Below are positions 1 to 64,000 of a stretch of DNA of 64,000 bases, piece after piece (position 1 is the stretch's first letter; every line of letters starts with the position of its first letter). The position numbers and the translations under genes are program-made. This DNA is from Cladosporium halotolerans. Taxonomy: Eukaryota. Where the stretch lies: contig NW_027191452.1 in assembly GCF_011745625.1 (NCBI RefSeq), forward strand, positions 620,001 through 684,000. The letters run 5' to 3'. The notes under the pieces were generated by a model, which had not been told where the DNA came from, did not search any database, and worked only from the letters and a program-made list of their open reading frames with translations.

Positions 1-589
1 CGCTATCTCACAAACCGTCCACAACACCCCCAAGCCTGCGTCGTCGCAACCATCCGCTTCACCCGCAGGCGTGGAGAAAGCGCAGTCTTTCTTCGAACAC
101 AAGGGCGCGAACGCCGTGCAGCAATCTTCACGCGCGCTCATCGTCGGCGTGTTCCAGAACCAGCCCCTGGACTACATCCTGGAGCAGCAGAAGCTTCTGA
201 ACCTCGACATCGTCCAGCTGCACGGCCAGGAGCCCCTTGAATGGGCCTCGATCATTCCTGTCCCTGTGATCAGGTCCTTCAAGCCCGGCGATGCCGGTCT
301 CGCGACACGCGGGTTCCACTCGCTGCCGCTTCTCGATTCGGGCGCCGGAGGGACCGGCGAGCAGCTGGACATGAGCAAGGTTATCGAGCTGCTGAAGAAG
401 GACGATGGCCTGCACGTGCTTTTTGCTGGCGGTCTGAACCCGGACAACGTCGCAAAGGCAGTACAGAGCTTGGGCGACCAGGCCGAGAAGGTGGTGGGTG
501 TTGATGTGAGCAGCGGCGTTGAGACGGATGGCGAGCAGGATCTGGAAAAGATTAAGGCTTTCATCAAGGCGGCGAAGGCTCTGAGATAG
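1..589 (+). CDS. TRP1: 3' end of trifunctional tryptophan biosynthesis protein (phosphoribosylanthranilate isomerase domain); partial
   Basis: Frame is open from the window start. PRAI motifs [32 protein letters not shown] and [10 protein letters not shown] are present. Stop TAG at 587-589. Confidence 0.93.
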
Positions 590-938
590 ATGGCAGATAC
601 ATCGCATTTGTAAATGGCATAGATGTGAGTTGAAAGTGCATCCAAACCTCAAAATCCTTGGCATGATTCGGTCTTTGGTCATATGAGAATCATCTCGTCG
701 GTCATTTGGAATCCTTGAATTGAAGTCTGTACACACAACTGGGGATATAGAAAAGGACTAACTACGAAGTACACCACGCCATGCCGGCGCCTTTCTTGCG
801 CGCGCTTGCATATCCAAAGCTTTTTCTTTTATCTGTCTTATATGGCAGTCAGAGGCCAAGAGCAATCGCCTCCAGGCCTCCAACCAGTCCAGTGCTTTGG
901 AGTGGCCAGAGAAGAAGAATTATAATAGTAAGCCCATA

Positions 939-2143
939 CTAATTAGTATTCGCGCCACCCGTACCCGCCACGCCGAGACCGAACACGAGACCCAGCACGA
1001 GCGCCAGGATACAGATGATGATGACGACGATCCAGAAGCACCACCACTTGAGCTTGCGGGCGCGGCGGGCGTGCTCGATGCCCTTGTCGAGCTGCACGTT
1101 GCCGGCCTCGGTGTCGTGCTTGACGCGCTCCGTGTGCTGCTCCGTCTCCTGGATCGGCGCGTCCTGCAGCATGATCGTCGTCGCCAGGTCCTCCATCAGC
1201 GACTGCAGCTCGAGCATCGTGCGCTCGATCTTCTGGATGTCGTTGTGGCGCGCGCGCACGTTGCCCAGGACGGTGTTGGCGGCGGCGGTGCGGTTGGTTT
1301 TGAGCTGCGACCGGATGTTAGTATACCGCACATAATGTCAAGGATCAATATTCTATATGGACATACCGCTGTCTGGAAAACGCCCTCATTGCCCCAGTCT
1401 GCCTGCACGGCCTCCTGCACCTCCGAGTCTGTGGCCTCGGGGTTCACGATCCGGTACTGGCGGGCAATCTGCTCGCGATACCGCCTCTCGTAGTTCGCCT
1501 CCTCCTGCCTGTACTCCTGCAACTGCTTCGTAAAGCTGGTCTTGAGCTGCCTGATCTGCGTGTCCTTGACGGAGTTGCCCTGGCTCCGCACGGCGTCGGT
1601 CTCGAGCGCCTTGATCTGGTCCTTGATGCTGGTGTTCAGCACCTGCGTCTGCGTCACCATGTTCTCCAGCGCATTGGAGGAGCCCGCATTGTCGGCGCTC
1701 GATATCGACTGCTGGTGCAGCGTCGCGATCTGGCCCACGTGAGTCGTGAGCGTGCGAATGTCCGCCTTGACCGCCTCCACGCGCGACAGGAAGTCCGGGT
1801 TCGAGAGCGTGCTGCGCGCCGGCTGGACGTACTCGACGTGGCCTTGAGGCACAAACGGAACGGCCGGAGCATCGGCGCTCGCGGCAACAGGCCCGCCGCC
1901 GCCTTGTTGTGAGTACGACGAATCCTGGGTCTGCTGGCTGTAGGTCGACTGGTTGTGGGCGAGCGGCGGCGCACCGAGGCGAGAAGAAGGCTGCTGCGCG
2001 GGCTGGCCGTAGTCCGCGCCGTATGGGTTCTCGCCGTACGGGTTCGAGCCATACCCTCCAGCGCCGCTGCCGTAGCCGCCGGCCTGCTCATCTCCACCGT
2101 ACGGGTTCCCGCCGTAGCCGCTGTACTGGTTGTAGTTGGACAT
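939..2143 (-). CDS. SSO1: Plasma-membrane syntaxin (Qa-SNARE, Sso1/Sso2 family); intron 1305-1366
   Basis: Habc region (QIARQYRIVNPEAT), SNARE helix (VRARHNDIQKIERTMLEL) and C-terminal TM (KWWCFWIVVIIICILALVLG). The GTATGT..CTAAC..CAG intron joins FQTA to LKTNR. Confidence 0.92.
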
Positions 2144-3091
2144 CTTTGTGTTTGCGGTGTCGCGGTGCTACAGGAGTCCTTGTGCTGGGTCCAGACGATC
2201 GACGGCGGAGAGCTTTAGCTGGCTGACGAGCTGACGCGCCGTCGCAATCGGCAGCGCGCGGATGCGGGCGCAATGGGCGAGCGCGGATGGCAATGGGTGC
2301 GCAGTCGACAGGCGGCGCAGGCGAGGTGCGTAGACGATGCCGGCGTAGAATATCGGAGGTGGTCGGTACGAGGTCGGGCGGTGGTGAGCAGAACGGTTGA
2401 GAAGGTTTCAGAGCAAGCTAGTGCAGTCGTCAGGCGAGATGAGGGCCGTGGTGAAGAAGCGCGGCAGAGAGTGGCGTCAGCGGTGCGGAGACGCGCGCCC
2501 ACGCCTGCGACGAACGGATCCATCTTTTCTCCATCGCCGCATGCTCTCCAGAAAGCTTAGCATGTGTATTAATCCATCTTGAGGATCATATGAGCTAGGA
2601 GAAGCAGTCCGGGGCTGAAGGTCACGCACGAAGGATGCACAGTGAGGCGTGAACGTTGCGCGCTGGTATTGATGACTGATGAGAACACACGGCACTGATG
2701 CCTCTCAGGCGTTTAGATCGAATGAACAAAATTCACGTGCAACCCTCGCCTCTGAACCCAACAACCTGAGCATTGTTTTGAGGACTCCGGTTCGAGTGTC
2801 ACTTACTTGGGACTGACGTGTAAGATGACTGCAAGGTATCGTAATTGAGTGTGTATGTACTCAAGGCATCCGTCCCACGTGATGCCATAATGTCGACCCG
2901 GTTGGATCTGACTCTAGTCTGATAAAACAAAAACGTGAACGCTCAGTGCCGCCATAATCTCATAATGCCATTTCGTTTCCATTAAAGGGCCTCCCATCTT
3001 GTGGGGTCGTCCCTGTCCCAACCGATTGAACGCCCGGGGCACGCTGCCCTCGAAAATATATCCACGCCGTCCGTCGCCATGAGGCATCAAC

Positions 3092-3541
3092 TCAGAGCTC
3101 CACCTCGCCAAAGTCCCTCATCAAACAGGCCATCTGCGCCCGTTTTGCCGCCTCGGCAACAAGGTTGAAGTCCTGTAAGAAGGGCGCGGTCTCTGGCGCA
3201 CCGGCGCCGTTGCCTCTTTGACCAACGTGCTGTTGGCTGGCGGGCGCTCTATGCTGTTGTCCAAGTTGCTGCTCAGGATGCGACGTTGGGCCCTGTGCCG
3301 ATAGCGAGCCAAAGTAGTTCTCGCGTTGGCTATGGTTGGGAGACGGTAAAGGCGCAGAGGCGAGGGTCTGCTGTGGCATGTCGATGCTGGACGGCGCGGA
3401 TGGAGAAGCGCGCGACGTGGACACGGAGTCAGAGCTGCTGAAGACTGACGAAGGCGCCGACGTGGGTGAGTTGTCGGAGACGACTTGGGGGTAAGAGGGC
3501 CGTTGATTGCAGGCCTGGCGATATTGCGACCGGGTCTGCAT
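3092..3541 (-). CDS. Small, largely disordered hypothetical protein (149 aa) with a helical C-terminal motif PFLQDFNLVAEAAKRAQMACLMRD
   Basis: ATG in good context (ACC ATG) and Ser/Pro/Gln-rich ORF. The C-terminal motif resembles one I recall from conserved Pezizomycotina hypothetical proteins; not checked by search. Confidence 0.7.
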   Translation of the reverse strand: MQTRSQYRQACNQRPSYPQVVSDNSPTSAPSSVFSSSDSVSTSRASPSAPSSIDMPQQTLASAPLPSPNHSQRENYFGSLSAQGPTSHPEQQLGQQHRAPASQQHVGQRGNGAGAPETAPFLQDFNLVAEAAKRAQMACLMRDFGEVEL

Positions 3542-5351
3542 GGTGTTATGTGGGGAGGATGTCGTGGGGAAGGGTGACGGTTTATTTGACAGCCGAAGGT
3601 TTAGCCGCGGCGTGTCGAGTTTTGAGTTTGAGTGACGCCGCAAAAGTGACCGGCAAGGTTAGAAGCGGAAGACGAGCCTAGTGTTCTCGTGGCGATATCA
3701 AAGGATTCTTCGGTTTGTTGCGCTTGTGCTGCCAGTTGCCGTCGTTGTCGCGGTATGATGACGATGATGGGAGTCAGGAGCTTTCGGCTGGCCGAAAAAG
3801 CAGTGGCACCCACGTAGCCAAGGCGGGCAATAAGGTAGGCAATAGCAGACTGATTCGGCAACTGATAAGACAGGGCGCCTGCAGGGTTGTGTGTTTGACG
3901 CGAAAGCCGAGGTTTGACAGCCACTCGCTCACAAACGCTGTTCGAGATTGTGCCTAGATCGGAAAGACTGTTGCGCGATCGGTGATAGCTGGGAGCACGC
4001 GGGATGAGTCTTGCCTGTCTGAGATTGCTGGTCAGAGTATCCGGCGGCGATTGAAGCGAGGTGGCGGAGAAATGAAGTCCGAGTCGGTTCAAAGGAGGCG
4101 AGCGGTAGGGGAAACAGGCACTGTTGGAACCAAGACGAACGTGGTAGCCTTGCGAAAGTTTCAATGCCAGTGGCCGATGAGCGAAATGGTGTCTCTTGTA
4201 CCGTATCACGGGAAGAACATCAAAACTGGGGCTTAGGTCGTGGGGCTCCACGGGGCATCTGCGGATCTGGTGAACGCGTAAGTGTATCACCTCCCAAGCT
4301 CCAATGAAGTGTGATCAACGAGTCGTCCCTGCGCTTTGGCGCTGCGCGTGGAGAGGGACCGTTAGAGGGATGTGGAGGGCGATGCGAAGGCGCTTTTACT
4401 TTCCTATGCTGGTGGGGCTCAAACCTTCTGCCAAGCGGCCGGGAAAACTCGGGAGAAGGGCTCGCTCGAGTCGAGACAAGGCGACGTCCGTCCGTCATGC
4501 CGCCGAGCACTTGTTCCTCGGCGAGATTGAGAGACGGGCCAGTAGGGCCGTCATGCCAAAAGCCACGGCAGCTCCAGGCACACCGCGGGCTTAGTCTACC
4601 TCGTCGCGGAGCCTTCAGAAAAGCATAGGCTTTCACGACTGTCTATTAAAGTTGCCCTTTGTCTGGGGGTTTCTGGGGTTATTCTGATACAGCCTCAATG
4701 CCGGTTACAGCGGCCGGCAAAGGGAAAATTGTAAGAATGCCGCCTTGAAGCGCTGCCGTGTAAGCAGAAGTGGCCGCGCAAGAAAATCCGCTTTAGTGCC
4801 GTGATCCTGAATCATCGGCGCAGCGACGCAGCAGGCTCGGCTGCACCTACTGGATCGTCGCACGAATACTCTATGTAGGTATTGGTGGTGCCTTACGAAC
4901 CTGAGGCATGATCGACCGCCAATCCACGTACCATGCGACAACTTGCCAGCGAACTCAATCTCAAAGGCGGTTGGTCTGTTCCTATCAATGCCGGTGAAGG
5001 CAGTACGTTACCACAAACCTGATGTCGTGAGATTGAAGTATTGAGGAACCGGGAGGGTGCGACATTTCGTAGCTACCGGCATGTCTCCTTCAAATTTTTT
5101 CCATTCTGCCTCATGGATTGTGAAATTCGGGTTCAAATTCACGCCTCCCGTTTGAATCATGAACATCCAGTTGGACACATACTATCATCATTGCAATATC
5201 CGATATATTCCTCGATCAGGCGTGCAGAATCCGAATTTATAATTTGCTAGCTCGTTGCATTGTACGCCAGGCCCAAAACCCGGCTGCCGGCATCGTGACC
5301 TGAAGTAAGATTGACGAGACCTCACTTACCTCACTGCAAGCCCACCAAAGT

Positions 5352-6300
5352 ATGCCGGTGCGTAGCCACGCATCCCTCCATGGCCTAAAGCAACATCTAA
5401 TCCATCCCTCAACACCAGCTCCTCCTCCTCTCCGGCTACCCCAAGTCCGGCAAAACGCACCGCAGCCAACAACTCATCGCCGACTTCACCGCGCGCATCG
5501 CCGCCTCCTCGGACCCGCGCATCCAGCGCCTCAAGCTCTTCCACGTCAGCGACGACACGCTCGCGCTCGACCGCCATGCCTACGCCACCGCGCGCGCGGA
5601 GAAGGACGCCCGCGCCGCCTTCGCCTCCGCCGTCAAGCGCGAGCTGACCCGCGACACGATCGTCGTCACCGACGGCATGAACTACATCAAGGGCTTCCGC
5701 TACCAGCTGTACTGCGAGGCCAAAGCGGTCCAGACGCCCAACTGCATCGTGCAGGTCGGCACGCAGCCGCCGCAGTGCCGCGAGTTCAACGAGGCGGCGC
5801 TCCGCGAGCAGAGCAAGGACTCGCCACCGTATGAGCCCGAGGTTTTCGAGAATCTGATCTTCCGGTACGAGGAGCCAAACGGGATGAATCGGTGGGATGC
5901 GCCGTTGTTCGCGGTGCCGTTTGAGGACGAGGCGCCGGATTTCCAGGCGATTTGGGATGCGCTGGTGGGTGTTGATGGGAAGGCAAAGGTGGTGAAGCCG
6001 AATGCGGCGACAGTGTTGAAGCCTGCGACGGAGCAGGATTACCTGTACGAGCTCGACAAGTCGACATCAGATGTGATAGCGGCGATTACGGCGTGGACGG
6101 CGGATCATCCAGGAGAGGGCGGTGGGAGCGTGAAGGCTGGGGAGGAGCTGGAGGTTGAACTGCCGATGAACCCACCTTCGTTGCCGCAGTTGCAGAGACT
6201 GAGGCGGCAATTCATTCAGCTGAACAGGCAGCACAATCTGAGCAAGACCAGGGTGAAGGCGTTGTTCGTCACATATTTGAACGATGCGTTTGAGAGTTAG
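5352..6300 (+). CDS. KTI12: Elongator-associated P-loop protein Kti12; intron 5358-5418
   Basis: Spliced N-terminus MP|LLLLSGYPKSGKT (P-loop). Motifs DGMNYIKGFRYQLYCEAK, RYEEPNGMNRWDAPLF and LQRLRRQFI. Confidence 0.95.
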
Positions 6301-6613
6301 ACATTGGGACATGAAGCACGAGATTCACGCCATGCGATTGGCGTATGCTTTAAACTATTAACGCTCGGTCTACGAACAGCTGTGGTTACCATGGTTCTCC
6401 ATGTGCGTAGAGTGAGCGCTATCCCCGTCCTCATTTCCTTGCTCGGAACATTTTCAAAATCCATCCGCTTTGCGCACAACCCTTCGAATTCACAGCTGCT
6501 TAATGCAATTTTCCATTTCCCTGGTGGTATCATGTCTCCTGCCTCAGGAGTGTCGTCGCTCAAATGTGCCCTTCCGTTGTTCTGAGGATAAAGTATCACA
6601 TCTAGAGCGGTTC

Positions 6614-8236
6614 CTAGCCGCCCATAGAGACCTCCTTCGTCACATTACGGGCGTTCTTCATCACCGCCTTCAACATCTTCTCGACATTATCCCAGTCCTC
6701 GGTGTCAAGCTTGGTCGGCTCGACGTTGAAGTGCTTGCAGATATCCATCAGCTGACCCCAGCTGCGACGGTCATGCACGAAAGTGAGAGCAGCACCAGTG
6801 CGGCCGAAACGACCCGTGCGCCCAATACGGTGGAGGTAGGTCTCATAATCCGGCTCACCGGTGGGCAGATCGGGAACGTCGTAGTTGATGACCATGGTGA
6901 CAGTCTGCACATCAATTCCACGAGCAAGAACGTTGGTCGTGATCAGGACCTTGGCCTCGCCAGTGCGGAACTTCTGGAATACTGCATCACGCTCAGTACC
7001 CTCGAGGGCACCCGAGAGGGCAGCGACCTTGTGGCCGTCGGCGGTCATGCGCCGCTCGATTTCAGTAGCAGTGTCGCGGCGCTTGACGAAAATGATGGAG
7101 GAAGCGATGGTCATCAGACTGTAAAACTTAAGCAACGCGGCATACTTCGCCTCGTCGTTGTTGCAGTCGAGATACATCTGCTTGATGCCCTTGACCGTGA
7201 GCTTCTCAACCTCGAGAGTGATCTGGTTGGCGTTGGGCGCAAAGAGGTTGGCGAAGTTGAGGACCTGTTCTGGGAACGTGGCGGAGAAGAGGACGACCTG
7301 AATGTTCTTGGGCAGCAGCTGCTTGACACGCTTGCACTGGTCGCCCATGCCCTGCAGGTCGAGCATGTTATCGGCCTCATCGAGGGTCAGCACCTTCATG
7401 CCGCGGGTGTCGAGCTGACGGCGCTTGATCATGTCGGAGACGGTGCCAGGGGTGCCAACGATGATCTGGCCGGTGATCTGTTGACCCTTGTTCGCGGGAT
7501 TGGGAATAGCCTCGCCAATCTTGAGACCCTTCTCTTCAAGGAACACGCCGAGCATCATACAGTTTTGCGAGATCTGCCTCGCGAGCTCACGGGTCGGTGC
7601 CAGCACGAGACATTGGGGCTGCGGGGTGCTTAGATCGATGCGGGAGAGCATGTTGAGGGTGAAGGCCGCTGTCTTGCCAGTTCCCGATTGCGACTGGCCA
7701 ATGAGGTTCTGGGCAGGGTTCTTCAGGAGCAGAGGCAAGGCACGCTCCTGGATCTTGGAGGGCTTGTGGAAGCTGTTGATAGACAGCGCGCGGAGGAGCT
7801 CAGGAACACTGGTGATTATTAGTACAAGTGAGTGCGATCGGAGGGGATGTTCTGCTTACAGATTGAGGTCCTCGAAGCTCTTGACGGAGTACAGCGGGTT
7901 GTTTGGGTCTTCCTGCAGATCGGCGAGCTTGACGTTGACATCGAACTCTGGCTCATCGAGACCAGAGCCGTTCAGGAAGGCATTGGCGCCGTCCTGCTGC
8001 GCCATGCCAACAGATCCAGCGTCCGGAGTATCTTCCGACTTATCCTTGCTGGTATCTTGATCCTTCTTCTCAGCCGGCGCAGGCGTCGACTCAGGTGGTG
8101 TGTCAGTCTCGTCCGCCCAATTAAACTTCTTTGGCTGCTCGCCGTCCTTGCCCTTGTCGGGGAATGTGAGGCGCTCTTCGAAAGACTTGGCAATGCCAGA
8201 GGCATCGGCGGGAGGGGGGGTCTTCGCGTCAGACAT
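6614..8236 (-). CDS. DBP5: DEAD-box mRNA export helicase Dbp5; intron 7809-7859
   Basis: [46 protein letters not shown] and [12 protein letters not shown]. Confidence 0.96.
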
Positions 8237-8919
8237 GTTTGTGGTTCCGTGCGGTAGCGATGCGTTGTCTTCTGGTGAATGCGCGCGGAGGGAGGGTGGA
8301 GCTTTGCTTGCTGCCAGGGCAAGTAAGCGAAAGAGTGACGTTCGCGCTCACTAACGGCTCGCCGGCCAGTCGTCGAATAATGCGTCGAATGTGAGCGGAC
8401 GTCAAAGCGTGAATGGGGATGTTGCAGGGAGGCGGGGTGTTTGTCGTTGTTGCGGTGACGCCAACCTCGTTGAATGCCCTGTCGAGCCACAACTTTTGGG
8501 GCTCAGGCAGGCAGGCAGGCACCGCGGGGCAGAAGTGATGCAAGGGGGCAGGTCTGGCGAGGCTGAATCGCGTGGCCGTCCTTCCACTCTGCACGCTGCC
8601 GAGTGTGCGCCCGCGGTCTGCAGGCAACGCCGGCGTCACGACTCACGACCCCACACTCGGGCTGCCTCTGGCACTCCACCGCTGCCCTCTGGGGCCAGCC
8701 GAGCCACGTTTGGCAGGCCGATCGCCTGCAGTGCCCTCCACCACCTCTGCTGCACATCTTAGCCGGCGCGGCGTGGCCCTGACTGTACTGTATGCTTAGC
8801 CCTGCCGCGACACGCAGTACGTGTACCTTACCTCCATCTGCGCCCTTCCGCCCTCTTCCCTTCCGTACTGTGCCGCCGTCGTCGCTTCGGTCTGGTAATG
8901 CCAGGGCCTGCTGTACAAC

Positions 8920-11273
8920 ATGGCTGAACTCGACATCGCGCCGAACTTCGGCGCCGAGCTGAAGGACGGCTTCAAAAACGCTCATGCCTGGGTCAGCGGT
9001 GGCATACAATGGCTGGAGGAGATTCAGCAGTTCTACCGCGAGCGCAGTGCCATTGAGCGCGAGTACAGCCAGAAGCTCGCCGCGCTCGCGAAGAAGTACT
9101 TTGAGAAGAAGGCGAGGAAGAGCAGTAGTCTGAGCGTTGGAGACAACCCTACCGTCACGCCTGGATCTCTTGAGAGCGCTTCCATGACTACCTGGACGGT
9201 TCAACTTTCGACTTTGGAATCTCGAGCTGCGGAACACGAGCAATTTGGACAACAGATGATCACCAGTCTGGCAGAGCCACTGAAGAATCTGGCGACTCGC
9301 TATGAGGATTTAAGGAAGCAGCATGCCGATTACGCGGCGAAGCTGGAGAAAGAGAGGGATGGCACCTATGCCGATCTGAGGAAGGTCAAGGGCAAATACG
9401 ACGGCGTGTGTCAAGAGGTCGAGCACAAGCGAAAGAAGATAGAAAGCTCGTTCGATCACGGCAAGACCAAGGCGCACTCTGCATACCAGCAGCAGTTGAG
9501 TGACATGCGCAACCAGAAGGTGAGAGCGCGAGGAATGTCCAGAGTATTGGGCAGGGCTGACAACCACAGAACACTTATCTTATCTCTATCAATGTTACCA
9601 ACAAACAGAAGGAGAGGTATTACCATGACTACGTTCCTGAGCTTCTAGATGTAAGCCTCTATCTTCCTGCTTCTTCTGCTAGATACTCACTGTCCTTTGT
9701 CAGTCCCTCCAAGCGCTTGCCGAGTCTCGCGTCGCTACTCTAAACAATGTCTGGAGCACCGCAGCGAAGCTAGAGAACCAAACCCTAACTCGATCCCTCC
9801 AACTGGTTCAGCACCTCGAGGGCGAAATCCCTCGAAACAACCCCGTCTTGGACAGCATGATGTTCGTTCGCCACAACGCCGTGCAGTGGATGGACCCTCC
9901 CGATTTCGCCTTCGAGCCTTCTCCCCTCTGGCTTGACGACGACACGATGGCATCTGATCCGCAAAGCAAGACTTTTTTGATGAACATACTTTCGAAGAGC
10001 AAGAATGCAGTCGGACCTCTCACCAAGGAAGCTGAAAACAAACGACGGGAGCTTGAGACTGTCAAGCGAGTGCGTCAACAAGTTCGCGAAGGAAAGGATA
10101 AGCGCGATGAGGTCGAAGTCGTCCGTGCGATGTTCCACTACTCGGAAACTCTCCATGAGGCCGAGCAACGGCGGGTGACGGCTGAGGTAGAGATCTCGAC
10201 GATTACCGCCGCCATGGGCGATATTAGCGTGGGCATGAAGAACCACGCTTTTGAGAACAAGACGTTCAAGATCCCTACCAACTGCGATCTCTGCGCCGAC
10301 CGCATTTGGGGCTTGAGCGCAAAGGGCTTGAGCTGTAAAGATTGTGGCTACACATGCCATAACAAGTGCGAGCTCAAGGTCCCCGCCGACTGTCCCGGCG
10401 AACTTGACAAAGAGGCTCGCAAAGCGATCAAAGCAGAGCGACAGTCCACAGCACAGGCCGTTGCCTCCAGCCCGGTACCTACCTCCAACGGCAACGGCGA
10501 CATGAACAGCAGCAGAGGGAGCATCAGCAGCGGTCGTGGGGACATGCCTAATTTGCAGCGCAGCGATACCATTGGCTCTATGAACACCTTGTCTTCTGGA
10601 TACGCCGCGAGCGCAAATCGCAGCATGTCCAGCACGACGGTGAAGGACGACTCGTCGGCTGCGAAACCTCTCACACATCGCATGGTGGCACCACCTCCGG
10701 CTGCTTACATCAAGGGCGGCGATGCCGATGGCGGTGAGCAGAGAGGAAAGATGCTATACCCATACTCCGCCACCGGCGACGGCGAGATCACAGTATCTGA
10801 CGGCCAGGAATTCGTCGTTCTCGAAGCAGATGGTGAGTACCCAGCCGCATCTAATACCACAAGCCCAATCCCAGCTAACACCACACGCAGACGGCTCCGG
10901 CTGGATGAAAATCAAGCCCACCAACTCCGCCACCTCAGGCCTCGTCCCCGCCTCCTACGCCGAGCTCACCAGCAAAACAGACGTCTCGGCCGCCGCATCA
11001 GCCTCCACCACCTCCCTCTCCGGCAGCGCGCACTCCGCCTCCGGCCCCGCAGGCCGCAAGCAAGGCCCCGCCGTCGCGCCCCGCCGCGGCGCCAAGAAGG
11101 TCCGCCATGTCGAGGCACTGTACACGTATGATCCGAGTGGAGACGGCGAGACGGCGATGCAGGAGGGCGAGAGGATGGTGCTGGTCTCGCCCGACCAGGG
11201 CGATGGGTGGTGTGAAGTCGAGAGCAAGGCGGGTAAAGGTGTTGTGCCCGCTGGGTGGGTGAAGGAGGTTTGA
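8920..11273 (+). CDS. BZZ1: Bzz1: F-BAR, C1 and two SH3 domains; introns 9520-9569, 9651-9703, 10833-10890
   Basis: FCH motif FYRERSAIEREYS, C1 domain HAF..KIPTNCDLC..C..C..H..C, and two SH3 domains (LYPYSA..DGSGW; ALYTY..GDGW..GVVPAGWV). Canonical introns restore the frame. Confidence 0.94.
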
Positions 11274-11992
11274 TGAAAGTAGGTGATGATGTGAATGTGG
11301 AGGTGTTTGGGTTGCAAATTTCATATTTGATGCTTGTTTGCATAGGCGAAAAGTAGCGTGGCATTGCGATGCGTTTCCTAGGTTTCTTGGGTACTTCAAG
11401 CTGGCGGCTGTATGCTTCTGCTCCGCTTTGCATGTGATCATTTCGATAGTCATTTCTGCTAGGCGTGCATTTGGTATAGGTGTCGAGGCCAGTGACCGTT
11501 TCACTCTTGCTTTTCCCATGCATCACTGGTTATTGTAGCGATCTTCCTGTGAGCTCATAACCATTGTCTTGAGGCCGCTTGCCATACCTAGTGCACGAAG
11601 ATAACACCGCAACTATCGCTTTGCGGAAAATGGCTGTTCCAGCAATTCTACAGATTACAAATGTTCATAAAGTTTCCTGACGATACAAATCATAACTAAC
11701 CGTGTGACCTATAAGGTGACTTCTCGAGACCTTGTCAAGGATGCAGATTCAGGAAGGTCGCTAGGGTTAGGGTTGGGGCTATATCACGTTATCATTTGTG
11801 GCGAGACGCGCACTGCAAAGACTGTCAGCCCCGCTTGAAGCGATTCTATCTGGCTCCTGAATTGCTATTCAAATCGTCTGAGTATTCAGTTCAGCTTGCG
11901 GCTTTCTTAGATGCGGCTCCTCAATCACGTATGCATCTGTCAGCGTTTGATTGTAGTACATAGATTTTACAAAATCTTCTCAAACCGGAAAA

Positions 11993-12096
11993 GGCCTGAT
12001 GGTTTAGTGGTATAATTCGCCCTTCGGGTTTCATCACCCTTGGAGGTATCTCCATGAGATTGGGCGAGGTCCCGCGTTCGATTCGCGGTTAGGCCC
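11993..12096 (+). tRNA. tRNA-Pro(CGG) with 32-nt intron (12029-12060)
   Basis: Acceptor stem GGCCTGA/TTAGGCC, A box TGGTTTAGTGG, anticodon stem CGCCC/GGGCG around TT-CGG-G, T-loop GTTCGATTC, and T-rich terminator downstream. Confidence 0.93.
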
Positions 12097-14038
12097 CTTT
12101 CCTTTTGCCTTTTGCCCCACCTATAATCGATTATGATGCGAGCAGCTTACGTTTTGCAATCTGAGATATCAAGTGGCGGCTCGTCTGAAAAGTGAGGTCT
12201 AGAATTCGGAAGGTTGCCATGCACACAGCTTTCACTACCTAGAATCAAATAGAGACGTACAACGTCTCGATGGCCTTCCATGCGTCTGTGAATTCAACGT
12301 GTCTATACGGACGTGCGATTTCTACAAGGAGCAGTTTCAAGAGCCAACGGCGAGCGCACGGGTGGACACAGCCTGCCTTGAGCGGAGGCACGAAGGTAGT
12401 TGCTTCGAGATCGGCTCCGGCAACACAATTATAACAGGCCATAGCATATCAGCCAAGTGGGACGGTCATTTCACGAACACGAAGTTGGGTCACGGGCGGC
12501 AAAAGGTGGAGAGCGCCTCCAAGTCTACAGTACGAATGCCAGAAGATGAAGTCCCGCGCCGAGCGACGAGTCGTGAAGAGAACCGCACGCCGTGGTTCGT
12601 AAGAGGATTGGCAACGTCCACGAATTGGCGTTGAGGCCTTGGTGCTAAGTGTCTCCCGGCCTTGGAACGGCTGGGAGGAGGAAACAGCGATGCGTGGCAT
12701 GGCTTCTCGGATGATGGCCGGAGATGGCCTGCCTACCTTATTGGCGCGCGTGACCGTTGGGGAATTTGATTGATGAGGGGGATCGCGGCAATTGTTGCAC
12801 TTCTGCAGACGACATCACTCATTTCGCAAGCCGCTATAGGGAAAGACATCAAGATCTTGGATTTAGTATGTCATCGTGTGATCGCAGGGACCGGGCTCTA
12901 TTTGTTTGTTGATGTTGCTTGTTCCCTGGCGCGGAATGGAAGGACACGCGCCGAACAAGTGCGGTCGCGGAAGCCAACATTGTCACCACGAATTGGCTTT
13001 GCGCTAACGCAAGGAACGCGGACGAGGCCGATCAGGGCGCGACAAGGTTGATCTGCCGGGCCAGACCTGCCTCGAGGTGCGCACTCCGTCTCTTGCGTCG
13101 TGGAGCGAGTCTTGGACGTTGAGGCTCTTGGAAGCTTGCTGCGCAGTGCGCAGTGCGCCAGACGGCTGGACGGGAGCGGCGCAAGCAGGCGGTGCCACGT
13201 TCGCGGGCGCTTCGTCAAGGGAGATGAAACAAATGTGACGGGGTGCTAGGGACGCGCGCCAGAGGGGTGCGCTACGCCTGTCACGTGCGGCGGTGCACTA
13301 CCGTACATAGCAACGCTACGCTCGTGACTGCGGGCTGGAGGCGAGTCAAGTGAAGCAGTGCAGAAACGCTTGTCGAATTGCGGCGGGTCGTGAGCCAACG
13401 GCATTGTTCTAGACCGCTGGGGGGGTTGATCTCAACTTCGCGCACTTGCGCGCACCTTCGTCGACGGCGGTCGAACACACGGCGGAGGAGGCATTGGCGA
13501 CGGGATTGGCGAGCGAAAGTATTGCAGAGGGATATAGGCGCATTGTCACGTCTGGCTCCAGACGCGTCGCTGAGCTGCGGCTGGCCGGCGGGTGGCGTCG
13601 AGGCTCATCTCGCTAACCTCGTGAACCCCAGCTGTGCCAGCGCGCGCTAACCCGATCGGGCCCAATGGCAGTCGGGACGCGCCTGCCAACCTGGCTCCCT
13701 CGCTCCCTGAGGCCTGCCCGCCCGCCGCCTTTTCTCCTCCCTGTCCCTGTCGACAACCACCTTCGCTTCCTCCCCAGGCCTGACGCTGTGAGCTGCCCTT
13801 CTCTTCCCTACCACGCCCGCTTCCACCTGGAGCCTTGCCTCCAATTCACTCTTTGGAACCTCCCGTCCCCACACCTGGCGCCAACAAACAAAACGCTGGC
13901 AATTTGCCCTCATTCTTTCACAACAACCCCATTGACCGCCCCTGCGCGCCTGGCCCAGCCTCATCAATCTCGTGCAACATCCCCAACGACCTCCAGCATC
14001 TCTCGCCCATCCCAAGCTTCACCGCGTAGACATCTACA

Positions 14039-15417
14039 ATGAAGCACGCAGTCATCGCAGCCCTCGGCGCTGCCGTCGCCTCCGCCCACCAGCACGGCCA
14101 CCAGCACCTCCACCACGCCAAGCGCGACCAGTCGACTCCCGTCGATGTTGTCAGCGTCCCTGGGCCGACCGTCGTCGTCTACGAGCTCAATGGTCGCCTG
14201 ATCACCGAAGATGAGGTCCAGCGCGGCCTCCAGAACGGCAGCCTCGTGATGGCCAGCGACGGCCAGCTCTCCTCGGCCGCGCCTTCCAGCTACGCTGCGC
14301 CTTCCACCCAGGCTGCCTATGTCGCACCCACTTCCAGCAGCTCCTCCGTCTGGATCGAGCCCGCGTCTACCGTTGTCCTTTCTTCCTCGTCCACCGTTGA
14401 GCCGTCTAGCGCATACGCTGCGCCGTCTTCCTACGCGGCTCCGGCTCCTTCCAAGGACACTCCCCAGTCCTACGGCTCCTCCAGCGACGACGACGACGAA
14501 GATGACGGCAACCACCCTGGCACCGGCGTTGATGAGGATTTTCCCGATGGCGAGCTCGACTGCAGCCACTTCCCGGAGGACTACGGCGCGATTCCTGTTG
14601 ACTGGATGGGTCTTGGTGGTTGGACTGGCATTCAGCAGCCTGGCGGTTTCATGGGCGGCTTCGCCAACATCAAGACTGCCCTTACCGGCGAGAGCTGCAC
14701 TGAGGGTGCTTACTGCTCCTACGCCTGCCCCGCTGGCTACCAGAAGTCCCAGTGGCCTTCTGACCAGGGCGCTACTGGCCAGTCCATTGGTGGTGTCCAC
14801 TGCAAGGGTGGCAAGCTCCACCTGACCAACACCGCCATGTCCAGCAAGCTTTGCATGTCTGGCACTGACAAGGTCGAGGTCAAGGTCGAGAACAAGCTTG
14901 GCCAGAACGTCGCCGTCTGCCGTACCGACTACCCTGGTACCGAGGGCGAGACTGTTCCTCTTAACACCATGCCTGGCAAGACCTACCCTCTGACCTGCCC
15001 CGATGCCGACAACTACTACAACTGGCAGGGTGGCAAGACTAGCGCTCAGTACTACGTCAACCCGGCCGGTGTTGCCATGAAGGATGCCTGCCAGTGGGGC
15101 TCTGACGCCAACCCCTGGGGCAACTTCGCCCCCATGAACCTGGGTGTTGGTTTCAGCAACGGCCGTGCCTGGCTGTCCATCTTCCAGAACTCTCCCACCA
15201 CTGACGCTAAGCTTGAGTTCTCCGTTGAGCTCAAGGGTGACGACATGAGCGGTTCCTGCAAGTACTCCAACGGCCAGTACTGCTCCGACACCGGCTGCAG
15301 CTCCACCACTGGTTGCACTGTAAGTTATCTTGTATTGCTTCATCATATCCTTACCCTCACTAATCATCCACCCAGGTCTCCGTCGGCTCTGGCACTGCCA
15401 CTTTCGTCTTCTCTTAG
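14039..15417 (+). CDS. Secreted SUN-family (GH132) beta-1,3-glucanase; intron 15320-15375
   Basis: Signal peptide, HQHGHQHLHH..KR, Ser/Ala-rich linker, and SUN domain (FPDGELDCS.F, GLGGWTGIQ, CSYACPAGYQKSQWP, CRTDYPGTE, SAQYYVN). Spliced end is VSVGSGTATFVFS*. Confidence 0.93.
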
Positions 15418-16605
15418 ATGCAAAGACCAAGAACCATGCAGCATGCGAGTTTCCGACTCCCACCTCTTGCGTAGCACTTACACGAAGAGGCACCTGGCGT
15501 GCATCTACTCCTAGCCCTTGACATTTCCGGCCGACCTGGCGGGCACTCCTCGGCCATGTACATGACTGATCACATCTATACCGTTGCCAAAAGTGCCTTT
15601 CAAACCCGCTTCAAGTCTCTCGGCCGGCCCTGAGTAGACCGCTGCACGAAACAACTCCAGCATCAACACAACCAGCCTCACTTCAGCGACAGGGAACAAC
15701 AGCACGGTCAAAACATTTGGTTATCTTCTTTTTCTTGATTCAGTTGCCACCAGCCCCCAATTTCGTATCCGAAGCTCGAGCGGTTTCGCGAAGCAAAGTT
15801 TTTGATCTTTTCTGCGCTGTTTCCGATTTCTTTCCTTTACGTCAGCTTCATGAACGAAAGCAGGGGGAGGGCAGAGGGAGCCTGGTTGACAAGGGTTGTG
15901 AATAAGCTCTTCGGAAAGATGAAGGAGGGGAGGGGGTCCTTATACCTTTCTACTTCTCACCACGCTCTCACGGGAATTCCGCAAAGGTGAAGCATCTGAT
16001 AGCCGAAAAACAGCTTCCTGATCATGCCTTTGCGGGGGATTCTGCTAGTTGAGGAGCGTGGCACGATTTGATTTTGTGTCCGCTTTTGTACATAATGTCT
16101 TTTTTGACTTTACTTCGGCTTCGTCCGCTTTGATAGTTAATGTTAAGTGTCTTCGCTCAATCGACTCTTCACGTTTCCGCGGCTTCTGTGTTGTTTAATG
16201 GTGTTGATACGGGTTTAGATGTGCCCCTGTGGTGGGATGTTGGCCTGGTTCATGTGCAACTGTCCTCCCCTCGTTTAGCTGCGACTTTTTGCTGCCCGTC
16301 TCTGTTTTAAAGAACTGGTATCCGCGTCTTGAGTAAGATTGCCGCGCGAGCCTCGTACGTAGGCTGAATGCACGCACGAGAAGCTAAAATCCCGTGTGCA
16401 CTGAGTGGAATCAATAAGAACTCACTGCAAACGGACGCATAGACATCGAGCCGATTGCCTTGCCTTGCGCAAGCGAATGATGGACCGTCGGAGAATGAAT
16501 CTATCCATTGAAATCTCTCTTTTTGATTTCTCGCCGCGTCCGCTAAAGTAAAGACGGCAAATTTTTTCATAACTGCATACCTGCCTCCTCCAGCTTCCCA
16601 CCACC

Positions 16606-17989
16606 TTACCTCGCGCCCAACTTCTCCAGGGCCCGCGCGCCCTGCTCCTCCCACTCCGCCTTGCTGACCCACATGTTGTCGCGCTCCGCCATGATGTTCG
16701 CCAGCACCGCGCCGCCAAGGAACACCATGTGGCGGCGGCGCGGCGGGTCCTCGATGCGCACCTTGAACTTGTCGAGCCGCTCCGGGTTGCCGCCGAGCAC
16801 CTTGTGCAGCCACAGCTGCTTGATCTCCTTCTCCATACGCGACGGCAGGCCCGGGTACATGCTGCTGCCGCCGGAGAGGACGATGGCGCGGTAGAGGGAG
16901 GAGCGGATGTCGACGTCCGCGGCCTGGATCGTGTTGAAGAGGAACTCGGCGATGCCGGGCTGCTCGACGTCGACGAGGTGCGGCTGGAAGAGGCACTCGG
17001 GCGCTTCGAAGCGCTCGCTGCCCACGCGGATCGTGCGGCCGTCGGGCAGCGTGTAGGTCTCGACTAGAGTGGTGGTGTCTTCGCTGAGCTTCTGGTCGAG
17101 CGCCAGGTCGTAGCTGACGTAGCAGAGCTTCTCCTTGATGGCGCGGACGGTCTCGAAGTCGGCGGTGCGGTTGAGGGCATAGCCGCGGCGCAGCAGGAGC
17201 GAGATGAGGTTGCGGGTGACGTCGCGGCCGGCGACGTCGAGGCGGCGGGTCAGGTGGTTGAGGACGGTGGACTCGTAGACGGGGACGATGTGCGTGACGC
17301 CGTCGCCGGAGTCGACGACGACGCCCGACGACAGGCCCTGCGCGTACAGCGCCAGCACCGCCTGGATCGCCACGTACACGCCGCCGAAGTTGTAGCGCTC
17401 GAACATCACCTCGCACATGTGCTCGCGGTTCTTCAGCGGGTTCATCGGCGGCTCCGTCAGCAGGATCTTGCGCCCCGTCGGGTCGATCTTCATCTTCTCG
17501 AAGAATGTGTAGTCCCACAGGTGCTGCATGTCGTCCCATCGCTTTACTATGCCGTTCTCCATCTATGGTTCCGAAGAGTGTGGTGTTAGCGAGCTTCGCC
17601 CTCCGATTTCAATTGTTTGTCCCCTCCTTCGACTGTCGGTGTGGTCGCGGCATACCGGGTAGGTGATCTGTAGCATTGATCTCGCGGCGGCGGCCTCGTC
17701 GCCGCACATGATGTCCTTGAGCACCACATCGCCGGGCGCCTGCTCTTCTGTTCGGAGGATGGGTCGGCCGATGATTGAGGGGTATTGGTGGTCAGGGAAG
17801 TTCTGGATGGTCGGTCTTAGTTGAAGTTCCAGTGCTGCGCATGTATGAAGGTTATGCGAGAGCGTACCGTGCCGGCGAAACCAGCCTTGAGGAAACCGGT
17901 ACCTCCGTCGAGGACTATGCGGTGGAGTTAGCAAGCTGGCATTGGGTGTTGAGAGGCCGGCCGACGTTACCGATGGGCGACTCCGCCAT
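16606..17989 (-). CDS. ARP2: Actin-related protein 2 (Arp2/3 complex); introns 17915-17970, 17803-17867, 17563-17655
   Basis: Spliced [21 protein letters not shown]. Motifs [23 protein letters not shown] and [19 protein letters not shown]. Confidence 0.96.
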
Positions 17990-18391
17990 GTTGTTTGTGT
18001 CCTCGAGGATGCGACCGGTGAGAAAGAGAGGGGGAAGGTGGAAGGAGAGATGTTGAGGTCGTGTATCGAGCAATCAATCAGTGCGGTAGTAGGGTGTAGT
18101 GCAAGCTGATCGTGCCCAAGTCGCCCTGCCTGGCGGCCTGGAGAGACATGTGGGGAGGCTGCGACGTCTCGCCTCGCCAAGAGCCGTCTGTCGTCAACGG
18201 GGAGAGCTGCCAGCTGCCAGCTGCCGTGACGAAGGCCGGCCTCGGCTTCTGCGCGAATTCATTGACGTCTTCCAATCAATTCTCAATCAAATTATCAAGT
18301 CTTGCACCCATTCAGCTATTCCTTTACATCCTCACCATCCACCACCTCCCCAAAAACGTTACACAAGAACATCTGCAAAACACCCACAACA

Positions 18392-18640
18392 ATGGCCCGC
18401 GCGCCCCGCCTCTCCGGCCTCCAACGCGACGTCCTCTCCCTCTACCGGCGCTGCCTGCGCGCCGCGCGCACGAAGCCCGCCTCCACGCGGCCCAACTTCG
18501 AGGCCTTCGCGCGCCGCGAGTTCGGTCGCAACGTGGGCGTCGACAAGAAGGACTTTGGCGCAATTGAATTTCTGCTGCGCAAGGGACAAAAACAGTTGGA
18601 GGTGTACGAGGCACCGGGGATTACGAATATTGCTGGGTGA
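18392..18640 (+). CDS. SDH6: LYR-motif succinate dehydrogenase assembly factor 1 (Sdh6/SDHAF1)
   Basis: RLSGLQRDVLSLYRRCLR..F..FARREF..VDKKDF.AIEFLLRKG signature; ACA ATG G context. Confidence 0.88.
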   Translation: MARAPRLSGLQRDVLSLYRRCLRAARTKPASTRPNFEAFARREFGRNVGVDKKDFGAIEFLLRKGQKQLEVYEAPGITNIAG

Positions 18641-19720
18641 TGAGGGAGGAATTGAGAGACGACGGGACTGGTTTCGATTGGAACGATTGGCGAGGATGTC
18701 GGGGATGGAATGTCTTGCGCACTGGATGGGGACTTATGCCGGGGCGGGATGCTGAAGTGGAGGAAGATGAAGTCGACTGAGTCTTCCGAATACACGGGCG
18801 GTAGGAACCGATTTCGACGCAACATGGACGACCGCCTCTGCTGCCCAGCCGTCTAACACCCTTTTGAAGCGCAAGCGAACACCAGATGACGAGCACCCAA
18901 CGAGACTACCGAACATCACATTCCTTCCAGACAGAACGACCTACGCGCTGCTCTCCGACCTGACCACAGGACGCAATTTCAAGCCATCAGCCTCGAAGCA
19001 CTGTCAAGCTACGAAGGCGGATCGGAACAAGCAGAATCCGGAACCAAGACCCGGAGGGAACCCAAGCCGAAGCTACAGATCACTGCGCGATTGGGGGCAA
19101 ATGACCCACTGTGGCACTCGATAAGCAGGATTGGATTCATTGCGACGGAGAGCCATTGGATACATACACTGGCAGCACAAGCATCTCATGCGACGGTCTT
19201 GCGAGGGTTAGGGTTGGGATAGTTTGCTGGAACGGTCAAAGAACGCTGATTGGTCCATATCTAGCGGACGCTAGCTTGTGTCGCTTCCCGCAGGCCCTCG
19301 CGAACATTATAGGGTTAGGGTTCGACCTCCTCGGGGTCACGAGCCTGTCCCCCAACAGGCCGAGCTCGTCCCGGAGACCTCGTCGCAGTGCTCTCGAGCT
19401 CGCGTCGTATTGGTCGCGAAGTCCGGAAAATATGATTGCCAGTGAGAGCGCAAGAGTCGAGGGCTCTACGAACGCGCACGCAAATAGACGGTTTTGGCTC
19501 GTTCGAGGAAATGCTAGCAGAAAGGAATGTATGATGAGAAAACACTTGGGACTAGTTCCATTGGGCTCGAAGACTCCTAGTATGCAAGTATGACGATTCA
19601 CAAGAAAACCAAAAAAAAAAAAAAAGTGAAGAAAGACCCAACCGATATACGATTAATCCTTCAACATTTCAACATCCCCTCCTTGTTATTTCGACATCTG
19701 ATTCACATCTCATCCCAACT

Positions 19721-21253
19721 CTACAGGAGAGAAGCGCCGAAGAGCGAGCTGACGAGGACGACAGCAGCGCAGACGAGAGGAGCCTTGCCCATCTCGCCCA
19801 TGATGAGGGAGTTGGCGGCGGACGCGGAGCCGGAAGCGTCAGCGGAACCGCTGCTGGAGCTGCCGGAGTCAGAAGAGCCAGAGGCGTTAGAAGCGACGCC
19901 AGTGACGCTGCCGGAGCCGGGTTGGGCGGTGGTGGTGGATCCGCCGCCGGCCTGCTGGGAACCAGAGCCCTGGAGACCGGGGCCCTTGCCGGCGCCCTCC
20001 TTGAGGTACTTCTCGGCACCGTCGGGCATGGCGGGCAGGTCGGCGCCGTTGAAGTCCTTGACGTTCCAGGAGTCGCTGTTCTTGGGGCACTCGCTGGCCT
20101 TGCCGTCGGTCTTGGCACCGCCGTCGCCCTCGGGAGCGGGGTTGTCCTTGTACATCTGCTGCAGGGCCTTGAAGTCGTCGTTCTCGGTCACGGAGTTGCC
20201 GTTGATCTTGACGAGACCGTAGCCGGAGTCCTCGACGGAGTACTCGTAGACGAGACCGCCGGAGTAGACGGCGGACATGTCCTGGTCGTAGATGGACTTC
20301 ACGGCGCCGAAGGTACGCTTGTTGGTGTTGCAACCGTACTCAGAAAGGCTGGGGAGGAGAGTCAGTACAGGTAGGTTAATCTTCAGGACGGGTGAAACTG
20401 CTTACAAAAGAGGAATGCTGTAGTCGCCGTACTGCTTGACCTTCTGGTCCCAGCCGGACTTGGTGAAGGAAGACGGGTCGCACCAGGAGTAGTCGTTGAA
20501 GGCGTAGAAGTCGGAGCGCTGGTCGTCGGTACCGCAGTTCATGTACTGGGCCATCTCGAAGCGGTTGCTCTCGACATCGGCGGCGGAGTAACCGACGGGG
20601 ATCTTACGGTAGCCGCGGGTGCCAATGTACTGCCTCAGGTCACGGGTGACAGCCTTGACGTAGGGAGCACAGCTAGTGGTCTTGTCGTCGTTGATGACCT
20701 CGTTACCGGAGAAGAAGAGAAGGGTGTTGTCGTAGTTGGCGAAAGCGTCAACGGTGGCGAACAAGCTCTGGAGGTAGACCTTGTTGTAGGACGCGCCGGG
20801 CTCGGCACGGTTGAGGGAGTACTTGGGGGTGTTCACATCGAGGGCGAGGTAGATGCCGGCATCGGCGAGCGCGGACATACACTCGTCGTGGTTGGCAGAG
20901 TTGTCGACGGTGTAGACACGGACGGTGTTGATTCCCAGCTTCTTGAACTCCTCGACGTCGCGCTTGCAGCCGTCAACGTCCGCGATGGGGTCCTTAGCCT
21001 CAGAGGAACCGCCGGGCTGGTAGTCAACACCGCGGATGTAGAAGCGCTTGTCACCGGCGTAGAAGGCTGTGGTATGAAGTCAGCATGCGATCTAGATTCT
21101 GGCAATGGAGTCGCGCATACCATTGCCCTTGACGGTGACGGTGGGAACGCTGCCGGAGCTGGTGCCAGAGGCGCGGGCCTCAAGCTTGGCCGGGGTGGCG
21201 GCGGCGCTGGCGAGCGCGGCGGTGGCCGCGGCGATAGCGATGGAGCCCTTCAT
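19721..21253 (-). CDS. GEL1: GPI-anchored 1,3-beta-glucanosyltransferase (GH72, Gel1/Gas5-type, no CBM43); introns 21067-21120, 20349-20405
   Basis: Signal peptide, RFYIRGVDYQPG, FFSGNEVIN, PVGYSAAD, FLSEYGCN, SGGLVYEY, Ser/Gly-rich tail and hydrophobic GPI signal. Confidence 0.93.
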
Positions 21254-23519
21254 TTTGCGTGATGAGGATAGTAGTGCTGCGGAGGCGAGAAAAGTGAAGT
21301 GTGAATTCAGAAAGGATTTCCGGTCGTGCTGAGGCGGATCGGAAGTATCCAAGGAAGGCGAACGGGTGGTCAGGAGTGAGAGAGTGACTGGTGAAGCGCA
21401 ATTAGAAGAAGTAGCGAAGGACGACAACGAAAGTAACGAAGGTGCTGTGAATCCTCGACCGCAGGAAGAAGGAAGCCTTGGTGAGGAGGAAGAAGGGAAG
21501 AGGGAGGCGGTGGTGAAGGGGGTTCGCGTGAGGATATGCTGCAGCAGCGCGCGCCCCAATCCAGGGTCGCCGCTCGTGTAGGCCGGCTGGCCGTCTCGGT
21601 CCTCCTTTCCACAGGCCAATCTGAGGCAGGCCAGGCCGCTCCTCAGGCCCACCCCCCGCCCGCGATTACGACGCCCCGCCCGTCGACTTGGCGCGGGCCA
21701 ATCTCACGCTTTGCCTCGCGATCACTCTGAAACTGCACGCCAAACAGGCTGGTGGGAAGCAAATGGCGATGTGCAGGGTTGGGGTGCTCAGGAGGCCGCT
21801 GGTTGGCAGGCGTGCTTTGGGTGTGTCCATAGTACTGCCGCACCATCGCTCTCCGGTGGCAGCGAAATGTACACCTTACCCGAGCGCCATGTACTTTCTC
21901 TCATACTGCCCATGTACATAGGTAGCATGTCAGCAACGTCCTCACAACGCCCGCATGTCCCCTCCCGTCCCCCCAAGAAGCGCGCATTTGCTTGTCTCCC
22001 CAGCCAAGCCGAAGCTTCGCATCGGGCTGCACGCGCGGCGCCCACCCCACGCACGGGCCCCTCCGCACCTCAGGCTCGCGCGCCATCCTCCACGATCCGC
22101 GCCAGCAAATCTCCAACGCTCCATCCGCCGCGCGCGAGTGAATTGTGACGTGGTGGCTGTGTCTCGTTAGCAGAACAATGGCATGACGTCGGGGTGCTAT
22201 TCTTTGCTTCATCTGCTCGTGCGCGCTCTGTTTGCTGAGGTGAGAGTGCGAGGGAGGGAGCTCAACGAAGATCGGCGCGCAGAGCTGCCGAAAGGCGGAA
22301 GCGCCGAGGCGAGATCCCGTGCTGGAGCCCAGTCTTTCGCGCTGCTTGGCTGCGGAACAAGAAAAGGACAAGCGCCTTAGGGTGTTGGCGGATGCAGTCT
22401 TGTCTGGACGTCGTGGGTACTTGGAGGGATCCTGGGTATGGCTCTTGTATTGCTGGCTACCGCTGTACGTTAGGCGTCCGCAGACCTGGCATGCCTTGAT
22501 TTATTACTCGCCGTGAAGCTCCCTCACGGCTCGTTGAGAAGCCTGCTCGTAGTGCACGCTGGGTTTGCGGCCAATGGTCGATTGCTGACGGTACTTCCAC
22601 CGAAGTCTTTCGAGGTACCCTGCGAGCCCAGACAGCCAGACCTCACTCTTCGCTGCTCGCTCTCAAGGGTCCCGGCAGCCTTGCAGCCGCTTATCCTAGG
22701 TACTAGAATAACAACAAGACACAATCATTCATCTCACAACCGGAAGAAGTGGCACAAAACACAGTACGCAAACAGCTTCTCCCAAAACCAAAATGGCATT
22801 TGCATTTTCATTTTCATCTGCATCTCCAACCGCCTCTCATCTCCAAGAGACTCAAGATGTTCCCGTCTAATAGACCCATTGACACCTCAAGCCACCGCAA
22901 ACCAAAGCCACAGATTGCACACCACCCACCACCCACCAAAAAATCCGCAATCCAATCCAATCCAACCTCATAGCCCGCTCTGCTTGCTCCTTGTTCGCTG
23001 CCCGTGAACCTTGCCCCGAAGCACCCTTCCTCTTCTACTTTCGTGCCCGGATGACCCGACCGAAACCCGATGTATCCATTAAAAAATAAGAATGATGAAG
23101 CAAAAAACGCCTTCCCTCCTTTCCTCCTCTCGGAGGATCTTTCTGTCTTTCGAAAGCCAAAAATACCGGCATCGCTCGCGTTTCGCAAAAAAGAATGCAA
23201 GGGTTCAAAAAGTCGCCCAGAAGACAAAATAAAAGGTGTGATGCATGACGCAAAAGAATGTGGAGAAGAGGTAAGGTATCAATTTGTAGGTCGTAGTCGC
23301 TGACGAGGGCTGGGGTGGGCCCTGTGCAGGAGCTGAGGTGTGGGGTGAGTTGGGTGCGGAGTGAGGCCTGCTGTTTCGTGTTCCAGAGTGTCGGTGTTCC
23401 CGTCCGAGTGGTGCCATGGCGGTGTGGTTAAGGCAGATGTCCAACTCCTAGGGTATCCGGCGTCGACGAGGCTTGCAAAGTCATGCAGCGTGTGTGGAGT
23501 ATACCATACGCCCTCCCGC

Positions 23520-26333
23520 TCAGCCAGTGTTCTGCGGAGTTTTCCTCGAGCCCTCCGAAAGACTCTGCTTCGACCGCCAGAACATCAGCTTCTTCAGCCT
23601 GTGCTCCTTCTTGACCGGCTTGCTCGACGCGACGGTCGCCGCGGACGACGTCTGCGGGCGGAAGTCCTCGCTGGCCTTGGGCTTCGGGCCGAAGGAGCCG
23701 CCGACGAGCTGCGAGAGGCTCTGGATGCTGGAGCGCTTGCGGCGGCGCTCAGCGACCATGTTCGGGTCGAGAGTGCTAGAGGCGCCGGAGGAGTTGCGCT
23801 GCCCGACGTAGCCGGCGCTGGCGCTGCTGCCGCTGAAGTCGCGGTGCGAGTTGTTGGCGTGCGCGGTGCTGAACATGGTCGAGCGGCTGCTGGTGAGGGA
23901 GGGTACGTCGTCGACGGACATGCGGACTTCGGGGACGGGTTCGCCGGTGGTGCAGGAGGAGACTGTGCGGTTGTCGTTGATCGAGGACGCGGAAGTGCCG
24001 AGGCGAGGGGTGTCGAAGGAGCAAGGGCGGCCGGGTGATGAAGATGAGAAGGTCGAGGTCTGGTAAGTCTCCGGGGTCATCATGGGCGGGGCGAGGTCGG
24101 GGTAGAACATTCCTTCACCTCGCTGAGAAGCGAGTAGAGTCGGCGTGTCACTTGAGTCGGAGGACTTGGTAAGGGACGGAGCTCTGGGTTCCTCGTGGTC
24201 CGGAACAATTTGGATGCCGGCGGGTTGCACTTCGACGGGGCTGACTTCCTCGATGATGGTTTCCTCGATGATGGAAGACCCTCTCCTCTCGGTGAGAGGA
24301 GTCGAAAGACGAGAGCTTACGCTCATGTTGCCGTAAGAAGTGGAAGGCCTCTCAGGGGACCAGTCTCGTCGCCGAGAGGTGGACGCTTCGTCCACACCGA
24401 AGTTCAATGTAGGGTTGTCCGCATCCACAATGGAGATTCCAATGCCTGCCGCCTCATCCCGCGCAGGTCCGTGGCTAGTGTGTGGCCGCGCGGTCCTAGG
24501 ACTGAGCTGCTCTTCTTCCTCGTCTTCCTCAAACACGTCAGCCATCGACGATTGCGGGGTTCCAGTGCGAGAGAAATCGAAAGGCATCATGACGGGTGCA
24601 CTTTCTGTACGTCGATGCAGGTACCCGTTCGGCACGTTGTTCGATCTTGCAGCACTGTGCAGCTGTTTCCTGTGCGTTGCACCCAGCGGCGGTGTTTGCA
24701 GACTCATAGCATCATCCAGATCCACAAGCGCAGTCGAGTCGTCGTCTGCGGGACGGAACGAGCTGGGTTGATTGAAGGTAGGCGTGTTGAACTGGACACG
24801 CGGCTCTGGAGCAGCGCCGGTGTCGTCTGGTTCATCGTGCCCGCCAAAAACTGCATCCAAATCGGTCTCTGCCGCCGCAGGCTCCGCTGGCGAGGCGTTT
24901 GCCAGAGGGATCGTGAGAGGAACGTCGAAGAACCCATCGCTTTTAGGCCTTGCAGCTGTTGTTCTAGCGATAGGCTTCGCGTGTGGAGAAATCTTGCTTA
25001 GCTCTCTCGATCTGCGGTGCAATTTGGAGGATGCCCACTCCCGTAGTCTCTTTGTTGATGATCTTCGGTCCACGCGGGTTTCGTCTTCACCATGATCCTC
25101 GGCATCGTCGACCGTGTCTACTTGAAGCGAGAGCGCAGACATTCTCGGCTCTTCATTCGCCCTTGTCGAAATCGAAGGCTCGCTTCTTCTCCTGTCAAAT
25201 CCAAGAGTCCGTCCAAGAGAATGCTTGGTTTTGTGAGCTGGCCTGGGTTCGAACTTAGGTTCATCGTCCGCAAAAGAAAGCGATGGAGACTGTGCCTCGA
25301 TCTCAGGCGTAAGACTCTTCGAGTTCTTGAGCCACTCTCCTTCTCTTTCGACCCTTTTGCCAGTCTCCGTCGATGGAGGCTTCGTCGAAAACTGCTCTGT
25401 AATTGACCCCATGTTGCTTCCGCTCAACGAGCGCTGTGGCACACGGGCAGGCGGTGATCCCATGCTGATGACGGAAGATATGCTGTTATTTACGGAGTGA
25501 CCCCTGGAAGTCGAAAATGAGCCTTCGGAGGAGATCGTGGAAAGCGGTCTAGGAATGATCTCGACGTTCTCAGAAAATCCAACGCGCGGGCGCGATCCTG
25601 GTCTTGCTGGCGATGAGTCGCGTGATCCTGAGTCACCAGCTGAAGGAACAGGTCGCTCGGGTTCGGGAGCAGGTGTCCCTGTTGGAAAATCGAGAGGTGT
25701 GCTTGGAAGACTTGAGCTCAGTCTTGGTGAAGGCTCCGGCGCTGGCAGCATAATCGACTTGACATCATGGCTTGATAAGGCTGCAGACCTTCGGTGTGCA
25801 TGACCACGTTTCCCGGCAGGCCCAGGAATAGGCAGGGCGTTGCTCGGTTCAGGCATGGGCGGAGCAGATGCTCTTGTTGGGCTCGTGCTGAGGGCATTGG
25901 ATACGCCAAACCTTGAGTCACCACCGACGAACTCACTTCCACCTCTTTTGTGACCTCGACGCGGCGTAGGCGGCGGTAAAGGCGCGTCTTCTGTGTTCTC
26001 ATCGGAAACTGGCTCCTGGCGTCCTGAAGCGTCCGCAGCATTGAAGGAGAAGCTGGGTAAGGCCGAAGTCGTCCTCCGATGAGAGCCCGCGGAGGCCGTG
26101 CTGGCAGGCTGGGCACCAGGGACTCCGAGATGCATGGACATTGGTCGCCGCCGTGAGGGAACAGGTCCAACCTGGAGATCTGAAGTGGAGGGCTGCATGG
26201 GGAAGGAGAATGTCGGGTTCGGGACCATTTCGAATGTGGGCTCGCTGGCCACCGGGTTGCCGTGCATCATGTTCGAAATGCTGCTCGTCTGTCTGTGGTG
26301 ACGAGACCGTCCAGGCATCGCAACTTCAGCCAT
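23520..26333 (-). CDS. 937-aa Ser/Pro-rich, likely disordered fungal protein of unknown function
   Basis: Long intronless ORF with short repeated basic motifs (GHKRGGSEF, GHAHRRSAA, LHRRTESAP, RRRKRSSI) and C-terminal KKLMFWRSK. Confidence 0.85.
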   Translation of the reverse strand: MAEVAMPGRSRHHRQTSSISNMMHGNPVASEPTFEMVPNPTFSFPMQPSTSDLQVGPVPSRRRPMSMHLGVPGAQPASTASAGSHRRTTSALPSFSFNAADASGRQEPVSDENTEDAPLPPPTPRRGHKRGGSEFVGGDSRFGVSNALSTSPTRASAPPMPEPSNALPIPGPAGKRGHAHRRSAALSSHDVKSIMLPAPEPSPRLSSSLPSTPLDFPTGTPAPEPERPVPSAGDSGSRDSSPARPGSRPRVGFSENVEIIPRPLSTISSEGSFSTSRGHSVNNSISSVISMGSPPARVPQRSLSGSNMGSITEQFSTKPPSTETGKRVEREGEWLKNSKSLTPEIEAQSPSLSFADDEPKFEPRPAHKTKHSLGRTLGFDRRRSEPSISTRANEEPRMSALSLQVDTVDDAEDHGEDETRVDRRSSTKRLREWASSKLHRRSRELSKISPHAKPIARTTAARPKSDGFFDVPLTIPLANASPAEPAAAETDLDAVFGGHDEPDDTGAAPEPRVQFNTPTFNQPSSFRPADDDSTALVDLDDAMSLQTPPLGATHRKQLHSAARSNNVPNGYLHRRTESAPVMMPFDFSRTGTPQSSMADVFEEDEEEEQLSPRTARPHTSHGPARDEAAGIGISIVDADNPTLNFGVDEASTSRRRDWSPERPSTSYGNMSVSSRLSTPLTERRGSSIIEETIIEEVSPVEVQPAGIQIVPDHEEPRAPSLTKSSDSSDTPTLLASQRGEGMFYPDLAPPMMTPETYQTSTFSSSSPGRPCSFDTPRLGTSASSINDNRTVSSCTTGEPVPEVRMSVDDVPSLTSSRSTMFSTAHANNSHRDFSGSSASAGYVGQRNSSGASSTLDPNMVAERRRKRSSIQSLSQLVGGSFGPKPKASEDFRPQTSSAATVASSKPVKKEHRLKKLMFWRSKQSLSEGSRKTPQNTG

Positions 26334-29300
26334 GTTTGCGGGGAAGGTTGCCTGGAGCAGGCGGCAGAGGCGCAGAAGTGGTCGATGCCGTTGCAGTTAC
26401 GCAGGTTCTCCAACGACCATATACTGCACGTGTCTTCCGATCGATCTGAATATATTTGTTCGCAAGGTTTGCTGTCCAGGGTGGAGTGGGCTTTGCGGGA
26501 CGAGGAGCGCGGGCAGGCCGGGTATCGCTGAAATCGCGGGACGAGAACGCTTCAAAACATGCCAATGGCGCGGTGTCTGGTGGCAGGGAGGGAGCGTCAG
26601 CACAAGCGACGTGCGGTCGAGGCGCCGGGCGGAGGGCGTGTGCTGGTGGTGCCGGGCGTACGTACAAGGGTGGAGGATGCTGGCACTCGCAGAGCGCAGA
26701 GCACGGGCGGTAGGCGGGCGGCGGGCGAAGGACAAACAGCAAGCAGAAAGGAGCGGACGGCACGACTCGGGCGCAAGCACAGCAAGACGAGGATGCAGTG
26801 CGGCGTGGGAGGTGCCTGGCGGGCGTGGTGGTGTAGCAATGGAGCGGTGGTGGTAGTGGTGGTGGTGGTCAGGCGAGGGCGGAGGCCTGGGTCGAGGTAG
26901 CGAGCGTGAACACGGCGCTGGCGTTGGCAGGCTGCGAAAGCCAAAGCGCGAGCCAGAGCCCGCGCCAGCGTGAGAGCGGAGCCCGCCCAGGCGGTGGCGC
27001 GGTGCTGGGCCCAAATTAAACTAACCGCTAGGCGCGGGCGCTAGCGCGGGCTGGTGGGCATTGGGCAGATGTCATTGGCAATCTCAGCGCGCGCCCGCCG
27101 CCGTTTCCCTGCCTGTATTACTGCACATTGCGACATATACACCCTCGACACCCTGTTGTGCCGTTGCTCGCGGAGCCCTACGCCGTCAGCCACACACAGC
27201 GCCGCCTGCGCGCGTCCCTGACGCCTGCACACGTGCCGGGCAACGCAGACGCCGTCAGCAAACACACCCACGCAGCCGCGCTGCCCTGGCAATACATGCA
27301 GAGCCCTGCCGGGGTCGCCTGCACGCCAGCGCCGCAGCGCCGCTCTCTCTCGCACTCCGCGGTTGCCCGGCAGCGCCGTCACCACGCTGGCCGCTGGGCG
27401 CTGCTCGCACATGGCAGTCGCGGAAGTAGTGTGTACATACATATGTGTACTACCACTGTAGTCCATCCTAGCAGCTGGTAGTGCGTGCAATCGCGCCGGC
27501 GTGCGGCGCAGCGATCGAAGCGAGCAGCCGGCGCCCGCCCACCAGTGCCGCGCTGCCCGCCAAGTCGCCATCCAGGCGTCCTTGGTATCCGGCACGCAGG
27601 TACCTAGAGTACCAGCAGTATGATCCCATGCACACCACCTCTCAGGCCATCATGGCAGCAGGCCGCTCGAGCTTTGCATTCGATGTGGGCCTGTCCCAGC
27701 TGAGGCACATACGGTACAGTGCGGTTGGTACCTACGCTCGCTCTCCAACTCGTCACCCATGCCCACGCCCACACCTTCGCCGCTCCTGCGCGCAGCCCTG
27801 TGCTCCCGCCGTACGCGCGCTCACGGCCGACGACGATTGGCGCAGCGGTGCAGCAGCTAGGCCGCCTCCATCAAAGCCCCATCAAAGCCCTTCGCGCTTT
27901 AGGGGCGTTAGCAGCATTATCAGGCGGGGTCTAATCCTCAATCTCCACTCGCTCGGCGCTGCTGCGTGCAAGCGATGGTGTGCACCTCGCACGACAGATC
28001 ACCTGCCTGCAGCCACACGCACCCATTGCGCGCACCATCCCGCGTCGCTGTGCGTCCCTCTCAAACACGCGCACCGCCCGCAAGGCTGGCCGGTCCGCCT
28101 GGGGCGCGGCGCACCCAACGTGAAACGGGCACATGAAGGGGAAAATGCTCTTGCTCGTGTCTGCCCTCCGCAAATTGAACGGGCGCCCGTATTAGCTCAG
28201 CGGCCCCAGCCCTCTCCAGGGCATCCTTGTGCGCTGTGATCGCCCACTGCTGCAGGGGACCCGCGCGCTGCCGTTTCCAGCCCGCGGAGGGAGAGCTTCG
28301 CGCGTGCGGCCGGCCTTCGCTTGCACGCCACGATTTTCAACGCTGCACCATGTCCGATAGGCCTTCGGTGGATCCGCGCCACACGCAAGGAGAGTCTGCG
28401 AGCGAGTGCGACCACTCTGGCATCTTCCGCCGGCATCGCGGCAAGCCCCAGGTGTGCGGGAGGATGCGGCAAGATTCACTTTCACGAGCCCTCGGACAAA
28501 CCGCGCAGTAATATCTTTGCCCTCAAGCCGCCAGCCGATGAACACGAGTAGCGCGAACTTTCTGCAACTTGCTCGAAAGCGCCGCAGATCATTGAAATCA
28601 GGGTCTCACACGGGGCCTGCAAACGTCTTTGTCCTGTATGTGTCGGCATCTCCAGCTGGGACCTAATGACACTATGCCGGAACACGTTGTCTGCTCGACC
28701 GCAACGCTCGTGTTCTGAGACGAAACCTGCACATGAAGCCGCAGAGCAGCGCTCGCGCAACGTCCCACCGCAGACCCTTGAACTGCCCGGTCAATGACTT
28801 GCATCCACCCTCGCTCGCCTCTCTACCTGATCTCTCCACTTTATCGACAGTTTCAGCCCATCAAATCCACGCACGCCAAACAAGACCCGATCATTGCCAG
28901 GTACCCGCAAGCGAGCTCCTTGATACCCACTTCTCCATCGCGGCCCACGCTGGGGTAAATTGCGTGAACAGCTGACGACGATGGCATGCCGTGCAATCCT
29001 CGGGCCCTGCTGCCTCCCGCGTCGAGAGACACGCTCAGCCTATCGTGCCTGTCGCGCAACACTCCGCCCACATTTTCCAGACAAGGCCAATGCAGCGATA
29101 CCCTACGCTCGTTGCGACCGTTGAATGTATTCGCCGTTGCTGGGCGTCGCCTAGAATGAGTCGGTATCTGGAGGAGCGATGGAGTCTTAACAAACTCCCT
29201 GATCGGCATATCAGATCACTAGTGCCGGTGCTTTGATCCTATCTATATTCGATAGGCCGCTACGTCCGCACGTGCTTGCGCGATGTATTTGCAATGCAAC

Positions 29301-30600
29301 TCTTGGTATCTTGCTCACGCTTGACCTTCTCACAGCATCATCCATGAAGCGACATGCAATTACCATCCAAAACCACCAACAACAACCAGGTCCTACACCG
29401 CTCGGTAGATGCTGTCTCATCCCTTCCACTCCCCGTCTTCATGCGCCCTGTGCGTTGGACAATGTACCACTTACGACCGCCACGTGCGTGAATCAAACAG
29501 TGAAGCACGCCTGGTCTCGGACGACCCATGTCAGCCAGCGCCGTTGAGACGTTTCGCTTGCACCGACGTCTGCGTCTCGTATTCACCTGTGATAGGGTAG
29601 CCATCGGAGGAAGAAAGTTGGCTCGAAGCATCTGCAAATAGTTGCATGGATTGTGTCCTTTTCCAATCGTCACGGTCGAGCACCCTAATGTTATGCATCT
29701 CAACGCGAGCACAGGGATGCGAATGAAGACTGTAGTGGCCCTCTCCCGACCAAGGCTAGCCATCCGGATGCACCAGAGACTCCTACTGATACGCATTGCA
29801 AATGACGGAACGCCTTGTTTATCTCGACCCGGGCGATACTCCGACGCAAGTCACAAAAGAGGCTATTGAGGCCAGTGACCGCCCCGTACTCGATTACTTG
29901 AGATACCCTAAGCCGACACTACTCGCGCCGAATGCATGACGGCATACCGAGATCCCTCCCCATGGATCCGCCATAAATTGTCATTCTCGCCGATGAGGCT
30001 TATTCCATGCGGCATGCCGATGGCCGCTGCACGCCTCTGCTGAACGTGTAACTAGCCGTGATTGATGCGATGCATCGGCAATTTTCTTGCATGCACCTAC
30101 TGCACATATACGATACCAGCAGACAATGGAGCGGCGCGCCCGCATTTGCCGTTTCTGGCGCTCTGGTGCGAACGATGTTGCTTCGATTCCACCGTTGATG
30201 AAGGCTGATGACCTGATTTCTGCAGGCATCTCATCCGTTTTGGCCGGGGGTTAGAAATCTCGACGACGACGCAACGGCGGAATCTTCTCCTGCGGCACCG
30301 TTGCGGATGCACCTTGCATGTACTTTGGCCGTTATCTGACCGCGCCACGTCCGAGCCAAAGCTTGCATGCATGCTCGGATGATGAAAGTGTTGTGGGAAT
30401 TGCCGGCTAAATGAAAGGCGTGATTGTTCATTTGCTCAACTGGTGTTTCTGATACTACGGACGGCAGAATCGATTGCGTCTACGGCCTCTGCATGAATTC
30501 GTTTGTTGCATGTATTAATGTTCGAGGTTGACATTATGTCTGCGGTCCTTGCATTGGAAAGATGAATCGACGGTGCTGATGACCCCATTTTTTCCATTGC

Positions 30601-31120
30601 TCAGGAAGTGCTTCTTGACCCGTTTCGGATCCATTGCATGTCATCATCCCAGCGAAGCTTCGCCGCAAGGTCGCGCACGCTCGCCTCTTTAATGACTGAT
30701 TCAAAAGTCGAATGCCTAACAGTACTCATCCATTTTCGCATGGCAAGCTCTTCATCCAACTGGGCTCGAACGTCGCTCGAAATTCGGTTATGAAGTGTTC
30801 TCTGCGATATCGCAAGAGCTTGGGGTTGGGGTTACTAGGGTATGACCACATACAAGCGTGTCTAGACGCCAGCAATCCAACAGGGCTGAAGCGGATAACC
30901 TTATCAGATCCGCTCGACTGCCCACTATCGCCGAGCGGACTGCATTCCGCGGGCACGGGTCACTTGGTGAGCCTTTCTCACGACCTTCCTTGCAATCTAC
31001 AAGGCGATGCGGCGGTATTCCAGAGTGTGTATCAGGTCACGGAGCCAGGGCGGAGCCATCACGGCTCTCTGCTCGACGAGTGTGTCCTTTGCGTGAGGGA
31101 TTTGAAGATCATGGAAATAT
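30601..31120 (-). pseudogene. Probable decayed gene fragment with in-frame stop, frameshift and one intron
   Basis: A continuous protein-like reading is recovered across TAG at 30997-30999, a frameshift near 30945-30955, and a GTATGT..CAG intron at 30802-30853. No homologue identified. Confidence 0.35.
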
Positions 31121-31226
31121 TATAAACATCCAGCCAGGTAGGTCCGAAATTGAGTGATTTACTTTGGGTCGAGATCCATTCGTCTGGTTTTCTTAGTCTG
31201 TTGGCTCTATTTCCTCCATCATAATC

Positions 31227-33001
31227 ATGGCGACCGAGCATGTTGTACTACCAGAGCGATCGGAAGGATCACAACATGAAGCTACACCATCCACACCGGG
31301 AGGAAGCAGCTCATCCTCATCGTTCACGGAGAAGGAACTCCAGCCCAGCGACAACCAACCGAAACAAGGATCACAACCCGGCATCGAAGCCGACGCGCTC
31401 GACGAATTGAACCTTCCGTACCGCACCCTCACCGACAATGCCGACATGCGGGCATACACCACCGAAACGCCTTCGGGCAACATCCTCCGCGAAATCCAAT
31501 CGAACAAAACCGGCCGGACCGAGCGCTACGAGCTCGTCACTTTCACTGTCGGCGACCCGGAGAACCCCAAGAACTGGAGCAAGGCGTTCAAGTGGTGGTG
31601 CACGATGATGGTCGCGTTGACTTGCTTCGTCGTCGCGCTCAACAGCGCCGTCATCACGGCCAACATCGAGGGCCCCGCGGAGGAGTTCGGCAGCAGCGCC
31701 GAGGTGTCGAGGCTGGCTATCACGATGTTCGTTGTTGGATTTGGTGTTGGCCCGATGGCTTTCGCGCCGATGAGCGAGGTTCTGGGGCGCTGGGTTATTT
31801 ACGCGACGACTTTGCTCGTCGCGGTGATTTTCATCATTCCCTGTGCGGTGTCGAAGAATATGGCGACGCTGGTCGTTTGTCGCTTGATCGATGGGACGGC
31901 GTTCAGTGCTCCTATGACGCTTGTGGGAGGTACGCTGGCCGATATGTGGAGGAACGAGGAGAGAGGCGTGCCTATGGCTGCGTTCTCTGCTGCGCCATTC
32001 ATTGGCCCTGCGATTGGACCCCTGAGTAGGTTGTTATCGCAGTCTTGTCCATAAGCTCAGACTGACAAGTTCACACAGTCGGCGGATTTCTCTCGGACAA
32101 CCTTGGCTGGAGATGGCTCTACTGGATCCAATTGATCCTGTCCGGAGCCGTCTGGGCCTTGATGACCTTCACCGTCCCCGAAACCTACGCCCCAACCATC
32201 CTCGCCCGCCGCGCGGCCAAAAAGCGCAAAGAAACCGGCGACGACAAATACGTCACCGAGCAAGACCTCGACAAACGCCCCTTCAGCTCACGCATGCGCG
32301 TCTTCCTCGTCCGCCGCTTCCAGCTCCTCTTCCTCGAGCCCATCGTCCTCTTCCTCTCCCTCTACATGTCCGTCCTCTACGGCCTCCTCTACATGTTCTT
32401 CGTCGCCTACCCCGTCGTCTTCCAGGAAGGCAAAGGCTACAGCGCCAGCAAGACCGGGCTGATGTTCATCCCGCTCGCCGTCGGCGTCCTCTTGTCCGCC
32501 GCCTGCTCCCCGCTCGTCAACAGGCACTACCTCCGCCTCGCCGCCGCGCACGCCGGCAAACCCCCCGCCGAAGCCCGCCTGATCCCCATGATGTTCAGCT
32601 GCTGGTTCATCCCCGCCGGCCTCTTCATCTTCGCCTGGACCTCGTACCCTTCCCTCTCCTGGGCGGGCCCCGCGCTCGGCGGCGCGCCCGTGGGCTTCGG
32701 CTTCATTTTCCTCTACAACAGCGCCAACAACTACCTCGTCGACAGCTACCAGCACCTCGCGGCGTCGGCGCTGGCGGCGAAAACCTGCATCCGGTCGTTC
32801 TGGGGCGCGGCGGTCGTGCTGTTCACGGTGCAGATGTACCATCGGCTGGGCTATCAGTGGGCCAGCACGCTGATGGCGTTCATTGCGGTGGCGTGCTGCG
32901 CGATCCCGTTTGTGTTTTACTTCAAGGGCGAGGCGATTAGGCGGCGGAGTAGGTATGCTTATGCGGGGGATGAGGAGAGTGATCTGAAGGGGACGCAGTA
33001 G
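31227..33001 (+). CDS. MFS drug:H+ antiporter (DHA1 family); intron 32026-32078
   Basis: [53 protein letters not shown] and YLVDSY..AASALA; about 12 hydrophobic segments. Confidence 0.93.
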
Positions 33002-34516
33002 GGTCTATTCGTCGGAGGAGGATTTTTCTTTTTCTCGTGATGGGCTGGGACTTTCAATGAGGGATTGGGATTTTGATCTCAGGTAATTTGCATTGTCAGG
33101 CGTGCGTGGAGGAGTTGGTTGAGAGGAGCTAAATAGAAGGTTAAATATCAGGTAGAATCTATACCCATAAGCACTATCAAGGCTGAAATCGAAGTCATTC
33201 AAAACTGCTTCCCGGCACAGCGTGCGAAGTCGGGTCGATTGAATCAAAGACGCACGTGACACAGGTTAATGTGTGCCTTGCACGGTACTGAATCCTACCT
33301 GCTCTGTGTTGAGACAGTGGTGAAGATGTTTGCCTCGTTTTCCAGGCCTACAGTTCAAGAGCCCAAGAAAGTGCAGACCACGTGCCGTCGTACCCCCGTC
33401 AGCGCGAGTTTGCTGCCATGCTCGTGCCGCGATACCTCCGCTGACAGCGTCGTACGAGTTCCAGGCTGCCGGGAACTTTGCGGCAATGGAATGTTTGCTT
33501 ATGGCGTTGGCATTTTGGATGCCTCGTGCATCCAAAAGGGAGTTGCCTTCAGCGTTTCGTCTGGCGCAGGCTCTGTGGGATCGGATGCTCTGGGCGTGGG
33601 ACAGATGTTTGCGTAGCATCGCATAGAGGCGATGGCGGTGGCTGGTCGACGATCGTATGCATTTTGCTGTAATTGTTTTGCTCGATGATCTTAATGCATT
33701 GTGCTGCTGTCGTGCTCCTCGATGATCATATGCACTGTGCTGTAATCGTTTTTCAACCACGAAAATGTAAGATGTGGAGTGGACGCCACGCTGTGGTATG
33801 CTTTACGGAAATAAGTAGACCGCGCCGACAGTGCATAGGCAGTGCTAGCATGGACCCTTAGCAACAGCTGAAGTCGTGATTGTGTGGATGTGGAAGGGAT
33901 GCTTGCGGTGCCGCAGACGTCAGGTGCGAGGTACGGGCTTCAGCTGATTGCACCGCGTCGCGGCGCGGATCTCGTCTCCAGTCGATCACGACGGAGAGGT
34001 ACACATGTTCCCATGCGGTTTGCACATCTTGCCTGCAGGGACCGGGACGCTGGGAAAGCGATTGACAATGTTTGCAGACGGATGCCGAGTTTGCCTGCGA
34101 GGCGCTCGGAGATCGCAGTGATCGCCGGGTGGGAGTTCTCGTGCGGGCAACGTTGGCATGGAGGTGAGGTTGGATGGGCGGTCGTGCGAAGACGTCACAG
34201 GTAACGCGAGGCGGCAGCGGCGGCGGCACCGCACGCAGGTCACGTGAGGGCATGCTGCCGCCGGCGGTGGTGCAGCAGGCTTCGGGGCGGTTCGGCGCAG
34301 CTTTGACAGCTCCCACTGCTCTGCCTCCTTTCCTCCCACTACTCTCTCGTACAGCTGCGCCCACATCATCACGCGTCGCCGACGGCTGCCGGCTGCCACC
34401 TGCTGCCCTCACCGGCGGCCTGCGCACGCTCTCAGCAGCTCACCGACACGGGCGGGTGGTGCTTCGATTGGCTTGGAGGCCGCGCTGCAACTCTATCGCA
34501 CGCCCGCCTTGTGACG

Positions 34517-34580
34517 TGGCAGCGCAGGCTCGCAGCGTTAGCAGCGGCTGGCAGCGCAGGCTCGCAGCAGTAGCGGCAGC
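34517..34580. repeat. Tandem duplication of a 32-bp unit (TGGCAGCGCAGGCTCGCAGC...)
   Basis: Units at 34517-34548 and 34549-34580 share the first 20 nt exactly. Confidence 0.8.
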
Positions 34581-35987
34581 CCGTCACATCCTAGCGCGCT
34601 CCTGACACACCCCGGCTGGCGCTGCAGCAAATCCGCGCCCGGCAGCGCCCCTGTCAATCCGCACACGCCGCACCTCATCACTGCGCGAGGCTCAATGCGG
34701 TCTGAGCCCGCCCTGTCGCCCTGCTCGTCTGCTGCGGTCTGCCTCGTAGACGCCCCGCCTCCAGCGCAGCGCTCACCAGCGTCTGAGCTCTTCCATATCA
34801 ACCTGATCGCCCGCCCCCTCGCGCCTCCGTCTCCTGCATCCGTTCCTCTTCTTGCTGCCCAACTTGCCTGACTCCCTCTGTGACCCTGACCCGGCGTGGC
34901 TACACAGAATCGACAGGTCTGCTGCACATCCGTTGCTGCTCTTGCTTGAACTCTCGTCCATCGACTACTTCACCCTTGCGTGGCAACCATTTGCTACCTT
35001 CTTCCTGCTGCTGCTCTTTCCGTTGCTGCCAGGAAACCCTTCCTCCATCCCGGACATTTGGACTCGACCCAGTTGAACAGGATGACCACTCGCAGCCGCG
35101 AGCAGACTTCGGCCTTCAGGTACTTACCTTTTGCTCGTGCTTTCTTGTTTTCATGCGTTGGAGTTCGGGGTGTTTCCTTGCTTTACTGTCTTTCTTGCAT
35201 TCTGCGTGACCAGCCTGCTACCCTCCCGGACTGGATCTTTTAGCTACCGCTGGACATGCTGGACTCCATTGCCTGGTATGGCCGGGTTTCTGGTATTCGA
35301 TGATTGCCTACGGACTTCAGCTTTTTCGATCTGCACGCGTTGGAACGCTGATAACGGACCTCCATCAGCCTTGTAACACTGGAACTTGGAGACTCCGTCT
35401 CTTTTGGACCCATTGCCAGGATAGCTACATGCCCTTGGATTTGGAATGCCTTCATGATGCCACGGAGCCACAATACGCCGGATCACTTGTAGTTGTTGCA
35501 TTGCAACAGTAGCTTCGACGCTGCATCATCTTGACAGCCTTGACGGCTTGCACACATTCGTTGGCAAAGCAAAGTCGGTGTCGGATGGTGCGTGTCTCTT
35601 GCGAGTCAAATTATGCCGGACACAATACGCCTTTGGAGACGCCCGACTTGATGCTGGATTCATCTACCTGACTTGAGTGCCCTCTGATCTGCTGCCAGAC
35701 TTGCGACCATCTAGGCGATCCTGCTTTAAGCCTGGCCTTTGATACGACCGTCGATTTCCTCCTCGGCACCTCCAACTCTTTCATTTGTTCTTTTTTCTGT
35801 TTGGGAGTTTCTTTCATGTCCAACTCGTGAAGTCAAACTGACGCGTCGTTTCATCAGCGAGGAGCTTTCCCATCTGAATTGCCCAGGATCTTTCCTTTTC
35901 TCTGAGCCTGGCGTACTTGACCACTGGTGCCAAACACTTCCCGGAGACCCCATTGTGCCTCTCACCCCTCCGGACTCTGAGCCGGAC

Positions 35988-37943
35988 ATGACTGCTAAGT
36001 GGAGCAAGACCTCGCTGCCAGAGGATGCTTGGTACACAGGATCTGCACAGGACCACAGCACTTACGTGCAATCTTCCAGCAGCGAGTGGGATGCTCAGAC
36101 CTTGTTCTCATCCACCCAGGACTTTCAATCTTTGGATGCCTTCCATTGGACCAACACAACCCAAGGATCTGTAGGCGCGGGCCTGTCCCCTGTGATGAGT
36201 CACGAGAGCTCGGGCTCTCACGCTCTGAACTCCTTCTCCGAAGCGGAGCTACCTGCAGGCCTGGATCTGTCTTTCACTTTTGAGCCAACTTGGGAGTCTG
36301 CCAGCTCCTTCGCGTGCCACGACACGCAATCAACGCAGCGCCCGCTGTCTGGATCCACTTTTGTGCCGTCGCTGGATGAAATGCCTTTTGGACCCAGGAT
36401 GAACAACGCCATGCCCCAATGGTCTATGGACTTTGGATGCTCCGGTCAGCCCATGTTCTACTCACAAACCGGACAGAACGCACGCCCAGTCGTGCAGTCT
36501 CCCGCTGTTGCAGCCCAAAGGACTATCCTGCCAAGGACTGAAGGCTCCATGGCCGCTTCTTCCCCGTCTTTTGCTCCTTCCTCCTCACAGAGGCCAAACC
36601 GATCTATTCAGGGTCGTGCTAGCTCTCAAAGGTTGTCGCAAAGCGTAAGTAACTCGGCACATCCTGTGCCTGAAAGCCCCAGGATTGAATCTGGATACCG
36701 CTTGGCTCCCAGGTCCGTCACGTCTGAGGATGCTAAGCCTTCGGTCCCTGCCCTGGAGTCTTTCCAGACCGGATCACAGCCGTACTACGGACAGAGGAAC
36801 TATGCCCAGGATGCAATGTCGACCATCACGGATCCTGCCGCGGAGGAATTTACTGCTTTCATTCAGTATGACCAGGACGAGCAGCCTGCTACTTTTGGAT
36901 CAACCAGGTCAGACTCATCAGCGCCCGCTCTCAGTATCCGAGGCACTAACACTTGTTGCAGCTTTTCTGGCAGCTCACGACCACCTTACGCGCTGCCGTC
37001 ATCGAAGGAGACTTCTCAGGGTAACCGTAGCAAGACACAGCCGGATGCCAAATCCACAAAGGCTTCCAAGTCTGGAACCACACTGGCCGGCGAGCTAGAC
37101 GAGGGCCGCCACAGGAACCACCCGCTTTACGCCAAAGGACCGGACGCAGACGGCCTCTTCCGCTGCCCTTTCAGTGCCAAGGAGAACTGCCCTCACCAGG
37201 CCACTAAGCTGAAGTGCAACTACGAGTACGACCACAACCATCCCCCAACCACATCAAAGCCCCTCGCACAATCTAACCACCATCTTCTCCACAGCAAATT
37301 TGTCGACTCCCACCTCAAGCCCTTCCGCTGCCGCCAAGAAGCCTGCGCAAAGCAAGAGTTCTCCTCCACCGCCTGCCTGCTCCGCCACGAGCGCGAGGCC
37401 CACGGCATGCACGGCCACGGCGACCGCCCGCACCTGTGCTTCTACGCCGGCTGCGAGCGCGGCGTCCCCGGCAACGGCTTCCCGCGCCGCTACAACCTCT
37501 TCGACCACATGAAGCGCGTGCACGACCACAAGGAGGACTCCGCCTCCGCCTCCGGCCTCGCGAGCCCGGACCCGGACGCCAAGAAGCCCGCCGGCCACGG
37601 CAGGAAGCGCAAGGCCCCGTCTTCCACGGCTTCGGAGCCCGCGGCCCACAGGCTGAAGATCTCCCCGCAGCTCACGCCGCCCGCGCCCGCGCAGCAGGTC
37701 GCGCCGCTGCCTTACCAGGAGGTCCTGCCCATGACTGCTGCCGCCGCCGCCCAGGGATACCCGTACGCGCTCGCCCAGGAGATGGCCCAGCCGGTGCAGT
37801 GGCCCGCCCACGGACACGGACACATGCCCGTCAGGAACTTCGACTACGTACAGAGCCCGCAGCAGGAGGATGCCCCCGTCGCGATGTTCGACCGCCACTT
37901 CCAGGGCGTCAGGCGGGAGTCTAACGAGTCGCGCTACGGCTGA
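35988..37943 (+). CDS. C2H2 zinc-finger transcription factor; introns 36908-36961 and 37226-37294; true start uncertain
   Basis: Spliced fingers CPF..C.H..KLKCNYD|KFVDSH, C..C..FSSTACLLRHEREAH and C..C..FPRRYNLFDHMKRVH, plus basic NLS GRKRK. First in-frame ATG is at 35988. Confidence 0.88.
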   Translation: MTAKWSKTSLPEDAWYTGSAQDHSTYVQSSSSEWDAQTLFSSTQDFQSLDAFHWTNTTQGSVGAGLSPVMSHESSGSHALNSFSEAELPAGLDLSFTFEPTWESASSFACHDTQSTQRPLSGSTFVPSLDEMPFGPRMNNAMPQWSMDFGCSGQPMFYSQTGQNARPVVQSPAVAAQRTILPRTEGSMAASSPSFAPSSSQRPNRSIQGRASSQRLSQSVSNSAHPVPESPRIESGYRLAPRSVTSEDAKPSVPALESFQTGSQPYYGQRNYAQDAMSTITDPAAEEFTAFIQYDQDEQPATFGSTRSDSSAPALSIRGTNTCCSFSGSSRPPYALPSSKETSQGNRSKTQPDAKSTKASKSGTTLAGELDEGRHRNHPLYAKGPDADGLFRCPFSAKENCPHQATKLKCNYEYDHNHPPTTSKPLAQSNHHLLHSKFVDSHLKPFRCRQEACAKQEFSSTACLLRHEREAHGMHGHGDRPHLCFYAGCERGVPGNGFPRRYNLFDHMKRVHDHKEDSASASGLASPDPDAKKPAGHGRKRKAPSSTASEPAAHRLKISPQLTPPAPAQQVAPLPYQEVLPMTAAAAAQGYPYALAQEMAQPVQWPAHGHGHMPVRNFDYVQSPQQEDAPVAMFDRHFQGVRRESNESRYG

Positions 37944-39754
37944 ATGACTGAGATTCTTCTGCTCCCATATGGATGAGAGTCGGAAAAGATCAAGTCATCA
38001 GATCCGTAATCGGTATCCTGGAATGGAACCCCCCTTGCCACCAAGCCCACGCTGGACGGATACCCCCAATGCCGGATCGGAGCTTTACAGCTACAGCCAG
38101 AGGACATCATGGCTCTTATGCCTAAGGAACCTTCCCGTGCCTGGAGAGGATAGCCAACGGGACAAACCGCGCCATCGTGGACTACCAAGGACTGCTCCTG
38201 CCTGTGAAGAGCCTGCCGCAGACATTGCCCGTCCGCCGCAGTGCTCGTGGAGAGCTTCAAAACGCCGGACACGGCGGACAGCTGGGTTGCTTGTTGGGCC
38301 CGAGCTGGTGAACGTCGAGGTCACGACCTAGACGAGGGGAGAGAAGCGAGAGAAGAGTAAGGCTGCACTGACGCCCGTCGTGTAAGCGCCGGCTGGAGTG
38401 AATAGTTAAAGTGTTACCGTTTTGCGACATGAGGAATGTTGTCGAGATTGAATTGTGTGGAGTCGGCGTTGTTTGACATTTAGGGTAGCAATGATAGATT
38501 GTTATGTTTTTCTTACGCTCATCGCTCCACCATAAGACTCTGGAAGCATTAATAGTTCAGTGCGAATTCCCATGCGCTTAGTTCACCTACATGAGCGGCT
38601 GCGGCATTTGTTTGTAAAGTCAGCCCACTTGGACAAGTTGTCCCATCCATAGCGCTCAGGTCCTCGCCCGCTGTGAAGATCGACATTCACTGATCATGCC
38701 GTGCATCCGATGCCGATGTCATCTCCGCCTGCGAGGCCCAGAAATGATGGCAGGGTAGACCGATCCTGCAAATGAGATGCTGCTCAATAAAACATCGGTC
38801 ACTTAAGGTCCGCCGCCGCCGTCTCCGCCAGTGAGGGCCAAAGATGGTGGCGATGTGCATCAGTCCTACAAATCATGAGGCGCAACTAAGCAACAGCATC
38901 GTTCGAACAAGGTCCACCGCCGCCGTGGAACGACGCATCGAAGCAGTCTCGTTGGGCGCCGAACCTTGTCCACGTGCCTGCTCCGATCGATCCGGATGTC
39001 GCGGGGTGGCGGGAAACTCTGTCTTGGCTGGCGGAGAACTCGGACCCTCGTGGTTGTGGCGGAGATGGAGAAATGTGGAGACTGGAGACTCTGGGGTTGG
39101 ACATGTGGAGGGCCGTCGGGCGTGGCAGTGATTTGGGGTCCTGCTGTGAGCGGGCGAGGAGCTGAGTACAATGCGGAGGGGTTGAGGCCGTGGGCAGAAA
39201 GGCAGAGGTGGTCTTGGTGGTGTGTGTGGATTGGTGGGATCAGGTCGGTCAAGTCGCTTGCGCTTTGAAGGTGGATATATTGTCTGCGGCTGCACAACGG
39301 ACAGCAAGCATGCATTCCCACCTGCAAATGCCTCATAATAATCTCCGAGCCAAGCAGGCACAATCGGGACCTGATCTTGAACGTCGATGATCCTCCACAT
39401 CCCGGGGCGATTCACGTTGTCTTTGTCATCCCCAGCCATTGGAGCCCCAGGGCCATCCCCAATCCCGCTGGTTCTCCGCACCCGTGCCCACACGCCGCCC
39501 GCGCCCGGAAGGCTCGCTTACGGTAATCCACCCGCCTGCTATGCTTTGTGCCTTGCCCTTTCGCGGCAGGCCAAGCGCGTCGGGCGGATCTCTCCAAGCC
39601 AAGTCGAGCAAAGCGCCTCTACCGACCGACGTAGGCGGCGATGATCGTTCTGTACCCCGCCCCGGCCATGCGAGGGCTCCGCAGCACGTGGTATAAAATG
39701 TCGCCCTGATCAGCATCTTGAGAGAGATGGGCAGCAGCAAGCCAATTCGCAATC

Positions 39755-42170
39755 ATGGTCGTTTCGCGTGCTCTCCTGGGGCTCTCCGTGGCCAGTCTCG
39801 CAGCATTTGCGAAGGGAGGTGAGTAGCCGTTTGCCGTCTTATTGCAGGAGCGCCACAAAGCTTATCCGCACATTTGCTGACTCTAGATCCAGCCATCACC
39901 GCCAATGGCGCCAACTTCACGCTGACGGGCGATAACGTCTCCTATCTGTTCCACGTTGACGAGGAGACCGGCGAGCTTATCAGCGACCACTTCGGCGGCC
40001 CCGTCGAGGACTTCGTCAACCCGCCTTACATCAATCCCAGTGGCTGGGTTGACAACCTGGGCAATGTCCGAAGAGAGTTCCCCGATGTAGGACGAAGTGA
40101 CTTCCGTCTGCCTGCGATCCACATTGCCCACGCAGACGGCAACACTGTCACTGAGTTCAACTACCAGTCTCACGAGGTCGTCGATGGCAAGCCTAGCCTC
40201 CCCGGCCTGCCCGCAACGTACGGTGACGACGCCGACGTGTCGACGATCATCGTTCAGCTCTACGACAACTACTCGGACGTGTCTGCTGCGCTCTCTTACT
40301 CCGTCTTCCCGAAGTACAACGCTATCGCGCGAAGCTTCGCCATCACCAACAATGGCACAGAGGACATCAGCATCGAGCGTGCGTCGAGCTTCAGCACCGA
40401 CCTGCCCAACATTGAGCTTGATATGATCGAGCTGCAGGGCGACTGGTCTCACGAGATGAACAGAGTCAAGCGTCCCATCCAGTACGGAGAGACCTCCTTC
40501 CGATCAACGGTGGGCTACGCTTCTCACATTCACAACCCCTTCTTCGCTCTCGTTACTCCTTCGACCACCGAGACTCAGGGTGAAGCATGGGGCTTCAACT
40601 TCGTGTACTCTGGCAGCTTCGAGGCCACCGCTGAGCGTTTCAGCAACGGCTTCGTGAGAGTCCTCTTGGGCCTGAACCCGCTGCATGCCACTATCCCTGT
40701 CAAGCCTGGCGAGACCTTCCAGTCGCCTGAGGCCGTCGCCATCTACTCCACGGAAGGTGTCGGTGGCATGTCTAGATCTTTCCACGACCTCTACCGCAAC
40801 CACCTCTCCCGCTCCAACTACACCAGCCAGACCCGCCCGGTCTTGCTGAACTCTTGGGAGGGTCTTTACTTCGACATCAACGACACCGCTCTTGAGAACC
40901 TCGCCCAGCAGACTGCCGACCTGGGCATCTCCCTTTTCGTCAACGACGACGGTTGGTTCGGAACTGACCCCAATGCCCGTCTCAACGACACTGCCGGTCT
41001 TGGTGACTGGACTCCTAACCCTGCTCACTTCCCTGGCGGTTTCCCTGAGTACGTCGCCAACGTCACCAACCTCAATGTCGCCAACTCGACCGAGAAGATG
41101 AAGTTCGGTCTCTGGTTCGAGCCAGGTGAGTCGGCCCCCGGGGCACTCGAATAAAGCGCATAGAGCAGACACTGACAGCCTCTAGAAATGGTCAACCCTA
41201 ACTCCAGCTTGTACGAAGAGCACCCTGACTGGGTCTTGCACGCCGGTCGTCACACTCGGACTGTCACGCGCAACGAGCTCGTTCTGAACCTCGGCCTCCC
41301 CGAGGTGCAGGACTACATCATTAACTCTGTCTCTGAGATCCTGGACAATGCCGACATCTCTTATATCAAGTGGGACAACAACCGCGGCGTGCACGAGCAG
41401 TCCAAGCCCTCGGAGAACTACGACTACATGCTGGGCATCTACCACGTCATCGACACACTTACCACCAAGTATCCTGAGGTTCTTTGGGAGGGCTGTGCGA
41501 GCGGTGGCGGACGATTTGACGCCGGCCTTCTTCACTACTGGCCACAGCATTGGACTTCCGACAACACTGACGCGTCGGATCGTCTGACGATTCAGCTTGG
41601 TACTTCCTTGGCCTACCCTCCGTCGGCCATGGGATGCCACGTCTCCGTCGTCCCCAACCACCTCACGAACCGCAACATCTCCATCGAATACCGCGCCCAC
41701 GTCGCTCTCATGGTAAGTCAAATTCCCAGGAACCTTCTCAGACCCAAAAAAGCATACTGACTCTCAATGTGAAGTGTGGATCCTTCGGCTTCGAACTCAA
41801 GCCCTCAGACCTCACGCCCGAAGAATCCGCCGCCATCCCCGGCATCCTGGCGGACTGGGAGAAGATGAACCCGATCGTCATCTCCGGCGACTTCTACCGC
41901 CTGCGCCTGCCGGACGACTCCAACTGGCCCGCCGTGCAGTTCGTCAGCGCCGAGGAGGACACCTCTTTCGTCCTGGCGTTCCAGCAGTCGGCGTCCATCA
42001 AGCCCGCGCCGCCGCCGCTGCGCATGCAGGGCTTGCAGGCGAATGCGAGGTACTCGAGCAATGCGTTCAATGGGACGATCAGCGGGAACACGCTGATGAA
42101 TGCGGGGCTGAATATCAGGTACGAGGTCGGGGATTATCAGAGCACGCTGATCTGGCTGTACAAGGAGTAG
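39755..42170 (+). CDS. Secreted alpha-galactosidase, GH36 (AglC-like); introns 39819-39886, 41126-41185, 41713-41774
   Basis: Signal peptide [79 protein letters not shown] and WTSDNTD. TATAAAA at 39692-39698. Confidence 0.95.
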
Positions 42171-43483
42171 GGGATGATGTGATGATGAAATTATTACACA
42201 TTGCATTGTGGATAATGATAAATGACGGAGCCTCTGAAGACGAGGCTCACAACTATACGTGGAATTTCCGTTGCGGATATGTTGGTACAGATGTGCATCA
42301 TTGACTAGGACGCGTAGAAAATACGGCAAAGTGACACGAAGCCTTGGATTGAAGCGACCATGACCATCGATCGTTGTGATCCTATGAAGATACACACCGA
42401 ATCAAATCCTAATGATCTCTTTCCCCATTCCACGTGTTTCGGAAATACAGGGTGCTCGTCGCAACTGCGCTTGATCGCACAGGCAGCAGCGCTGTCTCAG
42501 CAACGTGCCAAAGGTCCTCCCTTCAGAACCACCCTCACAACCGTTCATGAACGATCGGAAACAACCCATAATCAACTGGCGGTAGAGTTATTGAGCATAA
42601 AGTCACGTGACTTCAGGCATGGATTGCGAAAATGCCTCTGTGCTGTGACAATGGCATCCCCGCGTAGAAGCGCAATCCCCCCGAAACGGACGAAGACGAC
42701 GACGGCTGGATGACGAAGATCAGGAACTGGGGAGACTCCGGGCGACCAGTCGGCATCTCTCGTGTTTAGGCGTGGTGATTATGCTGCCGCCGGCGCGCGC
42801 CTCGGCTGCAACGGCCATTTTGTCGCTGAGATCGAGAGACGAGGTCTGCGGCAGTGATGGTCGACCGAGACGCGACGCCGTCGTCTCTCAGCGGCTTTGG
42901 CATTGTGTTGAAGGCTGGTGGTGGACGGGAGTTGCTCATGTGCGGGGTTTTGTCTTGCTTGGGGATTGAGGGGTGTAGATAGCTGTCGTGAGGCTCCAAA
43001 ATGGGCGGTCAAAAAAAATCTAATGTGGGCACGGGTCGTTCCCAGAATGAAACATGTCATTCTAAGCATGAAATATCAGTTGTACAAAGTCAGAAGCTCA
43101 CTGATCATTCAAAAGCAATCGTTCGTCTTCAGGAGACGCTCGGTCCCGAACCATGGTTGGCATCATCGTTGAATATGATTGCACCTGAAGCCTGAATTTT
43201 TCCGTGTTCTCTCAGTTGCGCAGACCACCCAAAACTACACCGATGTTGCGGGAGGAGCATTGAGGAGCATTCTGAAAAGTAGTCATTGCTTGCGCAAAAA
43301 GTTTCCATATCTTTTTTTGCCTATCGCTACACCCCAATAGTACATGCGCCGAGGTCAAGCCGACTTTCGCATCGTCCGGTTCCAGATCCTTTTACAAAGC
43401 CAGCCACGGTGCCGACACAAACAACCTGCCAGCCCTCGGAGTCGCATTGTATTTATTCTCCTCGGGAACATCCTCCCATCACT

Positions 43484-43922
43484 CTAGATCATGAGTCTCT
43501 CGACCTTGTCCTTGAGCGTGCGGATCTGGCCCATGAGGTCGGAGGCCTCGTTGGTGGTGATGCTGCAGGAGATGACAGCGCGGCTGACACCGCAGGCACG
43601 GCCGAGAGCCATCTTGCTGGGGACGTAGACCTGGAATCACAGTGTCAGTCTGAATTTCTCCCAAAGGCTAGCAAGTATGCGCTCAACTCACGTAAGGAGT
43701 GTTCTTGTCCTCGCAGAGAAGCGGCAGGTGGAGGAGGATGGCCAGGGGCGCGGTGTCGGCGGCCAGGATGACGATCTCAGAGATACCTCTGTTGAGGGTC
43801 TTGGTGGCCTCGTTGGCACCCTTCTTCAGCTGGCGGTAGTGGCTGGCCTGCTGCACGAGGTCGAGGATCTCCTGGGAGAGGGACTGGTCGGCGACCGGCC
43901 ACGCGGCGGACTCGGCAGACAT
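43484..43922 (-). CDS. SNU13: Snu13/15.5K K-turn-binding protein (box C/D snoRNP and U4 snRNP); intron 43631-43691
   Basis: [47 protein letters not shown]. Confidence 0.96.
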
Positions 43923-44315
43923 GTTGTCGGTGATGGTGTTGATTAGAGAATTGAAAGGGGTATGAGGCAAGGCTCGCCCAGGTAATTCGCACGGGTTCAC
44001 GGCCTTGGGATTGCTGGTGGTGCTCAGTCGCAAGTTCAGTCGCAAAGTCGACCGCCGTTGGAGGGACCTTCAATTTTTCGAATGCGACGCGGGCTGCACG
44101 GGCGCTAGCGCGGGTCCAGCCGATTCCGCGTCACCTACCGTTGCTGGCGCTTGGCAGGCGACAGCTCCTGCGCCATCACGACTCCCAGCTATCGCCGTCA
44201 CCATTGAATCGAGACGCCACACGCCTGCATCAGCCCTTCTCGCATCACGTCGATCAGTCTTACGGGATCTTTGAGCCGCTTACCTCTCGAACGACAACTC
44301 ATACCCACAGCCGCG

Positions 44316-45303
44316 ATGTCTACCGATCTTTGGTGAGTGCAGGACACGGTTCACTTAGGAGGTGGGAAGCGAGGCCATCATGGTTGGAAAGACGTGTTGA
44401 AAGCGTCTGGGAACTGTTGCGAAGCTGGAATATGATTATTTTGGAGCTTATGCTAACAATGAATGTGTCTACAGCCCCGTGTATGCCGTAAGTGCCATGC
44501 CCAAACCTGCCAGCCACGGCTGCCTCAAGCTCCTTAACGCATAGCAAAGCGTCTCCAAGCGACTCAAACGCAACAGCGACGCTTCGAAAAGCGCAGCACG
44601 CGAGCGCAGCCGCGGCTGAAAACGCAAACGAAGGAGGTGGAATCCGCTGACACGACATGATAGCCGTTCTTCGGAGCGATGGGCTGCACGTCCGCCATCG
44701 TCTTCACTTGCTTCGGTGCTGCCTACGGTACCGCTAAGGCTGGTGTCGGTATTTCCGCCATGGGTGTTCTCAGGCCCGACCTGATTGTCAAGAGTACGTC
44801 AATCACAATGAGAAGAGGCGATGCGGCATGGGCGCGTTCACATGTGCTGCGATGTTTCCCGCAGCGCCTCCTCACACGAACAAGGTCACGGCATGTTTAC
44901 TGACTTCTGCGCAGACATCATTCCCGTCATTATGGCTGGTATCATTGCCATTTACGGTCTCGTCGTTTCCGTCCTCATCTCCAACGACCTCAAGCAGTCT
45001 CAGTCTCTTTTCGCTGGTTTCATCCAGCTCGGCGCTGGTCTCGCCGTCGGTCTCGCCGGTCTTGCTGCTGGTTTCGCTATCGGCATCGTTGGTGACGCTG
45101 GTGTCCGTGGTACTGCTCAGCAGCCCAGACTCTTCGTTGGCATGATTCTCATTCTCATTTTCGCCGAAGTCCTGGGTATGTACACTCCATCTACACTAGC
45201 GGTGCTAGCATCACTTGGTTCAATACTGACTCTGTCAATAGGTCTCTACGGTCTCATTGTTGCTCTGCTCATGAACTCCCGTGCCGGTGAGTCGCAGTGC
45301 TAG
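44316..45303 (+). CDS. VMA3: V-ATPase 16-kDa proteolipid subunit c; introns 44333-44474, 44488-44663, 44794-44914, 45176-45241
   Basis: Spliced [40 protein letters not shown] and [28 protein letters not shown]. Confidence 0.95.
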
Positions 45304-46210
45304 ACGCATATCAACAGACCTAGCAGCGCGACAATTTTATCGATACCAAAGGCGCACCATACAAAATTGTTGAAGACGAGGTTGGGGGTGAGGTGGAAGG
45401 GGTGAGCAAGACCTGTGGCGATGCAAATAGCGTGCTCGTAAACCCGGGTGACGGCAGGTCTGAAGAATGTGTTTTTATCTCGCATGTAGTTGTATATTGC
45501 AAACGGCGTTTAGAGCTATCAGAGCATATCATGACCGCGAACACGCCGCCGCCTAGAAGCAAGGCATTTTATCTGGTTGCTTATCTAAGATAGCCCCGCG
45601 ACCGGCGGTGGAATGCCTTGAGCCACGACTGCCGAGCCCAGCACGCCCTGGACAGTCATGGCACCGTCGGATCGGCTACGAGCCCGGTGTCCACGAATGG
45701 TCGGATGCGGTGGGACGTGGTCAGGCAGACCCGCAACAACCGCAGATGATCCGCTCTCTGCCCTCGCCAAGCAGATGCAGCACCGCGTTTGTAGAGCAGC
45801 ACGAGGGCGAGAAGCCAGCATGGCCAAACAGAGCGTCCAGTTGCTGCGCCTGGCAGCCGGCCGTCCGCAGAGCGAGCATGGCCACGGGAGGAAAGTGGCA
45901 GCGAAGCATGACCGTTTTCAGCAAGATTATCCGCGCGAGCCCGACTGCACCGGCGTTCCTGTCCGGTGCAGGCTTTCAGCTTCCCCACCATCGCTCACTC
46001 ACCCCACTTCGCCGATACATCATTGCCGGCTGGCGGGTGTCGTAATTGCATAAGGTAGGAAGCTCTCTATCGCTCGTCGGCACTTCACTGTCACTCCTCC
46101 TGCTATCAAATCTTTCCTTTTCTCAGCGCCTGCAAACCTTTGCCCCGACAAAGTCTCTAGCCCATTCCAGCAACACCACAGCAAACAAAAGAGCCGGAAT
46201 AACACAGTAA

Positions 46211-47532
<1,322 letters not shown>

Positions 47533-48635
47533 GCCATTCCGTCCGTGACTTCGGATGAGAAAGATCTTGCGGCGTAATGATAAAGCTGAGATTGTGTCAG
47601 TGATGAATAACTGCTGGCAGGCTTAAGGGTGAATACTCTGAATACGGCTCAAATAGCAACATAAAACGAAGTGAATGAACCAAGTACCCGAAAACTTCAA
47701 TGGCTTCTCTCAACCAGATAGCCCATGGCTGCATTTTCAAAACTCACTCGTCATCGTTCCGCCGTCCCTATAAGATGGCTAGGTTAGGGCGACGAGAGCT
47801 ACCTGTTTTGTAGAGCATGGCCATCAAGGTAACATCATTGAGGTGGTCTTCGGGTCGGAGCGCCACGCCTGGAAAAATTGGTGACACTCTTTATACACTT
47901 TGTTACTGCCTTATCACTGCGCATAGATTCCGTTTTTCACACATCAAATCTGCTGCTGCTGCTGCTGCTCCGCATCACTAAAGCTTACAGACGGCTCGAG
48001 TATGTAAAACCCGAGATACACATATTTGAAGCGGATCGAAAGATGGCAAAATCGAACCTTCGCCTCGGGGATTGCCCAAGGGCTTTTTCAAGAGCGACGC
48101 TTACGAAGGGACCCAGTGTTGGAAGCAAAGAAGTAAAGTGACCATTCACTGGTTGCTCTAGACGCTACATCCATACTGCCCGCTACTTGCATTGGATCTT
48201 TGTTGGCTCGTCTGATCGCAGAGCTAGCTGCGGGATTTTCTGGGGCTCGACGTTGTTATTAACCGATTCCCTCTCAATCTCGGTGGTTTCAAGAGTTCAG
48301 AGAGAAGAAAGGCGGGCTGAGTCATATGGCTTCAAGGCGCTTGTGTGCCTGGAGATGCACTGAGATGAGATGGTTGCAGATGACTTTTGAGAATGCTCGA
48401 TGAACATTGATTTTGAACTTTGAAATTGGCATGCTATCTATATTCACATCCCTTAGGCATAACTCATACTCTTTCCCCTGGCGCCGGAAATGCTTTCAAC
48501 GTTTTCTTATCGTCGAATCGTAAAACAGACGCGAGCTTCTCTTCACCTCAATGCTCAAGCGCCACTCAAAAAGTCGGTATAATGAGAAATCAGACAAGAG
48601 CCTTAAGCCCCGCCAATTCGGACGCGATCAATGAT

Positions 48636-49137
48636 CTACTGGGTGGTATCCTTGAGGCCAGCCTTGTCCTTGGCGTCACGGGCGACGGCATCGTTGGGGA
48701 TGGCGCCCTCGAGGCCCTCGCGGGCACCACCGTGGGGATCGGTGTTGACCTTGTTGGCGTTGCCGTCGACGCGGACGGAGGAGTGAGCGGTGGAGGGCTC
48801 TGGGGGCTGGCCGCCGGAGATGGCTCCGGAGCCGGCGGCGATGTTGGCGTTGGCGGAGTTAAAGTCGGACGCGACGGGAGGCTGCTCGGGCTTGGGTAGG
48901 CCGGCGACTCGCTCGTTGATGACGTCCTGCTTGTTCTGGTTGGCCTGGTCGACGACGGACTAAGGGTTTCGTTAGTTCTGCTCGTTGGATGTGCGATTGG
49001 TTCGCTGAGGAGACAGGGCTTACCTGCGCCTTAGCGGCGTCTGAGTCGGCAGGGACGTTGCCACTGTTGGAGTGGGATGCCTTGGACTCAGGCTTGCGGA
49101 CGTCCTCCTTAGTCAGATGGAAAGTGCTGTCAGACAT
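48636..49137 (-). CDS. Small hydrophilic protein with N-terminal SMP/LEA-like motif; intron 48960-49023
   Basis: MSDSTFHLTKEDVRKPESKAS..GNVPADSDAAKAQ|SVVDQ..; the canonical intron restores an ORF ending DTTQ*. Codon use is biased. Confidence 0.75.
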
Positions 49138-50181
49138 GGTTGTGGTTGGATTTGTGACTGGAAAAGTTAGCGGATTGATGTCTCGATACCTTCTCCATCG
49201 ACGCCAGCTTACAGTATGTAGTGTAGAATAGAGATGAATATGCTAATAGATGTCGAAGGTTGGGAGTATCTTTCGCTGTATGTAGACAAAGCAATCTTTC
49301 CCAATGAGCAAGCACGCGAGCATTTGAACACTTCGAAAATGCAGACCTTCGCCCATCAGCGTGACGCAGGTGTGAGGTCACATCCAAATTTCATCACGAT
49401 TCACGACACATGGAAGATCGACGAACCACGGCGACCAGGGCTAATGCTCGGTAGGCCAGTGGGGTTATTACCAACGCGTTTTCTCAATCAAACGGACCCC
49501 GCCATCTTTTTCGCCATCCCAAGTGACCCCGCCGTGCAAGTCGAGGCTGCCGAAATCGCGTCTCAAGCGGCGCAATCCGACCGAATATGACGTCGAACCC
49601 CTTCTTTTCTGTATCAACGTTACGGATCTCTGCAAGTCACACTGGCCACATGGGTATCCATGGGTCTGTGTGTTCGTTTACATGCGGCGTCGCAGCTGCT
49701 TTGCAACCCAATACCCACCTTCTATGACGATGTATGCTTTGGCGTGGCCGGCTGAGCTATGGCCAAACAAATGACTGGGCCATACAGGACCGCAACGCTT
49801 GACGACACTTGGGCAGAGTCATCTACTGACTGGTAATGGTGGAAATCCGCAGGCCGCACGCTGTGTCAACAATTTTGCAGCCGTATCAGCCGCCATTCAG
49901 TCACTCTTCTAAAACGGGATCTAGGAGAAACGTTCACAGCGATGATGCTCATATGCTCGATCCGGTCGTCCGCTTAAGCATTTTATGCTGTGGTGGACTG
50001 TACGGCTTACTCATGTATTGTGATGGTTCCGAATCAGATGTAAAGACGACGATAGTGACTGGCAATTTCAAGGGTATGTAAAAGCAAGCGCAATGCTTCA
50101 ATAGCGGATGCTCGGCCAAGCTGTAGGCTCCCATCGAGGATAAAAGTTCACAAAGAAATCCGACAAGGTGGTGAAGGGCAT

Positions 50182-51344
50182 TCACTCTTGTTGTAAATCC
50201 CACTTTCTGGAGAACCAGTCTGCGAAAGACACCACTTGAACGCCTGGAAAGGCGGCATTGAGGTTTCGTTGTGAAAAATCGTATCTTCCTTCGACAGTCG
50301 CAATGAGTTCATGCAACCTCATCCTCCGAATCCAGTCTCGTCTTGTTCCGGCAGTGGCCAGCTCTGCGCGCAATGTATTCAGATTGTGCATGAGGCGAGG
50401 CTGAAACTTTTGCTCTAACAAACACATCAGTATTTTATCGATAGAAGAGAATCATCAAGAGTAGCTTACTTTTGAGTCGTTCGACGAGGATGGCTAGGTT
50501 ATGGACCGTGATTCTCTCACCAACCATGTGTAGCTCCGCCGGCCACGTCGGAAGGCTAAGTGCTTTAGTGACGAAGTTGGCGACGTCTCGGACGGAGGTC
50601 ATGCATATCGTCACATTTGCTCGATTGCCCAGTCCGAGAGCTGGCAGCTCTGCGCTCATTCTAGCGCAATCCAATATGTATGTGCCTTCTCCGTGATAGC
50701 CGGTGTTCAGAGCTATCAGTGATTGAGGAAGTCCTCCTGGCTGAAATCGCTCATAAAATACGCCGCATATGAAGACCGTAGATTGGATGCTACTTTGGTA
50801 GTATTGAAGCCAGTAGCGTGCGCTTGCCCGAGAACGGTCGAGCGGATCGTTTTGCGACCTAAACTGCGGCGGTCCCTCAAACTCTGCAGGAGCAAAGCGT
50901 CGGACTCGTGATGAGACAGCAGCTTTGATGAGTTGTATCTGGTTGGGTCCGGTCACCGTTGATATCACGGTGTCGATGCCGCGGAGAGCGAATCTGAGGT
51001 CTTCTGCGTCGCTGTAGTCCACAACAACGACCTGGAATCCGCGATTGGTAAGCCCAGGTTTCTCCTGTGATCAAGTCAGTGGGAAGTGGCTAAAGGGTAT
51101 GCAGAAGTACTTGAAGAGTTACTGGTGCTCACGGTGAGGCAGAAGAGAACGAGGGCGGAGATAGAAAGGAGATGTTCAAGACGATGCGAGCAAAAAAAAA
51201 AAGACTTTGAAATCAGTCATTATCAATTTGACTTCAGCGACTTACCGCTCGTGAAAGGAGTACCACGCTATGATTCGTCCCCTCAACGATGAAATACGCA
51301 ATGAGACGTGCAAGACCTCCAGTTCCAGCCACGGCGACTCGCAT
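50182..51344 (-). CDS. NmrA-like / isoflavone reductase-family NAD(P)-binding protein; introns 51065-51245, 50415-50469
   Basis: Exon 1 MRVAVAGTGGLARLIA (Rossmann start), then VVDYSD..L..AL.GIDTVIS, LI.AA..VRRFAPAEF and TS..DVA.FV. Confidence 0.85.
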
Positions 51345-53367
51345 TGTGGGCATATTTGGGGCGAATTGGTCGAGCTTGTCGCAACATTAGCGGCGTTTCA
51401 ATCATGTGGCTTAGTATGTTTGCTTGCTGCAGTGTAAAGAATATCATGCGTTGGACGCATATCATAGATAGTCACTATAATTGACGAGCAGATGTATGTC
51501 ACGACAACCCAGCATTTACTGCGTGATAACCCAGCCTTTACTGATGTCTCAAAAGAGAAAGAGCTCAGTCGAATCAGCGTTGCGAGAAGGCCAGGCCACA
51601 GTGTAGGTCTCACGACTTGGCACTATCCCCGGAAAGGCCTTCAATCCGACTCACTTGAAAAGTACCACGTCTGTCTAGCCCCGGACTTGCCTCGCGTGAA
51701 CGCATTATGATTCGCATGGGCTAGGGCTTGGTGAAAGTAAATGTACGGGCTGGGGCCTAGTGGATGAGCCAATGGGAACTCGATCTTCCTGGAACGACCG
51801 GGCAAAGTTGCGATACCGGTCTGAAATATGCCGAGCTACCATGCTTGTCCAGTAAAGACTTAATCTCCAAAAGTACGCGGTACTTCAGATGACTAAGGTT
51901 TGGCGTCCCTGGAGCCAGTTTCAAATTGCGTGGCCAATGGATGTCGGAGCACGAGCGCTTATCGTGCAAACGATCTCGGAGATCTACCTCTTGTCGTCAG
52001 AGACGGCAGCCAAGGATCGTACGTCAAATCGTCAAGACCGGGCTATCGGACCGGGGTTGGCCAACTGACGAGCTTTTAGACGCTGGCAATTGACCGGATC
52101 TCCAGCCGCGGCTGTTTTCTGTAGTCATTCTTCGGGGTTCGATGTGCAAATCCACGACGAGACCAGCCCGCAGGCTGGGATTGTCAGCTTCATGCAAGAT
52201 TTTCCTCCGGTTGATTTAGCTGAAAAAAGTAATTCCTGTCCACAGATAGAGTTCCGGAAAGGTCACGCGAGAGCCACGTGAGAGATCAAATGCTCTGGAC
52301 AAGGTGAGTTTCGCATGATTTGCTTGCCCTATCAATAGTAAATAGCTTTAAGTCGAATCTCAAATTGATGCTAGAGGCTTTTGATGGCCAGATCCTCAAA
52401 TGGTAGACAGGCGACCTTGCAAGCACATGCTAGCGCATGCCAGGAGCGCGACGCAGTCATCGAAGGTGCCTCAGTAAGCCAGGTAGAACGCTGTTCGCCG
52501 GACCATTCGCAGAAGTGACATCTAGCAACCGGTGAGCTCCTGCATGTCAGTTGCGCAAGCGCCGATCATTACCGACAACGGAAGTAAGGCTGGGAGCCTT
52601 GGTATGCCTTCGTCGGCGGCCACGGACGTCTGATCCATCTGCGGCTGAGTGAAAGGAGCAGTTCTACGTCAAGCATTGTGAAAAGCTCCAGGCTGACTGG
52701 CAATGCCGGAGCTGTGCCTTTCAGGAAATGGAGATTCTCTTTAGAACCGAGCTAACCGCAGGCGACACAGACTGGTCGCGCGTGGATGAAGGGTTTGCCC
52801 ATGCATGCGTGCAACACGAAACGCAACGTGACAACACGTGCCTCCTGGGTGACAAAACAGTCTTGAATCGCTCAGGTAATGTTTCCGGTTAGTTCCAAGC
52901 GCTTTTGCATAAGAAAGCAACCCTGGGTACCTTATGCAGACAGGACAGCGAGGAGAGAAGAATGCTGAAGCAGAGCGGTGGACTAATGATTAGATTGGAG
53001 TGATAAGATAAGAGACCCGAGTCATGTGATCTGGAGGTCTTTTCGTGATACGGCCCTCTGATTGGGGCGGCTACCTAGTACACGCATGGCTGTAACACGT
53101 GCTCGCAAAAAACGACGAGCGTCCCGAAAGTGCTGTCAGCGACATGGCCATATAGATACTGCATTTGTAACGCCATGTCATTTGTTTAGCTCGTCCTCAT
53201 GTGCAGGATTGGGGGAATGTTGTGGAGTGGTCCCAGCTCTCGCGTTTGTAAGGTGTCGGCTAGTGCCCGCTTGTCGCGTCACTGACCATCTGCTCTCGAC
53301 GCGACTGGGGCATATACCTCCACCGACCTTCGCGCGCCTGCTCAGTCGCGTACTCCATTCACACACT

Positions 53368-55159
53368 ATGAGCATGGATCTTCCGACGGAGACCGGCGAA
53401 CCTGGTCCTGCCAATTCCGGTGCACCATCCAGTCCTGGACATTATGCGTTCCTCAACCACTCTACCTCCACAGTACCGCACAACCTACCGCCCAAAGCAG
53501 ACAACAAGCCTTTGGTTAGACAGAAAAGAAAGAGGACTAGGTATATAAGACGAACACTTGGGACAAGACAGGACAGCATCTAACAGGCTCCCCAGCGCTG
53601 AGGATCAAGCAATTCTGGAGGAGGCATACAAACGCGACCCAAAGCCCGACAAGGCGGCGCGTCAGACGCTCGTGAACCAAGTCGCGCTCGGCGAGAAAGA
53701 AGTCCAGGTAGGCTTGAAGGGCGCATAATCGCGACGACTGCTGTTTATTCATCGTTGCTGACACACTGTGTGCAAGATTTGGTTCCAAAACAGACGCCAA
53801 AGCTCTCGTCGAAAGGCCCGCCCACTTCTTCCTCATGAGGTAGCTCAGTATCAGGCTTCGCGTGCAGCAGCCGCATCTTCGTTCCCTGCCCCCTTCACTG
53901 CCCCAAATTATGGCAGCGACGATAGCAATGCCACTATACCCGATGAGAGCCTGTCCGAGAATCAGCAACACAGCACACCTCCACCTCCCTCATTACCAAG
54001 GGCGCCTCCAGGACCTAGCTTCGAAGATAGCTATGACGCTCGAGCAGCAAATCTTGCTGAGACACCATCTGTTGGTCAATCAGCTCTGGCTGCTTATCAC
54101 GCCTTTCGATCTGATTCCTCCGGTCGGCAGATTCCCCAAAGCGCTGCCAATTACGGCTATCTGGCAAACAAACGCCGTGCATCGTCTTTCAGAGACGACC
54201 GTGAACACTCCGAATACATGCCTTCACGCGAGCAGACGCGCGGTGAAGATGCAGACCGCCGCCTAAGGAAGTCTTCCTCGTTCGTTCGTCTCTCGATGAC
54301 TTCAGAGGGAGCAGCCAAGGTTGTGACCAAAGACAGTACCTCCCCGTCGCCGCCACGTCCTTCACAACAGTCCGAGCCAGCCTTCAACATGAGCCAGGGC
54401 TCAGGTGTCTCATCATTAGATCTAGCGCGGACATCCCGCGATGGGGCCGCAAGCTCTTTACGACGATCTCTCAGTGGCCGATCGCGTGACTCCAGAGCCT
54501 GGGAGTTTTGGTGCGACAAGGAGTCGAGAGCTGAACGCGAAGAGAAAGCCGAGAAGGATGGCAATGGTTCAGCAGCTGACGCCATTGGTCTTATTCGAGC
54601 TAACTCTGGCAGAAGGGTCTTGGGGTCTCTGCCAGCGAAGCGGAACGCCACCCTGACAAAGCAGCATTCCGCGAAGCGCACCAAGCTGGACCATCCAAGA
54701 CCTTCACTGCAAAGGTCAAGCACCTCTGCAGGCAGGCTGCAGCATGGGTCAGAGACAATTGGCAAGCCGGCGTTGAAGCTCAAATATTCCGAGTCTGGCG
54801 CGTCTATCCATATTCCAGGCAATGATTCGGACAAAGAGAATTGGTCGCCAGAAAGAGTTCTCGGGCCATCATCGCAACCCGCGATGGGTTCCAGAGGAGG
54901 GCCGCATAGCCGCCACGGAAGGAGTGTGCTTGGTGAAAGCCGGGTTTCAGGCAATTCGGTCAGGGCAACAAGAACAGAAAAGAGGCCTCCTCAGACGCCT
55001 CGGGCGCGAGCAGCAACAGACAGAGTGACTGATCCCGATCAAGATCCTGAGCTAGCGGCCTTTATGCGTGAGCATCGCAAGAGCAGCAGCATCTCTGGCG
55101 AAGAAGAGTTGGATTGCGTGCAGGGTCTTCTGTCTCTGAGCCAAGGAAGATGGCCGTGA
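53368..55159 (+). CDS. YOX1: Homeobox transcription factor, Yox1/Yhp1-like; introns 53541-53595, 53708-53776
   Basis: Spliced homeodomain RQKRKRT|SAEDQAILEEAY..PKPDK..EKEVQ|IWFQNRRQ; also DSDKEN and C-terminal EELDCVQGLLSLSQG.W. Confidence 0.82.
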
Positions 55160-55811
55160 GTAACAGCGCAGCGCATGTTTGTCTGGAGAAACAACCTTCT
55201 TGTACATACACGAATAAACAACAAAACTTGTTTTGACGATGATGCGACCGCGGACTTATAGCTGGCGCAGCACTTCATTTCGCTTTCAACGTGCCGGTTC
55301 ACGGACTTCCGAGCAAAAGGGTCCGAGCGCCGTGAGAGCCACTGATACACCGTTGCTTGCAGCGCACGTGTAGCCACGGTTTGATGCCGTTTATAGTCGA
55401 AATGTGAATCGAGAATAGCGGTTTTGGAGTGAAGTCAGATGCGTACAACACTGAACCAACTTGGACCGATAGGCGAGATGTAAGGCTCAGGAGTAGCCAA
55501 GCCTCCAGGTAGGACAGCCAGGATAGGTCGTCCGTATCTGCCGAACATAGCCTCGCAGATGTTAGCTCGCGCCGACCGACTCATCATCCCGATGAAAACA
55601 ATTCGTGAACACCTGAATGTTCTCGTGCTTGAGTGCTTGGTGTCGCCGCCTCACGCCTAGGACTGACGGGCTGCGGGCCATGGAAGGAAGCCCGAACACC
55701 CCGTACCGCGCCTCTGGTGGCAACTTGAAGTCTCGCATCATACAAGATCTACATCAGAGGACGGCCTACTCCAGCCAGCCCAGTAATAGCAAGTCCGCAC
55801 TGCATTCAAAC

Positions 55812-57453
55812 ATGCCAAAATCAAAACAGCTGAACGTCGGTATTGTCGGTGCTGGATTTGCGGGACTGCGATGCGCCGACGTGTTATTGCAGCATGGAGT
55901 CAATGTCACCATTTTGGAGGCCCGCAACAGACTTGGCGGGCGAGTAGGCCAGAGCTGGCATCTTGGACACCCAGTCGATCTGTACGTCGATGGTTCCCTT
56001 AGGTGCACGATATCTGGTGGAAATGAACGCTGACGTGGACTTTAGAGGCCCCAATTGGATACACGGCACCGACGACAATCCAATCATGCAAATTGCCAGA
56101 GACACGAAGACGGCGCTGCATGCCTGGGACGAGGAACAAGTGGTAATAGACTCGACCGGGAAGCCCCTCAGTGCGCGAGAAGCCGGTGAATTTGGGCGAA
56201 TTCTTTGGGACGATGGCTTGATAGCTGCAGCGTTCAAGTATAGCAACGAGCACCACAAGTCGATACCAGCTTCGACCAGCTTGTATGATTTCTTTGTCGA
56301 GAAGTCGAAGGAACTTTTCACGGATCTACCAGAGGCTGAAGCCGAGCGGAAACGTAAGACGCTACTGCAAACAGTGTCGATGTGGGGAGCCTATGTTGGC
56401 AGCCCGGTGCAGCGTCAGAGCTTGAAGTTCTTCTGGTTGGAAGAATGCATTGAGGGTGAGAATCCGTTTGTCGCTGGGACCTACGAAAGGATTCTCGATG
56501 CGGTGGCGAAGACGGCGAGAGAGAAGGCCAAGATAATGTACGACACAAAGGTAGTTGGGATTCGATCAGACGACAGAAGTACAGAAGCTCGAGTAAAGCC
56601 AGTCGTGCAGACAGCAGATGGACGCGAGCTACAATTCGACGAAGTAGTTTGCACGATGCCACTTGGATGGCTGAAGCGGAATGAGGCTGCCTTCCATCCG
56701 CCATTGGAGCCTCGCCTCGCCAAAGCAATATCCAGCATAGGCTACGGCACTCTCGACAAGGTCTATATCACGTTCCCGGAGGCCTTCTGGGATAGGTCAT
56801 CATCGACCTACTCAGCTGTTCAGGCTCTCGATCCCCAGAGCAAGACACCGAATGTCACAGCAACAACGCAGCCGCTACACCAGGTGTCCTCGCAGACCTC
56901 AGAGCCGTCCGAACATTACGCAGGATTCACTCACTGGTTGGCTCCAGAATATGCCCGAGAAACCAATCCGGATAACTGGGACCAGCAGGGTGCCAACCTC
57001 GCTGCTCTTCCAGATGGAACTGCTCACCCGACCCTCCTCTATTACATCTACGGCCCATGTGCGACACACATAGCCTCTCTCGTGAGGGACACGCCGCCCG
57101 AAAAGCGGGACGCCGTTCTCATTGATTGCTTCAGGCCCTACTTCTCCAAGCTACCAAACTATGAAGTCTCACGTCCAGGATGCAGTCCGTCCGGCATCCT
57201 GGCCACGGCTTGGGCGAACGACGAGTTCGCCGGCTATGGCAGCTACTCCAATTTCCAGGTCGGGCTGGAAGAGGGCGACGAGGACATTGAGACGATGAGG
57301 CGCGGAATGCCAGAACGTGGTATTTGGCTCGCAGGCGAACACACGGCGCCTTTCATTGCGCTTGGTACAAGTACTGGGGCTTACTGGTCGGGGGAAGGCG
57401 TTGGACAGAGAATATTGAAGGTATATGAACTGGAGACAAATGGTCAGATATAG
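55812..57453 (+). CDS. Flavin-containing amine/polyamine oxidase; intron 55982-56045; upstream in-frame ATGs at 55617 and 55680
   Basis: GIVGAGFAGL, ILEARNRLGGR, VDL|GPNWIHG, T.PLGWLK, GSYS and LAGEHTA..GAYWSG. Confidence 0.9.
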
Positions 57454-57654
57454 ATACGAAGATATACTAGCGCTGATTTGGTGGTGCGATACAATAAGCT
57501 TTTTGGATCTTGTCGAAACGTGTGCTCGTTACAAAGGCTATGAACTACAAGACGCCAGAGTGAGACTCAACATGCGCCGCTTGCCGACTAGGTCAAGCTT
57601 GGGAAATTACTTTAAACAATACAAGGGCCGTTACAAATTGTTTGGTCAGATGAC

Positions 57655-59384
57655 TTAGTGCTGGCTCCACTCAATCGTGTTGAGGTCCACACCCTCTTGA
57701 ACAAGCTCCCACAGCGGGCTCAGCTCGCGCAGGAACGTCACGCGCTCCCTCACGGCGTTGAGCACATAGTCGATCTCGGCGTCGGTGGTGAAGCGACCAA
57801 TTCCGAAGCGAATACTGGAGTGGGCGCTCTCGTCACTGCTGCCAAGCGCACGAAGCACGTAGGATGGTTCGAGCGATGCCGAAGTGCAAGCAGAACCGGA
57901 AGAGAGGGCGATGTCTTTCAGAGCCATGAGGAGGGATTCGCCCTCAACATAGGCAAATGAGACGTTGACGCAGCCTGGGTAGTGCATGGCGGGATCTCCG
58001 TTCAGGGAAGTGTGCTCCATGGCGAGAAGACCTTCAGTAAGGCGCTTAGAAAGCTGGGAAATGCGCTTGGTGTCGTACTGCAAGCGATGTCAGCGGTTGT
58101 TCAAATGATGCTTTGAAAACAAACGGTGTAGGTGCGCAAGATAGGAGGGTCATAACAGTTACGTGAGCTGTATCAGCAAACAAATCACCTGTCACAGTGC
58201 GACTCAGAAAGCCATGCATGTTGAAGCGTATAATCATTCGGGAAGGCGTGATGAGGGAAAAGGAGATGGCGACTTACATCCATCTCTTCCTGGCAAATCC
58301 GGGCAGCCTCACCGAAGCCGATGACAAGTGGCGGTGCGATGGTGCCTGATCTCAGACCTCTCTCTTGACCACCGCCAGAGATAATCGGGTCGATCCTGAC
58401 CCTGGGACGTCTTCGGACAAAGCAAGCACCAATACCCATGGGTCCGTAGATCTTGTGTCCAGAGATGGACATGAGGTCGACGTTCATCTTGTTCACATCC
58501 AGGGGGACTTTGCCGACAGCTTGGGCTCCATCGGTGTGGAAGAAAACCTTCTTGCTTCGGCACATCTTACCAATCTCCTCCAGAGGCTGGAGGACACCGA
58601 TTTCGTTGTTGACGGCCATGATGGAGACAAGGCAGGTCTCGGGTCTGATGGCCTTCTCCAAGTCTTCCATGTTGATCAGTCCGTTCTTCTGAACAGGGAG
58701 GTAAGTGACCTCGAAGCCTTCGTCCTGCAAATGCCTGCAGCTGTCCAGAACGCACTTGTGTTCAGTCTGGCAGGTAATGATGTGGTTCTTCTTGCCGGAC
58801 CTCTTAAAGAATCGTGCAACGCCCTTGATGCTCATGTTGTTGCTCTCGGTCGCACCCGATGTGAAAATGATCTCTTTAGGGTCTGCACCAATCAGCTTGG
58901 CAACGTTTGCGCGAGCTTGCTCTACGGCATTGTCGGTCTCCCAGCCGTACGCATGTGTCCGCGAATGTGGGTTGCCGTAGAGCCCGGTCAGGAAAGGTAG
59001 CATTGCATCAAGTACTCGGGGGTCCGTTGGTGTTGTGGCTTGCATGTCCATGTAGATTGGCCTTGTGCCCTCGTCCATTACAGTTGCTTGCTTCAAGATA
59101 CCGGCAGCAGGACTCATCATGGCGTCGGCATTCATGCCTGTAGTAGGCATTTCTGCATCTTTAGGCTTCGTGCCGGTCTCTGACAGGAAGGCCTTTTGGT
59201 CCTGCTTAATGGTCTGTTCGATTGTGGCGTTTTTGGGAGCCGACTCAGAGACGTATGTTCGTCGGCTTTTCGCGGCGATGCATGCTCGTGGCACCTGCTT
59301 CGCAAACGGATGCGAGGCTGTCGACAGCCTTCGCGAACACTGGCGAAGCGCCTGGCGCGCAACTGTGGGTGCAGTGCTAGACAT
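57655..59384 (-). CDS. NFS1: Mitochondrial cysteine desulfurase Nfs1; intron 58078-58277
   Basis: Arg/Ser-rich presequence, [37 protein letters not shown] (PLP Lys) and SSGSACTS (catalytic Cys). Confidence 0.97.
58170..58241 (-). ncRNA. Intronic box C/D snoRNA, predicted 18S rRNA 2'-O-methylation guide
   Basis: C box ATGATTA (58237-58231), D' CTGA (58207-58204), D CTGA (58176-58173). The 13-nt ACATGCATGGCTT upstream of D' is the perfect complement of conserved 18S AAGCCAUGCAUGU. It is in sense orientation within the longest intron I annotated. Confidence 0.78.
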
Positions 59385-59962
59385 GTTGGTATGGCGAAAG
59401 ATGGATTGATGGTGGTGACACCTAGGGGAGATAAAGTGAGATTGCTTGAGCGCTGCGGCGAAACAAAGGCTCGGTGATGCCATGCCAAGTCCGATCACGT
59501 GAGACTTGACAGCATCATTATTCAGCGAGCGGTTGCCTCTCCGAATGGATGCTTCCTTTGAAAGACTGGGGTCGATGACCCCACCATTACTATGGTATTA
59601 TAATGTTACCTTAACTAGTTACCATTTTACATGCTTTACTTGCAATCAAGGTAGCCTTCGCTCGTGCTTCGAAAGCCATTCACTCGCTTCAATAATAATT
59701 GCGATACCCTCATGCCATTTTCTCCTTGCGCAGCTTCCTCACTGCCTCCTCTGCGGCCTCCAAATCTGGCCCTAACAATGTGCAAGTTGAGAACCCATAC
59801 AGGGCAAAAAGATAACGACATCACGTTCTTCAATTGGAGCTGGTATCTCCCATTTGCAAAATGAACTTCCACGATTCTGTTCGACTGTATTCAGTTACCA
59901 TCAATTGAGGCACGACCATTGACCAAGCGATATGGATCACATACTTTCAAACTCAACGTAAA

Positions 59963-60044
59963 GCATTGGTGGTTTAGTGGTAAAATTGGCCGTTGCCATC
60001 TGAGCATAGTCGGCCAGCCCCGGGTTCGATTCCCGGCCGATGCA
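59963..60044 (+). tRNA. tRNA-Gly(GCC) with 11-nt intron (59999-60009)
   Basis: Acceptor GCATTGG/CCGATGC-A, A box TGGTTTAGTGG, anticodon stem GGCCG/CGGCC around TT-GCC-A, and T-arm CCGGG-TTCGATT-CCCGG. Confidence 0.93.
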
Positions 60045-60823
60045 TCTACTCGTGGCGCCTCAAGCGAGGCGTGGCAAAAGTTTTGTTTTACTGTCATACT
60101 GGAACACAGCCTCAGCTTTCCTCAGCTGTAAGGTATGGAGTAACAAGCGGCGATAGCATACTTGGAAGCTTTTCGCTATCCCAATACTCAACAGCTATGG
60201 TGAACCTTGGAACTTCAAGGACAGCGAATTGCAAGCCCAAAGCTCATGCGAATTGGATTAACACCCTCACTGTGGTCATGAGCTACGATGCTTCAAGGTC
60301 GGGCATATGTATCTACCTTGCCTTACAGGATGAACTGCTGCACAGCCCACGTCTGTATCATCTGTGCTTTTGCTGCCACAGCATGACGTCGTGCCAAGGC
60401 AATTCGCGATACCGAGGGGCAGGATCGCCAGTCGAAGTCTGGAAGATGCGACGACTGGCCGGCGTGGCCGGTGCGGCGACGTCGTGGCATGCTAGACACG
60501 TGCGACTTCACGGGGATTCGTTTTATCACTGCCTGCACCATAAGAGTTGTTCGCTCCCTTCCTCTCGGATGTGCAGCGTCCGCTCGCCACTTCACAACAA
60601 ACACAAATCGCGCGGCCAAGCCAGTGCCAGCTAAGCCACTGGTGCCGCGGTTCCGGAGACGGTGCAAACCCGCATACCCACTTCGGTGTTCAGCGCCAAA
60701 GCAAACCGACCGAAGCCAAACCAGGCTCACGACTCCTGCCCCTCACACAGTCATAACAACATCCTCGACACCAGGGCCTCACGAGACTCATAGCACCACA
60801 ACACCAATAACAGCTTCGCCATA

Positions 60824-62216
60824 ATGAGTTGGAAGGGCTTCCAGAAGGGCGCCACTAGGGTGCGATATGACTGCCTGGAGGTTGAGGAAAGCAGTGGCTG
60901 ACGATCGTCACAGGCGCCCCAGATGTTCAAACAGCGCTTCAACATGGGTGAGATCACCAAGGATGCAGTGTACATCGACGCAGAACGCAGGTTCCAAGAT
61001 CTCGAGACGGAAACCAAGAAGCTGCACGATGAGAGTGAGAAGTACTTCAAGTCCATTCTCGGCATGTTGGACCACCAGATTGGATTCGCCAAAGCCTGCG
61101 CGGAGATCTACAAACCTATATCGGGTCGTGCCAGTGATCCGGATTCCTATGTCATTGATGGGAACCCCGAAGGCATTCGTGCTTGCGAAGAGTACGAGAA
61201 CATCGTCAACGAGCTCAAGGCCAGCTTGTCGCCGGAGCTGGAAATGATTGAGTCACGCATTGTCAAGCCCGCCGACGAGCTCATGGAGATCATCAAGCAA
61301 GTCCGCAAGACCTGTAAGAAGCGAGACAACAAGCAGCTGGACTTTGACCGACACAACGCGACGCTCAAGAAGCTACAAGAGAAGAAAGACAAGAGTTTGA
61401 AGGACGAAAAGGCGCTCTACAAGGCGGAAAACGATGTCGAAATGGCGACGCAAGAGTACGAATACTTCAACAACCTCGTCAAGGAGGACCTCCCCATCTT
61501 GTTCCGCTTGGAGCGGGACTTCATTCAGCCTCTGTTCCAGAGTTTCTACTACATGCAGCTGAACGTGTTTTACACGCTCCATGAGACGATGCAAAGCATT
61601 GATATCGGCTACTTCAACCTGACGCTGGATATTGAGGCCGGGTTCGAGGAGAAGCGTGGAGACATCCAGGCACAGACTGAACAATTGTCTATCACCAAGT
61701 TCAAGACCACTGGTGGACCGCGAAAGCCCATGTCCAAATACGGTGCCAACAGACTTGAGAGCCCAAAGTCCAGGCTCGCCATTACGAACGGCTCTGCATC
61801 TTCATCTCCTAGCAGAAGGCAGACTACTGACACTCTGGAGCCCGGACCCCCGCCTTATTCCCCCGACGGGTCTACTGATATCACGCGTGCGAACAGCACT
61901 GGCAGTCAATGGGCATCTGCCGCTAAGTCGAAGGCAGCTCCTCCGCCGCCCAAGCCCAAGCCTGGTCGTCTCTCCGCTTTGCCCGCTGCAGAGACAGTAA
62001 CTGCGCTCTACGACTACGAAGCCCAAGCTGACGGCGACCTGTCGTTCAGCGCCGGTGACATCATTGAGATTGTCCAAAGGACCGCGAACGAGAATGAATG
62101 GTGGAGCGGCAAGCTCGATGGCAGACAAGGCCAATTTCCTGGTGAGTTCCTTCACCTTTTGAAAATCAAGGATTCATGCTGACGACTAGCCAGGCAATTA
62201 TGTGCAGCTAAACTAA
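60824..62216 (+). CDS. RVS167: Amphiphysin Rvs167 (N-BAR plus SH3); introns 60860-60913, 62142-62193
   Basis: MSWKGFQKGATR|APQMFK, FQSFYYMQLNVFY and SH3 ALYDYEAQADGDLSF..EWW.G..GQFP|GNYVQL. Confidence 0.95.
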
Positions 62217-62549
62217 ACGACTCTGACCGCACTGCTCAAGCATGTCCGTTTCGACACGTCTGATGTGAGCGACATCTGCATCAGCACATCCTTTTAATCA
62301 TCTTCGTGTCATTCATCTTGCATGGCTTCTTGGATAATGTCTATAGTATTTCGAAGTAAGGACGTCTGCAAATCACATAGTCATCGAAGATCTCAAAGCC
62401 ACTCACCGCACAATCTTCTGTCTTTGCGCGGCATGTAGCTTCCAAGAATGTATGGATACGTAAAAACAGCAACGTAACTTCTCAATTTGAGTTGGGTATC
62501 AAACTCCCTACAGACTATGCCTCCTCATGCAACGCATCGGTCAATCAAT

Positions 62550-63214
62550 CTAAGCCTTGAACTCAGCCTCGATGGCGCCCTTGATGGATGCGGGCTTGGT
62601 GGTGCTCGCCCACCTGCCCTTGACCTGGCCGTCCTTGCCAATGAGGAACTTCTCGAAGTTCCACTTGATACGCTGCAGGCCCATGATGCCGGGCTTCTCC
62701 TTCTTCATCCACTCCCACACAGGTTCGGGGCTGTCGCCGTTGACCTCGGTCTTGCCCAGGACCTTGTAGGTGACCTTGTGGCCGATGACGCAGAAGTTCT
62801 GGATCTCCTCGTTGGTGCCCGGGTCCTGGTTGTTGAACTGGTTGCAGGGGAAGGCGAGGATCTCGAAGTCGTTGGGGTGGGCGGCCTTGACGTCTGTTTG
62901 GATCGCGGGGTTAGTCACTGCTCTGCGGGCTGGCACAAGGTGGGGCTGGCGTCGTTACCTTTGTAGAGAGCCTCGAGGTCGTCGAGCTGGGGAGTGAAGC
63001 CACACTTGCTGGCGGTGTTGACGACGAGGACGACCTTGCCCTTGAGGTTGGCGAGCGGGTAGGCCGCTCCCTTGTCGTCCTTAGGCTTGAAGTCGTAGAA
63101 GCTGGTCGCGGAAGACATGGTTCTCGTAGCTGTGCGGAAAGCTGGTCTGGCGAGGGAGATGTTTTGGGCGAAGGCAAAAGTTGATTTCTGGCAAAGGCGG
63201 GTTATTGTAAACAT
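62550..63214 (-). CDS. HYR1: Glutathione/thioredoxin peroxidase (Hyr1/Gpx3-type, Cys active site); intron 62894-62958; ATGs at 63214 and 63118
   Basis: [27 protein letters not shown] and [10 protein letters not shown]. Confidence 0.92.
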
Positions 63215-63743
63215 AGAATGACGCGAGAGGGGTGGTCTGATTGTGATTACATATAAAGGGGAGGGCAGAGACTTCTGGAATCGTTAAGCGCGCATGGTCT
63301 ATCCGCACCACGCCACGATAGAGCTCTGCACCGAGGCATGTGAAGCGTCGTCATACGAGCCTCAGGCAGCAAGGCAGGCAGGCGTACTGGCAGTGGGTGC
63401 CTCGGCAGCCGCTCCGCGCCCTGACGAAGGAGTGGGCGCAGGCGGCCTCGCTGCCTCGCCTTTACCCCAGACGCGCCCGGGCAAGTCGGGCGGCGCGTAA
63501 AGGTCGTCGACGAGGCTGCCTGTCAAGCCTGTGATACACGGCATACACTCGCCTTCGCTGATGCCAACGCAAGGCGGACAGTGCGCAGTGGATCGCGACA
63601 CCGCATACCAAGCCCCAGCCTATTTTTCTTGTCTTAACGCTTCTCGTCCAACTCCCTCCCTCCTAGCAATGTACGATCTGCGATAGGCTTGTTCGCCTCC
63701 GTCTTTCATCGAAATCTACATACTATCGCATTCTACAACGACC

Positions 63744-64000
63744 ATGGCGGAACTACGCCCCGATGCTTCGCGCGACGACGTTGAGGAGGAACTCTTCTTC
63801 CAAGATATCCTCATCTCAAGTCTGGACCCAGGCGCAGACGATTTTTCGGACCGCTTGTCAGCAATAGAGAATATCAAGGTAGATCTGCAGCGTCGTTTGG
63901 AGGCTTTTGACGCTATGGGCGTAACCGACATGGATGGCTCTGCTGAGTCAAGGGGCCTTGGTCCTGGCCATCAGAATCTTGCCGGAAGCTCTTCAAACCA
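63744..64000 (+). CDS. 5' end of a protein-coding gene running off the window; product unknown
   Basis: ACC ATG G context; frame is open to the window end (MAELRPDASRDDVEEELFFQDILISSLD...). Confidence 0.65.
   Translation, partial: MAELRPDASRDDVEEELFFQDILISSLDPGADDFSDRLSAIENIKVDLQRRLEAFDAMGVTDMDGSAESRGLGPGHQNLAGSSSN

Follow-up and report, generated by a model that had tools for sequence, protein, structure and literature searches.

We consider it highly probable that the NFS1 gene of Cladosporium halotolerans carries, within its intron, a small nucleolar RNA (snoRNA) of the box C/D class and about 92-96 nt long, an orthologue of Nc CD4 of Neurospora crassa, which is freed by splicing and guides 2'-O-methylation of C49 in 18S rRNA. 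The family to which this RNA is added was first described in 2009. What is added here to the published picture is a corrected anatomy of the RNA, the assignment of the Aspergillus fumigatus transcript Afu-203 to the same family, and a candidate guide for U6 C62 in relatives. The case for Cladosporium was built on the sequence, its complementarity to rRNA, the splicing of the intron and its conservation.

All coordinates refer to the window, the 64,000-nt stretch of contig NW_027191452.1 (positions 620,001 to 684,000, assembly GCF_011745625.1) that was analysed. The features of the locus, all on the minus strand, are as follows.

58278..59384 (-): NFS1 coding exon 1, 369 codons
58078..58277 (-): NFS1 host intron, 200 nt; 5' site GTAAGT, branch CTGAC near 58093, 3' CAG
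58147..58242 (-): predicted mature box C/D snoRNA, about 92-96 nt; 88 nt from C box to D box, the exact ends being predicted
58231..58237 (-): box C, variant AUGAUUA (U for G at position 6)
58222..58228 (-): GCU element between box C and guide; GCT in 30/36 cores among the matches listed
58209..58221 (-): D' antisense guide, 13 nt, complement of 18S 46-58, predicted target C49; identical in Nc CD4
58204..58207 (-): box D' CUGA; the search pattern fixed TGA, and the free C is present in 38/38 rows among the matches listed
58185..58203 (-): hairpin 1, with UGAC in its loop; stems of differing sequence fold in most orthologues
58166..58177 (-): hairpin 2 (GCUG...CAGC), which holds the CTGA first proposed as box D; recurs in most orthologues
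58150..58153 (-): AUGA variant of box D, whose A can pair with the U at box C position 6; 72 nt to the 3' splice site
57655..58077 (-): NFS1 coding exon 2, 140 codons and stop

The host intron and the 18S guide

The initial annotation had placed the snoRNA in a 200-nt intron of NFS1, and this was confirmed by the GT...AG signals, by exon translations of an IscS/NFS1-type cysteine desulfurase, and by contigs of public sequencing runs; the intron was the sole break seen in the reading frame. At the splice joint 58077/58278, contigs from three of four runs skip exactly 200 bases. One of the three is recorded as RNA and two are guessed to be RNA, while the fourth run probably derives from a DNA source. 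All run evidence at this intron consists of contigs, by which the ends of an RNA cannot be shown. A crude motif scan for introns (44 candidates, many of them false calls) gave 40-79 nt as the commonest length bins. The window also contains a tRNA gene at 59963-60044 (+), whose anticodon loop bears a short insert resembling an intron.

The motifs quoted in the initial annotation were all located on the minus strand: ATGATTA at 58237-58231, the guide at 58221-58209, CTGA at 58207-58204, GTGATTT at 58188-58182 and CTGA at 58176-58173. The guide forms 13 of 13 Watson-Crick pairs with positions 46-58 of the 18S rRNA of the same genome, and has both the length (10-21 nt) and the place, directly before a D or D' box, of the antisense element that defines membership of the class. 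It is the longest such match between the intron and the genome's own 4.8-kb rDNA locus. Counted upstream from D', the guide base at position five is paired to C49 of the own-genome 18S, and C49 is therefore the predicted target, just as had been proposed from the letters. This nucleotide belongs to helix 5, according to the layout of a published 18S figure (PMC12723226). When the intron was shuffled 20,000 times, 311 of the sequences matched the genome's own rRNA (about 6 kb) over 13 nt at any place, and 1 had such a match followed by N and CTGA. No other boxed copy of the guide was present in the genome, the seven matches to a 12-mer being the NFS1 locus, the rDNA and five sites without boxes.

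A second guide was sought in the Cladosporium copy before either candidate D box, and none was found against the own 18S, 5.8S, 25S, U2 and U6. A 10-nt perfect complement to 25S (near own position 2907), at 58170-58161 (-), was rejected as a guide, since 7 nt separate its end from box D and a match of this kind is close to what chance would give. Close relatives retain this 10-mer with one G-U pair.

To survey conservation, box C, the guide and D' were combined into one search pattern, and a scan of JGI metagenome contigs with it returned at least 118 loci. Among those listed, 50 carry NFS1 exons, 39 a bacterial coding motif that we take to be trpB, 8 lie outside NFS1 and look like snoRNAs, and 21 were left unclassified; the 39 bacterial and 21 unclassified loci were left out of all snoRNA counts. 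Because box C, the guide and a portion of D' were set in the pattern itself, the conservation of these parts among the hits is circular; the pattern is silent on the host and the 3' half, so the results for these are not. NFS1 introns that have lost the snoRNA are invisible to such a guide-based scan. The element was found on the same strand as the gene in all 50 NFS1-exon loci and, wherever both junctions were available (47/47), in the same intron at the same codon position, these host introns being GT...AG introns of 180-271 nt (among the matches listed). Within 40 of the listed introns, conservation is limited to the splice signals and the interval from C to D; in the nearest relatives listed this interval is almost unchanged and the flanks have diverged. 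The alignment of orthologous introns, suggested at the outset as a check, upholds the location and the C-to-D interval among the matches listed, but not the D box that had been proposed. Clade labels used below, such as Neurospora-like, denote sequence likeness and not taxonomy.

Anatomy of the RNA and its 3' end

The initial annotation had box D at CTGA 58176-58173 and a length of 72 nt. To place the box, 40 distinct whole introns from the matches listed were aligned with no D box preselected. In this sample the column of the proposed box reads CTGA in 9 introns, TTGA in 12 and something else in 19, the last group having no TGA there, whereas the letters at 58153-58150 are CTGA in 22 introns and ATGA in 16, the remaining two rows having such a box a few bases away. 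The conserved box is therefore AUGA at 58153-58150, and the earlier placement does not stand. In 38 of these 40 introns box D lies 62-80 nt from the 3' splice site (72 nt in Cladosporium); the CTGA first proposed is 95 nt from it. In addition, the fit of contigs that run X6 contains from related organisms is confined to 58147-58240. From the conserved downstream column, the distance to the splice site and the limits seen in run X6, the RNA is predicted to be about 92-96 nt long with AUGAUUA/AUGA boxes, ending some 23 nt beyond the 3' end originally given. An intron contig from one run spans 58075-58236 and ends at box C, with none upstream, which would fit a 5'-trimmed intermediate and is taken as a weak hint.

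Both terminal boxes are non-canonical, no terminal stem was found, and folding was no better than in shuffled sequences (z +1.04). The AUGAUUA/AUGA pair nevertheless keeps both GA dinucleotides, with U6-A1 and A7-U pairs, and is able to form a kink-turn, although both boxes are variant. Box C reads TGATTA in 26 and TGATGA in 14 of the 40 introns listed, the only two forms that the pattern permitted. Counted among the matches listed, with a partly hand-tuned rule for D, the sixth base of box C and the first of box D form the combination U-A in 17, G-C in 14, U-C in 9 and G-A in 0 of the 40. This association (Fisher's p 4e-5) derives from few independent events, because the G-C rows form one clade, and 9/40 rows are mismatched.

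The remaining elements allow more than one reading. The GCU element may extend the pairing on 18S 61-64, or may pair with AGC before box D. The latter pairing, 5' GCU with 3' AGC, beats shuffles; native pairs were no better than cross-species pairs (p 0.55), and the covariation looked for in this internal pairing was not found. An internal C' box that would partner D' has two degenerate candidates. One is the loop of hairpin 1, which could instead be an extra rRNA-pairing element; TGAC occurs within 16 nt of D' in 29/36 cores among the matches listed. The YUGAU of hairpin 2 is the second candidate. Divergent C'/D' motifs and short extra pairings are described as common in yeast snoRNAs in the accessible text of PMC3116282.

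Release from the intron, protein binding and methylation are steps that we infer. The RNA would be transcribed within the NFS1 pre-mRNA; splicing would set it free, and trimming would bring it to about 92-96 nt. A kink-turn formed by box C (AUGAUUA) with box D (AUGA, 58153-58150) would then bind Snu13, Nop58, Nop56 and fibrillarin, an assembly that is established for the box C/D family. The 13-nt guide would pair with positions 46-58 of pre-18S, and fibrillarin would 2'-O-methylate C49. The Cladosporium RNA would in this way act as a single-guide RNA.

Published relatives and competing explanations

Nc CD4 (EU780928) of Neurospora crassa is an intronic RNA of 81 nt, identified by cDNA cloning and northern blotting and listed with a 13/0 match at D' and the predicted target 18S-Cm49 (Liu 2009, PMC2780460, Table 1). 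The Cladosporium copy shares with it the identical 13-nt guide, the U spacer, the D' box CUGA, the predicted 18S-Cm49 and the intronic location; outside the guide, the GCU element, the GUGACA hairpin and the YUGAU...CAGC hairpin are alike by eye, and this likeness is bridged by aligned survey loci among the matches listed. The two differ in that Nc CD4 has canonical AUGAUGA/CUGA boxes, the Cladosporium RNA having AUGAUUA/AUGA and about 10-14 nt more. A precedent for the variant pair may be Nc CD55, an expressed orphan C/D RNA of N. crassa, unrelated in sequence to the Cladosporium copy, which starts with AUGAUUA and has AUGA near its 3' end, if these are read as boxes (PMC2780460, Additional file 1). 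Table 1 of Liu 2009 gives no homologue of Nc CD4 in S. cerevisiae, S. pombe, Arabidopsis or human. This agrees with the initial view of a filamentous-fungal guide, the C49 guide being conserved in filamentous ascomycetes, and the guess that a homologue might be catalogued in Neurospora or Aspergillus sets was right. Canzler 2018 (PMC5824354) confirmed 10/16 such N. crassa targets by conservation, CD4 being unnamed in its accessible text. The RNA had also been called unannotated, which holds for Rfam but not for the literature, where the family is published as Nc CD4: a search of Rfam 15 (gathering and E-value thresholds) gave no relevant match in the window, in 20 of the at least 118 loci or in one 106-nt core.

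Afu-203 (AM921950) was reported from A. fumigatus as an "entirely novel ncRNA", unclassified and unconserved (Jochl 2008, PMC2377427, Tables 2 and 4). It measures 111 nt as cDNA and 110 nt by northern blot, and it lies on the sense strand in intron 1 of Afu3g14240 (PMC2377427), a gene identified elsewhere as nfs1 (PMC6250123). Two qPCR primers for afu-203 are informative (PMC13015456): one holds the last 9 guide bases followed by U and CGGA, and the other has the motif GCAGGGGU one base before AUGA. Both primer motifs match long orthologues in the survey alignment, and the size of Afu-203 fits the 100-109 nt long forms among the matches listed. Its D' box is apparently CGGA, and it carries a U6-complementary element that has no counterpart in the Cladosporium copy. 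On host, size and the two primers, we judge Afu-203 to be an Nc CD4 orthologue. A stable RNA from orthologues is documented in the published work on N. crassa and, by this assignment, on A. fumigatus. A literature search that included PMC5824354, PMC3890542, PMC8476143 and PMC8216456 returned no paper linking this snoRNA to NFS1, Afu-203 to CD4, or CD4 to U6; the tables and supplements of Canzler 2018 and the supplements of Jochl 2008 lie outside this coverage and may hold some. For the Afu-203 assignment, and for the U6 C62 guide in relatives described below, no earlier printed version was found.

A special tie of the snoRNA to Fe-S metabolism and tRNA thiolation had also been suggested, and it found no support. 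An intronic location is the rule in N. crassa, where 45/55 C/D snoRNAs are intronic (Liu 2009, PMC2780460), and look-alikes occur in introns outside NFS1 (L072, L086 and L105), so NFS1 is a stable and long-kept host, not an obligatory one. The name of the host gene of Nc CD4 does not appear in the accessible text of PMC2780460, and its seven supplements gave 0 hits for NFS1 or cysteine desulfurase; look-alikes such as L005 suggest that Nc CD4 also sits in NFS1. Neurospora-like CD4 copies were seen at L072:379-457 (+) and L086:256-339 (-), in GT...AG introns with no NFS1 exon nearby and flanks that look non-coding (for L086, 300-base flanks only). At L105:264-340 (-) an intron of an eIF3k-family gene (Pfam PF10075) contains a C49 guide whose C, D', C' and D boxes are all canonical; this is either a host switch or an independent guide for C49. 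C49-guide candidates of a different design were found at L109:263-340 (-) and near position 301 of L096, from which C49 may be targeted beyond the NFS1-hosting fungi; L109 shows a short intron, a tiny exon and another TGATGA-bearing intron, and is snoRNA-cluster-like. L022, L038 and L074 show a unit of some 110 nt repeated in tandem, in which TGATGA and the C49 guide occur together with CTGA and, further on, a second CTGA.

Three other explanations were weighed against a 92-96 nt guide RNA. That the mature species is the shorter RNA of about 72 nt, ending at CTGA 58176-58173, has a very small probability. CUGA is the canonical D box, TGA stands in that column in 21/40 introns, and an automatic rule chose the homologous CTGA in 4 loci, both counts being among the matches listed. 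Against this, 38/40 of the same introns have C/A-TGA at the downstream column, CTGA 58176 mismatches box C at positions 6 and 7 and is enclosed in a conserved hairpin 95 nt from the 3' splice site, and the sequence of Nc CD4 listed in PMC2780460 stops at the downstream box. Only a little more weight, and still a small one, is given to an RNA that exists in the cell but whose main role is to chaperone the folding of the 18S 5' domain, C49 being methylated little or not at all. Its short conserved elements outside the guide could pair near the target, as described for yeast snoRNAs (PMC3116282), and no Cm49 mapping was found in the literature consulted, the C. thermophilum positions being marked by colour only in the accessible figure of PMC12723226. 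However, every NFS1 hit among the matches listed preserves CUGA and the spacing between guide and D', as site-specific methylation needs, and the count of 33 Nm sites in the 18S of C. thermophilum versus 18 in S. cerevisiae (PMC12723226) leaves room for such extra sites.

That the Cladosporium element yields no functional RNA, being a relic in decay or a match by chance, is scarcely credible. The non-canonical C and D boxes, the lost second guide and the missing Rfam hit would suit such a relic, but the same variant boxes occur in 17/40 introns on several branches (among the matches listed) and apparently in the expressed Afu-203, to judge from its published primers. The near-constant C-to-D interval between diverged flanks in the nearest relatives listed, and the lack of any other boxed guide copy among the seven genome matches, also argue against decay. 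The guide RNA of about 92-96 nt directed at C49 is accordingly retained as the preferred explanation.

A candidate U6 guide in relatives and its implications

In 13/36 distinct cores among the matches listed, the sequence directly before box D ends in GCAGGGGU-N, and cores of this kind are spread over several deep branches of the NFS1 tree. The sole perfect site of this 7-base core, among 5,663 bases of own-genome 18S, 5.8S, 25S, U2 and U6, is in the U6 internal stem-loop. The duplex consists of 7 Watson-Crick pairs and 1 G-U pair, with D+5 on C62 (human numbering from the ACAGAGA box); it was computed against the Cladosporium U6 and not the relatives' own, is short at 8 pairs, and shares three bases with hairpin 2. 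Human U6 C62 is 2'-O-methylated under the guidance of SNORD94 (U94), according to the accessible texts of PMC7960923 and PMC6894857, and the 13/36 orthologous cores among the matches listed resemble SNORD94 in putting U6 C62 at D+5. The D-side element of these relatives thus seems to be a candidate U6 C62 guide.

The Cladosporium copy, unlike SNORD94, has no U6 Cm62 guide, the best helix before its box D being 6 Watson-Crick pairs, to 18S. The U6-complementary element is also absent from the Neurospora-like copies among the matches listed. A separate U6-C62 guide was looked for in the Cladosporium genome with two patterns: one gave 10 matches, none with evident snoRNA context, and the other a single match, about the chance expectation and without a clear D box. 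This match (L143, G000:C35:294533-294565, -) has TGATGA, an element complementary to U6 59-67 and CAGA, 72 nt after GTATGT. The predicted U6 target of Nc CD54 (PMC2780460, Additional file 1; PMC5824354) falls, in the register used here, on human-numbered C60, two bases from C62, so filamentous fungi may have guides for both.

We lean, with real reservation, towards a history in which the NFS1-intron RNA was an old fungal U6 Cm62 guide, a functional counterpart of SNORD94, which gained the C49 guide at D' in filamentous ascomycetes and became a double guide for ribosome and spliceosome alike, and then lost the U6 guide at least two times, in the Neurospora-like clade and in Cladosporium's clade. 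Afu-203 would be the double-guide form, missed because of its covarying AUGAUUA/AUGA boxes. If this is true, U6 Cm62 would be found in Aspergillus-like fungi and would depend on nfs1 transcription, and it would be absent or otherwise guided in Neurospora and Cladosporium.

The Cladosporium copy is one more of the snoRNA of 2009, yet it has no Rfam entry, and consensus scans would miss or shorten it. With the Afu-203 assignment, a fungal RNA that had gone without explanation since 2008 would acquire a function. Iron sensing has been studied by shut-off of the nfs1 promoter (PMC6250123), which should eliminate the snoRNA too and is a small possible confounder. For the spliceosome, a candidate fungal guide is now named for U6 C62, a nucleotide of the catalytic stem-loop which contributes, in human cells, to the licensing of m2G72, as described in the accessible text of PMC13109388. 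The family would, in addition, exemplify a guide that acquires and loses targets without leaving its intron.
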